The notes under the pieces: model-generated | What the model saw: the letters and a program-made list of their open reading frames with translations, nothing else | Told to the model about the DNA's origin: nothing | The model's database searches: none | Part shown: positions 1-64,000 of the stretch, piece after piece | Position numbering within the stretch: the stretch's first letter is position 1 | Layout of the letters: every line of letters begins with the position of its first letter | Made by a program: the position numbers and the translations under genes | Assembly: GCA_050575255.1 (NCBI GenBank) | Contig: JBNZDD010013640.1 | Location: forward strand, 2,282,834 to 2,346,833 | DNA from: Harriotta raleighana | Lineage: Eukaryota | Direction of reading: 5' to 3' | Length of the DNA: 64,000 nt

Positions 1-224
1 ACTATATCTAATAATTTGCCTCAAAATCATTTTTAAATGTTGTTCTTTGCACATCATCAATGCATTTGGCATGTTTGAGTGACGTTGATAATGTAGCACC
101 AATTTGTGCAAGGTTCAAAAGTTATTTTGTGCAGTTTTCTCACCAGGAACTGGATTCATATTGTCCAATATCATATTAGTGGGATTACAACAGCCAAGCA
201 AAGAGTGGAGACAATAACAGTATA

Positions 225-561
225 TAATAATAATCCTTGCATTTGATATAGCGCTTTTCACATTTTATCAACGTCCCAAAGCGCTTCACAGAATATACTG
301 TAAAGTGAATTGACTGTATATTTGTGGGCGGAACGCGGCAGCCAATTGCGCACAGCAGCATTTCCCCCCCCCCCCACAAACAGTCGTGGATTGAAATGAC
401 CAATTTTATTATTGTGTTTTTTTTGGAGGGATTATTATTAGGCATGTGGAGTAAGGAAACTTGCCCAAGGTTTCGCCCTGATCTGCCTGGATTCGAACAC
501 AGGTCTCATGCTTGTAAGGCATGTAAGGCGAGTGCTCTAACCACTGAGCCACAGGAGCTCC
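225..561 (-). mobile_element. Young tRNA-headed SINE, full length (tRNA head + partial Deu-like body + L2-type tail ending in (TTA)n)
   Basis: The reverse strand reads GGAGCTCCTGTGGCTCAGTGGTTAGAGCAC (A box)...TTCGAATCC (B box)...tgtttgtggg..tgctgtgcgcaattggctgccgcg...gaaaagcgctatatcaaatgcaaggattattatt. It is homologous to many other copies in the window. Confidence 0.9.
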
Positions 562-3029
562 ACAACATAGACATGTATAGCCACAGAAAAACACCATTAT
601 GATCCATCTGGCAGCTCCAGAAGCTTTCAGCGTTCATATTTTCATTCCATTAGTCTGATCTGGATTTAAATCCTGATCCCAGAGGTGATCAAATATTCAC
701 TGAACCACCCATTCTCCGCCCAGGGCATTTTTTAAGTTTAAAAGACATTAACAATTTTAGCAAAGTAAAAAAACAATAAGCAATCAAAATGATTCATGTC
801 AACCAAATCACAATATCAATCTCCATATGATCTGAACTGCTGGTGAAAGAGTTAATGAGCGGATTCTTTAAAAAATGTTTCAATCAAAAGATGTAAACAT
901 TAACTGTTGGAAATTCCTTTGGTAAAATCAGAATCCACTGAATTTTGTTCTATCCCCGCCTCCTTTAAAGGAATAATGTTTCGGGGTGTAGCTTGTAGCC
1001 TCGGGATGGGAATGAGAAGCACAGTATTGAGTGAAGTTTTAAACGGGATAAATTTTTGTAATTTTTAAAATTTATATGATAAAACAAACCCTGCACTTGG
1101 GATTCTACCTGCTAATAATTTGAATTTGGCTTGGATCTCTCTGAAGCAAATGTTTCAGTAAGAAAATCACTGTGAGTGGCTCAGATCATGTCAAATTAAT
1201 TTTAATGATCCAGTCACTAATCAAAGAGGACCAATGTAATTTTTCTGCCAATTTTACCATCCTGTAGCTTTTAGGTACAATTTCAGTGAATTGCCTCAAT
1301 TCCGATGATAAAAGTCAACTGGCATTCTCTGATGTGTGCTGGCTAGTCTCTAGAGTATCAGCAAAGAAACCCTGTCTTATATAAAATCATATCCTGTTTG
1401 CAAACATCATATTCCCTCAGCTACCAACTAATCTAGATACATTAACCCGAGCCAACCTAAGAGCCCATTTCTCATACAATGTCACGGATAGGACCCTTTT
1501 ATATTTTTATGACCCTGTCAAAAAATAATATTTGCTGCCATTGGTGATGATGTGAATTGCCTCCTCTGAGCCGTGCAAAGGAGGAGAAGTCTGTTATCAA
1601 TTTTGCTAAGCGTGCCTAGAGAATTGCGGATTGTTTAAGATCCAAGCTTTGAATGACAACAAACGCTGCAAAGTCTTTTGAAGCAGCGCAGCTGATGATG
1701 GCACCATCATAAAAGTCAGTCAGTTTCTTATTGCAGCTTTTTTTTTTTTTTGGTTGCGCCCATCAAGCAGATTAAAGGCTGTGAATATTAAAAAAGAATT
1801 GATACAGAGCGGGAGATCAGCAGAATTCCCAGTAGTTTGAACTATGCTATTCAAGATTTTTTGAATAGCTCTGTCGTTTTGGGTAGTTCTCTTATTCCAC
1901 GGATCTATTTTAGTCTGGTACAACCTAATTGATCAATTACAAAGTGGTGTCTAAAACAAGCAAATCATTGGTGAAAATGTTTTGGTTTTCTAACATGATT
2001 TCATGTTCGTTGAAGCTCTAAGGATTTGAAAGCCTTTTCTCCTTCAGACGATGCATGGCTCTGTTTCAGCACAAACTGTGGCCTCTAATCTAGAAATTAG
2101 GGTTGTTACGATTTTGGCATCAATAACCACTCTACAAATATTCAAGCTGCAGTTAGTACGACTCAAACCCACAGGCATTGGAATGGGTTGAAGTAGTCAT
2201 AAATTGCTGTTATAGTGGCAATTGTGAATCGTTTCAGCTACAGACCAATTCCGAAATCTTGCAACAGTAATAGTCTTATATATAGTATTTGCAGCATAAC
2301 CAAACAACAGTTATTCCTATTAATCTTCAGATACAAGCTTTAGCAGCAGTAATATCTACACAGAATGATGAAGCTACAGAAGATGTATTTGACTATATTC
2401 GTTACTACATTCATTGAAATATTCATTACACCATTCCCTATTGTTAGTAATTTTAGCTTATTATATTACTCTCATTATAGAAGTTTGGTAAAACAATATC
2501 TAGAAGACAAAACGAATACCCTAGAAGTTTTATTATATCTTTTACTTCAGGATGAGTCACTAAGCTTTCTTTTTCTTGCTGTTGTAAGATATATAACAAG
2601 ACAAATATTTCCACTAGTTTGTAAATCATCCGCACAATGACTGTTACTTCCTGTTTGGTGAGTGGTGAGGTCAGCCCTCCAGTCCTAGTTAAAAAAGTCT
2701 AGGAAAGCTTTACTTTACAACATGTTTTTTTGATCACTAAGACCAGAGGCTTCCTTAAGATTTAATGTAGGAGGATATTTGAAAAGACTAATAGAAGAGG
2801 CAGCACAAAGTGTCAAATATAGGGTGCACAAGTGATGCTTTTTCCATCTGGGGGCTAAACATTCATGAATGTTGCTGAGTGACTCGCTGCGTAAGCAGTG
2901 TTTTGCTTGAGGAGTTAGGGGAATTCACCAGCTGCCAGGCTTTAATGAAAGGCTGACTAAGACTAATACAGTGCACAAAACTGGTAAAAAGAAATCTTTA
3001 GAACATCCAATAATAAAAGTTATACTTAC

Positions 3030-3079
3030 TCCAAGACCCCCACAGGGGAGAGCAGCAAAGAAATTTTGCGTGACAGATC
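3030..3079 (-). CDS. HDAC9: HDAC9 coding exon (approx. exon 16), 50 nt: (G)SVTQNFFAALPCGGLG
   Basis: Acceptor ttttcctccctcacctag, donor gtaagt, phase 1-0. LPCGG carries the fourth structural zinc ligand. Confidence 0.94.
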
Positions 3080-3714
3080 CTAGGTGAGGGAGGAAAAGAG
3101 TAATTAGAGTTTCAATTACCATGCCTTGAGTTTTGCATTCTTTCAATTTGCCAAATTCCTTGTCCTAAGCAGAGGACCCATAATGGAAGAGCAAGGGAGA
3201 GATGTAGAGGATACAAGCATCATTCACACTCACAAAATGCACAAGAGCATTCTGTGTCAGGTTATCACAGAACATTCACAGTTCATTCCACATTTACCCT
3301 TCAATTATTATGTTTAAGGTCCAAATTACATTTCTTTTTTTTCCAAATTTGGGAGCATTTTTAAAGTGATGCAACTTTCTATGAAGGCTACAGAATAGGG
3401 CAACAATGTTAACATTTGGGTTATGGTTTGCGTAATATATGAAGCTTTATATGCCTTTTGATTTAGTCATTTAGCAAGTCACTTTCAGGACATGAATCTG
3501 GGTACTTGATTTGTCAGTAACATTTTTATACTGTCATAGATCTATGGCTGAATCCAATTGACATTATATGTTAGTCAATGAGCGATTGTAATGGAAAAAA
3601 TCCATTGCCAGCAAATATGGCCAAAGCCAAAGGAATTTCAACCATTAGATCACAACGAGCATGATCCCCAGCATTAGAGAGAGAAACTGAGAGGAACAGT
3701 TAGATATTAGGGTT

Positions 3715-4060
3715 CTTCGCTCTTGAAAATAGGAATCTCAAAGGGAATTTATGGAGGCACATATCTTGCTAAATAAGATTTAGAAATGAAACACAAAACC
3801 CTACTTTTATGTATCAAGGCAGCAGAGCAGTGCAAAAGGGCATAGGTTCAGAGTTGCAAAGGGCAAATTTAGGACAGGCACCAGAAAGTATTTCTTTCCC
3901 CAGAAGGGATTTTTAATATCTGGAACAAGGAAGGGTGGTTGAAGTCAAGATGCTGGTCTTTATTTAAGAAACATCTTGAGGCTGTCATAGGATGAGTATG
4001 ATTAAAGGATAAGATCAAATGAATCAAAGGGACTTCATCTGAACCTCTCTTGTCATCTTG
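3715..4060 (+). mobile_element. CR1 LINE 3' fragment
   Basis: aagggcataggttcagagttgcaaagggcaaatttaggacaggcaccagaaagtatttcttt (GHRFRVAKGKFRTGTRKYFF-like), then tggaac..ggtggttgaag..tttaagaaacatcttg. Confidence 0.75.
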
Positions 4061-4654
4061 TGAAATAAAATAACTATGGAAATAAACACCCTATCACAAC
4101 ATTGGGAATTTCAGTTACACTCAAGAACACAGTTTATCATTGTAATTGTTGTCTCACTGCCTTGTGTGCTAATTCTGAACATTGCTTTTGGAACTGTTTG
4201 AAAACCTTTCACTTTGTCATGTTGGTACTTAAACAGATTTTACAATTGCCCTTTGCTCAATTGACTCTTGATTAAAGAGCATGACTGGGGTCAGCAGTCT
4301 ATTACGAGAAATTCTTCCAGATACCAAAGGATGTATCACGACTGTTTGCCTTACCAATTGGATATGCCTTGAGTCAAAACACTCATTGATTTGGCAACCT
4401 CCTTCAACCCCCAAGATATGCATGCATTCTAATTCACTTGCTCAGCTCAATCATAAAGCCTATCTTGAACACATTTTTTCCTCATGCATGGAGGTAAATC
4501 CAAAGTAAATGTGAAGTTTACTTCGACTAAAATTATACTAGAGGGAGAATTTGCTTTCAACCTTTAACATGGTTGATTGCTAGTCTGTCATATTCATTCT
4601 TTACTTCTGAAAAGTTTTGCCCTTGGTAGCAAAATAGGAAAAAAGGATCACGAA

Positions 4655-4845
4655 GGGACCAATCAGACCGTCAAGCCTGTTCCACTAGTTTGTCTTGGCA
4701 GATCTTTAATCTCAATGTGCAACCTTTTAGCCATGTCCCTTTATATCTTTACTAACCCAAATATCTGTCTCTCTTTTAAACATCCTTATTGATTCTGACT
4801 CTATAACCTTCTGGGACAGAGCATTTCACATTCTTTTGACTCTGA
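4655..4845 (-). mobile_element. CR1 3' end fragment
   Basis: gggaccaatcagaccgtcaagcctgttcc...atctgtctctcttttaaacatcc..tgactctataaccttctgggacagagcatttcaca. Confidence 0.6.
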
Positions 4846-5310
4846 TTTCAAACGGCAATATTTAATGGAGATCAACTATTGTGTTTATTTATAGGTGCGT
4901 TACCATGAAGTGGGGGACAATACTGATAATTGTACCAATAACAAGGTCTAAATTGTGATGATTTGTTGCAAGTTTCCTACATAATGATCCAAGTCATCAA
5001 TAGGGATTCTGTCTGATATCAGGAAGCAATGATGCTGACTCACAGAAGTCTGCTCTGAAGCGATCTTCTTCTGAAATGTGAAAATCAAATTCCGAGAGAA
5101 TTAGTTCTGTGTCTTAATATGATGAGTTGTATTGTTTGTTAGACTTTACCCAAAGCAAAAGCAAAAAATGGAACATTGTTACTAAAAATGTGATAAATAT
5201 GTTGGAAAACATGACAACTCAACACACTACTTCCCAAGTGCATTAAAGCTGTACATTGATAGATGACCATAGTGAAATGTATTGTGCTCTCAGGAACCAG
5301 GATTACTAAC

Positions 5311-5431
5311 CAAGCAATTTCCTTGTGTCCAGCTTTTGCCTGTTGAGGGGATTGGTACCAAAGAGCAGTGAGTGATATTCAGAATGAATCATCTGTAATT
5401 CTTCCAAGGTGGCTTTCCGCCCTCGAATGCG
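5311..5431 (-). CDS. HDAC9: HDAC9 coding exon (approx. exon 15), 121 nt: [40 protein letters not shown](G)
   Basis: Read by hand. Acceptor tgtcttcttttag, donor gttagt, phase 0-1. Conserved [20 protein letters not shown]. Confidence 0.95.
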
Positions 5432-5589
5432 CTAAAAGAAGACAAAATTGTGTGTCAATGTTTTCATGTAGTTGTGAAGTCATTTGTAATTCTTACTCCC
5501 AATTTCTCCAATTGTTTCTCCCTCTGATGCCCAAGGTACACACTCGTACGATTGCAAGTATAATTCTGGACTAAGATTCCTCAAGTATT

Positions 5590-5915
5590 GGTTGTTTGCT
5601 GGTATTTCATTAAGATGAGGGCATGTTGAGGCTTGGCTTGCAAGATATTGGAGCTTGGCATGGATGGAGGTCGGGGGGGGGGTTAATAAATCCAGGAGCA
5701 TCGTGATGAAATCTCAAGAGTGGAGCTGGGAAGGCCGGTGAAGAGAGCATTGGAAACTTGTATTGTTGAGGTGTTTGGAAGGGTTTCTGCAGCAATGGGG
5801 GTGAGGAAAGGATGTTAAACAGACGGTTGTGGCTTTGGACTGACCATAGAGCACACAACTTGACTCAGCCTGAATGAGCTGACCAGTTGATGGAATCAGA
5901 GCCAGGGCCACATTG
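5590..5915 (-). mobile_element. Degenerate L2 LINE ORF2 fragment
   Basis: The minus strand contains tccaatgctctcttcaccggccttcccagctccactctt (SNALFTGLPSSTL) and ttgctgcagaaaccc, typical of the L2 ORF2 C-terminal region. Confidence 0.6.
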
Positions 5916-6204
5916 GTGATGGAGAAAACTAAACAAAATAAATGACTAAATGAAACCCACTAATGTGGTAATGACATTAGCTTTAACCTTTGCCAACAAT
6001 ATGGTTAGAAAAAAAAGTGTACACATTAAATCATTTCCAAAGAAATCTTCCAAATAGTGAGGAAGCCTTTTATGTTTAGTTTGGCATAATATGGCATAAG
6101 TTCCCCTATTAAAGAATCAGATCTAACCAAGAAAACATTGTTTTAATAAATGTTGGAAAACTCCGAGATTTTAGAGTGATCAATTATTACATCAACCAGC
6201 CCTT

Positions 6205-6310
6205 TTCACAAAATTATCCACTGTTGTAAATTGAACAAAATTTCTCTTTCACAAAATTATCCACTGCTGTAAATTTCACAAAATTTCTCCTTCACAAAAT
6301 TATCCACTGT
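6205..6310. repeat. Tandem repeat, 43-bp unit x approx. 2.5
   Basis: ttcacaaaattatccactg starts at 6205, 6248 and 6291. Confidence 0.9.
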
Positions 6311-7411
6311 ACATTTTATTTCATATTGCTCAAGAGCAGAATTTAAAAAAAAATATAGCTCAAACACTTTGGAATTAAACCAAGTCACATTAACTATGTT
6401 TTGCCAACAAAATACAGTCACTGCACTTTACAGTATATCCCATGAAGCACTTTGAGATATTTTCCCAACATGAAATGTGCTCTACTAAATGTGACATTTG
6501 TTATTATCAACAATGTTGGTAAAAAAAATAGTTTAAGAGATGACAATCCGTCTCTTGTTCAGGCAACACATCTGATGAAGGTTTAATTGATGGAGGTTTC
6601 AGTTGCTCATTTGTTAAAGTCACTGTTGTAGGTTAAGTTCAACACAGCTGAACTGGGGAGGGTAAGGTTAGTTTGGGTGTCTGCTCCCAATTCCAGTGAC
6701 CTTTCCTGGAATACATGCAAAAGATGGGATGTCAGGTGAGGATCAGGCTAGGTTATGATCCTACAGAGTCAAACATTATGTGAACATGTATTGCTTAGAC
6801 TCAGAATCCAGGTTATGAGTTACCACCTGGCATGAAGAATGCTATATAAATGCAAGTTGTTGTTATTGTATTGCTGGTCACTTTGGAACTAAAAACCCAG
6901 CCAAAGTCAGTGCAAGTAATATGGTCAAGCTTTGTTTCTATTAATTCTATTGAAATGCTCCACTTCTCTTATGTATTATAGAACATCTTTTTATTCCACA
7001 ATATTTTAAACATGCAGATGAAATGTCTAGAGGTCTTTGAATAATAATGACCAGTGATTGGCCTCTGGTATTGTTCTCACATTTCATCAGGCTTCACATT
7101 GCCCCTGAAATTCAGGAAAATCTTTAATATAGTCGTGGGAAGCCTGTTTTGTGCTTTTTTTGTCAGACACTGGCCTGAAAATAACTATTGCATTTTAAAG
7201 TTACAAAGCATTCTTGGAGTCAAAAAATGTAATCTTGCTTTTTAAAAACAAAAATCAAATTCACGGTGGAAAGCCTGGGAACTATCAACTTTCCCAAGTC
7301 AGAGCGTGTTCAATCCCAAACGAATCATTAAACATAATTACTAGTTGATAAAACATTACTTAATTGTATCTGGTGAGAATTAAGAAAGTGAAATCATTAA
7401 AGTCCTGCACA

Positions 7412-7779
7412 TTTGATGTCTCAAAATACTTCATAGAATTTGCTCTAAGGTGCATTGACTGTATTTCTAGGTAATTTTGTGCACAACACTGTCCCATAAA
7501 GAGCCATGAAGTGAGTGACCAATTTTATCTGGGGGATTGTTGACCAGGAGAGACTCCCTTCACTTTTCAAATAGTGTCATGGGAGCATAACGTTCAAGTG
7601 AACAAGCAGACAGGGCATTATTGCCTCTGGAAAGCAATCGTGTTCCTTCTTACTGCTAGGTACACAGAGGCGTGTGGTGTAAGGAAACTTATCTAAGTGT
7701 TTGTCATGCCCAGGAATCGAACCCAGGTCCACTTGCTTGCGAATCAAGTGCTCTAACCGATACATACTACAGGTCTCCA
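7412..7779 (-). mobile_element. Long-form tRNA SINE (same head, with extra middle segment and longer Deu-like body)
   Basis: Head at 7680-7779 resembles the young SINE. It is followed by cccatgacactatttgaaaagtgaagggagtctctcc (Deu-like) and the shared tail. Confidence 0.75.
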
Positions 7780-7955
7780 CTTTTGGATGGAAAGAATTTA
7801 CATGTAATAGTAGATAACAGCTCTTCCCTTAAAACACTAAAGTGTAAGCACTGGCACCTGGAAGGATGTGTAAAAATATCTATCAGAAATCTTGTTCTGA
7901 GAATTTCTCACTTCAGCATGCAGAAACTAGAAACGCATTGGAAATCCAACCTTAC

Positions 7956-8089
7956 CTCACAGTTGTTGAGCAATCCTGTTTCCTGAAGCCTGGACCAGAT
8001 GCTCTGTACCCTTCCAGCATGCTCGGGATGGTTGCTGAAGTTACCACAGATGCACTGGTGTTTAAGCATGATAGTGTCATAGACTACCC
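7956..8089 (-). CDS. HDAC9: HDAC9 coding exon (approx. exon 14), 134 nt, start of the deacetylase domain: (G)[44 protein letters not shown]
   Basis: Acceptor tcctactccag, donor gtaagg, phase 1-0. Contains the class IIa structural-zinc ligands C-x-C and H and the HPEHAGR motif. Confidence 0.97.
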
Positions 8090-8989
8090 CTGGAGTAGGA
8101 CATAGGCAAAAAGGACAAAGACAAGAAGAATGTAGACAATTTTGAATCAAACACAGACTGATTCAAAAAGCAAGCAGATAACAGCTGATGAGAGGTGCCT
8201 CTCACGGTGAAGATTAACCACTTTGCTGCAGCAGTACTCACAATTTTATTAAGTTCATCAAGTTATTTACCCTTTACAGGAATTGGTCGGCGTGAGTTGC
8301 AATGGAATTTTTCCCACTACGAGTGAATGCCACCAACATAGTTGGTGATTCACTCAGATATTGGTGGCAATTGCTTTAATGATTAAAATGTGCAGAGCTT
8401 TAAAATGCATTCGCCAAACACCATAAATTTCACCCCTTAGTTACTGGAAAAAATGGTTATCTCATATTGAAATGAAGCACTTAAAATTTTGCTGAAAACA
8501 GTGTTGTTTCTTGTCCTTTTTAAGATCAACCAATTCTTTAAAGTCAATGGATTCTATTACATTAACAGCAGAACACAACTGGTAATGGGTCATAGAAGTT
8601 ACTACCAATAAAAAAAATCTTAACTTGCAAACAGACAACTTGCAATTTGGTTACTATTCCCACAGCCATATACGCTCTGTAATAGCGAAATCTGGACTTG
8701 AGAATGTTGTATAAATTCTGCATTTTCCAACAAAACTAACTCTTTAGCAATCTAAACGTAGATTGATTGGGAATTTAAATGTTGGATTTATCATGATTGA
8801 GCACTTTTTTGACTGAGAAAAGGCTACAAGATTGGTGAATAGTGCAGGAAAGTGTCCCTTTTTGTTTTTTTTTAGCAACTTTAGGATTCCAATGTTCGCA
8901 TTTTGGGGTATTTATGCATCTCAAAATCATGAATTGAGAACCAGAACTAACACAGAAATATCACATTAACGCACTGCTGTTATTTCCTA

Positions 8990-9190
8990 GCAAGCTGGAA
9001 TGCCTACCAAGCATGTGGTTGAGGATTGATTTGATATTAGCTTTCAAATGGTAACTAAATAGGTATCTAAAAAGAAGTAAAGTACAGATGTAAAGGCAGA
9101 TTAATTAGACTGAAATGATAGCTAGCATAATAAGGGTAAGCACAGATACAATAGGCCTTCTGTAGTGTTGTGAATTTCTATGGTTCTAAG
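8990..9190 (+). mobile_element. CR1 3' end fragment
   Basis: tggaatgcctacc..gtggttgagg..gctttcaaatggtaactaaataggtatct...gcacagatacaataggcc..tttctatggttcta. Confidence 0.6.
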
Positions 9191-10811
9191 CTCTGTCTTA
9201 GACTCTGGGAGTCCTGACATCAGTGGAACGATAAGATAGATCCAGAAGTGGAACACCCTTTGACTTACCTGATCTCATCCTTACAGAAAAGCTACTCTAC
9301 AGTCCTCCCACCACAGCATCAAGATGCTTTTAAAAGTAAGCCCTGGCCTTAACCACCCTTTCTGGTAACTTATTCCAGTTCTTAACTTCCTTCTGGGATG
9401 TACTTCCTTGTTTCTGTCCTGGAATTGCCATTTGAAACCCTAAACTGATGTTTGCTTCATCTGCTGTCTCAGTGCATCTGAACATATTATTCTGGGTTTA
9501 CTTTCTCAATCCCCCTTTTCAGAAAAAAAAGATATCTTAATGAAGTTCCCCTTTTGAGAGTGAGACTTCTTGTTTCAATACTAAATCATTTAAATCAATT
9601 ATGAGTTCAGATCTGAACCACAAATCTCAAAAGAGAGATACATGCACACAGACATGTAGAAAATCAATAATTTAGGTAAAGTTAGCAGAGAGTAGCAGAC
9701 TGTTTAAGCATGCCTTGAATGGATTCTTAGGCCTATTTGATCACCAAGAAAACATAAAACACACATATAGATAGCACCTCTATCAATAAACAAATGGGTG
9801 GACACATTCAACAGATCCACAGCTGCAATACGCACCTACAAGCAGAGAAAATGGGCCAAACCAGAGATGAGACAGAGTTGGACAGACAAATTAATACAAA
9901 ATGAAACCAAATTGAAGCATTAATAGAAAGAACACATACCTTCTAGGAATTCCCTTCAGCCACTGACACAGAATGCAAAATTACATCAAAATGTACTAAT
10001 GTTTGGCAGTACACATGTGCAGAATGGGTTATTGAAGTAAATCATGCCACACTACATGCACACCTCCTCAATTTATTCAATGAAACATGCAATACAATTG
10101 TTTTCCCCTGAGCTGGCAGAAAAGTGATTTTAGACAACTATTCCCACAGCACATCCTCTGTAATGAAAAAATATCAGAAATAGAAAATCATAAGAACTGT
10201 ATAGTTATCTTTAAATTAATCCAAGGGAGACAAACAAAGATTAATTTCAAATGAAAATTCCATTTAAAACTAAGCTGAATTTAGAGCAAAAAATTGCATC
10301 AACAAGTGATGCTTTTTAACTCTCAAAAGATCTACTCTCACTGTATGGTATTATTTCTTTCAGCTTTATCCCAATTATTATTATTCTCAATTGGAATTAT
10401 GCTTTTTTTTCCCCGCATGTCTAGTTAATACAAAATTACCCATTTAAATTCTGTTCATATTTCCTTTATATTGACTCAATGTTTCTTGCATTGGTAATTT
10501 CCTCTCTCCTATGATTATTACTTGCCTGGTTGTGTATGTGTGCGCATATGTGGGGTGGGGTGTGCTGGTAGTCAAGTGATAATCAACCCTGAGTTTAATA
10601 TTGTCTGATTTTTTAAAATCAATATATCAATTATAACATGCTGCTTTTTCCCTTCTTCTATGTGTATACGTGAAGATTATGTACTGCTAATGAAAATCTG
10701 AAGGCAAATATGGAACTAAGGTCCTTGTTAATAATAATTTTCCAGATCTGGTAAATCATAGTGTTCTGCAATTTGTCACCACGATGTTTGGCAGAAAGAT
10801 TTACCCCTTGG

Positions 10812-10913
10812 CAGATCAGGAAAAGCTTTGTGAATCGGGCCCTAAGGTTAACTGATTAGGAAAAACTTTGCGAAAAAGGTCCTAAGGTTAACAGATCAGG
10901 GAAAGCTTTGTGA
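10812..10913. repeat. Tandem repeat, 40-bp unit x approx. 2.5
   Basis: cagatcagg/ctgattagg..aaagctttgtga..cctaaggttaa units start at 10812, 10852 and 10892. Confidence 0.85.
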
Positions 10914-11263
10914 CTAGAGTTCCTGGTGGTGGCCATCGTGTAAAGCCTTCTTGACATGCCTCAACTCTTCCTTCATCATCTATCTACAGATAGAAAGGCC
11001 TCTGTCTACCAGTGATCCCATGACCCCAGTCTCTGCTGACTCCTGGTGACTGGACAGGACAAGTAAATGTGAGCAATGGTCAGAAAGGAAGGATCCTCCC
11101 ACTCACTAAGAATTTGACAGATTGAACTGTTTCTTTTCATTGTTAGAAGACAGAGTACCTAATTCTGTGATAAACCTAATGGGTGTAAAAAAGCTGCTCA
11201 CTGTATTCTGGATCGTCCTCCCGATGTGAAAGGTGCTGTAAACTAATTTTGTTGTTGTTAAAT

Positions 11264-11501
11264 CAGTGGTAGCCAAACTTTATAGTCGGCGAATAAAATG
11301 CATTTTCTTGTTTGAATATTTTTCAAATTAAACCAATCGGGAAATAGTGTCAAGATAAAACTGAAAACACACTACTGATTGAACACGTACATACCTAGAC
11401 TAGTGGGAATGTTCAAGGGGGAAGCGGGGTGGGGCAATGGATGCTTCTTGACAGCCCCAGAAGCTGGAAGTGGTCTGTGGGCAGTAGGTGGGCGACCATT
11501 G
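11264..11501. mobile_element. Non-autonomous hAT (Charlie-like) MITE, 238 bp
   Basis: Imperfect TIRs cagtggtagccaaact / aggtgggcgaccattg (12/16). Flanks tgttaaat and gtctaaat form a degenerate 8-bp TSD close to the Charlie NTCTAGAN preference. Confidence 0.65.
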
Positions 11502-14500
11502 GTCTAAATTAATCCTGACTATGGAACAAATGTACCAACCACACGAGCTTACTAGACTTTCTATCATGGGACAGAGAGAGTGGGTCAGTGGCTTGAGGGA
11601 ATCCAAAGTTACAAGTTTAGTTTGCTCAATGTACAGACTCCACCAGACATAGTAGTATAAACCAAGCATGCAACTAGGGTCGATGCATCACTAGGATACA
11701 CGTTTGTCCTTTCTTGGGGGTAAGATGCTACAATTTTTTTCTTAGAAGAAAAATGTATTCTGCAACTGTGGCTCTGAGAAACTATGTGAGATCACCTCCA
11801 GGAGGTATACTCCTGTTGCTTTTAGCTGTACACCCACTGACATCGAATCACATTCAGTGCAGTGAAAGCTTCATATCAATTCAAATGTAAAGTTTGAGAA
11901 ATGATCAGCTGATCAATTGCAATGTCCTTCAGAAAATGAAAGTTAGCAGGAATCCAGCAGTGTATCAACTCTTTACGAGCATTAAATATAAAAGCAATTT
12001 TGACCATAAACCACAACTCTGCATTCATGTTCTCAATGCTGCAAGCTTACATCCCTCAATCTAAGACATGCAGATTCCAGTAAAACTGAGCAGTCATCAA
12101 TTTCTAACAAAATATCTATTTCTGTCTCGAATAATTTGGCCCAGATTAAACAGGAGCTGAAAGTACAAAGGGGAATAATTCACTGATCGTCAGTACATTC
12201 TGCAAACTTAACCAGTGTGTTCATTTTATTCAGTGTTATACCTGAGCATGTAGTGGAATTTGCAAAGAAACTCATGCCATCAAAGTTGGCAAATTTACCA
12301 AAGAGCAGAGAATAAGATGTTATTGTCTACAAGGTACGTTTGGCAATTTCGCTGACAATAGGAAAATCAACCCGATATCTCGCTTGTTACTGTTCATAAA
12401 ATGTTAGTACACAAAATCACAGTCACTGTCTTAATGAAAAATAATTTGAAAAAAGCATTGCAAGTTCAAATGTACTGTTTAATCATTTTAAAATAAGTTT
12501 ACTAAATTTTCAAGGCTTATTATTCACAGGAAATATGTGAACCATGAACATTATTGCAATCCTGTTTGAAACATGTGGAGTGTGAAAGTGTTAAAATGAT
12601 AGTATTAGGGAACAGAATGGTTTAGAAATGCCATAATTTTGATCCATACCCATTTTTGATAAAGATTTGGGGAAAAACGTATAACAAATTAAAAAAAACA
12701 AATTTTTAATGAATTAATTAAGTTTTTATTTGCTTTTCGATACATTGGTACATTGGAATGGAATTCTTGCAATTTCTGCAGCAAATTGGCTAAAATATAC
12801 ATTGCTTATAATAAGAACTTTTAAGAGCCAATAATTGAAAAGCAATAATAAACATCGCACTTTAAAATAGTACAACCTTTTTAGGAAGTTTGACATGTAT
12901 TTGAAAATATATGTAATTGCTGGCTCGCAATAATTTTATTTGATGAATTGTACTGGACTTAAGTATCTTGGACATGTTAATGTCCTTAATATCCTTATGT
13001 GTCAATGTGAAGCATTTCCCTCCCCTCACCCAGTTAGCATTGGTCAAAGAGGTGGCAGCACTCAAAACAAAAGTTGATTTAAGCACAACTGAAAACAATT
13101 TCCCTTGGTATACGACTATCAACATTGGGAAGATAATCAATGTGTCATATATGTGAGTGTCAAAGGTAACACCATTTTTTAAACGATTATCACCTTAAAA
13201 TGCATCCACTTAGCAAAGTGCTTGTGGTGGAGTAGAATCCCGTTATAACTTGGTCCATTTTAACATTATTTCCCTTAAAACGTGAATGCGGTGTGGACCC
13301 TAATCATTGCACACACACTCAGCCAGCCAGTTCATTTTGCTTATACTGCATGGCCCTGTACTTGCAATGTTCAACCTCCTGCTCACTAGGTCGCTGATCG
13401 TATCACTTGAGAGATGTCGATACACAGTGTGCAACAAGTGGTAACCTAATGACCTGATAGTCAAAAAATTTAGGGAAGACTTAACAAATAGCTGTGTACA
13501 TGCACACTGAAATCAACTACTGCAACCCCATTATATTGCGGGATGGAAATGTTTTAGTCCGCCAAGCACCATGTTGCAATGAACCCTATCAAAATAGTTT
13601 ATAAAAGAATAGAGAAAGAGCTAGAGTCCCTTCATTTGCAAAAGAAACCTCTCTCTTGACAACGGAATTTTATTCACGATGCATTGGCCATGCTTTTCCA
13701 CTTTGTTAAAAAAGTATAATTTACATCAAAGGTAGATAGGTGCTCATTTGGTCCCACACACTTTTCCACAGCACACAGTTTCAATGCAACTCTAGTATTC
13801 AATTCTCAATAGTAGCTCAACCCATTTCACGTGTAACAAAACAGTAAAAACATTAAATTGTTTAAGTTAATGAATTGTAAGTTCGAGCAAAGTGTAAGAT
13901 TTAGGTTTCAATTTGAATTTACTGTACCACTTGTAATTTTAGTCACTGTACCAAATAAATTGTGTTTGTTCAGTATACCTTTGAGGATATAAGCAGCATT
14001 TCTGCATATACAGTAGCAAGATTCCAGTTTTGCTGTTCACTTAACGAATAGAGTCAATTGAGTATTTCCCACCGGCTCTGTGCTTTCACTAAATTTTTTT
14101 TAAAACATTGAACACCAATTTGCAGAGAATTGTTTGTGTAGCATGGGTTTGGCAATGTAAATAGTCTAAATCTCAAAAGATTCATGTGCTGTAATTTGTT
14201 TTTTCCTTAAAAAAGGTTACAAATAGCCAATGGCATAGAGAAGTGTAATTGTGGATTTCTCATCGTTCTGGATCACAGTTAGTAGGTTCCAATTGCTAAC
14301 ACTATGGGTCTTTTCAATCCATCTTTAGAATGGATGCGATGAATATTACATTATAAATTCACACAATAGTCATGGCATGAGGAAGTTTCCAGTGTCTTAG
14401 ATATTTTCAAATGATTCTGCCATTATTTAATTTGTCACTGAGTACAAAAGTATTATATCTAATTTAGTTGATCAATACGAAATAAAATTGGTTCCTCTCT

Positions 14501-15591
14501 TCTCTCACCCAATCTGAGAGATTATAAATTTGGGCATATGTCCAAACCTCTGTTGGTTTAATTGGTTGCCTGGTTTAACCACGAGGACATGCTCTGGAGA
14601 GTAAATTTCTAATACTTCTCATTTTATTCAATTGTTGGTTTACCTTTTTTTTGGTAAATGAATCTCCTGGGATGGTTTTGAGAAATGGAAATGTATCATC
14701 TGGGCTAAAATTATGTGTCAGTTTTCTCGCCTTGCTCCAGCTTTGAGGTCTATTTTTCGCTGAGTTTGTGAAAACAGAGATATTTGGGCTATGCCTTTAC
14801 AATGGCGTAATAGAATCCGGATATAAGGCCCCTGTTTTAACACTGCGTTGCTTATAAGGCAGGTGACCTGTGAGCCCGCTGTTCACTTTGACTGTGTCTT
14901 TGGACCAGTTTGGTTGGCTTCCACGCATTTAAAAAAAAATCTTGACTTCCAGTTAACTGTGGTCTTCTGCATCTCCACACAGTGTGCAGCGAGTGAGTTC
15001 AAAACCAACCCGATTCCCAGAAGCAGATGATTTTTCACCGCGGGAAACTGACTGCTTTTGTGAACACACGGTCAGCGCACTGTTGGCATAGGTTGGAATT
15101 TTATGGATCTTAACTATTGCCATGTAACCAAGATTTGATTGAATTCCACCAAGGTCAGAACATTTACTGTAATTGGACAATAGCCCCTGAGTCAACAGCA
15201 TGTTAGAAGAGGGGACTAATAGATAGGCCCCTCTGTTCAGCTGCATTTCTTCCGCTGCAGAACAGAATCCTCTTCTGACATTGTGGCCAGCAATAGACGG
15301 TTGCTTTGATGAATTAAGCTTCTAGAACAAGGCAAAAGCTGATGTGAAAGACATTTGCTCACCTAGCAGCCGATCATTGGGTTTCAATAAACTATACAAC
15401 AATGAACCACTTCGAATTACTTCCGCGTTAAAAAATAAATCGATTTTGCGACAGCAAACAATAATCAAAAGAAGCGACAGCAGAAGTGCAACAAAACTGC
15501 AATTTATGGTATTTACAGCATTGAAATCTGTTGAGCTCCTATGAATACTGAATTTAGAGCGCCTATTAAAGATTTCCTTTGGGACTCCTAC

Positions 15592-15769
15592 CAGTGGTAT
15601 AGACGTGCCTGATGGACTGGTCTGCCGAAGGGTGTAGTAATGTGGAAGCAGCAGGGGAGGACTGTGTCTTGGAAACAGGCCTGTGTTTGTCTAATCCTGT
15701 CATGCCAACCAGAGCCATCTGAGACTGGTACACTCGAAGGTGCTGGTCACGCTGATGCTCCTGGAATTG
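15592..15769 (-). CDS. HDAC9: HDAC9 coding exon (approx. exon 13), 178 nt: QFQEHQRDQHLRVYQSQMALVGMTGLDKHRPVSKTQSSPAASTLLHPSADQSIRHVYTT(G)
   Basis: Absent from the ORF track; read by hand. Acceptor gtttctatggtaacag, donor gtagga, phase 0-1. VGMTGLDKHR..SSPAAS resembles HDAC9 VGMDGLEKHR..SSPAAS. Confidence 0.92.
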
Positions 15770-16399
15770 CTGTTACCATAGAAACAACACAGTAGGAAGA
15801 AATGTGAGAGGGATCAAGTAAGACACTTGGAGAAACATGTCAACAAATTAAGTTCATTAGGTCAGTACCATAATAAACATTGTGAAAACCTGAGGCCTAG
15901 TCAATAAATCCCTTCAACAGATGTTCTCACACTGTCAGTCAAGAGCTGATTACTTCACTATGAGCATTTAGTACTGAGCAGCTTCTTAAAACTGCTCATT
16001 ATTTTCTCAGGCAGACATGGAGAATACAGCAGCTGTTTGACTTGAGACGCTTCAGTTATAAAGAAGTAACAAAAAGGAAATTCAGTTTCTCTTTTAAATA
16101 AAAATGACTACAATGATATTATAATACTGTTTTGGTCCCCCCAAAAAAAACATACTCTGATATAAGTGTGTGTTAAAGGTGCACTCAACACAATATTGTG
16201 GCTTGTGGACACAAAACAAAATAATAATTCAGCCTATTAACACAACACTGTTCCTTGTTTGCTGAAAACCTTTACACTTTTCTCCAAATGACTATATAAC
16301 TCTATCTATGCTCAATTCATATATTTAGGTAACCTTGGTGCAATGCTAATTAGTTCTTCTCCAGCTCCCCTGCTATACATACTGTTCATAAATAATAAT

Positions 16400-16960
16400 A
16401 TACAGTAATATTATTACTTATCTTTGTTATAGCAGCATATCATGTCTTTGAAATGACTCAAAACACTTCACATCATGTACTGTAAAGGGATGTGATTTTG
16501 TAGGCGAAAGCAACAAAATCTTTAATTTCTGAGCTACTTTCCTGACTCCATTTGCCCGATAATCATCCCTCGAACAAAAAATAACAAGTTGGTCAATCCA
16601 ATACTGTTTGTGGGACACTACTGTGTACAATTGGCTGCTGTGTTTCACCCACAAAAATACACTCAATTCACTGTGCAATATGTACTGTGAAGTGCTGTGA
16701 GACGTCCAGAAATTGTGAAAAGCACTATATTAAATACAAGGATTATTATTATTATTATTTAACATTCACTCGGACAGCCAGACAGGATCTCAGTTTAACA
16801 TATCATCTGGAGGACGACAACTCCTATAATGCAATACATCCCTAGCACTGAATTGGAAAGTAAAAACTGACTAAATAGGTTCCAAGTGCTGATGTGGGGC
16901 TTGAACCCATAAACTGCTGACTTAGACATAAGAGTACTAACAATTGAGTTAGATTAACAC
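16400..16960. mobile_element. Cluster of SINE fragments: - tail (approx. 16400-16510), + 3' half of young SINE (approx. 16558-16758), - SacSINE1-like 5' part (approx. 16760-16950)
   Basis: The last part reads gtggggcttgaacccataaactgctgacttagacataagagtac (reverse tRNA-like head) and agacaggatctcagtttaacatatcatctggaggacg (reverse Deu-like). Confidence 0.7.
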
Positions 16961-17625
16961 AATTTGAGTGAAGCTTGTAATCGTGAAAAATGTTGGCAAT
17001 GTCATCAGTTGATAAGTAAAGACACTGGTCCATGGGTTTATCCCCTACCTCCCACCTCCACTCTTTCAGTATGATTGAATCTGACACCATTCCACAATAG
17101 ATTGTGAATCTTCCTTCATAACAAGGGAAAGCACTTCTTATGAAGCAGTGTAAAGCCACATTCCTTGCTGGGCAACAATCTTGGCTGCAGTAAAATTGTT
17201 GGAAACTATGCGACCAAACACTGTGTCAAAGTCAAGTGGTGTGCTGAGTGCTATACCTGTAACAATCTTATTAATTGGAAAAAAAAGTAAGAGATTCAAG
17301 GCTCCAAATGCACCTCGTCTTATTTTTTTAAACTATTTCTTTTTTAGAATTAAAAATTGTGTGTNTGGTGTGCTGAGTGCTATACCTGTAACAATCTTAT
17401 TAATTGGAAAAAAAAATGTAAGAGATTCAAGGCTCCAAATGCACCTCGTCTTATTCTTTTAAACTATTTCTTTTTTAGAATTTAACATTGTGTGAAACTT
17501 TGGAAATTATTATTCAGCCATAGTTTGGAAGCTGCTTTGTCACAATTATTGAAGGCAACCGGTCTCTAAATCACGACCAAATTTACGAATTTCCATAGTA
17601 ATACTTGCCCTTCACAGATTAGACA

Positions 17626-17940
17626 GTGGAGTCCTGTAGCTCAGTGGTTAGAGCACTCGCCTTACAAGCCTGAGACCTGGATTCGATTCCAGGCAGGTTA
17701 GGATGAAATCTTGGACAAGTTTCCTTACTCCACATACCTGATAATAATCCCTCAAAAAAACAATAATAAATTGGTCATTTCAATCCACGACTGTTTGTGG
17801 GACACTTCTGCACAAAATTGGCTGCCGGGTTTTGTCCACGTTTATACAGTCAATTCACTTTACAGTAAATTCTGCGGAGCACTTTGAGACGTCTAGAAGA
17901 CATGAGAAGCTCTATATCAAATGCAAGGATTATTATTATT
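17626..17940 (+). mobile_element. Young tRNA-headed SINE, full length
   Basis: gtggagtcctgtagctcagtggttagagcac...ggattcgattcc...atcaaatgcaaggattattattatt. Confidence 0.92.
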
Positions 17941-19469
17941 AAGTGAATTATTAAGTATATTTTGTGGGTGAAATGCGGCAGCCAATCAAAATACTCACAT
18001 TAATTTTGAAGATGTACTGGTTTTAAAGGGTAAAACTAGTGATTTTTCAGGTCATCAAATGATTTATTAACAAATTGGAGGATCTGTTAAGAAACATCAC
18101 ATATTTCATGAATAATCAGTTTTTTTAAAATTAACCTCATTATTATGTTTCTTTCAGATTTATAGCAATCAGTTTTTGCAACCCACATAAAGTTTACCAC
18201 ATTACAGTATCACATTATAGGGAATATTTGAAAACAAAACACAATTAGCAAAATTCCCTGAAAAGGTAAATTTGGAAGAGACAAGCACAAGGAAACATGA
18301 AAGTACAAAAAAAACATTTAGTCTAGAAGATCTCACTTTCCACAGAGCATGGTAAACCTACCTCATGTAATCATGTATACTTCGCTCAATACAATTCACA
18401 CATAGATTGCTATTTTACTGTCAGGAGGGCATCTCAAAAGTGCAGAATAAAGTAATTAGGATTGGGCACTGGAGCTGAGGATGGAAGTTGAGGCGAATTT
18501 TCGAATCCCAATCCCAGTTTTGCTCATTTAGTTTGCATCTTAGACTCTGTTCGCCAATACTGTAATAGAAACAGTTCAGTCTGATATGAAGAAGCTCTGA
18601 TCGCAAATGCTTGTTGTAGAAAAAATTATATCGCTTGAAAGAGTTAATCCATACTGTGTTTATGATGCACACTGACCATGTTTTAGATTCTGGCTTGAAA
18701 TATGTTAATAATTTGCACATCAAGAATCCAATTTACCAGAAGATTGGGGAGTTTAACTCTCATGACAAACTTCACTTAACATCTGGAAACTATGAGCTTA
18801 AAAAAATGTCTTTTTAAATCACTATCTGACAGCTAACAGAAAGTTAATAATGTGACAAAAACAGTAGTATGCTAAATGTTATCCTATTGAGGGAACATTA
18901 AATCCATTGCACCTAAAGTGCCTCCTTTCCATCGCTAAGTTCCTTTTACTTGAACATCTTCAAACTGTCATGGATCTGAAGCCAATAACACTACAAGTTT
19001 TACCCTGAATTATGTGTGGGAACAAGCAACAGTATTTTTGAGATGTATCGGGACATTTGGGGGTGAAAATGCAGCATGTAGTATCATACTTCTGATTGGG
19101 ACACTGGAGTCCAAAAACAAACAAATTTGGTCTTCTGAAATTGAGCTGAAATACTTGACTTTAACACCCACATGAACAGGCTGGTAATAGTGGCAAAACA
19201 AAAATTGAGAAGAAAAAAAAATCATCCTGAAACCAGCAAAAACTGCTTTGATGAATTACTGTACTTAAGTTTGAAATAACATCTTTAATATCAGGAGCCC
19301 ATCACAAAGCATTTCACAGGAATTTACTGTAAAATATAATGACTGTGTATTTTGTAGGTGAACATGACAGACAATTTGTGTACAGCAATACCACAAATAC
19401 AACAATTTGCATTTATATAACTTCCCTCACGCAGGATATGTAAATGCTCCACATATAGCCTTGACGTGA

Positions 19470-19700
19470 ATGATTAATTTATCCGAGGAATTGTTGGCCA
19501 GGACACGAACAGAAACTCTCTTCGTGTTTTGAACAGTGCAGTGTGATCTTTAACACCCACATGAACAGGTTGATAGGACTTTGGGATAGCGTCTGATTTG
19601 AAGGATAACACTTTGAATATACTGCAACTCCCAGGCCTGCCTGGTGTCAGCCTTAGACTCTGAGTTACAAAATTCCACAATGGAATAATTATCACCTCTG
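19470..19700 (-). mobile_element. Old Deu-domain SINE fragment (SacSINE1-like)
   Basis: ttgttggccaggacacgaacagaaactctcttcg...gatctttaacacccacatgaacagg...gtgtcagcctt. Confidence 0.7.
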
Positions 19701-19904
19701 ATGATTATCACATCAAATGTCACATCTTTTGCCCCAATTTTTCAATGTAAGATATTCTTTTGAAGCAGTTCATCAAATGATATTGTCTGTTTAAATGCAA
19801 TGATCTGCACCACAGGCCTTGATGTGTCACGGGCAATGTTGGCACTGAGCAAATTTCCTGAAATCTCTTTACATGTGCAGTCATTACAGACAAACGACAT
19901 ATCA

Positions 19905-20012
19905 ATCAATCAATCAATCAAAATTTTATTTATATAGCGCCCTTCACGTCGGGAGGACGTCCCAAAGCGCTGTACAGCCAAGTAGGGGGGGAGGGCTCAG
20001 GGAAAGGAGTAG
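19905..20012 (-). mobile_element. Short L2-type 3' end with (ATCA)n tail
   Basis: tttatatagcgcccttcacgtcgggaggacgtcccaaagcgctgtacag; near-identical to 48050-48140 and 63920-64000. Confidence 0.75.
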
Positions 20013-20029
20013 GAAAAATTGTATACTCT

Positions 20030-20445
20030 TTAGAGGAGGCGAGCTTGGGGTAACTGGGGCCTCCTTGGAGCTGAGTTGATTCCAAAGTGACATGCTTGGC
20101 AACATAATGAAAGAATTGATTCAACCATCTGTAGTGGTTTTAGTCGTCTGGTTCCTCGGCCGAGAGGGTGCAAAGTCCTCCAGGGCACAACTGATGACAG
20201 ACCAGCCAGCATGACTCATTGATAGGACACGGAAGGGCAGACCAGCTACTTGGTCAAGGGATTTGTCCCACTGAGTTTCTAAAAACCCTGCAACCCAGAG
20301 CTCTAATAGGTAGGACAAATCTAGCTGGACAAGCATTAGGAAGCTTGCTACACAGTCCTCCAAATTGCTCTTGGCTTTAGCTGATCAAACTTCGACATAC
20401 ACTCTAGGATCTCCAAACTATGGCTCTCACCAACTTGTGCCTTCT
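20030..20445 (+). repeat. Unclassified dispersed repeat (family X), 5' part
   Basis: ggggcctccttggagctgagttgattccaaagtgacatgct aligns with 42590-42630; ctagctggacaagcattaggaagcttgc aligns with approx. 42750 and approx. 24300. Confidence 0.65.
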
Positions 20446-20499
20446 ACTTCAGTGCACATTCCAAACCATTCCTGACACAGGAGCATTTCTCTATGTAGA

Positions 20500-20797
20500 T
20501 GGCATGTCTGTCTTTCGGATGAGATGTTAAATTGAGGTTCTCATCTGCCAGTTCAGGTGATGTTAAATATTTCAGAAAGAGAAGGGAGTTCTTCCGGTGT
20601 CCTGGCCAACAATCCTCCAAATAAAATTTGGCTATTCCTTTCATGGCTATTTGTGGGACATTATTGTACACAATTGTGCTGCTGTGTCTGCCTACAAATA
20701 TACAGTCACTCCATTTCACAGTGAATCCTGTGAAGCGGTTGGCAGACATGTTTCTGATTTGATAAGGTGCTCTAGCAAATGCAAGGATTATTATTAG
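20500..20797 (+). mobile_element. Old Deu-domain SINE (SacSINE1-like), 5'-truncated
   Basis: gtctttcggatgagatgttaaattgagg...agggagttcttccggtgtcctggccaac...tttgtgggacattattgtacacaatt...aaatgcaaggattattatt. Confidence 0.8.
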
Positions 20798-21789
20798 GAT
20801 CATCGAGTAGAACACTCATTCTAGTTTGGATATTTTTAATCATAGCGATGGCCAAACTTCCTGTTGGCTGATCAAACCAAAACAGAACAATGTAGGTTCC
20901 AACAAGCTTTCAAATTATACTATTGATCAGCTCCTCCATGAAAAGTGAAAGACTTAATGTATCCATGAAGCTGACAGTCCGAGCTGCTCTGAAACACTCA
21001 ATGGCTAAGTGCTGACAACCAGATGATCTCAACATTTCTAGTGTCTTGGTTTTTCTTGGTTTCCATTTCAACCAAAGCCTGATTGAGGAGTTCTCAGTTT
21101 CTCACTTTAATGGTGGCTCACAACCATCTCTGAGAAACTGGGTCCTATTTGAGGTTCGCTTAAGATCTTATCAACTCCAAGCTCATCGAACAGGATTCAA
21201 TCATTAGGTCTTGACATTCAAGAACCTCCCTGTGTCATTACACTGAATGCAACAGTAAGCTTGATGCTGCAGATTACCATTAACACAGCACTCAACTCGT
21301 CCTGTAGGCGATTCATTTAAATATACCACTACTGGAAACAGCCTGGGCTTTCTACAGACTGTAAATCCATTTATTCCATTAGAAGTGTACATGGACAGGA
21401 TCAGTCTCAACCTTAACTTCACCCCCATGGTGAAATAGCCTGCGGATACTAATTGTTTAAACTTGCACAGTTGGGTGAAGAAATTGGCGGATTGCCAGTA
21501 CTGTGGATCTGTCCCCCAGGACAAGTCACTGGCTTTATTTGCACATTTATGCCCCCAAATGGCCGTTCAGACCTGGCATTCTTCCTATTCTTTCTTCTAT
21601 TGATATCTACAATCCTCAATCTGAACACGCAACCTTCTGAACACGCAGAGATGAGAGTGCTACCAATGCAGCCTTCCTTAATGTACAGCATTGCTATGCA
21701 AGTAATTGTGAGTCTCTGGATTAGTATTTTATTTAAAATTACACATTTGCAAATCCACTAGCTGCTGGTTTCCGATTTCTGAACAAATC

Positions 21790-22250
21790 TAATTCAAGAT
21801 CCTCACTCTTCACATCTCCCTCCCTGACATAAAGCATTTTGCTAATGTTAAGCAATTACTGACCATTGCAAGCCCTATAAAGAGTCACAACAATTCAACA
21901 GCAGAGTATCCCTGAGTAAATGTGACATTTTCCAGCCTCACTCTCCTGCACTCATCCTTCACTCAGCAAACTCAGTTCCGCTGCATATTCTTCATCCACT
22001 CCACCCCACCATCAGCAATCAAGCCTTCAATCATATTGCTCTCACCCTCTGGTTTTCCTTTTCTCAACCCCTTTATATTGCCTCTCTCTATTTGTCATCA
22101 AAAGCTGAGTAAAAACCTACCTATTTAACTATGGCTATTTCACTTGCCTCTGTCTTGCTTTCCCAGCCTCTCTGCTTGTTGTCCGGCTTGTTGCTATACA
22201 GCTCTCCAGGATGCTATCTTGTGTAAAGGGCACTATAGAAATGTAAGCTG
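21790..22250 (+). mobile_element. L2 LINE 3' fragment interrupted by a locally copied 75-bp segment
   Basis: aattcaagatcctcactcttcac...aaagccttc-like body...aagggcactatagaaatgtaagctgtt tail. Confidence 0.6.
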
Positions 22251-22539
22251 TTAAAATATCTCAGAATTGGAATAAGTTGAATTAAAATGTGGAAATATGG
22301 ATTCAACAGGAATCTGTAGCTGGACAGGCAAATTCTACGTTACTATTATCTAATTTTCTATCAATTCCTTATTATTTCAACATAGATCTCCTGTATCTCT
22401 TGTCATATAAGAATGAAGGTGACATCAGGCAGGCTGGATCACCCAAAATTGCCAGTAGTATCAATCCCTAGAGTCAAGCTGAATTATATTGATAGATAAT
22501 GGATAATAATAAATAACTCTGTCCAATTTTCCTCTCTCT

Positions 22540-22606
22540 TTCAAAGGAATGACAGTACAGAAAGAGACTTTATGAGTTCAAAGGAATGACAGTATAGAAA
22601 GAGACA
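22540..22606. repeat. Tandem duplication, 37-bp period
   Basis: ttcaaaggaatgacagtayagaaagagac occurs twice. Confidence 0.85.
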
Positions 22607-24199
22607 TTTGTCCCATTGAACTCTTGCTGCTCTACTGGGATTAAGACTTCAATTCCCTACTCTTTCCACATATAACATTATAATCTCTCCTTCAAATGGA
22701 GACAGACCATAGAGTTCCATTAAATATCTCTGAAGAGACAGGTTTTGGATTTCTAATCAAATGATAGGTATCAACTTTAGTAGGGCAATACTTCATCTTG
22801 GTGCTCGTGTTTTAAGCTGTTATTCAAGCTATTTCATATCCATCACAAAAAGCGATTGGGGTAAAGATCATGAGCGCAAGTGGCAGTTTCACTGAGACAT
22901 CAATCAACTTGAGGACATTCAAATCTGTATGCCACCGATATGGGTGGTGCAGAGGGGCAGAGGGCTAGTTACTGTGATGGTCTCTTCCTCCCCCCAACCC
23001 CCAACACATTATATACATTCCCATAAAGGTTCTGCTAACCGCCTATCCATTTCCCATATAGTTTAATCGTGTACTGCCAAAGGCTTTGTTCTTGATTTGA
23101 GAGGAACAAAATCAGGAAGTCAGACATGTTTTGACAAAATGATCTATAGATTATGAGGCCATTTTTGTGGCCTCTCTCAAAATAAATCAATTATCTCTAA
23201 ATGAGGCATTTTGCTAAAGTTAAGCAATTACTGACCACTGCAACCCCCATAAAGAAGAGTCACAACAATTGAACAGCAGAGTGCCCGCAAGACAGCAAAC
23301 AGTGTTCCTTGTAATTCCTTTCAGCTGTCAGAGACAGGAAGTCTCAGAAAGGGCCACTCACTCTCTCAGGGGTGAAGGGCTTTGATAATGCAGTTTGCTT
23401 TCTGCCCAGTGCGGTAAGGTCAGGCGGACACATAAAGACGAGCGATTAAAGAAATACAATATTAGCAAAGTGTGGCAAACCTTTCAAAGAAATTTCTGAC
23501 ATTATGATTCCATTTCAGAAACTCCTCAGGCTATTTATGTTAGATATCTGGTGAAGGATAACTTATTTAGCTATGGCATACCAGAGAACAGTTTGAAGTC
23601 TGCCGCTGGAGAAAAGCTAGACACTATTAAAAGAAAACAGCACTGATCTCGGACAGATAAATGACTTAATTAAATTTTCATTAACTATGCAGTCAATTTA
23701 ATTAGATATCCTTTATTCTTCAGAGGTTTAAAGATTTTTTTTACCTCCTATTTGTGATTTGGTGAGAATTGTCAGCATCGGGATATCAGTGCTATTTGGG
23801 AAACTGCACAGGTTTGTGTGTCTGGCATTGAATTTTGTGCACTATGTGAATAAAATATTGTTTGTAAATATATATTTGGACTGCCCAATTTTGAAAGTAA
23901 ATAGAAGATTTCTGTGAAATGTCCATTGTGAGCAACTGTCACAAAATAATATTGGTTATGCAGATAATCAGACAATTTTTTCTCACTGGTGACCTGACTG
24001 AGGTTATTATTGTCAAGGGTTATCAAACATACTATTCATTTTTATCATCAGTGTAGGGTGTGGGGAAGCTGAGCGAGGTCCTCTTACCAGTGTACTAGCT
24101 TGTGTTTCCAGTTTGGTAACAGAATGTTGTAACGGGATGAACTTTCTGGCAGCGTCAGTCTGCCTAGTTCATCAGTCAGGCAAGAGTGAGGTGTCAAGC

Positions 24200-24680
24200 C
24201 TGGCCAATCAGGGGGGACAGACTGGCCAGTCCAAAGATTGTCCCGACTTGGGACAATCTTGCTGAACTCTGTAAGCCAAAGCTCTAATGGTATAATTATA
24301 GCTGGATAAGAAGAGGGAAGTTTGCCAGACAGTGTTCTTCTTAGATGAACTCCACTATCTGGATGAACCCTAGCCCTACCACAAAGCAAACACTGGGGGC
24401 TCCAAACTTTGGCTATTGCCAACCCATTCCTTTGGAGTTCAACCTAACCACCGTGAAACACTTTGACATTTATCCATGTGGACAGCACTAAATATAACTT
24501 GTTGTTGTTTTTGTAATATTCAAGTAGGATGAACCCTCCCGGATAAGAGGGCACTTTCTAGTCTAGACACCAAGGAATCCAAGTACTGTATATGAGAGGT
24601 GTAAGTCTCTGTCTGGTTTGGATACTCTTATGATAGTGATGGATTGTTGCACATGTCAGTCACGAGGTTGACCAAAAAAA
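24200..24680 (+). repeat. Unclassified dispersed repeat (family X), central and 3' part with an L2 tail inserted at approx. 24450-24512
   Basis: ctgtctggtttggatactcttatgatagtgatggattgttgcacatgtcag aligns with approx. 43028-43080; ends in an A-run. Confidence 0.6.
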
Positions 24681-25667
24681 TAATTTATCCAATTGTTCTT
24701 TTGGGTGTATAGCTGGTATTATATCATCAGATCCAAAGTGCTATTGATATAATACCAGCTGAGTGATGTTTTGCATCTACAGTGTAGTTTGTGTTAGGGA
24801 AGGCCTTGCAAATTTTACATATCTATATTACATTTTTTTTCCCCCCAAATATGATCATTATTTAAAAAAATGACAACGTCTGATAATGGAGAAATAATGC
24901 ACTATTTAACTCAGTATGATTCTAGCAGAGCCAAGAGGTTTTCTTTGCTCTCTTACCTTCCTTATTCATTTCCTTTTTTACAGTTCCTTTTCCATTCTCT
25001 GACTATTTAACACCTCACCAGCACAAACTTCTTGTTGCTGCTGCTCCTTAAAATGCAAGGTACATGTATAACACAACAGTTGGGCAGGTGAACATGAACA
25101 GTAGCATGTTTGGAACTCACACCTAACGATTGGAAACTGTGCACTAAATAAAACTGTCCTGCTAAATGTTGATACAAGGTAATAGGATATTCCAGCACTA
25201 TCATCTCTGTCTACAGACTCTCTTTTGACTCTCCGAACTCAGTTCTCCACAAATTATTTCGGGTTATGGGGGAGTTAATCCAAACCATTGATCATCCATA
25301 AAAAAAGTTTTGTTTCCTTTTGATTCCATCCATGCAAATCAACAGGTTTTTTTTTGTATTACTCAAGAAAGACGAGGGAACTTCTTAAGTTTCCTTCCAG
25401 TTTTCATTAAAAGAAACTCTCAGTCCTGCAAGCATTTTACTAAAATATTTTGACAGAAATACTGAAAGATATTGGATGTCCTCCAAATATGAAAGGCCCT
25501 CTACAAATGTACTTTTGTTGTTGTTGCATTGTTCCCTAATAATAATGATAATCAATGCATTTCAGACAGCCATGAGTGAGGGAAACAAAACTCCCTTCAC
25601 TTTTTGAATAGTGCGTGGGATTCCCTAGCATAGTAAAAATCCTTGTGTTTGATAAAGTGACTTTATT

Positions 25668-26000
25668 TGAGACGTCTCAAACTGCTTCACAGAATATACT
25701 GGAAAATGAATTAAGTGTATATTTTTGTGGGTGAAACACGTCTTCCAATTCGCATAGCAGTGTCCCACAAACAGTCATGGATTGAGTGACGCAATTAGTT
25801 TTCTTTTTAATGTGAATTTATTTTTGAAGCGATTATTCCCTCCGGAAAAACAATCTGGAAATTGACTAACAATCTGACTTCTATTTACAGCTAGGTGAAC
25901 AGAGGTGTGTGGATTAAAGAAACTTGCCTAAGGTTTCGCCCTTCTCAGAAATCAAACCCAGATCCTCTCGCTTGTGAGACAAGTGCTCCAACTAATACAG
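25668..26000 (-). mobile_element. tRNA-headed SINE, diverged, intermediate-length form
   Basis: Tail-proximal tgagacgtctcaaactgcttcacagaatatact, Deu-like body, then aaacttgcctaaggtttcgccc and a degenerate head. Confidence 0.75.
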
Positions 26001-26022
26001 AACGTCACTTCTGTGGAGGTAC

Positions 26023-26260
26023 TTTTAGGTAAATGGCCTAAGGCGCCAGACTCAAGNTGTGAGACAAGTGCTCCAACTAATACAGAACGTCACTTCTGTG
26101 GAGGTACAAGTGGGAAAACTTCCACCTGAACACACAGATGATACGTCGGTATAATGACTCATCCGAAAGGGAAGGGAACATGCAAAACACCCCCAGCAAT
26201 TCACTGGAGTATCAGNCTAATAAGGAATACAAATGTCTTAAAACTCATTTTTCCCTAACA
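26023..26260. mobile_element. Ends of a polymorphic LTR-like insertion (5' end 26023-26056, 3' end 26217-26260), with the empty allele assembled between them
   Basis: GTAC is duplicated at 26019-26022 and 26261-26264 but single at 26104-26107 in the empty copy. Termini are ttttagg... and ...ccctaaca. The 5' end matches tRNA-Leu(CAA) at 22/23 nt. Confidence 0.6.
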
Positions 26261-27499
26261 GTACAAGTGGGAAAACATCCACCTGAACACACAGATGATA
26301 CGTCGGTATAATGACTCATTCGAAAGGGAAGGGAACATGCAAAACACCCCCAGCAATTCACTGGAGTATCATCTTACACTATATGATTCCATGTCCCGAC
26401 ATGGGGCCTTGATCCCACAACTGCTAGCCAGCCTGACACACAATCGCAGATGCAACTACAATGCCAGAGACGGAAGGAACATTCCTCATATGTAATTCAT
26501 GGGTGAGGGGTTTAGTCACTGAATCTGAAATTGTAGAATATTTCAAGTTTGTATGAAGACTGTAGAATACACAACGTTAAGCTGTAGAATGTTATAAATG
26601 GGTTTGATTGAGACCATGCTTTGTGATTTCTTTGCTAAGAAACAAAGCATGTCACGATGATTTATTATTTGAGCAAACCTACACTGTGCATATGCTCTGC
26701 ACTTGTAATCTTATGTTGATTCGTTGATTTGCTTCATCTTTCAAGAAAGCTGTTCCCTCTTGATTTTGCCCTGAGTATTTCAAGTAGATGAGCTTCATTG
26801 ATTTCCCTGACTTTGACAGCTTTAATCCAAAAGCTACATGTCTGATGTGAAGATCAAGAAGGCCAATCAAAGAGAATGAACTGCAGAACCCAGTCGGGAA
26901 ATTAATGGCAACTTAATCAACGCAAAGGTATTTGTGGAGATGCTCGAGTAGATCAATGAGGGCTTGGGCTTGGTTATTTATGCCCTCCTTCTGATGGGGG
27001 AGGCCAAGTTTGCCATCCAGTCACCCGAAATGTTGCCTCGTTCATCAGGATGGGACAGTAGCTTTGCATCATCTGTCAAGCAGACCAATCGGGTATTGAG
27101 ATAAACCAGATTTGATCCACTTTATACTCTTTGAACACCAGGGGGTTGCTCCTCCCTTTCACTCCTTATCTAATTAAACTTAAAAAGAAAATTAATCTAA
27201 GGCAACAGTGTGGCTGACATTTCCCTGAATAGTTGATGATCCAGTCTGACAACAAACATTCTTATCTAGTATTGTGTGATTATTTTAGTGTATCCACAAA
27301 CACAGATTCAGATTTGACCTTTCCCTCATCCTTTTCTTCCCTTCCCTCTAGTCTAAAAAATGCAGTGAGATCAATGTGTACTAAAAGTAATTACAGTGAC
27401 ATGCACAAAATAGGCGAAATATAAAACGTACTCCAGTTACCACCCTTAGTAATGTCAGCCTTTGGAAGCTATTCAATTTGTCTTCAGATCCCGGGGAAT

Positions 27500-27765
27500 G
27501 CAACAATTGGAACAATTTGCATTTATATAGAATCCTTCATGGAGAATAATGTCTCGGAGTCCTTCACAAATGATGTTGTTGTTACAATGGTGAGTTTGGA
27601 CACAGAGCAGGGTATGGTCAAAGTGGCCAGAGGGGGCCATGTGGTCAAAAAGATAATTTTTCAGGTAGGATTTGAATACAGATAAAGAGAGGGGACGAGA
27701 CGGAGGACTCGAGGGAGTAAGTTCCAGAAGTAACTGAAGACCCATAGTAGCTGAAAGCGTACTCA
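27500..27765 (-). mobile_element. L2 LINE 3' end
   Basis: Reverse tail caatttgcatttatatagaatccttc; the minus strand translates to ..LSLSVFKSYLKNYLFD.., as in the L2 ORF2 terminus. Confidence 0.7.
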
Positions 27766-28197
27766 AGCACACATTATATGTGTGATTTTGATGATCATAG
27801 CAATATTTCTATCTCAACATTTTAAAAAATATGATTTCCTGTTAAAGTTCCTTCCAAGTGTGAAAGTCTGTGGGAAAGTTGTCCAGTGTCAGAGAAGAGA
27901 CACTTGGAGGAGGGTAACTCAATAGCGATACTGGTGGAGGCAATATGGTTGCCATTTTTCTCGGTCACCACCAGAGGGAAGTGGCTGGACTGACTGCCTG
28001 AGCTGGAAGTGTACCTATTTTTTGCTTCTTGATCATGAGAAAATACGGTCAGAAACATTGCTGAAGCACTATCCCACCANGTGGCTGGACTGACTGCCTG
28101 AGCTGGAAGTGTACCTATTTTTTGCTTCTTTGTCATGAGAAAATACGGTCAGAAACATTGCTATCCCACCGGTCACAGGTTCCTCTCCTGGCAATGC

Positions 28198-28605
28198 AAA
28201 TAATAATAATAATGATTATCATCTTTGCATTTGATTTTAACATTGTATCGTGTCACAACGTCACAAAGCTTTTCGCAGGATTTACTGTGATGTGGTGTGA
28301 CTGGGTGTGTTTTCCAGGTGAACTCAGCAGCCAATTTGCACACAAGACAATGTCTCACAAACAGCCAATGTCCCACAGTGAGTGACCAATATTATTCCGG
28401 GGAATTGGTAGACAAGATACCGGGAGAAATTCCATTCTCTTTTCAAGTAGTGTCATGAGAACTTTGACATTTCATTTAATTGGCAGATGGCACTTCATTT
28501 TAATGCATTATCCAAATGACAGACCCTATGACAATGAGGACACACATTCCCAGCAATGGATTGGAGTATCAGCCTGGACAACATAGGTACAAAGTCCTAA
28601 CGTGG
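28198..28605 (-). mobile_element. Old Deu-domain SINE, near full length
   Basis: Tail (aat)n..tttgcatttga, then body cagccaatttgcacacaagacaatgtctcacaaacagc, then tagtgtcatgagaactttgacat and gagtatcagcctgga. Confidence 0.75.
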
Positions 28606-28606
28606 G

Positions 28607-29195
28607 CCCTACTTGTCTGCCTTCACAATTCCTCCCTCTATAGGCTGCAGATAATCCAGAATTCAACATATTCTGCAAAATGCTTGGAGACATCTAGAAG
28701 AAGTGAAAAGCGCTATATCAAATTCAAGGATTATTATTATTATTATAATTCTGCGGCCTGTGTCTTTTGCTGCTCGAAGCTCCATTTCCCCCATTCTCAC
28801 CCAACTCCATTGGCTCCCCATCACCCAGGGGATTCAATTCATGATCCTGGTCCTCACCCTCAAAGCTCACCCGACCTCTACCTCTACGACATCCTAACCA
28901 CCTGCCAACCTGCCCGCCTCCTCTGCACAGCATTGGTGGGAGAGCCTTCAGCCATTCTGCTCCTAACCTCTGGAATTCAAGCCCGCAGCCCCTCTGCCTC
29001 GCCCCCTCCCTGGCTTCCTTCAAGTCCCGTGTCAAGATCCTCCTCTTACATGGTCCCATCGGTCACCCCAAATCCCCTCCTTTCCCTCCATCCTCCCCGA
29101 CCCCATCTCGGGTCTGAAACATTGACTGTCTAGGGCCTTGAGATGTCCTCCCAACATGCAAGGCGCTATACAAGTGTAATTTTGTTGTTGTCGTT
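28607..29195 (+). mobile_element. L2 LINE 3' end (approx. 500 bp) with a nested truncated SINE tail
   Basis: LQIIQNS|AA.V, ISPILTQLHWLPITQGIQFMILVLTLKA, tail aaggcgctatacaagtgtaattttgttgttg. Confidence 0.85.
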
Positions 29196-32100
29196 CACCC
29201 CACAAACTTCAGCCTGAGAGTCAAGAGTACTGTATTATGAGGTGAAAATGTGATGTGTGCAATGGTAATTATCACATACCACATTCTATAAATTACAACG
29301 TTTCAACCCTCTTGAAAACCAACATAGTTCAATCCCAGATTTTCCAGTTCCTCCAATCTCACTTGAGTTTTCCTGTATGACTGTAGGATTTTATGTTATA
29401 CTGTACAGTAGTTGGATTTGCAGTGGCACTATGTTGCAATCACTTGACATTGTATGCCACCAGCACTCGTCAGAGTCACTGTAAAAAACATTAAATCAGG
29501 TCTACTAAGCGTCAAAGCCACCCAAAAACAACGTGCTCCTTCACTGGAGAGAACTGGAACAAGCTGAAATCAAAAGGCCAAAGTGAACATAGACGAATGT
29601 TGGAATTATCAGTTATTATTTTCTTTGCGGGAAAATTACTCTGCAGGGTGTTCAACCAGCCAATGGATAATAAATCAATTTGACGGCTTGCAACAAAATA
29701 ATAAAAAAAAGCAGAACACCCTAAACTTTCTCTGTGATGTGATTAATATACACTGTTTGTTAGTTAAACATTGTATAATAGATGGCTAGCAGTATTACAA
29801 GTCAGTAATTCACAGCTAGTGGCTTAAACCACAAGAGCAAGACTCGAGTACTTTACGAATCTCAGAAGAGCTTGAGATTGAATTACTGCCTTAAACTCAC
29901 TACCAGATGTTTGTTATTCTTCATGATAATACAAGTTTATTTTCTTTCAAATAACATTTTTGGTAAAAAAAAAAAACTTTTTTCTTTCACTAGTGCACTG
30001 GACAGTTGCATAGGTGTGTTGTAGGTGAAAGGGTAACAATTTTTTCACTGCCATTTGTGCTGCATTACTCAGAGTTTGCAGTTGTTCCTGCAATGATAGT
30101 TTTAGCTGAATCGTATCCTATTACTGTAACACTCTAACAGATGGTTGGATTGCCAGTGTGAAGGATGGTTAATGAGATCACTCCAAAGGGGCCTTCTATT
30201 GTACCTGAGAGGAGTTAGCGCAGAGCATGAGTTGGATAAAGATGTAAGGAGACCAGCTTCAGCATCTCTAGCCTAGACTGTAGCAAGTAGTGTTTGTCTC
30301 TCAGAGCCACAGGTATTTGGTGAGACACCTCCCTGTAATAATAAACCTTTGATTTGTCCACCACATCCATCTCCAAGCATTCAAGCATGAGCCTGGTCTA
30401 TGTCCCAATAAGGGGGACACTGGATGGGTGAAACTGAAATACGGATGGAATTTTGATCTGTGTTCTACGATTCATCTGCTGGTCTGAAAGTTTGTAAATG
30501 GCAAGCATATTTTCATGTGTGCTAATGTGCCTGAAACAATATTTTTTGGCTTTGGGCAGTAATCTAACCAAGGTGTGCATTCATACATCACACCCTCAAA
30601 AAAAAAANTGGCAAGCATATTTTCATGTGTGCTAATGTGCCTGAAACAATATTTTTTGTTTTAACCAAGGTGTGCATTCATACATCACACCCTCCCCAAA
30701 AAAATTTGAAGCGGTATTTTCTCAGTAGGTTTCAATTCCAGACAATAATTCATTGCTAAGCATCAAGCACTATTCCTAATTAATGAACGTTTCGCCCACT
30801 CGAATGTTGTCTCTTCCTTTCCTGAAGACTGCACATTCTCTCTTGCTATCTTGCTCACTGCTTCCTCATGTAAGTGAACATTTTTCATGTGTGGGTACAT
30901 GCTGATGATTTTTAGCAGGACACGTGCAGCTAGAGATAACATGGTAACGCTGTGGTTGAATAGTAATCTGATTGATGAGGTGTCACAGCCAAACCTGCTC
31001 CTGTTCTCACTTAATGTACACACAACACTGCACACACAAATACACACACACCTACATCCACGTGCATATACACAGATTTTCAAACAGAGATCACTGGATG
31101 GCTCTCAGTATCAAGAAAGCTTACTGATTTTTCTCATTCTAGATTACAGGCTAGTTGAGGCCCATTTCAAATCTCTGAGTGGCAGCCTGGTTGAGAACAG
31201 CCAACAACAACAAATGATATTTGTATAGCACCTTTGCCATCAGGACGAAGTCCCAGATGCTGAAGAACAACTTTACCATCTCAAAAAAGACTGAGCGTTG
31301 AATATGGAGCCACCCAGATCTGTATAGTGAAGTTTAGCTTCAAGCAGTGACTTTACGAACTGAATATTTGGGGGAAGCAGCAGTTATTTCACTTAGGCTT
31401 TACCCCACATGAAACTGTTGTTGGTTTACTAATGGAAACGCAATAAATCATGGTGCATTCTTTTGACATTGAATGTGGATTGATTACTTGTGATGTGCTC
31501 TCAGAATGTAAGGAATTGCGAAGAAACACACAGGAAAACATGATATCTCTTCTTGTGAATTACCCAAGAATTGCACATTCTCCAGTGATTTTGTTTGCAT
31601 CCCTCTACAACTAACAGTGCTGAATATTCTTTCTAAATCTATATGAATGTCATACAGCTTCGAAGTGTTGATGAATCACAAATCGGTATTGAAGAAATGT
31701 AGAACAATTTCCAATGTTCCAACTAAAAATATTTTTTATATATTGTCCATCAGGCATCATGTTATGTACAGTAGTCATTACTTCTGTGTGGCTGGGAGAT
31801 AATTTGTATGACTCCACTGTCACTGAGACCTCCCATGTTAATTCCTAAAAGTAGTCTTTGTGGGACTGCTGAATGGGACACTGTATCGGAAAGCCATAAG
31901 CGCTTACAAAAACTCATAGACCTAGACCAACTTTTCATTCGGTAAGTTTTGACTTGTTTAAAAACAACTCAGTTTCAGTCAGAACTGGCGGTTGTACAAG
32001 GCACTTGTCAATCAACACTCAGATTACCACACAACCATCACATTACCATGTTATCTCTGTATGCAAATCAAACAACTGTTAACTGTTAATGTAATAGCCC

Positions 32101-33859
32101 TTGGTTTATCACAACAATATTATACAGTCATGCCAGGGGTGATGAATGAATGTGTAGCAATAAAGGGCATAATCCTGAATAGCTGCCTGTATGGAGAACA
32201 TTTCAGAGATTGCTACAAGAAGCAATACATTTTACAGATGACTCAATGTGGCTATGTTGTTTCACCTCTGGTATTTTAGTACAACTTTAGTGCATACCTC
32301 CATTTTAGCACAATAAGTAGAACGCTGGGTGACAAATTTATTCAGTAAAATAGAATGGCATGAGGAGATTTCATGGGATTTGAGCTCATAGTGCAGGCTT
32401 ACACTCGAGGGCAGTAGTGTGAAATGTTGTATCGTCAGAGGTGTCTCTTTTACAAGAGACATTGAACAACAATAACAAAATTATATTATTAGAGCACTTG
32501 CTAAGGTCCCTTTGCTTACTCAAATGGGCATTAAATTGAATAATCCTTCCATAGTTGTCTGTAGAGCTCCAAGCAAGTCAAAATTGTAAAATTGCAGAAT
32601 TGCTCAAATCAACTCACTTTTCACTTTTTTAGGTTAAATTTTCTTTGGGAGTGGGGTCCTAAATCTCATGATAAACATTTAATTTTCCTTATTTTTAAAG
32701 TTTTTATTCCACATTTCGAATCAGTTTCTCAATTTCATACAAAAAGGGGTATTTTTCATTTGTTCATGATGTTTATATACTGTTCACCAAATGGAATTTA
32801 TTTGCAAGACTGCCAATGCCAGCTTATGTGACAAATGTAATGCACGGTTTCCTGTATGGCACCTAACTGAATAAATACTGCCAAAAATTAGAGAAAAATG
32901 ATGGTAAAGTAATTAGTAAAATCAATGCCAAGTTCCCTTATTAAGGGTGGTCTATTCTTGCACTCCATGACATCTTTCCATATCACAGAGCAACAAGGCA
33001 GCAATTCTCTGAAGAAATGACTGTACCACACTGTTTAAATCCCTGATATATTTACAAACTTAATGCTTATCTTAAAAGACCACTCCTTAAATCCCTGATT
33101 CCTCTGCCTAGGTTTTGGTCACCCTATTCCAAGAGGAAAACCGCAGGCAACATCAGCACTTTAGCGAACAATTAACAGGCTCCAGGTAGCTTTGCTGCCT
33201 AGGTTTAGGAACAGCCTCACTGTTCAAAAGCCAAGTAGTTGGACTTCTGCAAACTTGCCAGAAGGTTTTTTTTCCCCTTATAACTGTATTCCCGCCCTGA
33301 TTCCTACTACGAAAGTAGCCAGAATGTTAGATCCCAATCCAATAACAAGCAGAGATCTTTAAACTGGATAATTCAACACAACTTGCAATCTATTCAAGGA
33401 GATTGCATCCTACAAAACATATCATTTACACATGAATGGATGAGGGCCCCTTATTCATTCTGAAACGAGTCATCAGAGCAAAATATCTGGTTCAGAATAT
33501 CAAATACATGAAGATGAATGCCTGGCGGTATGCTTTCTGCATTCCTTAAAGCAAATATCAACAGCTGGCATATTCATAGCCAGATAATATGAATATGAAA
33601 CCTCAGTTAATATCACAAAACAACACACTTACTGATGAGTCTAGCGCTTGGCTACTGGATGGTAAGAGCATTGGGCCAATATAACATACAACATCTTGGA
33701 AACTAATGTATGTTGCCTCCACATTGAGACAAACAACTTATCATTCCTCAATGCTCAGTAGTTATTTCACTTTCATGCTGATTACTGAGTGAGGAAGGCT
33801 CATCTCCCACTTGAACTCACGCAGAAATTTCAGGAGTGTATGTGGGGCAGTTGCATTGC

Positions 33860-34085
33860 TTGAGGTGTGTGAGATGTTAAAGCATGATTCCATCTGCCTG
33901 TTGAGGTAGATGTTAAAGACCTCTTGGTACTATTTGAAAAACAGGAGTTTCTCCTGGTATCTTGGCCATTAATTCCCCTCCCCCATAACCAACCCACCAT
34001 CGACATCTCACCCAAAATTTTGTAATATGTCCCACAGCTGTTTATGGAACATTGCTGCAAACAATTGTGTCACCTACAAATATAA
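33860..34085 (+). mobile_element. Old Deu-domain SINE fragment
   Basis: tgagatgttaaagc..ccatctgcctgttgaggtagatgttaaagacc..tactatttgaaaaacaggagtttctcctggtatcttggcc. Confidence 0.7.
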
Positions 34086-34237
34086 AGGAAGAGAGAATCA
34101 GTAGGTCAGTCACACTGCCTGGTCTCACATGCGTACTGGTAGTCATTTCTAAATTTTTATTGGCAGAGTCCTGGGCTCCAGTCGTTCTTGACCAAAGACC
34201 TTGTAGAAGACAAAGTTTTCAGAGTATATTGTTTCAA

Positions 34238-34450
34238 TAATACTAATAACCCTTGTATTTGATATAGAGCTTGTCACGTCTTCTGACGTCTCAAAGTGCT
34301 TCACAGAATATGCTGTAAAGTATATATATTTAAGGGCAAACATGGCAGACAATTGCGCACAGAAATGTTCCACAAACAGTGGATTGAATTGACCAATTTT
34401 TTTGGAGAGATTATTATTAGGCGTATGGAGTAAGGAAACTTGCCCACGGT
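34238..34450 (-). mobile_element. 5'-truncated young SINE
   Basis: Tail, body and gtatggagtaaggaaacttgccc are present; the tRNA head is missing. Confidence 0.8.
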
Positions 34451-35394
34451 TTTGTTGGTTTGAGCTTTCTTTAAATATTGCTAGCATTATGACAATGCTC
34501 TTTTAAGGAATAAAGACCTAATGTTGCTTTAACCTTGGATTCCTTGTTTTATGGACTGAACGCATCATCTTTCAGTAACTCAGGAGTCTGTCATAAACTT
34601 CTTTTTATATACACACACGTCTTTCATGAAGGAAATTCTGAATTGCTCTATGTGTGGAAACTGACCTTTCAATGCTAACTGGTTTGCTGTAAGATGTGTG
34701 CAATGCTGCTTATGTTATATTATATTAGGGAAGGAAAAGGCTTCCATTTCTGCGGCTCAAGATTCAGTTGAGATTTTCAGTTTGGTGGATAACACACAAG
34801 ACTGTTCTCAATTTGCTATGTTCATAAAAGTTGTCAATCTGTGAGGAATTGATAACAAAAATTCTGTAAGTAAAGTAACTGAAGGAGTAGGTAACTGGCA
34901 GCATTTAATTTGTCTTTCACAGACAAAGAGCTTTGGAGGTAGATGCTTTCTTGACATGCCTTCAGGGTGACACGTGAATCTTGTAATTACATTAAATGGC
35001 AGGAAACATCTTATCCATATGCATGACCACACAGAAACTAACAGTAATTCCTTTCTTCAAGAGGTAATTTACATATTTTGGAAATAAAACATTTCAAAAA
35101 AGAGAGAGAAATAGAGAGACGGAGTGGAGTGAGGAGGTGCGGGGGAGGGCGGGAGTATAAAAACTGAGATTTCTTCGGGCTGAACCTAGCCCATTGCCCA
35201 AATGTTTGTTTCCTTGATGTGATATGTAAAGGGAATGGGACATTGTGAGTCTGCGTAAAAATAAAATAAAGCTTAAGTTGCTCCTAATATTTCAGCCCTT
35301 TAAATAAAAGCTTTAAATAATTTTTAAAAGCAGTCAAAATACAGGTAGTTAACCTCAACAGCAACACCAGCAACAACAGTGTCTTGGATAGTTT

Positions 35395-35975
35395 AACACA
35401 GGCAGAGGTTGTTGTAGGGCTACGGGGAGGAAGGAGGCGTCCATAAGCATTGTCAAAAAACAAGGAATTAGGCATGGTCTGAAAGGGGAAAGGATGGGTA
35501 AGGCAGAGTGATTGAGGGAGAGAGTTCCAAACTTTCAGGGCATAGTGGCTGAAATTTTTGATCCAATGATGGAGCAGAGCAGTTGAGGGACGAGCAGCAG
35601 GTCAGAGCCAGCCTAGGGGAACGGGCAGGTGGTGGAGTGAGGAGTAAGCAGGTTATAAATGTAGGGAGATGTCAAGGGATTTATGGAGGAGTGTCAATCT
35701 ACTTTGTTATCATAGAGTCCGATGAGGAATGTTGGGGATATGAAAGTTAGAGCTAGTGAGTATATGGAGGTGGGGTTCTGGATGGAATAGTCGTCAGGAG
35801 GTGACAAGAGAGCGGATGGATGCGAGCAATGTGACGGAGGTGGAGGAAAGCAGTCTTAATTAAGGACCGGATGTGGGGCTGGGAAAAATCTGGGGAGTGA
35901 AGCTGATGCTCAGGTTCTTTACAGGTTTGGCAAATCTTAGGGAAAGGCCAGGAGGTGAGGAGGTCAGAGCAGACG
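35395..35975 (-). mobile_element. L2 LINE fragment
   Basis: Purine-rich plus strand gagggagagagttccaaact..catagtggctgaaa..tggagcagag..ggcaggtgg, the reverse complement of the L2 body at 28760-29050. Confidence 0.65.
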
Positions 35976-35984
35976 AGAGAAGCC

Positions 35985-36353
35985 CATACAAAGTCAATTC
36001 ACTTTACAGTATATTTTCTAAAGTGCTTTGAGACATCCAGAAGACGTGAAAAGCGCTTTATCAAATGCAAGTATTATTATTATTTATTATTAATAATCAT
36101 TGCATCTAATATACTGCCGTGTCTTATTGCGTCTTTGAGATGTTTCAAAGTGCTTCACAGAATATATTGTCAAATGAAAAGTTGTCGATTGAAGTGACTA
36201 ATTGATTATCATTAGCGCTGGGTTCCTACTTCCAGCTCAGTAAACAGGTGGATGGAGTAAGGAAACTTGCCGAATGTTTCGCCCTGCCAGAAATCGAACC
36301 CAGGTCTCTTGCTTTCGAAGGCGAGTGCTCTAACCACTGAGCTACAGCACTCC
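35985..36353. mobile_element. Tail-to-tail SINE fragments: + 3' tail (approx. 35985-36090) and internally deleted - copy with head (approx. 36091-36353)
   Basis: agtcaattcactttacagtat...aaatgcaagtattattatt, then the reverse tail and gcgagtgctctaaccactgagctacagcactcc (reverse head). Confidence 0.8.
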
Positions 36354-37811
36354 ACACGATGGCAATCAATAAACATTAATAATGAAAGGCACCATCAAAA
36401 ACAAAAGTTAGAAAAATTCAACAATGTCCGTCCTCTAGAGCATAGGCTTTTGCAACTAATCATCAGCCAAACAGATTCCAGTGTGACTGCTATGTGCAGT
36501 TCTCTACTTGAATATTGCTAAATGTACATGTAAAATCTCAAGGATGCCATTTCTCAAATATGTATACATTACATTTCCGAAGTGACATCGCCTTGAAGTG
36601 ATATGCCTGATCGTTTTTATTATTGCATACCTCATCTTTCCAGAGGGTAATGTTTTTTGAAATGAAAATCTCTGAATTGTTTCATAAGTTGAACGCATTG
36701 CATAATAGCCTGCACCCTCCTGTATATTTATACACAGCAGATCACTTTACAGTCTCTCATTTCATGTTTGAAAAATGTTGATTATTACATCTGACATGTT
36801 TGGGAGTACATAAATATGGTTTCCTGCAAATTCATGGCGTGTTTATTGTAGACTGTGCTATTCCAATCCTTTCGTGCAATTTTAGAGGTAGATTCTGTAC
36901 AAGTTGCGAAAAAGCAAAATGTCCGTAGTGGCCATTGTATGGTGACATGAAAAGAAACAGAGAACCAACAACTCTGCAGGAATTAATGGCATAACTTGTG
37001 TGTTTGCAGCTCACCAGTGCTTTTCTTTCATTTCTTTAGAGTTATATATTACCCTGGGTGTAGCGGGAAATGGAAGTTCACGTTGGAAGCATAGCCAAAG
37101 AATCCCTGTGTAATTCCAATTTGCATCCAACTGAAAACTAAAATGAAATCCACAATATGCAAACCATGTGCCTAATTGCCATGGACTGAAAAGAAATGCT
37201 TGAGAGATTTTTACCTGCTCTTTCAACAGAGAGATTTACTACAGAATTGAACTATCAACAAGTTATGTAACCATGTCCCTGCAAGATTACTTGTCAACCT
37301 GTAAATCCCTTCATGCACTAGCTTATCCCTACCTCTGCGATCTTCTCCTACTCTACCTCTCTGCTCACCCCCTTTAGATGAGCTAATTTGGGCTTTGCAG
37401 CACAATCCCTCCCATGTGCCACCATTGGTGGACAAGCCTTGAGCTATTCTGTCCCAACTTATTAAATAATATTGTCTGCTCTTCAGTTCCTGGGGTCATT
37501 TTCCTGACGCGAAAGGCGCTTTGTATATGTCAATTTGTATTCTATTATATTCCATCTCACCCCATCTCTATCTGCTTTTAACTCTCACCTTAAAACCTAT
37601 GTCTTTGACCATACCTATGGTCATCTCTCCCTCGCCTTTCTCGTCAACCACACAGTGGGCACATTTCCCCCTTCTGCTCGGTGTCTAACCCACATCATTC
37701 TGAGATGTTATTCTGGAAGAAAAATGCTTTTTATTGTCACCACAATAGCGCTGATGGTAACAGGAAATACTAAATAAGATTCCACCCCCAGCATTGTTGC
37801 TACTAATCATT

Positions 37812-38137
37812 ATAATAATAATAATAAACATTGCATTTGATATAGCGCTTTTCATATCTTATCAATGTCTCAAAGTGTTTAACAGAATATACTGTAAAGT
37901 GAATTGATTGTATATTTGTGGGTGAAATCCTGCAGCCAATTGCGCCCAGTAGTGTCCCAAGTACAGACGTGGATTGAAAATGAACAATTTTTATTGTTGT
38001 GTTTTTTTGGGACGGTTTATTATTAGACATGTGGAATAAGGAAACTTGCCCAAGGTTTCACCCGGATCTGCCTGGATTCGAACACAGGTCTCACGATTGC
38101 AAGGCAAGTGCTCTAACCACTGGGCTACAGGAGCTCA
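37812..38137 (-). mobile_element. Young tRNA-headed SINE, full length
   Basis: Closely colinear with the 225-561 copy. Confidence 0.92.
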
Positions 38138-38471
38138 ACTCTCCATAACAAACCTTATCCTGACTGCAGACTGGTGCTTATACATTATTGTTGTAGTAGC
38201 ATGTTGGACATGTTTGTCAGACTGCCTCATTTGACAGCACTTTTGCTTGTTCATGTTTCCTGTGGGGATTCAAACTCTACATTGGGACATGGAATCACAT
38301 CATCTAAGCGGACACTCCAATGTATTGGTGGGTGTATGCTGTCTGATTAGAGGTGTCACTTACAGATGAGAAGTTAAACTGAGATCCCATCTGCTAGTTC
38401 AGGTGAAAATTAAAGATCCCACGGTATTATTTGAAAAGAGAATGGAGTTCTGGACAACCATCCCAAAAATT

Positions 38472-38787
38472 GAGTCCTGCAGCTCAGTGGTTAGAGCACT
38501 CACCTTACGTGCAACCTCTGTTCGAATCCAGGCAGGTCTGGGTGAAACCTTGCGCAAGTTTCCTTACTCCAGATGCCTGATAATAATCCCTTGAGAAAAA
38601 AAAAATTGGTCCTTTCAATCCACAACTGTTTGTGGGACACTGCTGTACACAATTGGCTGCCAGGTTTCGCCCACAAGTATACAGTCAATTCACTTCACAG
38701 TATATTCTGTGAAGCGCTTTGAGACGTCCAGAAGATGTGAAAAGCTCTACATCAAATGCAAGGATTGTTATTATTATTATTATTATT
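38472..38787 (+). mobile_element. Young tRNA-headed SINE, full length, nested in an older Deu-SINE
   Basis: gagtcctgcagctcagtggttagagcac...ttcgaatcc...aaatgcaaggattgttattattatt. Confidence 0.92.
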
Positions 38788-38857
38788 GAATAAAACTGGT
38801 ATTCACTACAATTCACTTCAATTATTGGTTATTCATATAAAATTGGTTACTCATTAA

Positions 38858-39592
38858 GCCAGTCAGGAACCTAGGGTTCTTGTTCGATCCTCAACTGTCT
38901 TTCCTCCCCCACATTCCAAGCAATGACTCACTCTGCCTTCCCTCACCTCCGCAATATTGCCCGACTCCACCATTACCTTACCCCCAAGGCTGCTGAAATC
39001 CTCATTCATGCGTTCATTACATCCCGCTCAACTACGCAAATGTCCGCCTTGTCAGCCTTCCCAATTCCTCCCTCCAGAACTCTGCAGCCCATGTTTTTCA
39101 CTGCTCCAAGGCTTCGCGACCCCATCTCCCCCATTCTCTCGCAATTCTATTGGCTCCCCATCACCCAGAGGATCCAATTCTAGATCCCGGTCCTCACATT
39201 CAAAGCCCTCCATGACCGTGCCCCACCCTATATCTGCAACCTCCTAAGCCCCCACCAATCTGCCCGACCCCTCTGCTCAGCAGTTTCTGGCATGCTCCAC
39301 ATCCCCCAACCCACCCTACCACGTTTGGCCACTGCCACTGCCCCCAACCTCAGGAACTCCATCCCGCAGTGCCTATGCCTCACCCTCTCCCCGGCCTCCT
39401 TCAAGTCTCGCCTCAAGACCATCCTCTTTGGAAGTCCCATCAGTCACCCCAAATACCCTTCTTTCTTTCCCTTCACCCTCCCCAACCCCGACCCCAGCTC
39501 AATTCTGAAACAATAACTGTCCAGCATCCTGGGATGTCCTTCTGACATGAAAGGTGTAATACAAGTGTAATTTTGTGGTGATTATTGTTGTT
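38858..39592 (+). mobile_element. L2 LINE 3' approx. 730 bp (end of ORF2 plus tail)
   Basis: VRNLGFLFDPQLSF, HSAFPHLRNIARLHHYLTPKAAEILIHAFITSR, ISPILSQFYWLPITQRIQF, SPASFKSRLKTILF; frameshifted; tail gaaaggtgtaatacaagtgtaatttt. Confidence 0.9.
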
Positions 39593-42584
39593 CGTGGTTG
39601 TTTGTGGGACAATACTGTGTGCAAATTGGCTGCTGTATTCAACCACAAATTACATATAGGCACTTAATTTTATAATATTTCCCATGTGATGCTTTAAAAT
39701 GTTTCAAAAATTCGATAAATCAAGGTATGTTATTATTATTATAGTCAGTATTATCACTTAACATATTCCCACTATTTAAATGCTAACCTCCAAAGCACAA
39801 TGTTTTAATTAATATGTGTACAACAAAAAGCTGTGATATATTGGAATATTACTGCACCAAAACAAGCCAGTCAGTCCAACATCTCTGCGCTTGATACTTT
39901 TCTTCTCATTAGTCAACTAATCTAAGCCCATTAACTCCTAGTCAATCTGCACACATTTAAATAATAGCAGGTTTGTGTGATTTAATTTCGAAATACATTT
40001 GAAGGAAACAGAATCAAATTATTTCCTGCAAATATGTTTGTTGTTGTGTCATTGGCATTACAGTGAGATTCATGCTGGAAGTCAGTTTAGATTTATTGGA
40101 GCTATTGAGGCTTCCATACTGTCCAAAAAGAGTCTCATATCTTGGTGTTGTTCTGTTCCCCATGAATACTCTACAGCAGGATTGCCCAGTTTATCACTAT
40201 TGCCATAACCAATTGGATCATTCAGGTGCACTCAAAATATACATTATTGGATGTTGTGAGCATAACATGACCTCCATTATTTTAACACAGTGTATATTAT
40301 CTTTGATGTGTCTAGCAACCATGAACAGGTTTTTATACAAAACTGTCAAAATGATTGTAAATGATTGTAGTCAAGTTTGCAAAATTGAAACTGAATATAA
40401 TTTGGAACCACTTTTGTTGGGCAACTCTATTCACCCGGAAGCAATATTTTATCCACCACCAAATGTTCTCTTGCCTCCACTTCTTCAAAGGTCAGTGGGA
40501 TTTGGAGTGTTTTATGAGTTCTTCTTAACATAACGTTACGTTTTACTATCTGCATTGTCACTTTCAAGAAATGTATTGGTCAAATTAGTTTTTACAATGG
40601 CTCTTTATTAATGGTTGTGAGGATTGAGTTGTCTGGAAGGCCACGTAACTCATGAACAACATTGTAAATTCAGTTGGAACCTGAATACAGACACAGAATG
40701 CTCTTGTCCGAAGTGTTTCTGCCAAGCCTGAAATCTGTGTGACGTGAGATGTTCCAATAAAACTGGTTAAACTAATGCCTACATGAAGTACCATTAAATA
40801 TCATTTACAGTGAAAATGTGCTTGATTTTATTGTGTGGGAGGTTCGCATTGTGAATACTCTTTGGTATTACTCTGCTCTCACAGGTTCAAAATCCCGGTG
40901 GAGCTTTTCCATGGTGCTATCAGTGTGTACATGACATTGTTTAGAAAACGACATTATCTGCCTACTTGACGACTCTTAGGGGAGTTATCATACTCTGTGG
41001 GCTCCAAATAGGGAGTACATTGATGTGGGCCTTGATGTGGCATGCGCCTGTCTGGGAAGCTTTGTGAATTGTGCTAGAGTGCCTTAGAAATAGTTATACG
41101 CTACCTGGAGCGTTTGGAGTAGAATTTTATTCCCCAAACACATCCCTGCACACTTGATTCCAGATCAATGCATACCTCATCCAGGCAAGCATACAAATGC
41201 AATGTACCAAATCATTTCCCATTCACTCCCCGTTACACAGAATTCCTGTTCTAGCAAGAAAACAATGAAACGCATAATCCTGATCCAAGCATAACAATCC
41301 TCAGTTATTCAACATTTCAATGCTGTCAATCCATTGCACGATTTATGGACAATAGCACATGCTACACAGCTGTTGTTACCAGTGAAAAAGTCTTATGAAA
41401 GGTTACTTTGTGATGAGCAGTACAGTTATGCAACATGGTGATCTCCAACACACTGATTATCACAGTTCAGGTAAGGCAGCACTATGGTATTAATAGAAGG
41501 AAGACTTCTTGATGGCTCTCGCAGTTCTACACTGTGCTCTCAGTAGTAGACTTAGAAACTAGTTGCGACCCCATAGAGATAGGACAATTGGGAGGCCCAG
41601 TTAACCCATACCCTGGGTTAATTTTGAGCTCCCCCAGCAAATGGTTGCAGAGAAACACTGCCAGAACCTAGAGAGTAAGTTGCCTGGTCAGAATATGACA
41701 AGAGCCTAGGATGGGTAAACATAAAAACATGAAACAAATTTAGAGGTTCATGTTCATCCAGTATCTTACTCTTGCATTTTTCTCTGTGTAGCTGATGTAC
41801 ATGTCTTGGTGCTAATGTGTACATTTAGGTGCAAATTGAGCTCTCCTTCAAATACCACTCTATCTGGTTGATAATTATGCTTCCAACTAAGGAAAATCAC
41901 TTGAATTAGGACCAAAGACATTTATCACAAGCGCTTGGAGTGTCAGTGCATTTCGTGACTGACTCTATCACAATTTTGGGTTGAATGACTGTGAGTAGAG
42001 CAGTCCCAGAGATATAGTGAAGGTTGTTTTGAGAAAAATGAACTGGTAGTTTGAGAGCTCGTGAAAGGATTCTTCTGAGTCCTTCTGTGATCTCTCCGTA
42101 GGTGGCAGTGAACTGCCTAAGGAGTGAACACTGTATAAATATAAGAACCTTGAAGTCATTCAGCACAGTTAATAATAATCTGAGTTGATAGTTTCTAAAA
42201 GAGCTGCTCCATTTAATCCCATTTCAATATCCTTTCCTCAGACACTTCAACATTCGTCAACTGACCTCACCCACTAATTTGTACAAGTTCAACTTGTTCA
42301 AGTATCGCTGTGTTCTTGTACTTTAGATTCCCATTTAAAAAAACCTAGGATCTTATTAACTGTTTGGCAACTTAGTCAACTTGCCTGACTCTCCTAAAGT
42401 TCTTGCAAAATACCCATTCATCTTCCCTTTACAGTGTTTTGCCTAAACCCTCTGGGATGGCACTAATGTAAATACAAATTGTTGTTGCCTCAAGAATCCT
42501 TCCTAACAACCAGTTCCACCAATCGTTTGACGCATCCAGCTACTACAGTGTGATTCTTCTACGCAGTAATGACACCCAGAGAGG

Positions 42585-43108
42585 TAAATGGGGCCTCTCT
42601 GGAGCTGAACTGGCTCCAAGGTGACATGCTAAGCAAAGGAATGTCAGAATCGAGCCAACTCTCTGTCGTGGCCTCGACTATCCAGTCCTGAGCCAGGCAG
42701 TTCCACAGCACTCCAGGGCACTGCTAACCAGAATGGATAGGGTGGTCCTGGCTGGACAAACAGCAGGAAGCTTACCAGTCTCTTAAATGCCAAACTATGC
42801 TATGCTTGGCATTTAGAAGACTGGCAAGCTTCTTGCTGTTTGTCCACCTGCTTCAATTCCAACAACCACAACACACACTATGGAGTCTCCAGGCCATGGC
42901 TTTTGCTAGTCTACACCTATTACTCTCCGGAATTAGGAAATCAGAGTGCACCCCTCTAGGGAGAGAGTGCGCATTTCATTCCAGATACAGGAAAAAATCA
43001 GTGTGTGAGTTGTATACACACGTGGAACTGTCTGGTTTGGATATTCTTAAGCATGATGATGGGTTTTCATATGTGTCAGGCAACTGGCTAACTCCTCAAA
43101 AAAAAACT
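42585..43108 (+). repeat. Unclassified dispersed repeat (family X), longest copy, containing a fold-back hairpin
   Basis: Shares its 5' part with 20030-20445 and its 3' part with 24525-24680 and 58120-58250; ends ctcctcaaaaaaaaa. Confidence 0.65.
42753..42846. repeat. Inverted repeat / hairpin: 41-bp arms, 12-nt loop
   Basis: Arm 42753-42793 matches the reverse complement of 42806-42846 at 37/41. Confidence 0.92.
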
Positions 43109-44734
43109 ACGGACATTGTTAACTACTTATTAAGAGAGCATTTATTGCTTTGCACTGGCTTCTTCAGTCTGGTTACTTAAATCATCCCAAGTTTGGCCAA
43201 CATGGGACAGCTCTGTGGAAAATTGGAACTGATCCCATATTTGGCAATTGTTGGATTTATTGCTTGATTTCTTTTTTAAATGAATTAACAACTACAGGAG
43301 TATCTTTCTATCCATAGTACTCAAACAGTAGGCAATTCGGATTCCTGAAGCATGTTATGTATTCCAAGGGTTTCCATTTTTGGGTTGTAAGAAAAAAAAG
43401 AAAAAAAAAATGTTGTCCTACACTGCTTATAAATCAAAACCGTTCCAAACACTTTGCAAGGAATGTTTTCCAAATGAGTGATCATTTTAGGTAAATTGCA
43501 TGTCATTTATTTGAGGAAATCTAACTGAATGTGCCATATAGTGGTCCATTTGTCACTTTTAAATATTATATTTGCACATTAATTACATTTAAATGTCTGA
43601 AGTAAATAAAGGTATCATTTATCTCTGGTCCTTTTTTTAGTTTGCTAAAAAAAAATTCTCTAAGGAGGAGGGGAAAAAATGCTTCGACTCTTGCCAACCT
43701 ATGCCTAACCCTCTCCGGATTTAGGTAAGCTGTATACATCCCTCTGGGGAGAGAATGTACATTCCAATCCAACACATGAGACTTCGCATGTGTAGATGGG
43801 GTGTGTGGAACTTACAGTTTGGTTTGGATGCTCTTTAGCATGGTGGTGGGTGTCCCCGTGTGTCAAGACACTCAGCTGACAAAATTCAAACCCACAAAGG
43901 GGTAGAATTTGTTGTCTCTTAATGCAATGCATTGTGTTAAGCATCGCACAAAACACTATTTGTGTAGGGGGGTCAGGTGGAGGGCAGGGGGGGGAAAACA
44001 GTTAAGAATGTAAAATGCTATCTTAAGAGTACATTGATCAGAATGAACAACAAGCTGCTGAAAAAAACTGACTGTTCCTTTGGACTTTACATTTTCTGTT
44101 ACAATAACCCTGGGTAACCCTTCAAATGCTTGTTATAACAGTGTTGTGCCAGCTGTATTCAGTTCCTGTTTATTCAGCGGGGTAAGGGTTAAATTAAATA
44201 ATATATAAGTGGAAGTCAAATAAATCAGTTCCCTTTCTCACAAACTACTCCCCAGCTGATATTTAATTTTGTGACACAGAGAATAACTGCACGTGATCTC
44301 GTGGTGCTTGGAATTTTCACTCTGGAACCTCAGTGAGCGAGTCTTTTATGAAGTACTCAGTTGCTATGAATTGTTTCTGTCTCGGGGATAATATCTATGG
44401 GATGTTCGCACGCTTGGAGTTTCTAAAGATAAAAACACAGCAACTATTTTTCAGTGAATTGTTAATGCCTCTTAACCCCAAGAAACTGCCATGTATTGCT
44501 TAATGGAACAACTCTGATGGTTGAACCTAGGCTGTAGACTAGGGAAGTTTATTGCTAAGGGAATGGTTTTGTGTTGGGAAACTCCTTAGTTCTAATACAG
44601 TTGGTGTTTCATGAAATCATTCAAATTGTTTTATTATGAGGTTGCTGATTAATTTAATTTTGTCTAGCAGTAGAAAGACTGTTGTTCTTTCAGACTTTAA
44701 TATAGAGCTGCTATCTCTACATTTTCTAGTTCAA

Positions 44735-45105
44735 ATCTATTCATTGCTTGGCACCTCCCGACCTCTCTGACCTCCTCACTCCCCAAAATACTATCTGGCG
44801 CCTCCGCTCAACTGGTCCCTGCCTCCTGCTTCTCCCTCTCACCGTCAACCTGACCATCAGAGATTGTGCTTTCAGCCACGACAGCCCAGAACTCTGGAAT
44901 ACTCTCCCTCAATCTCTCCGCCTTGCCTCCTCTGTCCCCTTTTTCAAGGCCCATCTGTAATCCTTCCACTTCGACTATGCTTATGGCCACCGCATCTGCC
45001 CAATTCCCCCAGGCTTGGAGTTTGGAGTCAGGCTCTGCCACTGTTAAGCACTCTGAGATGTTACCCAGCATGGAGGGTGCTATGTAAGTGTAAGTTGTTG
45101 TTGTA
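44735..45105 (+). mobile_element. L2 LINE 3' end
   Basis: APPDLSDLLTP..RLRS..RDCAFSHDSPELWNTLPQSLRLASSVPFFKAHL*; tail ggtgctatgtaagtgtaagttgttgttg. Confidence 0.88.
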
Positions 45106-45359
45106 TCTGAATTCCATATTACATCTTTTTAAAAATCACTCAGAAGGTTAAAATTCAACATCTGGGCATTGTCAGCTCTGAATTGGCTGCTGAGAGAAAC
45201 GAGTCTCCAGATTTCAGAGAAGTATTCAGTTAGACGAAGCAAAGAGAAAAAGTACTTCACATTTTGTCTTTGTAACAAATTTCATGGTATGTGATACCAA
45301 CCACCGGTAAAAGGTATCACATTACACATCATTAATGTGTCTTAATTATCCCCAGAATG

Positions 45360-45725
45360 ACAACATCAACAAATTACATTTATACAGCGCCTTTCACGTC
45401 AAGAGTTCGTCCAATGGTGCTGCACAGTTAGGGATCCACACCCAAGCTGGTGGTGGGGACTGATGTGAGGGCGGTGGATGGGGAGGAGGCGGGGAAGGTA
45501 GAGGTGGGAGAGTGATGCTTGAAGATAAGGGTCTTGAGATAGGTCTTGAAGGAGGCTAGAGAGGGTGCGGATGGAAGGACTTTGGGATCGAGTTCTAGAG
45601 GCTGGTGGGGTTGGTAAGATGGGGGACATGAAGGAGGCTAGAGCCTGATGAGCGAAGAGAGTGGGCATGTTGGTAGGGGTTTAGGAGGTCACAGAGAGAG
45701 GGAGGAGCAAGGCCTTGGAGGATGT
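45360..45725 (-). mobile_element. L2 LINE 3' end, tail-to-tail with the previous copy
   Basis: caacatcaacaaattacatttatacagcgcctttcacgtc (reverse tail) and gggtcttgagataggtcttgaaggagg. Confidence 0.8.
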
Positions 45726-48044
45726 TGATTATCCATGGAATGACCACTGTACATACCATTGACCATCTTCACTGCGAATAGACTGGTTGCAGAGGGTAAG
45801 AGAAAGCTTATATATAGGAGAAGCCAGGATTCTGTTTAACAAAATGTTTCTAATAGAGGTGAACCTCATTTAACCACAAGAAACACTAAATCAATTTATC
45901 AGAAAGTTTCAGAAGTTGGGTTTCCATTTGATGTCTGTGCTTTTGGTATTAAAGAGGGTTTTATTTAATATCCATCAGTATTTAAAAGACCTAAGGCAAT
46001 TTAAAGTGCATCTTAACATTTTATTTGTAGTTCAGCATTTTGGGGAAATAAATTCTTTAGCCTAAGATTAATTTTGGAGGTTCAGGATGAGAAATAAATT
46101 CCTGTCATTGCTGCAAAGACTCACATAGTAAAATATTATTCCCATCTCTCCCATCTTCCACAGCTTTCATTAAGTAAGTAAGCGCCCTGTTGTAAGTTGA
46201 TTGAATTCTTTGCTCTTTTTCCATACATTTTTGAATTTGCACTCTACAGAGTTTTAACTGTACTGCATTAATATCCAAGTCAAGTTATTTAGGATGATGA
46301 GTGGTAACTGTGCACTGGAGCACACAAAAGTTTAGTTCCAAAGTAACGCTTGCTTATCCACTCAAGTGTCTATTGTGCAATAATCTATCCTTACTATACT
46401 TTGGGACACTTTGGGACAGAATTTGAAATATTTACAGCTTGCAAATAGTTTGATACACAGTCGTCTGTGGTGGACCAATAACATGGCAAGAATTTTTGGA
46501 TATAACTTCGCCTTCCAGATTTGATTCTGCGCAATGCAGAGAAGCAAAACATGCCAAGGAGCATTCGAGTTTCTGTTCAACAACTTTGCGATGTACTGAA
46601 TTCAACACCAGTACCTACACTAGCCTTTCATCTCTCTGACATGCCTAACCTAATCCTCACAGAGGGTTCACTGCTATATTTCTTCAGCTTTCCTGACACG
46701 ACATTCCTCTCATAGAAGTATACAGGACAATTCTTCTCAGTAAAATGGTTTTAATGAGATTTCAAAAGCTCAGGGATGAGTATAAATCCAGATGTGAAAT
46801 CTGGGCTTATCCAAACATATGCAGCTTGGTAGATCTGGCACCACACCAAGTTTGGTTGGGATCAGAGCTGGATGAACCATTTGATTTTTTTTTGAAGAGG
46901 TGAGTCACTGCCACTGGGGAATGCAGAAAGCTGCAGTGACTTGGAATTAATGGGAGAATCCACCCCCTCCCAAAGGCACCAAATTCTCCTGAGCTTCACT
47001 GGGACAGAGAACAATTCTGTCCTGCTTAAAGAAGGGAAGCTTGCAGGCAATAAGGAGGAAAAGATTGACACAGATCCATCATGTCATTGAAGCATATCAT
47101 TTCTGCCACTAGCCTCAGGAAACACTTATTTTAATCAGCCAAGCAGCAATCAAGAGAAGCAACATAAGTGAAGCCCCAAACAAATGATTATTATATATTT
47201 TTGTCCTTTTGAAGTTTTCATTTGCAACTATTTCTTAATTGATTGCCTCCATTTGAGTGATTTGGGAACTTGCTTTTTAGAAACTGCAGACATAAGTCTC
47301 AATGGAAACACCACAGAGTCAGGAAAAACATTACACGCTTTGTGTGCATTGGCAAGCTGCTCGCTTTAGTATTTTTACTGCTCTGTTTGTGAATGGGGTT
47401 TCGTTCTCTTTGCCAGTATGTTCTGCACAGACAAGTGAAACTCCATACTCATTTTTAAAACAAACACCATTCTTAGATGGAAATACTCTGGTCAGTTAGT
47501 TCCCATTTGGCCAACTCATAAGACACTGGTGTGATCATATATTCCTTCATGCTTGCCACCATGTGTACATGCTCAGACATATCTGTTTATGCCTGCACAA
47601 GTAAATTCAGCCAGATACCATTCACAAGGATGGACTACTAACCACAGGTTAATTGGAAACTATTTGGCCCATCTGCAAAATGCCACATATAGAATCCTCA
47701 CACAATAACCCACGTCACAGTCTGCAGTATCTATTTTAGAGCTGCCCTTTGGGCTTCCTCTGTTCTGAATAAAATGACTTATCAGAAAAGCCTGGAGTTC
47801 TATCAGTGAACTCAAGCAAACGGATCATGTGCAGCAGGCCAGAAAGTTGAAGTGTCTGTCTTACATAAACACTTCACTCACAGTGCCAATCTGACAAAGC
47901 CATCTATCAGAATCGGAGGAAAGGCAATCGCAATACTCGGGATAAATAATAAGATGAACTGTGAAAGTTGGAATAAACTACACGCAAATGGATTCCAGCA
48001 TCACTGAAGAATCGTTCACACTATTTTTTAAATTTATATTTATT

Positions 48045-48145
48045 TATATATTATATTTATATAGCGCCTTTCACGTCAGGAGGACGTCCCAAGACGCTGT
48101 ACAGTCAAGTGGGGGGAGGGGTCGGGGGAAGAAAAGCAGGAAAAT
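48045..48145 (-). mobile_element. Short L2-type 3' end
   Basis: tttatatagcgcctttcacgtcaggaggacgtcccaagacgctgtacagtc. Confidence 0.75.
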
Positions 48146-48419
48146 ACTGACTGTATATTTGTGGGCGAAATGATGGGATATTGGGAAAGAGTTGGTAAGT
48201 GGGATTAATAAAAAAGAGAAACTTGGAAAAACAGATACAATGGGCCCAATCCTGTGCCGAATACTTCTATGGGGTAACATTTGCGGCATTTTATAATGTG
48301 TTCTGTGTGTTTTACACACAGACTTTTACCCCTATGTTTCTAGGTAACTATATAAACTGGGAAGAACTGTGTCTGGAATTTGTCTGCTGATAGACAACAT
48401 ATTGACAAAACTGCATCAG

Positions 48420-48655
48420 CAATTCATAGATTCATAGAAGTTTACGGCACAAAAGGAGGCCATTCGGCCCATCTAGTCTGTGCCGGCTCTTTGAAAAGAG
48501 CGATTTAATCCCACTGCCCTGCTCGCTCCCCATAGCCTAATAGACCTGTTCTCCCTAAATAAAGATCTAATTCCCTTTTAAAAGTTGTTATCGAATCAGC
48601 CTCCACCACCTTTTCAGGCAATGCATTCCAGATTCGAACAACTCGCTGAGTGAAT
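48420..48655 (-). mobile_element. CR1 3' end, well preserved
   Basis: (ttcataga)n reverse 8-mer tail, aggaggccattcggcccatctagtctgtgccggctc, and cctccaccaccttttcaggcaatgcattccaga. Confidence 0.85.
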
Positions 48656-49044
48656 GTCTACATTTAATATAAAAAGGCCATTTGTCTCACTGGGTAAAGA
48701 ATGAAAAACATCACGTAAGAAGGAACAAGCTCTTTGTAAAGTGGAAACAGGCTTATTTAGCATTTGGGGAAATTCAAAAGGTTTAAGATAAAAGATATGA
48801 GCAGCAGTGTGAGATGCTCAATATTTCTACTAAGTTGACCAAATGACAGACAAAATAAGTAAGTCTCCAAAGGAGTAATATTGGAGGTCACAATGCTTCA
48901 TTATGTGTCGAGTGAAAGTGAAGTGTAAGTGAAAACACCAAATTTATTTCAGCTGGGAACTTTGAAGTACAACTCTACTGGGCATAATATCTGATACTAG
49001 GTTGTATAGCTAATACTAGCAATTATATCTAATACAAGATATTT

Positions 49045-49363
49045 GCCCGTCGGACGAGACATTAAACCAAAGTCCCATCTATCCAAGTGGATGTTAAAGA
49101 CCCCATGACACTAATTCAAAAAGAGAAGGGAGTTTCTTCCGATGACCTGATCCTCTCATAAAATTGCTCATTCACTTGATTGCTGTGTGCATATTGGCTA
49201 CCACGTTCACTTACAAAACACATAGTCGCACGACTTTAGAGGACATCCAGTGAGACTTTTTAAGACTTCTTGATGATACTTGATAAAGCACAATATCAAA
49301 CGCAAAAAATATTTTTATATTCCCTACTGGATGTTATGTCTAATAGTGAGCATTACATTCTGT
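49045..49363 (+). mobile_element. Deu-domain SINE plus about 45 bp of 3' flank shared with the 52110-52371 copy
   Basis: ggacgagacattaaacc...ggatgttaaagaccccatgacact...; the flank ctggatgttatgtctaatagtgagcattacattctg recurs at approx. 52331-52370. Confidence 0.75.
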
Positions 49364-50164
49364 ACATTTATTGACCTAGACAAAATAAGGTTCTCTGCTG
49401 GCTGGCAATTTAATGAGAACACTGGTCACAATATTCATTTCATAGTATCACTTCAGGAAATAAAAAATAGAGGGATGAAAAGTCGTTCCAAATTCCCTTC
49501 CTCCATCCTTCCTTGTGGGAACGCATCCCACAGAATTTCCATGTGTGAGGGCTGTGATTGGGAACTCACTGAGGCGAGGATAGCAGCGATGAACTTGTAT
49601 CTTACTAGTGTTCCACATAAAACACTGGAATTCCAAGTCACAATCATTGTGACAACCCTATTACAATATCAGTGTGCAAAGGCTGTCCTACAGGCACTTT
49701 TTGGTGATACAAAGGTGCGATTGTAGCATTTAATCGATTCAAATATAATTTAACTGAAATGAATGAAATCCCAAAGTGATTTCAAACCGAACTAAAATAT
49801 GTATTTTTATAAGAAATGAATATCAACGAGAAAACTCATTAGCAAATGTATCCTGAACAGTCTGGCTGGACTGATACAATCAGATAACATGATTATAGTT
49901 TGAAAACTAACAGCAGAGATTTTTTTTCAAATCAAAAATATTTAAAGGAGTAGATGACAGATTATCTAACTGGATTGAAAATTTGTTTTATATAGGGAGG
50001 GGTGATAAATGCTAATAACCAGTAGGGTTCTGCTGAAGTCTTTGCTCGGTCCCTTGCCATTCTCGCTATTTGTGAATGATGTGGAGCAGGGCACCTATTC
50101 CAGTAATATAACATTTTCTGATAACACAAAGCGGTGTGAACAGCCAACAAATGGAAAAAGCGAT

Positions 50165-50400
50165 TGATCATATTCAGGGGAATGTGAAACGATTAGATGG
50201 ATGGGCTGAGAAATGGCAGATGGATTTTAACGTGGACAAATGCAAGGTAACTCATTTAGGAAAAGGAAACAGTAAGCATATGTATCCCAATGAAAATGGT
50301 ATCCATTAGCAATGGTATCCATTAGAGTCAGGAAAGGACTTGAGGGTGGTAATCAATCATGCGCTGAAAATACCTCATCACTGTGAAGAACGTGCAAACA
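50165..50400 (+). mobile_element. CR1 reverse-transcriptase C-terminal fragment
   Basis: Plus strand encodes IQGNVKRLDGWAEKWQMDFNVDKCKVTHLG and ERT.LRVVI, the CR1 W..W.M.FN..KC motif. Confidence 0.85.
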
Positions 50401-50965
50401 AAATAAAATGCAAGGCTATATTCAGAATTTCTTGGGTTAGAAGACTGAACAAGTTATATACCAATGATGTATAGGATATGGATAAGGTTTCCGAAGTACT
50501 AGAGTATGCGTATCACTCTACTCTGAAAAAGTAGAACTCCCAGTTTTCTTTGCACATTATCTAACTGCACAGTGTGAGCACATATCTCAAGACTTTCTTA
50601 TGGTCTGCCCTCTTCCCCATCCTTGCATTCCTCTCAATCCAGTGAATCTATGCATCTGAATTCAAGGGCCTGAGGCCTGAAGGGTGAAACAATGTAAATG
50701 AAGCAGTTATTGACCCTCACAGTACCTCACTGGTGCTCAGAAGCACGAATCTGTCAAATATCATACACAGGTTGAGTTAGGCTGGTATTCCATGAGGTGG
50801 CAGTGAAATACTATTTTTCTCAGTCAGAAGCAGCAACAGCAGGAACATAGATGGCAGCCATCATCAGAGGCCAGAAACCTGGGGATGGGGCACGCTCACA
50901 ACTAGTTGATAAATATGGACTGCAATTTTAATCGGCAATCATCACGCTGAATCTGTTGCAAAGCA

Positions 50966-51058
50966 TCAAACGTTTCGCCAAAGTGCCTCGAAGCATTTAT
51001 CAGAGTGCTGACTTTCCCTTGACATTGGCATCTCTCGACATACATAAACCATCTTTAC
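50966..51058 (-). CDS. HDAC9: Putative alternative terminal extension (intron read-through) giving a MITR/HDRP-like isoform: VKMVYVCREMPMSRESQHSDKCFEALWRNV*
   Basis: The frame stays open for 30 codons past the donor at 51058, to TGA at 50968-50966. ATTAAA lies on the minus strand at 50932-50927. This is the intron where mammalian MITR terminates. Confidence 0.4.
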   Translation of the reverse strand, partial: VKMVYVCREMPMSRESQHSDKCFEALWRNV

Positions 51059-51328
51059 CTGCTGAAAAAATGCATTGTTTTCCTCATGATCAGTCGGCTT
51101 GAATTGGATCTCATCATCGCTGTCTGGCGGCTCCTGCTTCATCTGCACAGCCATGTCTGGCTGGCATTCAGCTGCTGCTCTTTCACAGGTACCATTGCTG
51201 TTGCTCCTGTAGCTGCCACAGGGAGGCCCCTCATCCTCCTGGATAGCCTGCTGTTGACAGAGCTCTTCCTCCGTCTCTTCAGGGTGGCTTTCAGGCTGTC
51301 GAAGCTGCTCGTGGGGTTTGGACAGCGT
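51059..51328 (-). CDS. HDAC9: HDAC9 coding exon (approx. exon 12), 270 nt: TLSKPHEQLRQPESHPEETEEELCQQQAIQEDEG...MAVQMKQEPPDSDDEIQFKPTDHEENNAFFQQ
   Basis: Acceptor catttgttatag, donor gtaaag, phase 0-0. Carries the acidic HPEETEEEL motif and the SUMO consensus MKQE. Confidence 0.93.
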
Positions 51329-52109
51329 CTATAACAAATGCACAACCTCATTTAAAACTGCTTACATCTCCTATTACTTCACATCCATTCATTCATCTTT
51401 CCAACGTTGCTGCTGCCATCAGCAGAGACAGGGAGAAAATCAAGTGAAAACGGGGCTTAAAGGTTTTGGGGAAGATTCACATTGCCCTCTCCCACTTTTG
51501 ATTTCACGACCTGGGATTCAGTCAGAGATCAGCACAGCCCAGCCCATGCCTTGGGAAGAGAAACTCACAATGTTTCCTAGTTTAACTGCTGGCAAGAAAG
51601 CTGTTACTTATAAGCATTACAGCTTCAAAGTGCTATGGAAAAAAGGGTCTTTGAGCATTTGGAGCTATCTATATCCTCTCTGAGTAATCATCTAATACTT
51701 TCCAGGCATTATACACAAGCAACAGTTAAATTTAAAGCACATTATTATCTTGCAATGGTTCTCCCTTTGTAAATGGATTGGGTCCCAATTCTGCAGTATC
51801 AATTAATGTCATTTTTAAAGTGGAGTGTTTAATAACCGAGGACACAAACTGAAAGGAACAAAGCCATCGAATGACTGCCAGTCTTTTTTCAAATTCTTCA
51901 TTAAATTCTCTTTGTTGTATTCATTCACTTCAAAACTCCTGCTAATGCTGGATAGTTATCTTGCAATACGTGCACTTAAACACCAAATACTGACTCTCCA
52001 TCCAATTGCCCTTCCCTTTAGCAGAGTTCCTTGTTTCAGTTAGCATTACCCTCAAGTCACTGTAAACTGTTGGAGAGCAACATATCCTAGTTGTGGCACT
52101 CAGGTCTGG

Positions 52110-52371
52110 GATCAGGGCAGAACCAGGATCCTGCCTGTCTTTCCAGATGGATGTTAGAGATCCCATGACATTATTCGAAAAGAGAAGAGAGTTTCTCTTG
52201 ATGTCCTGGCCAATATTCCCGCTCATAAAAACGCTCATTCACTTGCATATCCTGTGAAACTCTTTGAGACTTCTCGATGACATTTGATTAGGCAGACTAT
52301 CAAACGCTAGGATTATTATTATATCCCCCACTGGATGTTACAGTATGTCTAATAGTGAGCATTGCATTCTG
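52110..52371 (+). mobile_element. Deu-domain SINE plus shared 3' flank
   Basis: ggatgttagagatcccatgacattattcgaaaagagaagagagtttctcttgatgtcctggccaatatt... Confidence 0.75.
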
Positions 52372-52612
52372 GCAGAATAAAGTTCCCTGGAGCACTCGCT
52401 ATTGGAGTGCCACAACTCCATGAGGCAATGTGTCAGTGCACTATTAAACCCTGATACTAAATATTAAACAGGAAAGTGGATTGGGTTATTTTTCATGTGG
52501 AGGACAAATTCAAACTGCATTACTAAATGTCTTTGTTAAATAATAACCTTTACTCTTTTAGCACCTAATGTTGGTTTCCCTCATGGCCGTTGTCGAGAAC
52601 TGGGTTAAGTTA

Positions 52613-52917
52613 TAATAATAATAAATAATCCTTGCATTTAATGTAGTGTTGATGAGTATTCTCATTGTCTCAAAGTGCTTCACAGAATATACTGTAAAGT
52701 GAATTGACTGTGTATTTGTGGGCGAAACGGGACAGCCAATTCTGCATAGCAGTGTCCAACAAACAGTTGTGGATTAAAATGATAAAAATTTATTTTGAGG
52801 GATTATTATCAGGCGTTTGGAGTAAGGAAATTTGCCCGAAGTTTAGTCCTACCTGCAATTGAACCCTGTTCTCTCACTTGTAAGGCGAGTGCTCTAACCA
52901 CTGAGCTACAGGACTCC
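52613..52917 (-). mobile_element. Young tRNA-headed SINE, full length
   Basis: Reverse head gcgagtgctctaaccactgagctacaggactcc; tail aataatccttgcattt. Confidence 0.9.
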
Positions 52918-52989
52918 ATGTTGTTGTATTGTATTGTATTCTGTTGTATTGACTCCAAGTAGCATTGATAGTTTTCTTTATTTAATTCT

Positions 52990-53275
52990 GCTTGTTCAAC
53001 TGGATGTTAAAATACCATTGTTCTGTTTCGCACCATCCAAAAAGCGAAGGGACTTTCTCCTGGTGTCCCAGCCAAACATTTGCCAAATATAATTGGTCAT
53101 TCACCTCATGGTAATTTGTGGGACACTGCTGGGTGTAGATTGGTTGCTGTGTTTGCTAACAAAATACACAGTCACTACATTCTACAGCAGAACCCTGTGA
53201 AGCACTTTGAGACATCCTCCTGACCTGAAAGGCGTCTTATCAAATGCAAGAAATATTCTCATTTATTATTCTTTA
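52990..53275 (+). mobile_element. Old Deu-domain SINE, 5'-truncated
   Basis: gaagggactttctcctggtgtcccagcc...tttgtgggacactgctg...tgaaaggcgtcttatcaaatgcaag. Confidence 0.78.
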
Positions 53276-55270
53276 TTGCACCCAAGGAAAATTAACATTT
53301 GTCCACCAGAATAAAATAGATAAAATAAATAAAACACAAATATTACTGAGAAAGACTGTGGTGCTCTTATTTTTGTTGTTGTTATTTGGGTAATTTTCTT
53401 TATATACTTAAATAACCAGACATTGAGGGTTTCCTTATGAACTACTCCAAGTTACAAATGGGGACTCCTCATAACTAAACAAAAATCACAATGACCCACG
53501 GAACTGTGCTCCACGTGATCTATATCTGGAATAATGTTCCCAGGGGGTCGGTGTGACATGTTTCTAGTGACCAAACATGTCAAATATTTGTGACTCAGTC
53601 TTTGTAAAAGAGTTCTGTTGCTTTAAGATCTCAAAATCGGTTAAACATTTCTATTGCTGTGTACCCTTCTGCTAATTGTGATGAAGGGACACACCCAAGC
53701 TTGCTGGTAACTCACTCTTCTCTTGTTAATCTGTTCACTATCATCATTTATAAGCATCGGTGTGAAATTTATACTTGCTGGTTCAACAGCATGTGTTCAG
53801 ATCACATTTTACGTGAACTCTCTTCAGTGTGAGCAGCTCTAAACCCAGGTTCCAGAAATAAAAGGTACTTTCTTTCATATCCACCACTCTTTAGCAATGC
53901 TCAGTGAAGACGTTTTATACTGAAAAATGCTGATCACTTATAACAGTCCTTGCATTTAATATTGTCTACAAATTAACATTGTTCCAAGTGTGGCTTTTTT
54001 ACCCCGAGTTCAACACAATTCATAATATGAAGAATTCAATTAATTAGGGGAGCGGACTTTTAAAGATCTATAACTGGCCTCTGCTATTTTAACGATGGTA
54101 TTTCATCAAATGAAAGCTAATAAGTTCCCATTAAATTCTCAGCGCCTTTCTCTGCATAAGTGGGAAATGCACTGGGTAAAGTTGTACCGATTTCAATTTC
54201 TCTTGCACAGCTGCTTCAATTCAGGAAATTAAAGGGTACATAATTTACAGGGCTCTCGAAGCCACAGCAGGTTCAGCAAGCAAGAGAAAGAATGCGTCAG
54301 CCACTGCTCCACTGCACGATTCCCAGCAGAGAGCACATCAAAGGAAGTAATACAGTACCTGGCTGTCTCAGCAGGAGGGAGGCATAGACTACTCCCTGGC
54401 CCAAGAACACAGTGCCTTTTGGAAATGTCACACAGGGAATTGCTTTTTACATTGGTATCAACAAGTAGTTTAGCATGATTTTTAAAATCCGTTCACTCCT
54501 GTATAAAGTATCAAATGCAACCAAGCTGCGACTCGAAGTGTACATTAAGGCTCAAATCGAGGGCAAAGTTCAATGAGAATGATACCGAGGGCTGACTGTA
54601 AAACAAATAACTGTCTGAAAAGGTGTTTTAAAAATGCAGCTGTTTCATAGGGAATATCAACAATTGTTCCACGTCTCTTGCCATTGCATATATTTCTGAG
54701 CATATTCTAAATAAAAATTGTCACCTGTGATGTGCTCATTCCACTGGTGTTAATTATCATGTTGTTCAAAAATGTAGTGGATTGCAGTTAGTCAATAACT
54801 CGAGGATTCAATGGGTCTGTAGATGCTCACTCTGAATCCATCGCATTAGATTAGCCCAAAGCCACCTAGTAGCTCCCATTGGACGAGCTGACTCACAGAT
54901 ACTGCATTGGATATATCTTTATAATTGAATAAAAAGAGCAAAGCCAGTGTTCCACTAGCCAATGATCCCACGCAATTCAGTCACAAACAGGCTGCAGGCA
55001 CAACCATTGCGACCAAATCAGGAGTGAAGGGAGTGGGAGGAGGGCAGCTGAGGTACTTTCTTAAAGAAAAAGGTTCTTATTTGAAATGAGAGGCAAAATG
55101 CATGTATTTTGAGAAGAGGTCCAGTTGATGTTTTTTCATCTCCCCAAAATGAGCCCAGATATTAACCTTCCCCCATGCGCTGGTAATCTTCTAGCTAATC
55201 TAGTCCTCTCTAGTCACTTTCTAGTTAAACATCCAGTGCGCTCAACCGGGAGCACAAGGAAAGCTCAGAC

Positions 55271-55497
55271 CTTGTTCAGCTGTATTTTCTGCTGATACTG
55301 CTTTTGCTTTTCCAGGAACTGTTGGTGCTGCTGTTGAACGACCAGTTGTGCCAGGGCATGCGTGCATTGAGGGAGAGGTGCAGAGTGGGTTCGATTGAGC
55401 GGCCGATGGCGAGGCAACTTCTTTGAGGCTCTGAGAGATGGAGACACTCTCTCCCCAATGCCTGCCAGTGGAGAATGAGGGTGAAGAGGAACCACAC
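55271..55497 (-). CDS. HDAC9: HDAC9 coding exon (approx. exon 11), 227 nt: (G)[75 protein letters not shown]
   Basis: Acceptor tgtgttgcag, donor gtctga, phase 1-0. Contains the 14-3-3 motif RTHSAP and the Q-rich helix typical of class IIa HDACs. Confidence 0.95.
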
Positions 55498-55554
55498 CTG
55501 CAACACAGTACAACAGTTTGGTTAACAGCTGCTTGGAGAGAATACAGGAGCCAA

Positions 55555-55700
55555 GCATAGCAAAACAATAAGAGGAGGAGGCCATTCAGCCCATCAAGCC
55601 CGTTGCACTACTTTATTAGATCTTTGGCAAAAACAACTCAATCCACATGAGGCAATGATGTTTCCCAAGTACTTACCCATATCTGTTTATAATGGTTCTT
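55555..55700 (-). mobile_element. CR1 3' end fragment about 60 bp from an HDAC9 acceptor
   Basis: ataagaggaggaggccattcagcccatcaagccc. Confidence 0.6.
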
Positions 55701-58117
55701 ATACCATGATGTCTATATTACTNTGATGTTTCCCAAGTACTTACCCATATCTGTTTATAATGGTTCTTATACCTAAATTACTAACAACAACAACAATTTT
55801 GATTTATATATGCTNGACGACGTCTCAGAGCGCTTAATAAGGCACATCTGAACACCTCAATATTGTAGTAAAGCTTTCCATAATTACTTGAACATACCCT
55901 GCAAGGGATAGAAATTCAACAAGCTATATTACTTACTGTACAGTATGTTGTGTTACTGCACAACATAGATCACACGTATGTACCACAGGAAGGTTGGGGT
56001 GAGGACACCAGTGAGGCTGCTGGAGATCTGAATGCCCAAAGAGAGAGAGACACACACCCTCACAGACACGGAGAGACTACAAGCAATCACCCAAACTGTC
56101 ACACAAACACACACAGACCTTCGACTGATTTTGAGGCCTTCGACTGAAGCCTATTTGCCACATGCGCCACACTGCGTATGCAAGTCCAGAGCCTACCCGC
56201 CCTAAGTGACATCAAGTTCACCAGCTGGGTGGCCCACAGGCCAGAAATGACATTTATAGCGGGTTTGTAGCAGATGCAGTTCTCTATAAAAATTCTGTTG
56301 TTTTGCTTTTGTTGCAACAGAATCTGCGGAAAAAGTGCAGCCACAGTTTTCTGTTGTCTCAGGGGTTAACTCAGGCTCAGTTTNCAGCTGGGTGGCCCAC
56401 AGGCCAGAAATGACATTTATAGCGGGTTTGTAGCTGATGCAGTTCTCTATACAAATTCTGTTGTTTTGCTTTTGTTGCAGTGGAATCTGCGGAAAAAGTT
56501 TTCTGTTGTCTCGGGGGTTAACTCAGGCTCAGTTCGATTCCAATTAATTCTAGTGCCATTATTCAGTTTATTCTACACCCAGAGTTACACAGTTGGCAGA
56601 TTAAACTCATATACCAGCTAAATCCTGNGGGGTTAACTCAGGCTCAGTTTGATTCCAATTAATTCTAGTGCCATTATTCAGTTTATTCTACACCCAGAGT
56701 TACACAGTTGGCAGATTAAACTCATATACCAGCTAAATCCTGCAGATTATAGTAAAACGTGTTTTAATACCTATGCAATACAATTAATGAACCTGCATTC
56801 AGAATCCATCATTCTCCAAAGATCAATTGCTAGTTGAAGAGAAATTTTAAAAAAACCTTTGCCTTCTCATCCCTATATATTTCAGCACAAAAACATGATT
56901 AATTTTAGTTTGAACTCATGCTTTTGCTTACGGGCAACCAAATCATGTGGAAGAATCATACTGTACCTACTCCTTTTGTCCAGATCTTTTTTTTCTTAGC
57001 TTTTCCCACGATTTTTGTTCACTTCTAATTTCATTTCCATGTGATGTTTTAGAAAACTTAATCTCACAGAATTAACAAATGAGGTTACCTACACATATTA
57101 TTTATGACTTCGACTCATCCTCACTGAAGACACGTGTTTGAAAATGATAAAGGAAGTGAAAGTACACCTTCTTGTCTATTGAAAAGAAAAGCCTGCATAT
57201 TTCAGCCATGTGCATTGAATATAACAAACCAGCATTGGGATCATCTGTGTTCTAAAGAGCTGGTTTCTATCCAGTCTTCAGTGTCAGATTCATCTGCTTT
57301 GAGAGGAGAAAAATTACCACACAAGGCAAACTAAATCAAGGAAGACTTGGTTTGCTATGTTGGAATAATCATGCACTGTACTGATTGGAGGCAATGTGAA
57401 AACTGACAGATCAGTGGCATGGAGCCTGTGCAAAACTGGGAACAAAAGATTCAAAATCCATATTATTGAGCACCACACACAGCGGGAAAAGCATTTGATA
57501 CCAATCTCGTTAGCAAAGAGGACAGATATCGTCAGATTGTTCTCACTGCTACCGTATTAAACACTTCTGGGCAACTGTTGCATGAAAATAGTCCTTTCCG
57601 CATTACTGATTGACAAAGCACACGTGAATGAGTGTTTCAATTTGATTCTATAAAAGACAAGAAGGTTTGATCCTGGAACCATCGATGCCAAATTGATAAT
57701 TGAAAACCGATGTAAAATCTTTGTTTAAAACTGGTGTGTATATATATGTATGTAGATACAGTTTCTTTCAGGATTTTCTTCTTAATGACTGTAATCACTT
57801 AAGACAGTTGAGTATGGATAAATCCAAATGCCGAGTGCTCTCAGCTCCCTCCACGTGAGCACAGCTTGGAGCTGAGCAGGGCGTTTATTCTGGAAACCAA
57901 ACCTGTGCTGGTTTCAGCAAGTTATGCGATGCAATGATTTCCATAGACTGATGCAGTGCTCCATCGGAATATAGCAGATGAGAGGTGTCAATTCTAGAAG
58001 TTTGTACCATCCTCTGTCCATCACCGGGGAGGGAGCAGCAGCAAGTCAGCTAAGACTCACACTTGACTACAGATTTGGCACTTCCAATCCTGTGTCTGTT
58101 ACTCTCAGTGATTAGAT

Positions 58118-58250
58118 AGGATACGTACCTCAAGGGAGAGAGTACCATTTCATTCCAGATAAAGGGGAATATCCATGTGTAGGTGTAACTCTCAATAATT
58201 TGGATACTCTCACGAGTGGTGACAGGTTTCCCATGTGTCAGACCAACATT
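58118..58250 (+). repeat. Unclassified dispersed repeat (family X), 3' fragment
   Basis: gggagagagtaccatttcattccagata..ttggatactctc..tgtgtcag matches gggagagagtgcgcatttcattccagata..ttggatattctt..tgtgtcag at 42959-43079. Confidence 0.65.
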
Positions 58251-58590
58251 TGGCTCTGTTATTATTCCATGATGTGGGAACAGTCAGCCTTAGGCCATAT
58301 TTTCAACATGATTATTAAACTTATCCATTGGCTAAAAGGTAGGCAATTCACCTACTCAAGCTCCTCCAAGTGATCTTTTACTTAAAAAGAGTTTCTTAAG
58401 TATACCTAGAATTTGAAGACATCATTCTCATTTGTTCAGATTATATATAGAAACCCTGATCAAAAAATAATTTTATTGTGTCATTAAATTACCTGCAGCC
58501 AGGTCTGGGCGTTAGACAGATTGTGGGGTTGTATTTACCAGCGAACAATAACGACAAAATTACATTTGTATAATTTTACTTTCAACTCGC

Positions 58591-58801
58591 CTGTTGTGAG
58601 AGAGCTCTGCTTTCGGGCCTGTTCCATCAAAAGTATGTGCTGAAGAAGAGCATGGTGAGTACTGTTCACCTTTCCATCGAATAGTGCAGGTGACAAATAA
58701 GCAGTTAAGGGAACACTTCCTCTGAACTGCCCAGTGAGGGTTGTCCCCTGATTCACTCCCTGAATTGTCTGCCTGTCACATTCTTGGGTTGATGTTGTGG
58801 T
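58591..58801 (-). CDS. HDAC9: HDAC9 coding exon (approx. exon 10), 211 nt: TTTSTQECDRQTIQGVNQGTTLTGQFRGSVPLTAYLSPALFDGKVNSTHHALLQHILLMEQARKQSSLTT(G)
   Basis: Acceptor tttttcaatgccttttag. HALLQHILLMEQ resembles HDAC9 HQALLQHLLLKEQ. The phase-1 end required by the next exon falls at AG|gcgagt, a non-canonical GC donor. Confidence 0.87.
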
Positions 58802-59597
58802 CTAAAAGGCATTGAAAAACAAATTCAAACAACAGCACAACAGCAGTGCACATGTTAATCTTAATAACTTCCAAGTCACAGATAGGGAAACATGCAGGTA
58901 GCTGGGAGAGCTATCACGACAATCCACGGGAACATTGCAATCTATTTGTAGGTTTGTTGAAAAGCTTGGTGTGGCATTTTATTAATGAATTCTGTTAGGA
59001 AACACCACAAGTTCGAACCCGCTGTGTTCATTAATTTTGTAATTGACAGCTGGTGAATTTTTACAAAGTTTGTCAGAGATTAATTAGCCCTTTTTCATTT
59101 CAACATTTTCTGGGAGTATACAAGCGCTGTAATGCAATAGTGTTTAGCTATTACCCTTTTCATGTCAGGAAGATGTACACATTCCCAGTGGTGGTGGATA
59201 GGCTACCCCAGCTAGCTGGAAGCTGGGGGGGGCGGAGGGTGAGGAAAGATATTGCAAAAAAGTGGTTTCAATTATGCAGCTTGTCTAAAGAGCACAGAGT
59301 CAGTACTCATTAAATAATTTTATTTTCAATAAAATTTGTATCTGGCTGGTATAAAAGGACTCCTTCCAGTTGCGAATCTAGGCCACAACTCCCACGTATT
59401 GACCTCAGTGTAGAGGATCACAGCACAGACTCGTATCCCACCCATGTGGCACCAAACCAACTTTCAGTACAGTATTTGATTGACTAATCACAATGATGCA
59501 AAACCCCAAAGGATTACTAAGGCACCTTAAGATAACCACGGTTTATGTGGCAGGTCAGTGAGATTAAGTCAATCTTTAGAGTTGTAATTTTACATAC

Positions 59598-59735
59598 ATT
59601 CTTTTGGGAGGAAGTAGATGACACAGCTGTAGCTGGGAGACCCAATGTAATGTTGGGCAGCGATGGTGACGTATAGAGACTTAATAAATTCACTGATCCG
59701 TCCCGGGTTAGAATCCTGTGATGTAGTGGCAAGTG
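59598..59735 (-). CDS. HDAC9: HDAC9 coding exon (approx. human exon 9 equivalent), 138 nt: [46 protein letters not shown]
   Basis: Acceptor ttcttctttcaacag, donor gtatgt, phase 0-0. Contains the class IIa [15 protein letters not shown] motif. Confidence 0.93.
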
Positions 59736-59984
59736 CTGTTGAAAGAAGAATTTATGAGAATTATTGCAGAGAGAAACTTTATGAGATTTGGCTGAACATA
59801 TTAGCTCTCGGTATTTAAACATATATGTTCTCCGAAACCTCCAATATCAAAGGAGCAAAAAGAGAAGAGTGAACATTTGCTGATGAAAATTGACGGCCGC
59901 GTGAGATTACTTTCAAGTAATTTGATATATGCAGCCTGTACACTTGTAAAATGTTTTGAGACATTGTGAATAGGTGTTATAAGT

Positions 59985-60170
59985 TGTTTCTTTCTTCCCG
60001 TATCCTAGCCAACGACCCAACAAGAATTGACTAGTTGCTTCATAGCTGTTTGTGGAGCATTGTTGTGCACAGATTGTCTACCCCATTTGCCTATAAAATC
60101 CCCAGTCACAACAGTAAATTCTGTGAAGTACCTTTGATGTGAAAGGCATTATATTAAATACAAATCTATC
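59985..60170 (+). mobile_element. Old Deu-domain SINE 3' fragment
   Basis: gctgtttgtggagcattgttgtgcacagattg...gtgaaaggcattatattaaatacaa. Confidence 0.6.
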
Positions 60171-61580
60171 TGTCCTATTTATCAATTGGTCCTTTTTAAG
60201 GAATATGTTGACTGGTACGTTTTTTTTTTGAACTGTCTGTCATCTGGAAATATTGTCCCCTGGAAATCTACAGAGCACTGCGAAGTCTTAGAAGCGTTCT
60301 TTAGAGAGGTGGGTGGTGGAAAGAGGAAAAACAGTCATTATTACAAGACAGGACTGGGTGTGGCACTTTCCCAGACATTGAACAATCTGTGTGTGGCCCA
60401 CGTGAAAAAGAAAATATATCCTACATGATTGTCGTAAGGTCTTGTAGAATCCAATTAGGCTCTTTCCATGCTGAATGCTTTGGTCTGATGGAAGCCTTGG
60501 ACTTAGCACTGAAGATCAAGTCACAGCCGCAGCACTGAGTTACACGATCTACCACCCAAACTGCAGGGAGAGCTTGAGTGCTTGAGAATTGCTGCTGGAC
60601 TTGTGCCACCTTTCGAATGCCATGGTTGACATTAATACCACCAATCTGCAAGTTTGCTAATGTGCAAACTTCCAGAATATTCCATCCAAAGCTCTGCACA
60701 GTAAGTGAGAATTGATTCCAGACGTATTCCCTTTCTTCTTTTCCTTAAACAAAACAGCTGAAACCTTAGTAGGCACAGGGGCAGGCGAGTTGCCTTGTAA
60801 TCTTTGCCTCTCGTTTGCAGTGTCCTGCCTCTGTTATTCCAGCTCGAGGAGAGGCTGCACAGTTTCCCCTTTATTTTTGTGGCTTCTCAGGGACTCCCAG
60901 CTGTAACCCGAGTCCAACCACAGGAGAGAAACATGGATGTAAAGGAACACCTAGTGTAGCGATGCAGCAACACTCATTGCTTACTTCCCAAACAAAGAGC
61001 ATCTGTGAATCAAATTAAGGAGCCACCTCCGTGAGGGTAAGAGTGTACCAGGTCCTGGCCTGACCAAATTATAATTTGTCACCTCAGCTTTTGGCACCTT
61101 TGGGTTCTGAGATGTCATTTATTCTGGGTAAGAAAATAATAGTAAAACGCAGCCCATGGATAATCACACCGTCGTTTTTTTTTTTTTTCATTGTTGTTGT
61201 TCTACAGGCTCCGGGCAGCGTTTTAAACGTGAGAAACAACGCCTGGTGTTTTTGTTCAAAACAGAGCCTCCCACAGAGGCTTCGGTGGAGTCTGGGTGAC
61301 ATGAACGCAAGGTCAAAGTGACTTTGAACCACGAAGAGGTCACCAGTAACACAGGTTGCATCATATTGATAGTTTGGAGGGAGTGTGGAAACTCGTCACA
61401 CTGAAGCACTGACGCTCCTGACTGACTGACAATTTATTTTTGAGCAGTTTTACTTTTTGATGAAGAATACTAATTCAGTAATTACTTGACCAGCCAAGCC
61501 ACTGGTAAATCATCTCTCAGGAAAGCAGTTATGAGCAACGTGCAACATATTTCACCACATGTGAGATCCAAATGGCTCCT

Positions 61581-61900
61581 GTGGAGTGCTGCAGCTCAGT
61601 GGTTAGAGCATCGCCTTGCAAGTAAAAGGGAGACCTGGGTTCGATTCCAGGCAGGGCGAAACCTTAGGTAAGTTTCTTCACTCCACACATCCGATAATAA
61701 TCCCTCGAAAACAAAACAATAATAAATTGGTCATTTCAATCCATGACTGTTTGTGGGACACTGCTGTGCGCAATTGGCTACTGAGTTTCGCCCACAAATA
61801 TACAGTCCATTCACTTTACAGTATACTCAGTGAAGCGCTTTGAGATGTCTAGAAAACATGAAAAGTCTTATATTAAATGCAAGTGTATTATTATTATTAT
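61581..61900 (+). mobile_element. Young tRNA-headed SINE, full length
   Basis: gtggagtgctgcagctcagtggttagagcatcgccttgcaag...gggttcgattcc (intact B box)...aaatgcaagtgtattattatt. Confidence 0.92.
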
Positions 61901-62440
61901 GAGTAAGGCTCAGTCTAAAACAGACTGTAATTTTTTAAAATAACATTTTGCAACCCTCTTTCAATCCTACATAATCAGGAAAAAAAATACNCAGTCCATT
62001 CACTTTACAGTATACTCAGTGAAGCGCTTTGAGATGTCTAGAAAACATGAAAAGTCTTATATTAAATGCAAGTGTATTATTATTATGAGTAAGGCTCAGT
62101 CTAAAACAGACTGTGATTTTTTAAAATAACATTTTGCAACCCTCTTTCAATCCTACATAATCAGGAAAAAAATAAATNTTGCAACCCTCTTTCAATCCTA
62201 CATAATCAGGAAAAAAAATACAAACCTTTACACGTGATATCATTCCTTTCACATCAGGATAACATCTCAAAATTCTTCACCAGATTCATTGACTATCCTT
62301 TGTAAGTGAATGCAGCAGCAATCACCAACAAAAGACAAAGTCACTACATTGTTTATGTACAACACAGTTGTCTCACCAACAGCAATGGGACTATTTGTGG
62401 GACATTGTGGAGTCCTGTAGCATATTAGCAAATTACAATA

Positions 62441-62729
62441 AATAATAATAATCCTTGCATTTGATATAGTGCTATTCACGACTTCTAGACGCCTCAAAGC
62501 GCTTCACAAATTATACTATAAAGTGAATTGACTGCATATATATGGGTGAAACACAGCAGCCAATTGCGGACAGCAATGTCCCACAAACAGTCTTGGATTG
62601 AAATGACCGATTTATTATTTTATTGTGGGGGGGAATATTACTGGGCATGTGGAGTAAGGAAACTTGCCCAAGGTTTCGCCCTGCCTGGCAAGGCGAGTGC
62701 TCTAACTACTGACTCCACAAGGACTCCAC
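62441..62729 (-). mobile_element. Young tRNA-headed SINE (B-box region deleted)
   Basis: Tail, body and partial head in reverse orientation. Confidence 0.85.
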
Positions 62730-62736
62730 AATTATT

Positions 62737-63046
62737 GATTAGAGCACTCGCCTCACAAGCAATAGGACCCAGGTTCCATTCCCGGATGGGACAAAACCTT
62801 CTGCTCTTGGTCGTTAGTCAATCAGTGGATCACTTTTCGGGGCTAATAATCTCTTTCAAAAATAATAAATTGGTCAGTCAATCCACGACTATTTCTGCGA
62901 CACTGCTGTGCGCAATTGGTAACTGCATTTTGCACAAAAGTTCACACTGCAGTAAATTCTTTGAAGTGCTTTGAGACGTCTCAACTACATGATAAGGCGT
63001 TATATCAAATGCAAGGATTTTCGTTAATATTATTATTATTATTATT
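62737..63046 (+). mobile_element. tRNA-headed SINE, diverged, head-to-head with the previous copy
   Basis: ttagagcactcgcctcacaagc...acactgctgtgcgcaattgg...atcaaatgcaagg...(tta)n. Confidence 0.8.
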
Positions 63047-63919
63047 GCTTGTGGAACATTCTTTCAAAATAGAAAAGCAATAGATCATGTTGGGCCATGA
63101 CAGGAAATACCTATTCACAGTCCTGTCTAAATTAATTTACATTTCATGTAAAGTCATTTGATTTTGCTGCAGACCTGCTTAGGGAGTCTTGCAAAGAGTT
63201 AAACAATAGCTGTCGTGGATGATAATTACTGACTTTAATCTGCTGCCTTTCAAACACACGCTTTCTATCATACAACATCTGGAAAAGTGATTCTCTGCAA
63301 ATTTCTAACACATATATAGACTAATAGATGGCTGGCAATGTTTAAAGCTTTAATTTAACTGAGGTACACTGATGATGTGATAAACCACCAACACAAAGTT
63401 GGAGCAGCCAGTGAACATCCAGATTCAGATTGAATTGCAGCTTGAAACCTGCTGCTGCCTATTTTTGGCTAAGAATAATATAACACCAACTTTTTCAATT
63501 GTTAAAACAGTGCTATTTTAATTTTACTTCTGCCAGGTAATGTGCATCTTGAACACAGTTGTAAAATGCAACTAAGGGGATGCCAGGTGATAAAACAGAA
63601 ATAAATCTGATGAGGCTATTGTACTTAAGGTTATATGGCATAGTATGGCAGGACTAAAACAGTATCATTTACAATTGGCAGAAGGTTCATGTTTCTGGTA
63701 CATAAACTATGCAATGTATATTATTGAGTAGCCGAGAAATACCTATCTAATTCTTTGCTCAAATCATTCTTCATAGGGAAGGGATGACATTTGCAGTCAT
63801 CTTAGTGAGGAACATAAACATAAACCCTTGGGGAATAGAAAATGTTCATCTTTGAATGTTTGACGACCATCAATTTCTCATTTCAGGTATAGCTGAAGTG
63901 AGATAAAGAGTAATAGTCA

Positions 63920-64000
63920 CATCAACAACAACAACAACAACAAAATTACATTTATAGAGCGCGTTTCACGTCAGGAGGACGTCCCAAGGCGCTGGACAGA
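63920..64000 (-). mobile_element. L2 3' end with (CAA)n tail, runs off the window
   Basis: (caa)n aattacatttatagagcgcgtttcacgtcaggaggacgtcccaaggcgctggacag. Confidence 0.8.

Follow-up and report, generated by a model that had tools for sequence, protein, structure and literature searches.

A candidate reverse-transcribed piece of tRNA-Leu(CAA) at the end of a probably heterozygous LTR insertion in Harriotta raleighana

A 64,000-nucleotide stretch of the Harriotta raleighana assembly (here called the window) holds, close to position 26,000, a GTAC-flanked insertion whose left end passes from LTR sequence into part of a tRNA-Leu(CAA), which raises the question of how a fragment of a host tRNA came to lie within the terminus of a mobile element. 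The fragment could belong to a new family of elements that carry a tRNA promoter in their LTRs, as an initial annotation of this DNA had it, or it could stem from a single copying accident, and the latter is the likely answer. The account that we favor, at a probability of about 0.65, is that a retroviral reverse transcriptase (RT) copied a tRNA that was not its primer and jumped back to the tip of U5, and that the product was then integrated.

Two single-N joins, at 26057 and 26216, split the locus into three pieces, in which GTAC is present three times (26019, 26104, and 26261). The left piece begins with the upstream flank of a filled allele (25973 to 26018) and a first copy of the GTAC target-site duplication (26019 to 26022), and these 50 bases (25973 to 26022) are identical to 26058 to 26107 (50/50) in the middle piece, an empty allele (26058 to 26215) with a single GTAC at 26104 to 26107. 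In the right piece, the second copy of the duplication (26261 to 26264) leads into the downstream flank (26265 to 26371), with 2 differences in 111 bases (109/111) between 26261 to 26371 and 26104 to 26214 of the empty allele. What is visible of the inserted sequence amounts to 34 bp (26023 to 26056) and 44 bp (26217 to 26260), and the interior is missing at the N at 26057. The empty site is single copy at high identity: the best three of nine assembly matches are the locus itself, and the remaining six, at 73 to 86% identity, do not span GTAC.

Sequence is repeated on both sides of 10 of the 11 single-N joins in the window, so the tandem layout of two alleles is a habit of this assembly and a heterozygous insertion is the natural reading, one that is based on the assembly rather than on sequencing reads. 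These features agree with the original proposal of a GTAC-flanked insertion beside its own empty site, with both haplotypes present side by side. The insertion is real, likely heterozygous, and of a young ERV-type family. Further joins with both alleles in tandem lie at 17365, 28080, 30608, 55723, 56384, 56628, 61991, and 62178, and they inflate the apparent local duplications in the window. No host gene context was assigned to the insertion, since 19 of the 22 window open reading frames of at least 110 amino acids have no Pfam family. Three tRNA calls elsewhere in the window (17630 to 17701, 36279 to 36351, and 52844 to 52915) fall within copies of a common repeat of ~330 bp and are probably SINE heads.

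The right-hand 44 bases (26217 to 26260) identify the element, which lies on the minus strand: they are the first 44 bases of the U3 of an LTR family (the element's 5' end, starting TG), identical at 44/44 positions to copy L041 (an example of the LTR is at L041:8827-9529), and they have 93 matches in the genome at up to 2 mismatches, compared with 0 for the control. Whole copies of this LTR measure 454 to 708 bp, i.e., the LTR is ~700 bp long. In all 32 distinct records that contain both ends (the window included), the termini are TG...AA and not the TG...CA of endogenous retroviruses. Because the U5 of the family always ends in AA, the plus-strand TT at 26023, which the initial annotation had entered as an anomalous 5' end in place of TG, is normal for a minus-strand element and marks no defect. 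Duplications of 4 bp flank 22 of 24 other solo-like copies, and duplications of 5 bp flank none, which conforms both to the fixed length expected of an endogenous retrovirus and to the LTR-element insertion with a 4-bp duplication suggested at the outset. A literature search for TG...AA ends with exact 4-bp duplications found nothing. The duplicated target bases are biased, with T at position 2 in 17/23 and G at position 1 in 13/23.

Adjacent to the LTRs, the family has the further landmarks of an endogenous retrovirus. A tRNA-Pro primer site (PBS), so labeled from its match to tRNA-Pro genes found in the assembly, follows 10 of 13 matches to U5 plus TGG (the remaining 3 run into flank DNA), with one T between the U5 end and the primer site, and a PPT stands ahead of U3 in L041, L046, L048, and L163. 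Domains zf-CCHC, RVP, and rve occur in the family; copy L042 encodes a zinc knuckle, a retroviral protease, and an integrase in one frame, in the order zinc knuckle, protease, RNase H end, and integrase, the RT part being missing from this copy. Among solved structures, the L042 proteins come nearest to foamy-virus integrase and to MLV/XMRV RNase H. No reverse-transcriptase domain was detected in L042 or in 13 further stretches, and no env was recovered from the family, so its class is not set; we regard it as a retroviral-type family, with a Gypsy-type element as the formal alternative. Being primed by tRNA-Pro, it is presumably comparable to the class I-like endogenous retroviruses of vertebrates. 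Vertebrate endogenous retroviruses with a tRNA-Pro site share with it the LTR, the PBS-Pro, the PPT, the 4-bp duplication, and the order of zinc knuckle, protease, RNase H, and integrase, but their LTRs run TG...CA, whereas those of the present family run TG...AA.

Pairwise identity among 21 whole LTRs ranges from 86.6 to 99.1% (median, 94.1%), and the family is young and of retroviral type, in keeping with the recent activity first ascribed to the element. It makes up ~0.6 to 1.3e-4 of the genome. The genome-wide search for other copies that had been suggested recovered paired LTRs, PBS, PPT, and 4-bp duplications and returned neither B boxes nor the expected termini, the ends being TG...AA.

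Several features of the family deserve mention in their own right. L041:8565-9901 together with L042:1-2849 forms a permuted copy within LINE-like sequence, without a duplication; its order is a 3' untranslated piece, PPT, LTR, primer site, gag-protease, partial integrase, and a 22-base U5 tip, with RT absent between gag-protease and the integrase part. At L163:966-4270 (also in L172; L058/L175 is a shortened form), there is a noncoding two-LTR derivative with a broken gag piece, after which it holds an apparent LTR end and primer site of another element, a foreign site that we take to be of the tRNA-Ser type; judging from this derivative, the family looks like one that also takes up foreign sequence. 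The DNA just 3' of 2 of the 13 tRNA-Pro genes (L190 and L191, both tRNA-Pro(TGG) genes with introns) matches the last 12 U5 bases of the family at 11/12, nearly in register with the primer site. The background for such a U5-like trailer is 3 of 1,497 TTTT sites in the window, a chance of roughly 2% for a match noticed post hoc, and the match could hint that the AA end of the LTR derives from a tRNA gene trailer.

The left end of the insertion begins as the family would have it: bases 26023 to 26034 (minus strand) are the last 12 bases of U5, the element's 3' end with its terminal AA, and match the U5 end of L041 at 12/12. After exactly these 12 bases, the family sequence ends, and 26034 to 26056 (plus strand) follow tRNA-Leu(CAA) from position 16 in the D-loop to position 37, the base after the anticodon (26053 to 26055), in standard numbering that we assigned. 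The T at 26034 is common to the U5 tip and the tRNA piece and constitutes a 1-nt microhomology. The 22/23 match to tRNA-Leu(CAA) given in the initial annotation is reproduced with the assembly's own genes (rough chance, 3.5e-8): the stretch has eight assembly matches, of which seven are tRNA-Leu(CAA) genes and one is the window. Neither ARAGORN nor Rfam, run on the window, calls the 23-base piece. It stops at G37, adjoining the N, and G37 is the exon/intron boundary, the tRNA-Leu(CAA) genes having an intron after that base; because this boundary coincides with the N, the splicing state of the piece cannot be seen.

If the tRNA sequence were a promoter, other copies should resemble this one, as in the Helenus TRIMs, whose LTRs keep boxes A and B, measure at most 323 bp, and have been proposed to owe their tRNA sequence to a SINE insertion (PMC10886601). 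The likeness lies in a tRNA sequence within the ends of an LTR element and in a 4-bp duplication, here GTAC, which also occurs in animal Helenus elements (PMC10886601) and is not specific to Helenus. Against a Helenus-like family with a tRNA-derived Pol III promoter in its LTRs, the junction of U5 and tRNA occurs once in 1.1 Gb (at up to 2 mismatches), ARAGORN finds no tRNA gene in the 32 both-end LTR records, a B box is present on none of their 64 strands, and the tRNA-Leu match is confined to the window copy. The piece is, moreover, antisense to the LTR, an orientation wrong for a promoter role, and its A box is cut down to the final three bases. Where Helenus elements are noncoding and of about 1 kb or less, with tRNA boxes as a family trait of short LTRs, the present family has an LTR of ~700 bp and gag, protease, and integrase sequences, the interior of the window copy itself being unseen. 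The tRNA piece is a one-off feature and no family promoter, which removes the Helenus reading (we consider it very improbable) and, with it, the tRNA-promoter-bearing LTR or TRIM of the initial annotation.

Searches of the assembly for related events gave counts at or below those of the controls. The spliced Leu(CAA) junction has one chance match elsewhere (control, 1), the U5 tip followed by a T-loop has two matches (control, 5), and 12-base tips followed by nonfamily bases have 40, the window among them (control, 86), the others not being tRNA-like by eye.

Whether the tRNA sequence was copied from RNA or from DNA turns on the sole mismatch, a C at 26037 where the genes have T20. All 36 Leu-type D-loops of the assembly have T at this position and none has C, and the junction with U5 lies 2 bases beyond position 20. 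As to marks of a mature tRNA, U20 appears as C, G26 and G37 are unchanged, and the positions of the intron junction and of CCA would fall within the missing interior. Ordinary mutations, too, are most often of this T-to-C kind, and one transition is modest evidence of an RNA template. A U-to-C change at position 20 or 20a is the cDNA signature of acp3U (PMC6895100), a zebrafish study that places acp3U20 in Leu-TAG/AAG describes this misreading as well (PMC11417395), and the modification also stalls reverse transcriptases (PMC11770116). Its reported carriers are zebrafish Leu-TAG/AAG and human Cys/Tyr tRNAs (PMC6895100 and PMC11417395), and Leu-CAA is not named in the portions of the acp3U20 literature that were available. 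The absence of errors at G26 and G37, which are usually modified, counts against an RNA template, m2,2G26 in particular being usually fully modified and misread (PMC8062790).

Alternatively, a piece of a tRNA-Leu gene may have been copied as DNA into the end of the element, at integration or during break repair; C20 would then have arisen by ordinary mutation or would come from a gene variant that the assembly lacks. Error-free G26 and G37 suit such a capture, as do a visible piece that ends at G37, where splicing is invisible, and tRNA clusters that are probably underassembled, many of the genes lying on short contigs. We nevertheless think it unlikely, given that C20 is found in 0/36 Leu D-loops and that the altered base is one known to be modified, with a published signature (PMC6895100).

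Reverse transcription of the tRNA, the reading that we prefer, would proceed as follows. During plus-strand synthesis, the element's RT would take a mature tRNA-Leu as template, either a packaged nonprimer tRNA or one onto which it had crossed from the tRNA-Pro primer via the common T-arm; it would misread the modified U20 as C, stall two bases on in the D-loop, and jump via the one shared base to the end of the minus strand. The short U5 end restored in this way would be joined to the target by integrase, with the customary duplication of 4 bp. If the minus strand instead jumped prematurely onto tRNA cDNA, the visible letters would be the same, and we count this variant within the RT route. 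The observed geometry fits: read on the LTR strand, the antisense tRNA runs towards the D-loop and is followed by the extreme 3' end of the element, i.e., by downstream proviral sequence, as expected of a reverse-transcribed tRNA insert. The sequence itself shows the two ends, the family that they belong to, the duplication, the orientation and uniqueness of the tRNA piece, and its mismatch, whereas the RNA template, the strand, the jump, its timing, and the interior of the insertion are inferred.

The switch between tRNAs is the added step. The family is primed by Pro and not by Leu, so the model derived from HIV needs one extra switch; a switch between T-arms would be allowed, since the primer site for Pro is identical to that for Leu in the last 5 bases (10/18 overall). 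Footprints of such events elsewhere in the assembly were not recovered: the three matches to a U5 end with a Leu primer site are all unrelated, and the one match to a Pro primer read-through copy is a tRNA-Pro gene. Leu-primed LTR elements do exist in this genome, several unrelated ones being in L065 to L071 and L076; of six exact matches to the Leu primer site, none resembles the window's LTR or shows read-through.

With 12 bases, the U5 tip at the window is shorter than the ~15 bp of end that HIV integrase complexes are said to need (PMC12657518), and this discrepancy is a point for modification after integration. A normal LTR may have inserted first and then received, 12 bases from its end, a tRNA cDNA that a LINE or a repair polymerase had produced; an exact duplication would be explained without a 12-bp integrase end, and a tRNA-Gly beside an HIV provirus has likewise been proposed to have arrived post-integration (PMC12220202). 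Short U5 tips do recur in the family. A shortened form (L058, also L175) has a 21-nt U5 tip joined at a 3-nt microhomology, with its GCCC duplication intact; L019 (G000:C13627 near 1963863) is a 47-bp copy composed of two LTR tips of 33 and 14 bases, with an exact 4-bp duplication; and L042 has a 22-nt U5 tip and no duplication. They are rare: an 18-base U5 pattern finds 87 ends, 85 normal and 2 short, by a filter that misses some odd ends, which with the 47-bp L019 puts short tips at 2/87 ends plus one copy. A 14-base pattern has 579 matches, and among 60 retrieved from the matches listed, 16 are this LTR, all 16 of normal length, and 44 are other sequence. A common repeat (L081 to L140), LINE-like by eye, shares 14 U5-end bases and is the source of most of the 579 matches.

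The short ends of L058 and L019 may result from deletions in copies that were already integrated, in which case they would side with a later arrival of the tRNA; because short tips could be later deletions, these copies illustrate the architecture and leave its timing unproven. A separate, later insertion still strikes us as improbable. The 1.1 Gb contain no further processed Leu(CAA) copy, a family that occupies so little of the genome would seldom be hit by an unrelated tRNA insertion, and with a share of ~1e-4 and a young copy, the target would have been both small and brief. A 6-bp hairpin (L041:9516-9532) reaches from the U5 end into the first bases of the primer site, and the window copy and L019 both have their junctions within or at its 5' arm; in folding, however, the U5/PBS region does not surpass shuffled sequences (z, 0.11).

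A different concern is that the insertion is real and its tRNA part an artifact of the library or of assembly at a contig end. The tRNA part does sit at a dead end adjoining an N, and only 34 bases of the insert are kept there, compared with mostly 44 to 48 (range, 23 to 119) for the shortest repeat edges beside gaps or contig ends. Reads were mapped from runs X11 to X13 (one sample, raw reads) and from contig set X1, with the reservation that the best public run holds 0.51 of the flank's words and that the source species of the runs may differ from that of the window; runs with a small share of the words carry no weight as evidence. In X11 to X13 and X1, depth on the unique flank is ~0 to 6x, the interval 26006 to 26073, which includes the junction, has depth 0, and the empty site is covered by one read (run X11); no read links both insertion ends or covers the tRNA junction, and at a depth too low to test it, these data speak neither for nor against it. 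A chimera would nevertheless need a rare partner and an error precisely at U20, and the 50-base flank, the duplication, and the 12-base U5 end are all exact, on which grounds we give it little credence.

The closest precedents come from retroviruses in patients and in culture. In defective HIV proviruses, plus-strand synthesis runs 7 to 54 bases through the tRNA primer and then jumps downstream on the minus strand; such tRNA(Lys3) read-through inserts are ascribed to "aberrant" or "delayed" second-strand transfer, and 5 of 44 have a mismatch at modified position 58 (PMC12657518). The window insert shares with them plus-strand antisense tRNA that extends towards the tRNA 5' end, a downstream jump, and the occasional mismatch at a modified base. 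It differs in that the HIV inserts derive from the virus's own primer and lie in somatic DNA, whereas here a Leu tRNA appears in a Pro-primed family, the jump lands 12 bases short of the end of U5, the integration junctions can be seen on both sides, and the copy sits in a genome assembly beside the empty allele.

Nonprimer tRNAs have also been recorded: a tRNA-Asp/Glu in HIV nef (Konstantinova 2006) and a tRNA-Gly between MLV LTRs (Colicelli and Goff 1986), both as described in PMC12220202, and a tRNA-Gly beside an HIV 3' LTR (PMC12220202). As in the window, these are 5'-truncated tRNAs reverse-transcribed into or beside retroviral DNA, but they are cell-culture products and are internal, circular, or outside the LTR, whereas the present piece lies inside the terminus and is followed by the U5 tip and an exact duplication. 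In the light of these precedents, the tRNA piece is most likely a single-copy addition, an RT accident of the kind known from HIV and MLV.

Integration of some of the aberrant HIV products cannot be demonstrated without DNA ends and insertion sites (PMC12657518), and the window locus offers both integration junctions together with the empty allele. Pieces of tRNA in retroviral DNA were already known from HIV patients and from cell culture; the literature searched, with most subscription journals outside its coverage, contained no germline example of such an insert. The weight of the finding is limited in that it concerns a single defective copy that gives no indication of being functional. The fullest version of our reading, to which we give somewhat less than even odds, is that a still-segregating germline provirus records an RT that copied a modified nonprimer host tRNA into its own integrase end, with the misreading of acp3U20 fixed in DNA and a 12-bp AA end integrated precisely. 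If this holds, the tRNA-copying errors of RT would reach the vertebrate germline, a tRNA modification would have left its mark in genomic DNA in the form of a base change, and a very short, non-CA end could integrate precisely; there would then be a heritable, LINE-independent way, other than SINE insertion, for tRNA sequence to enter LTRs.
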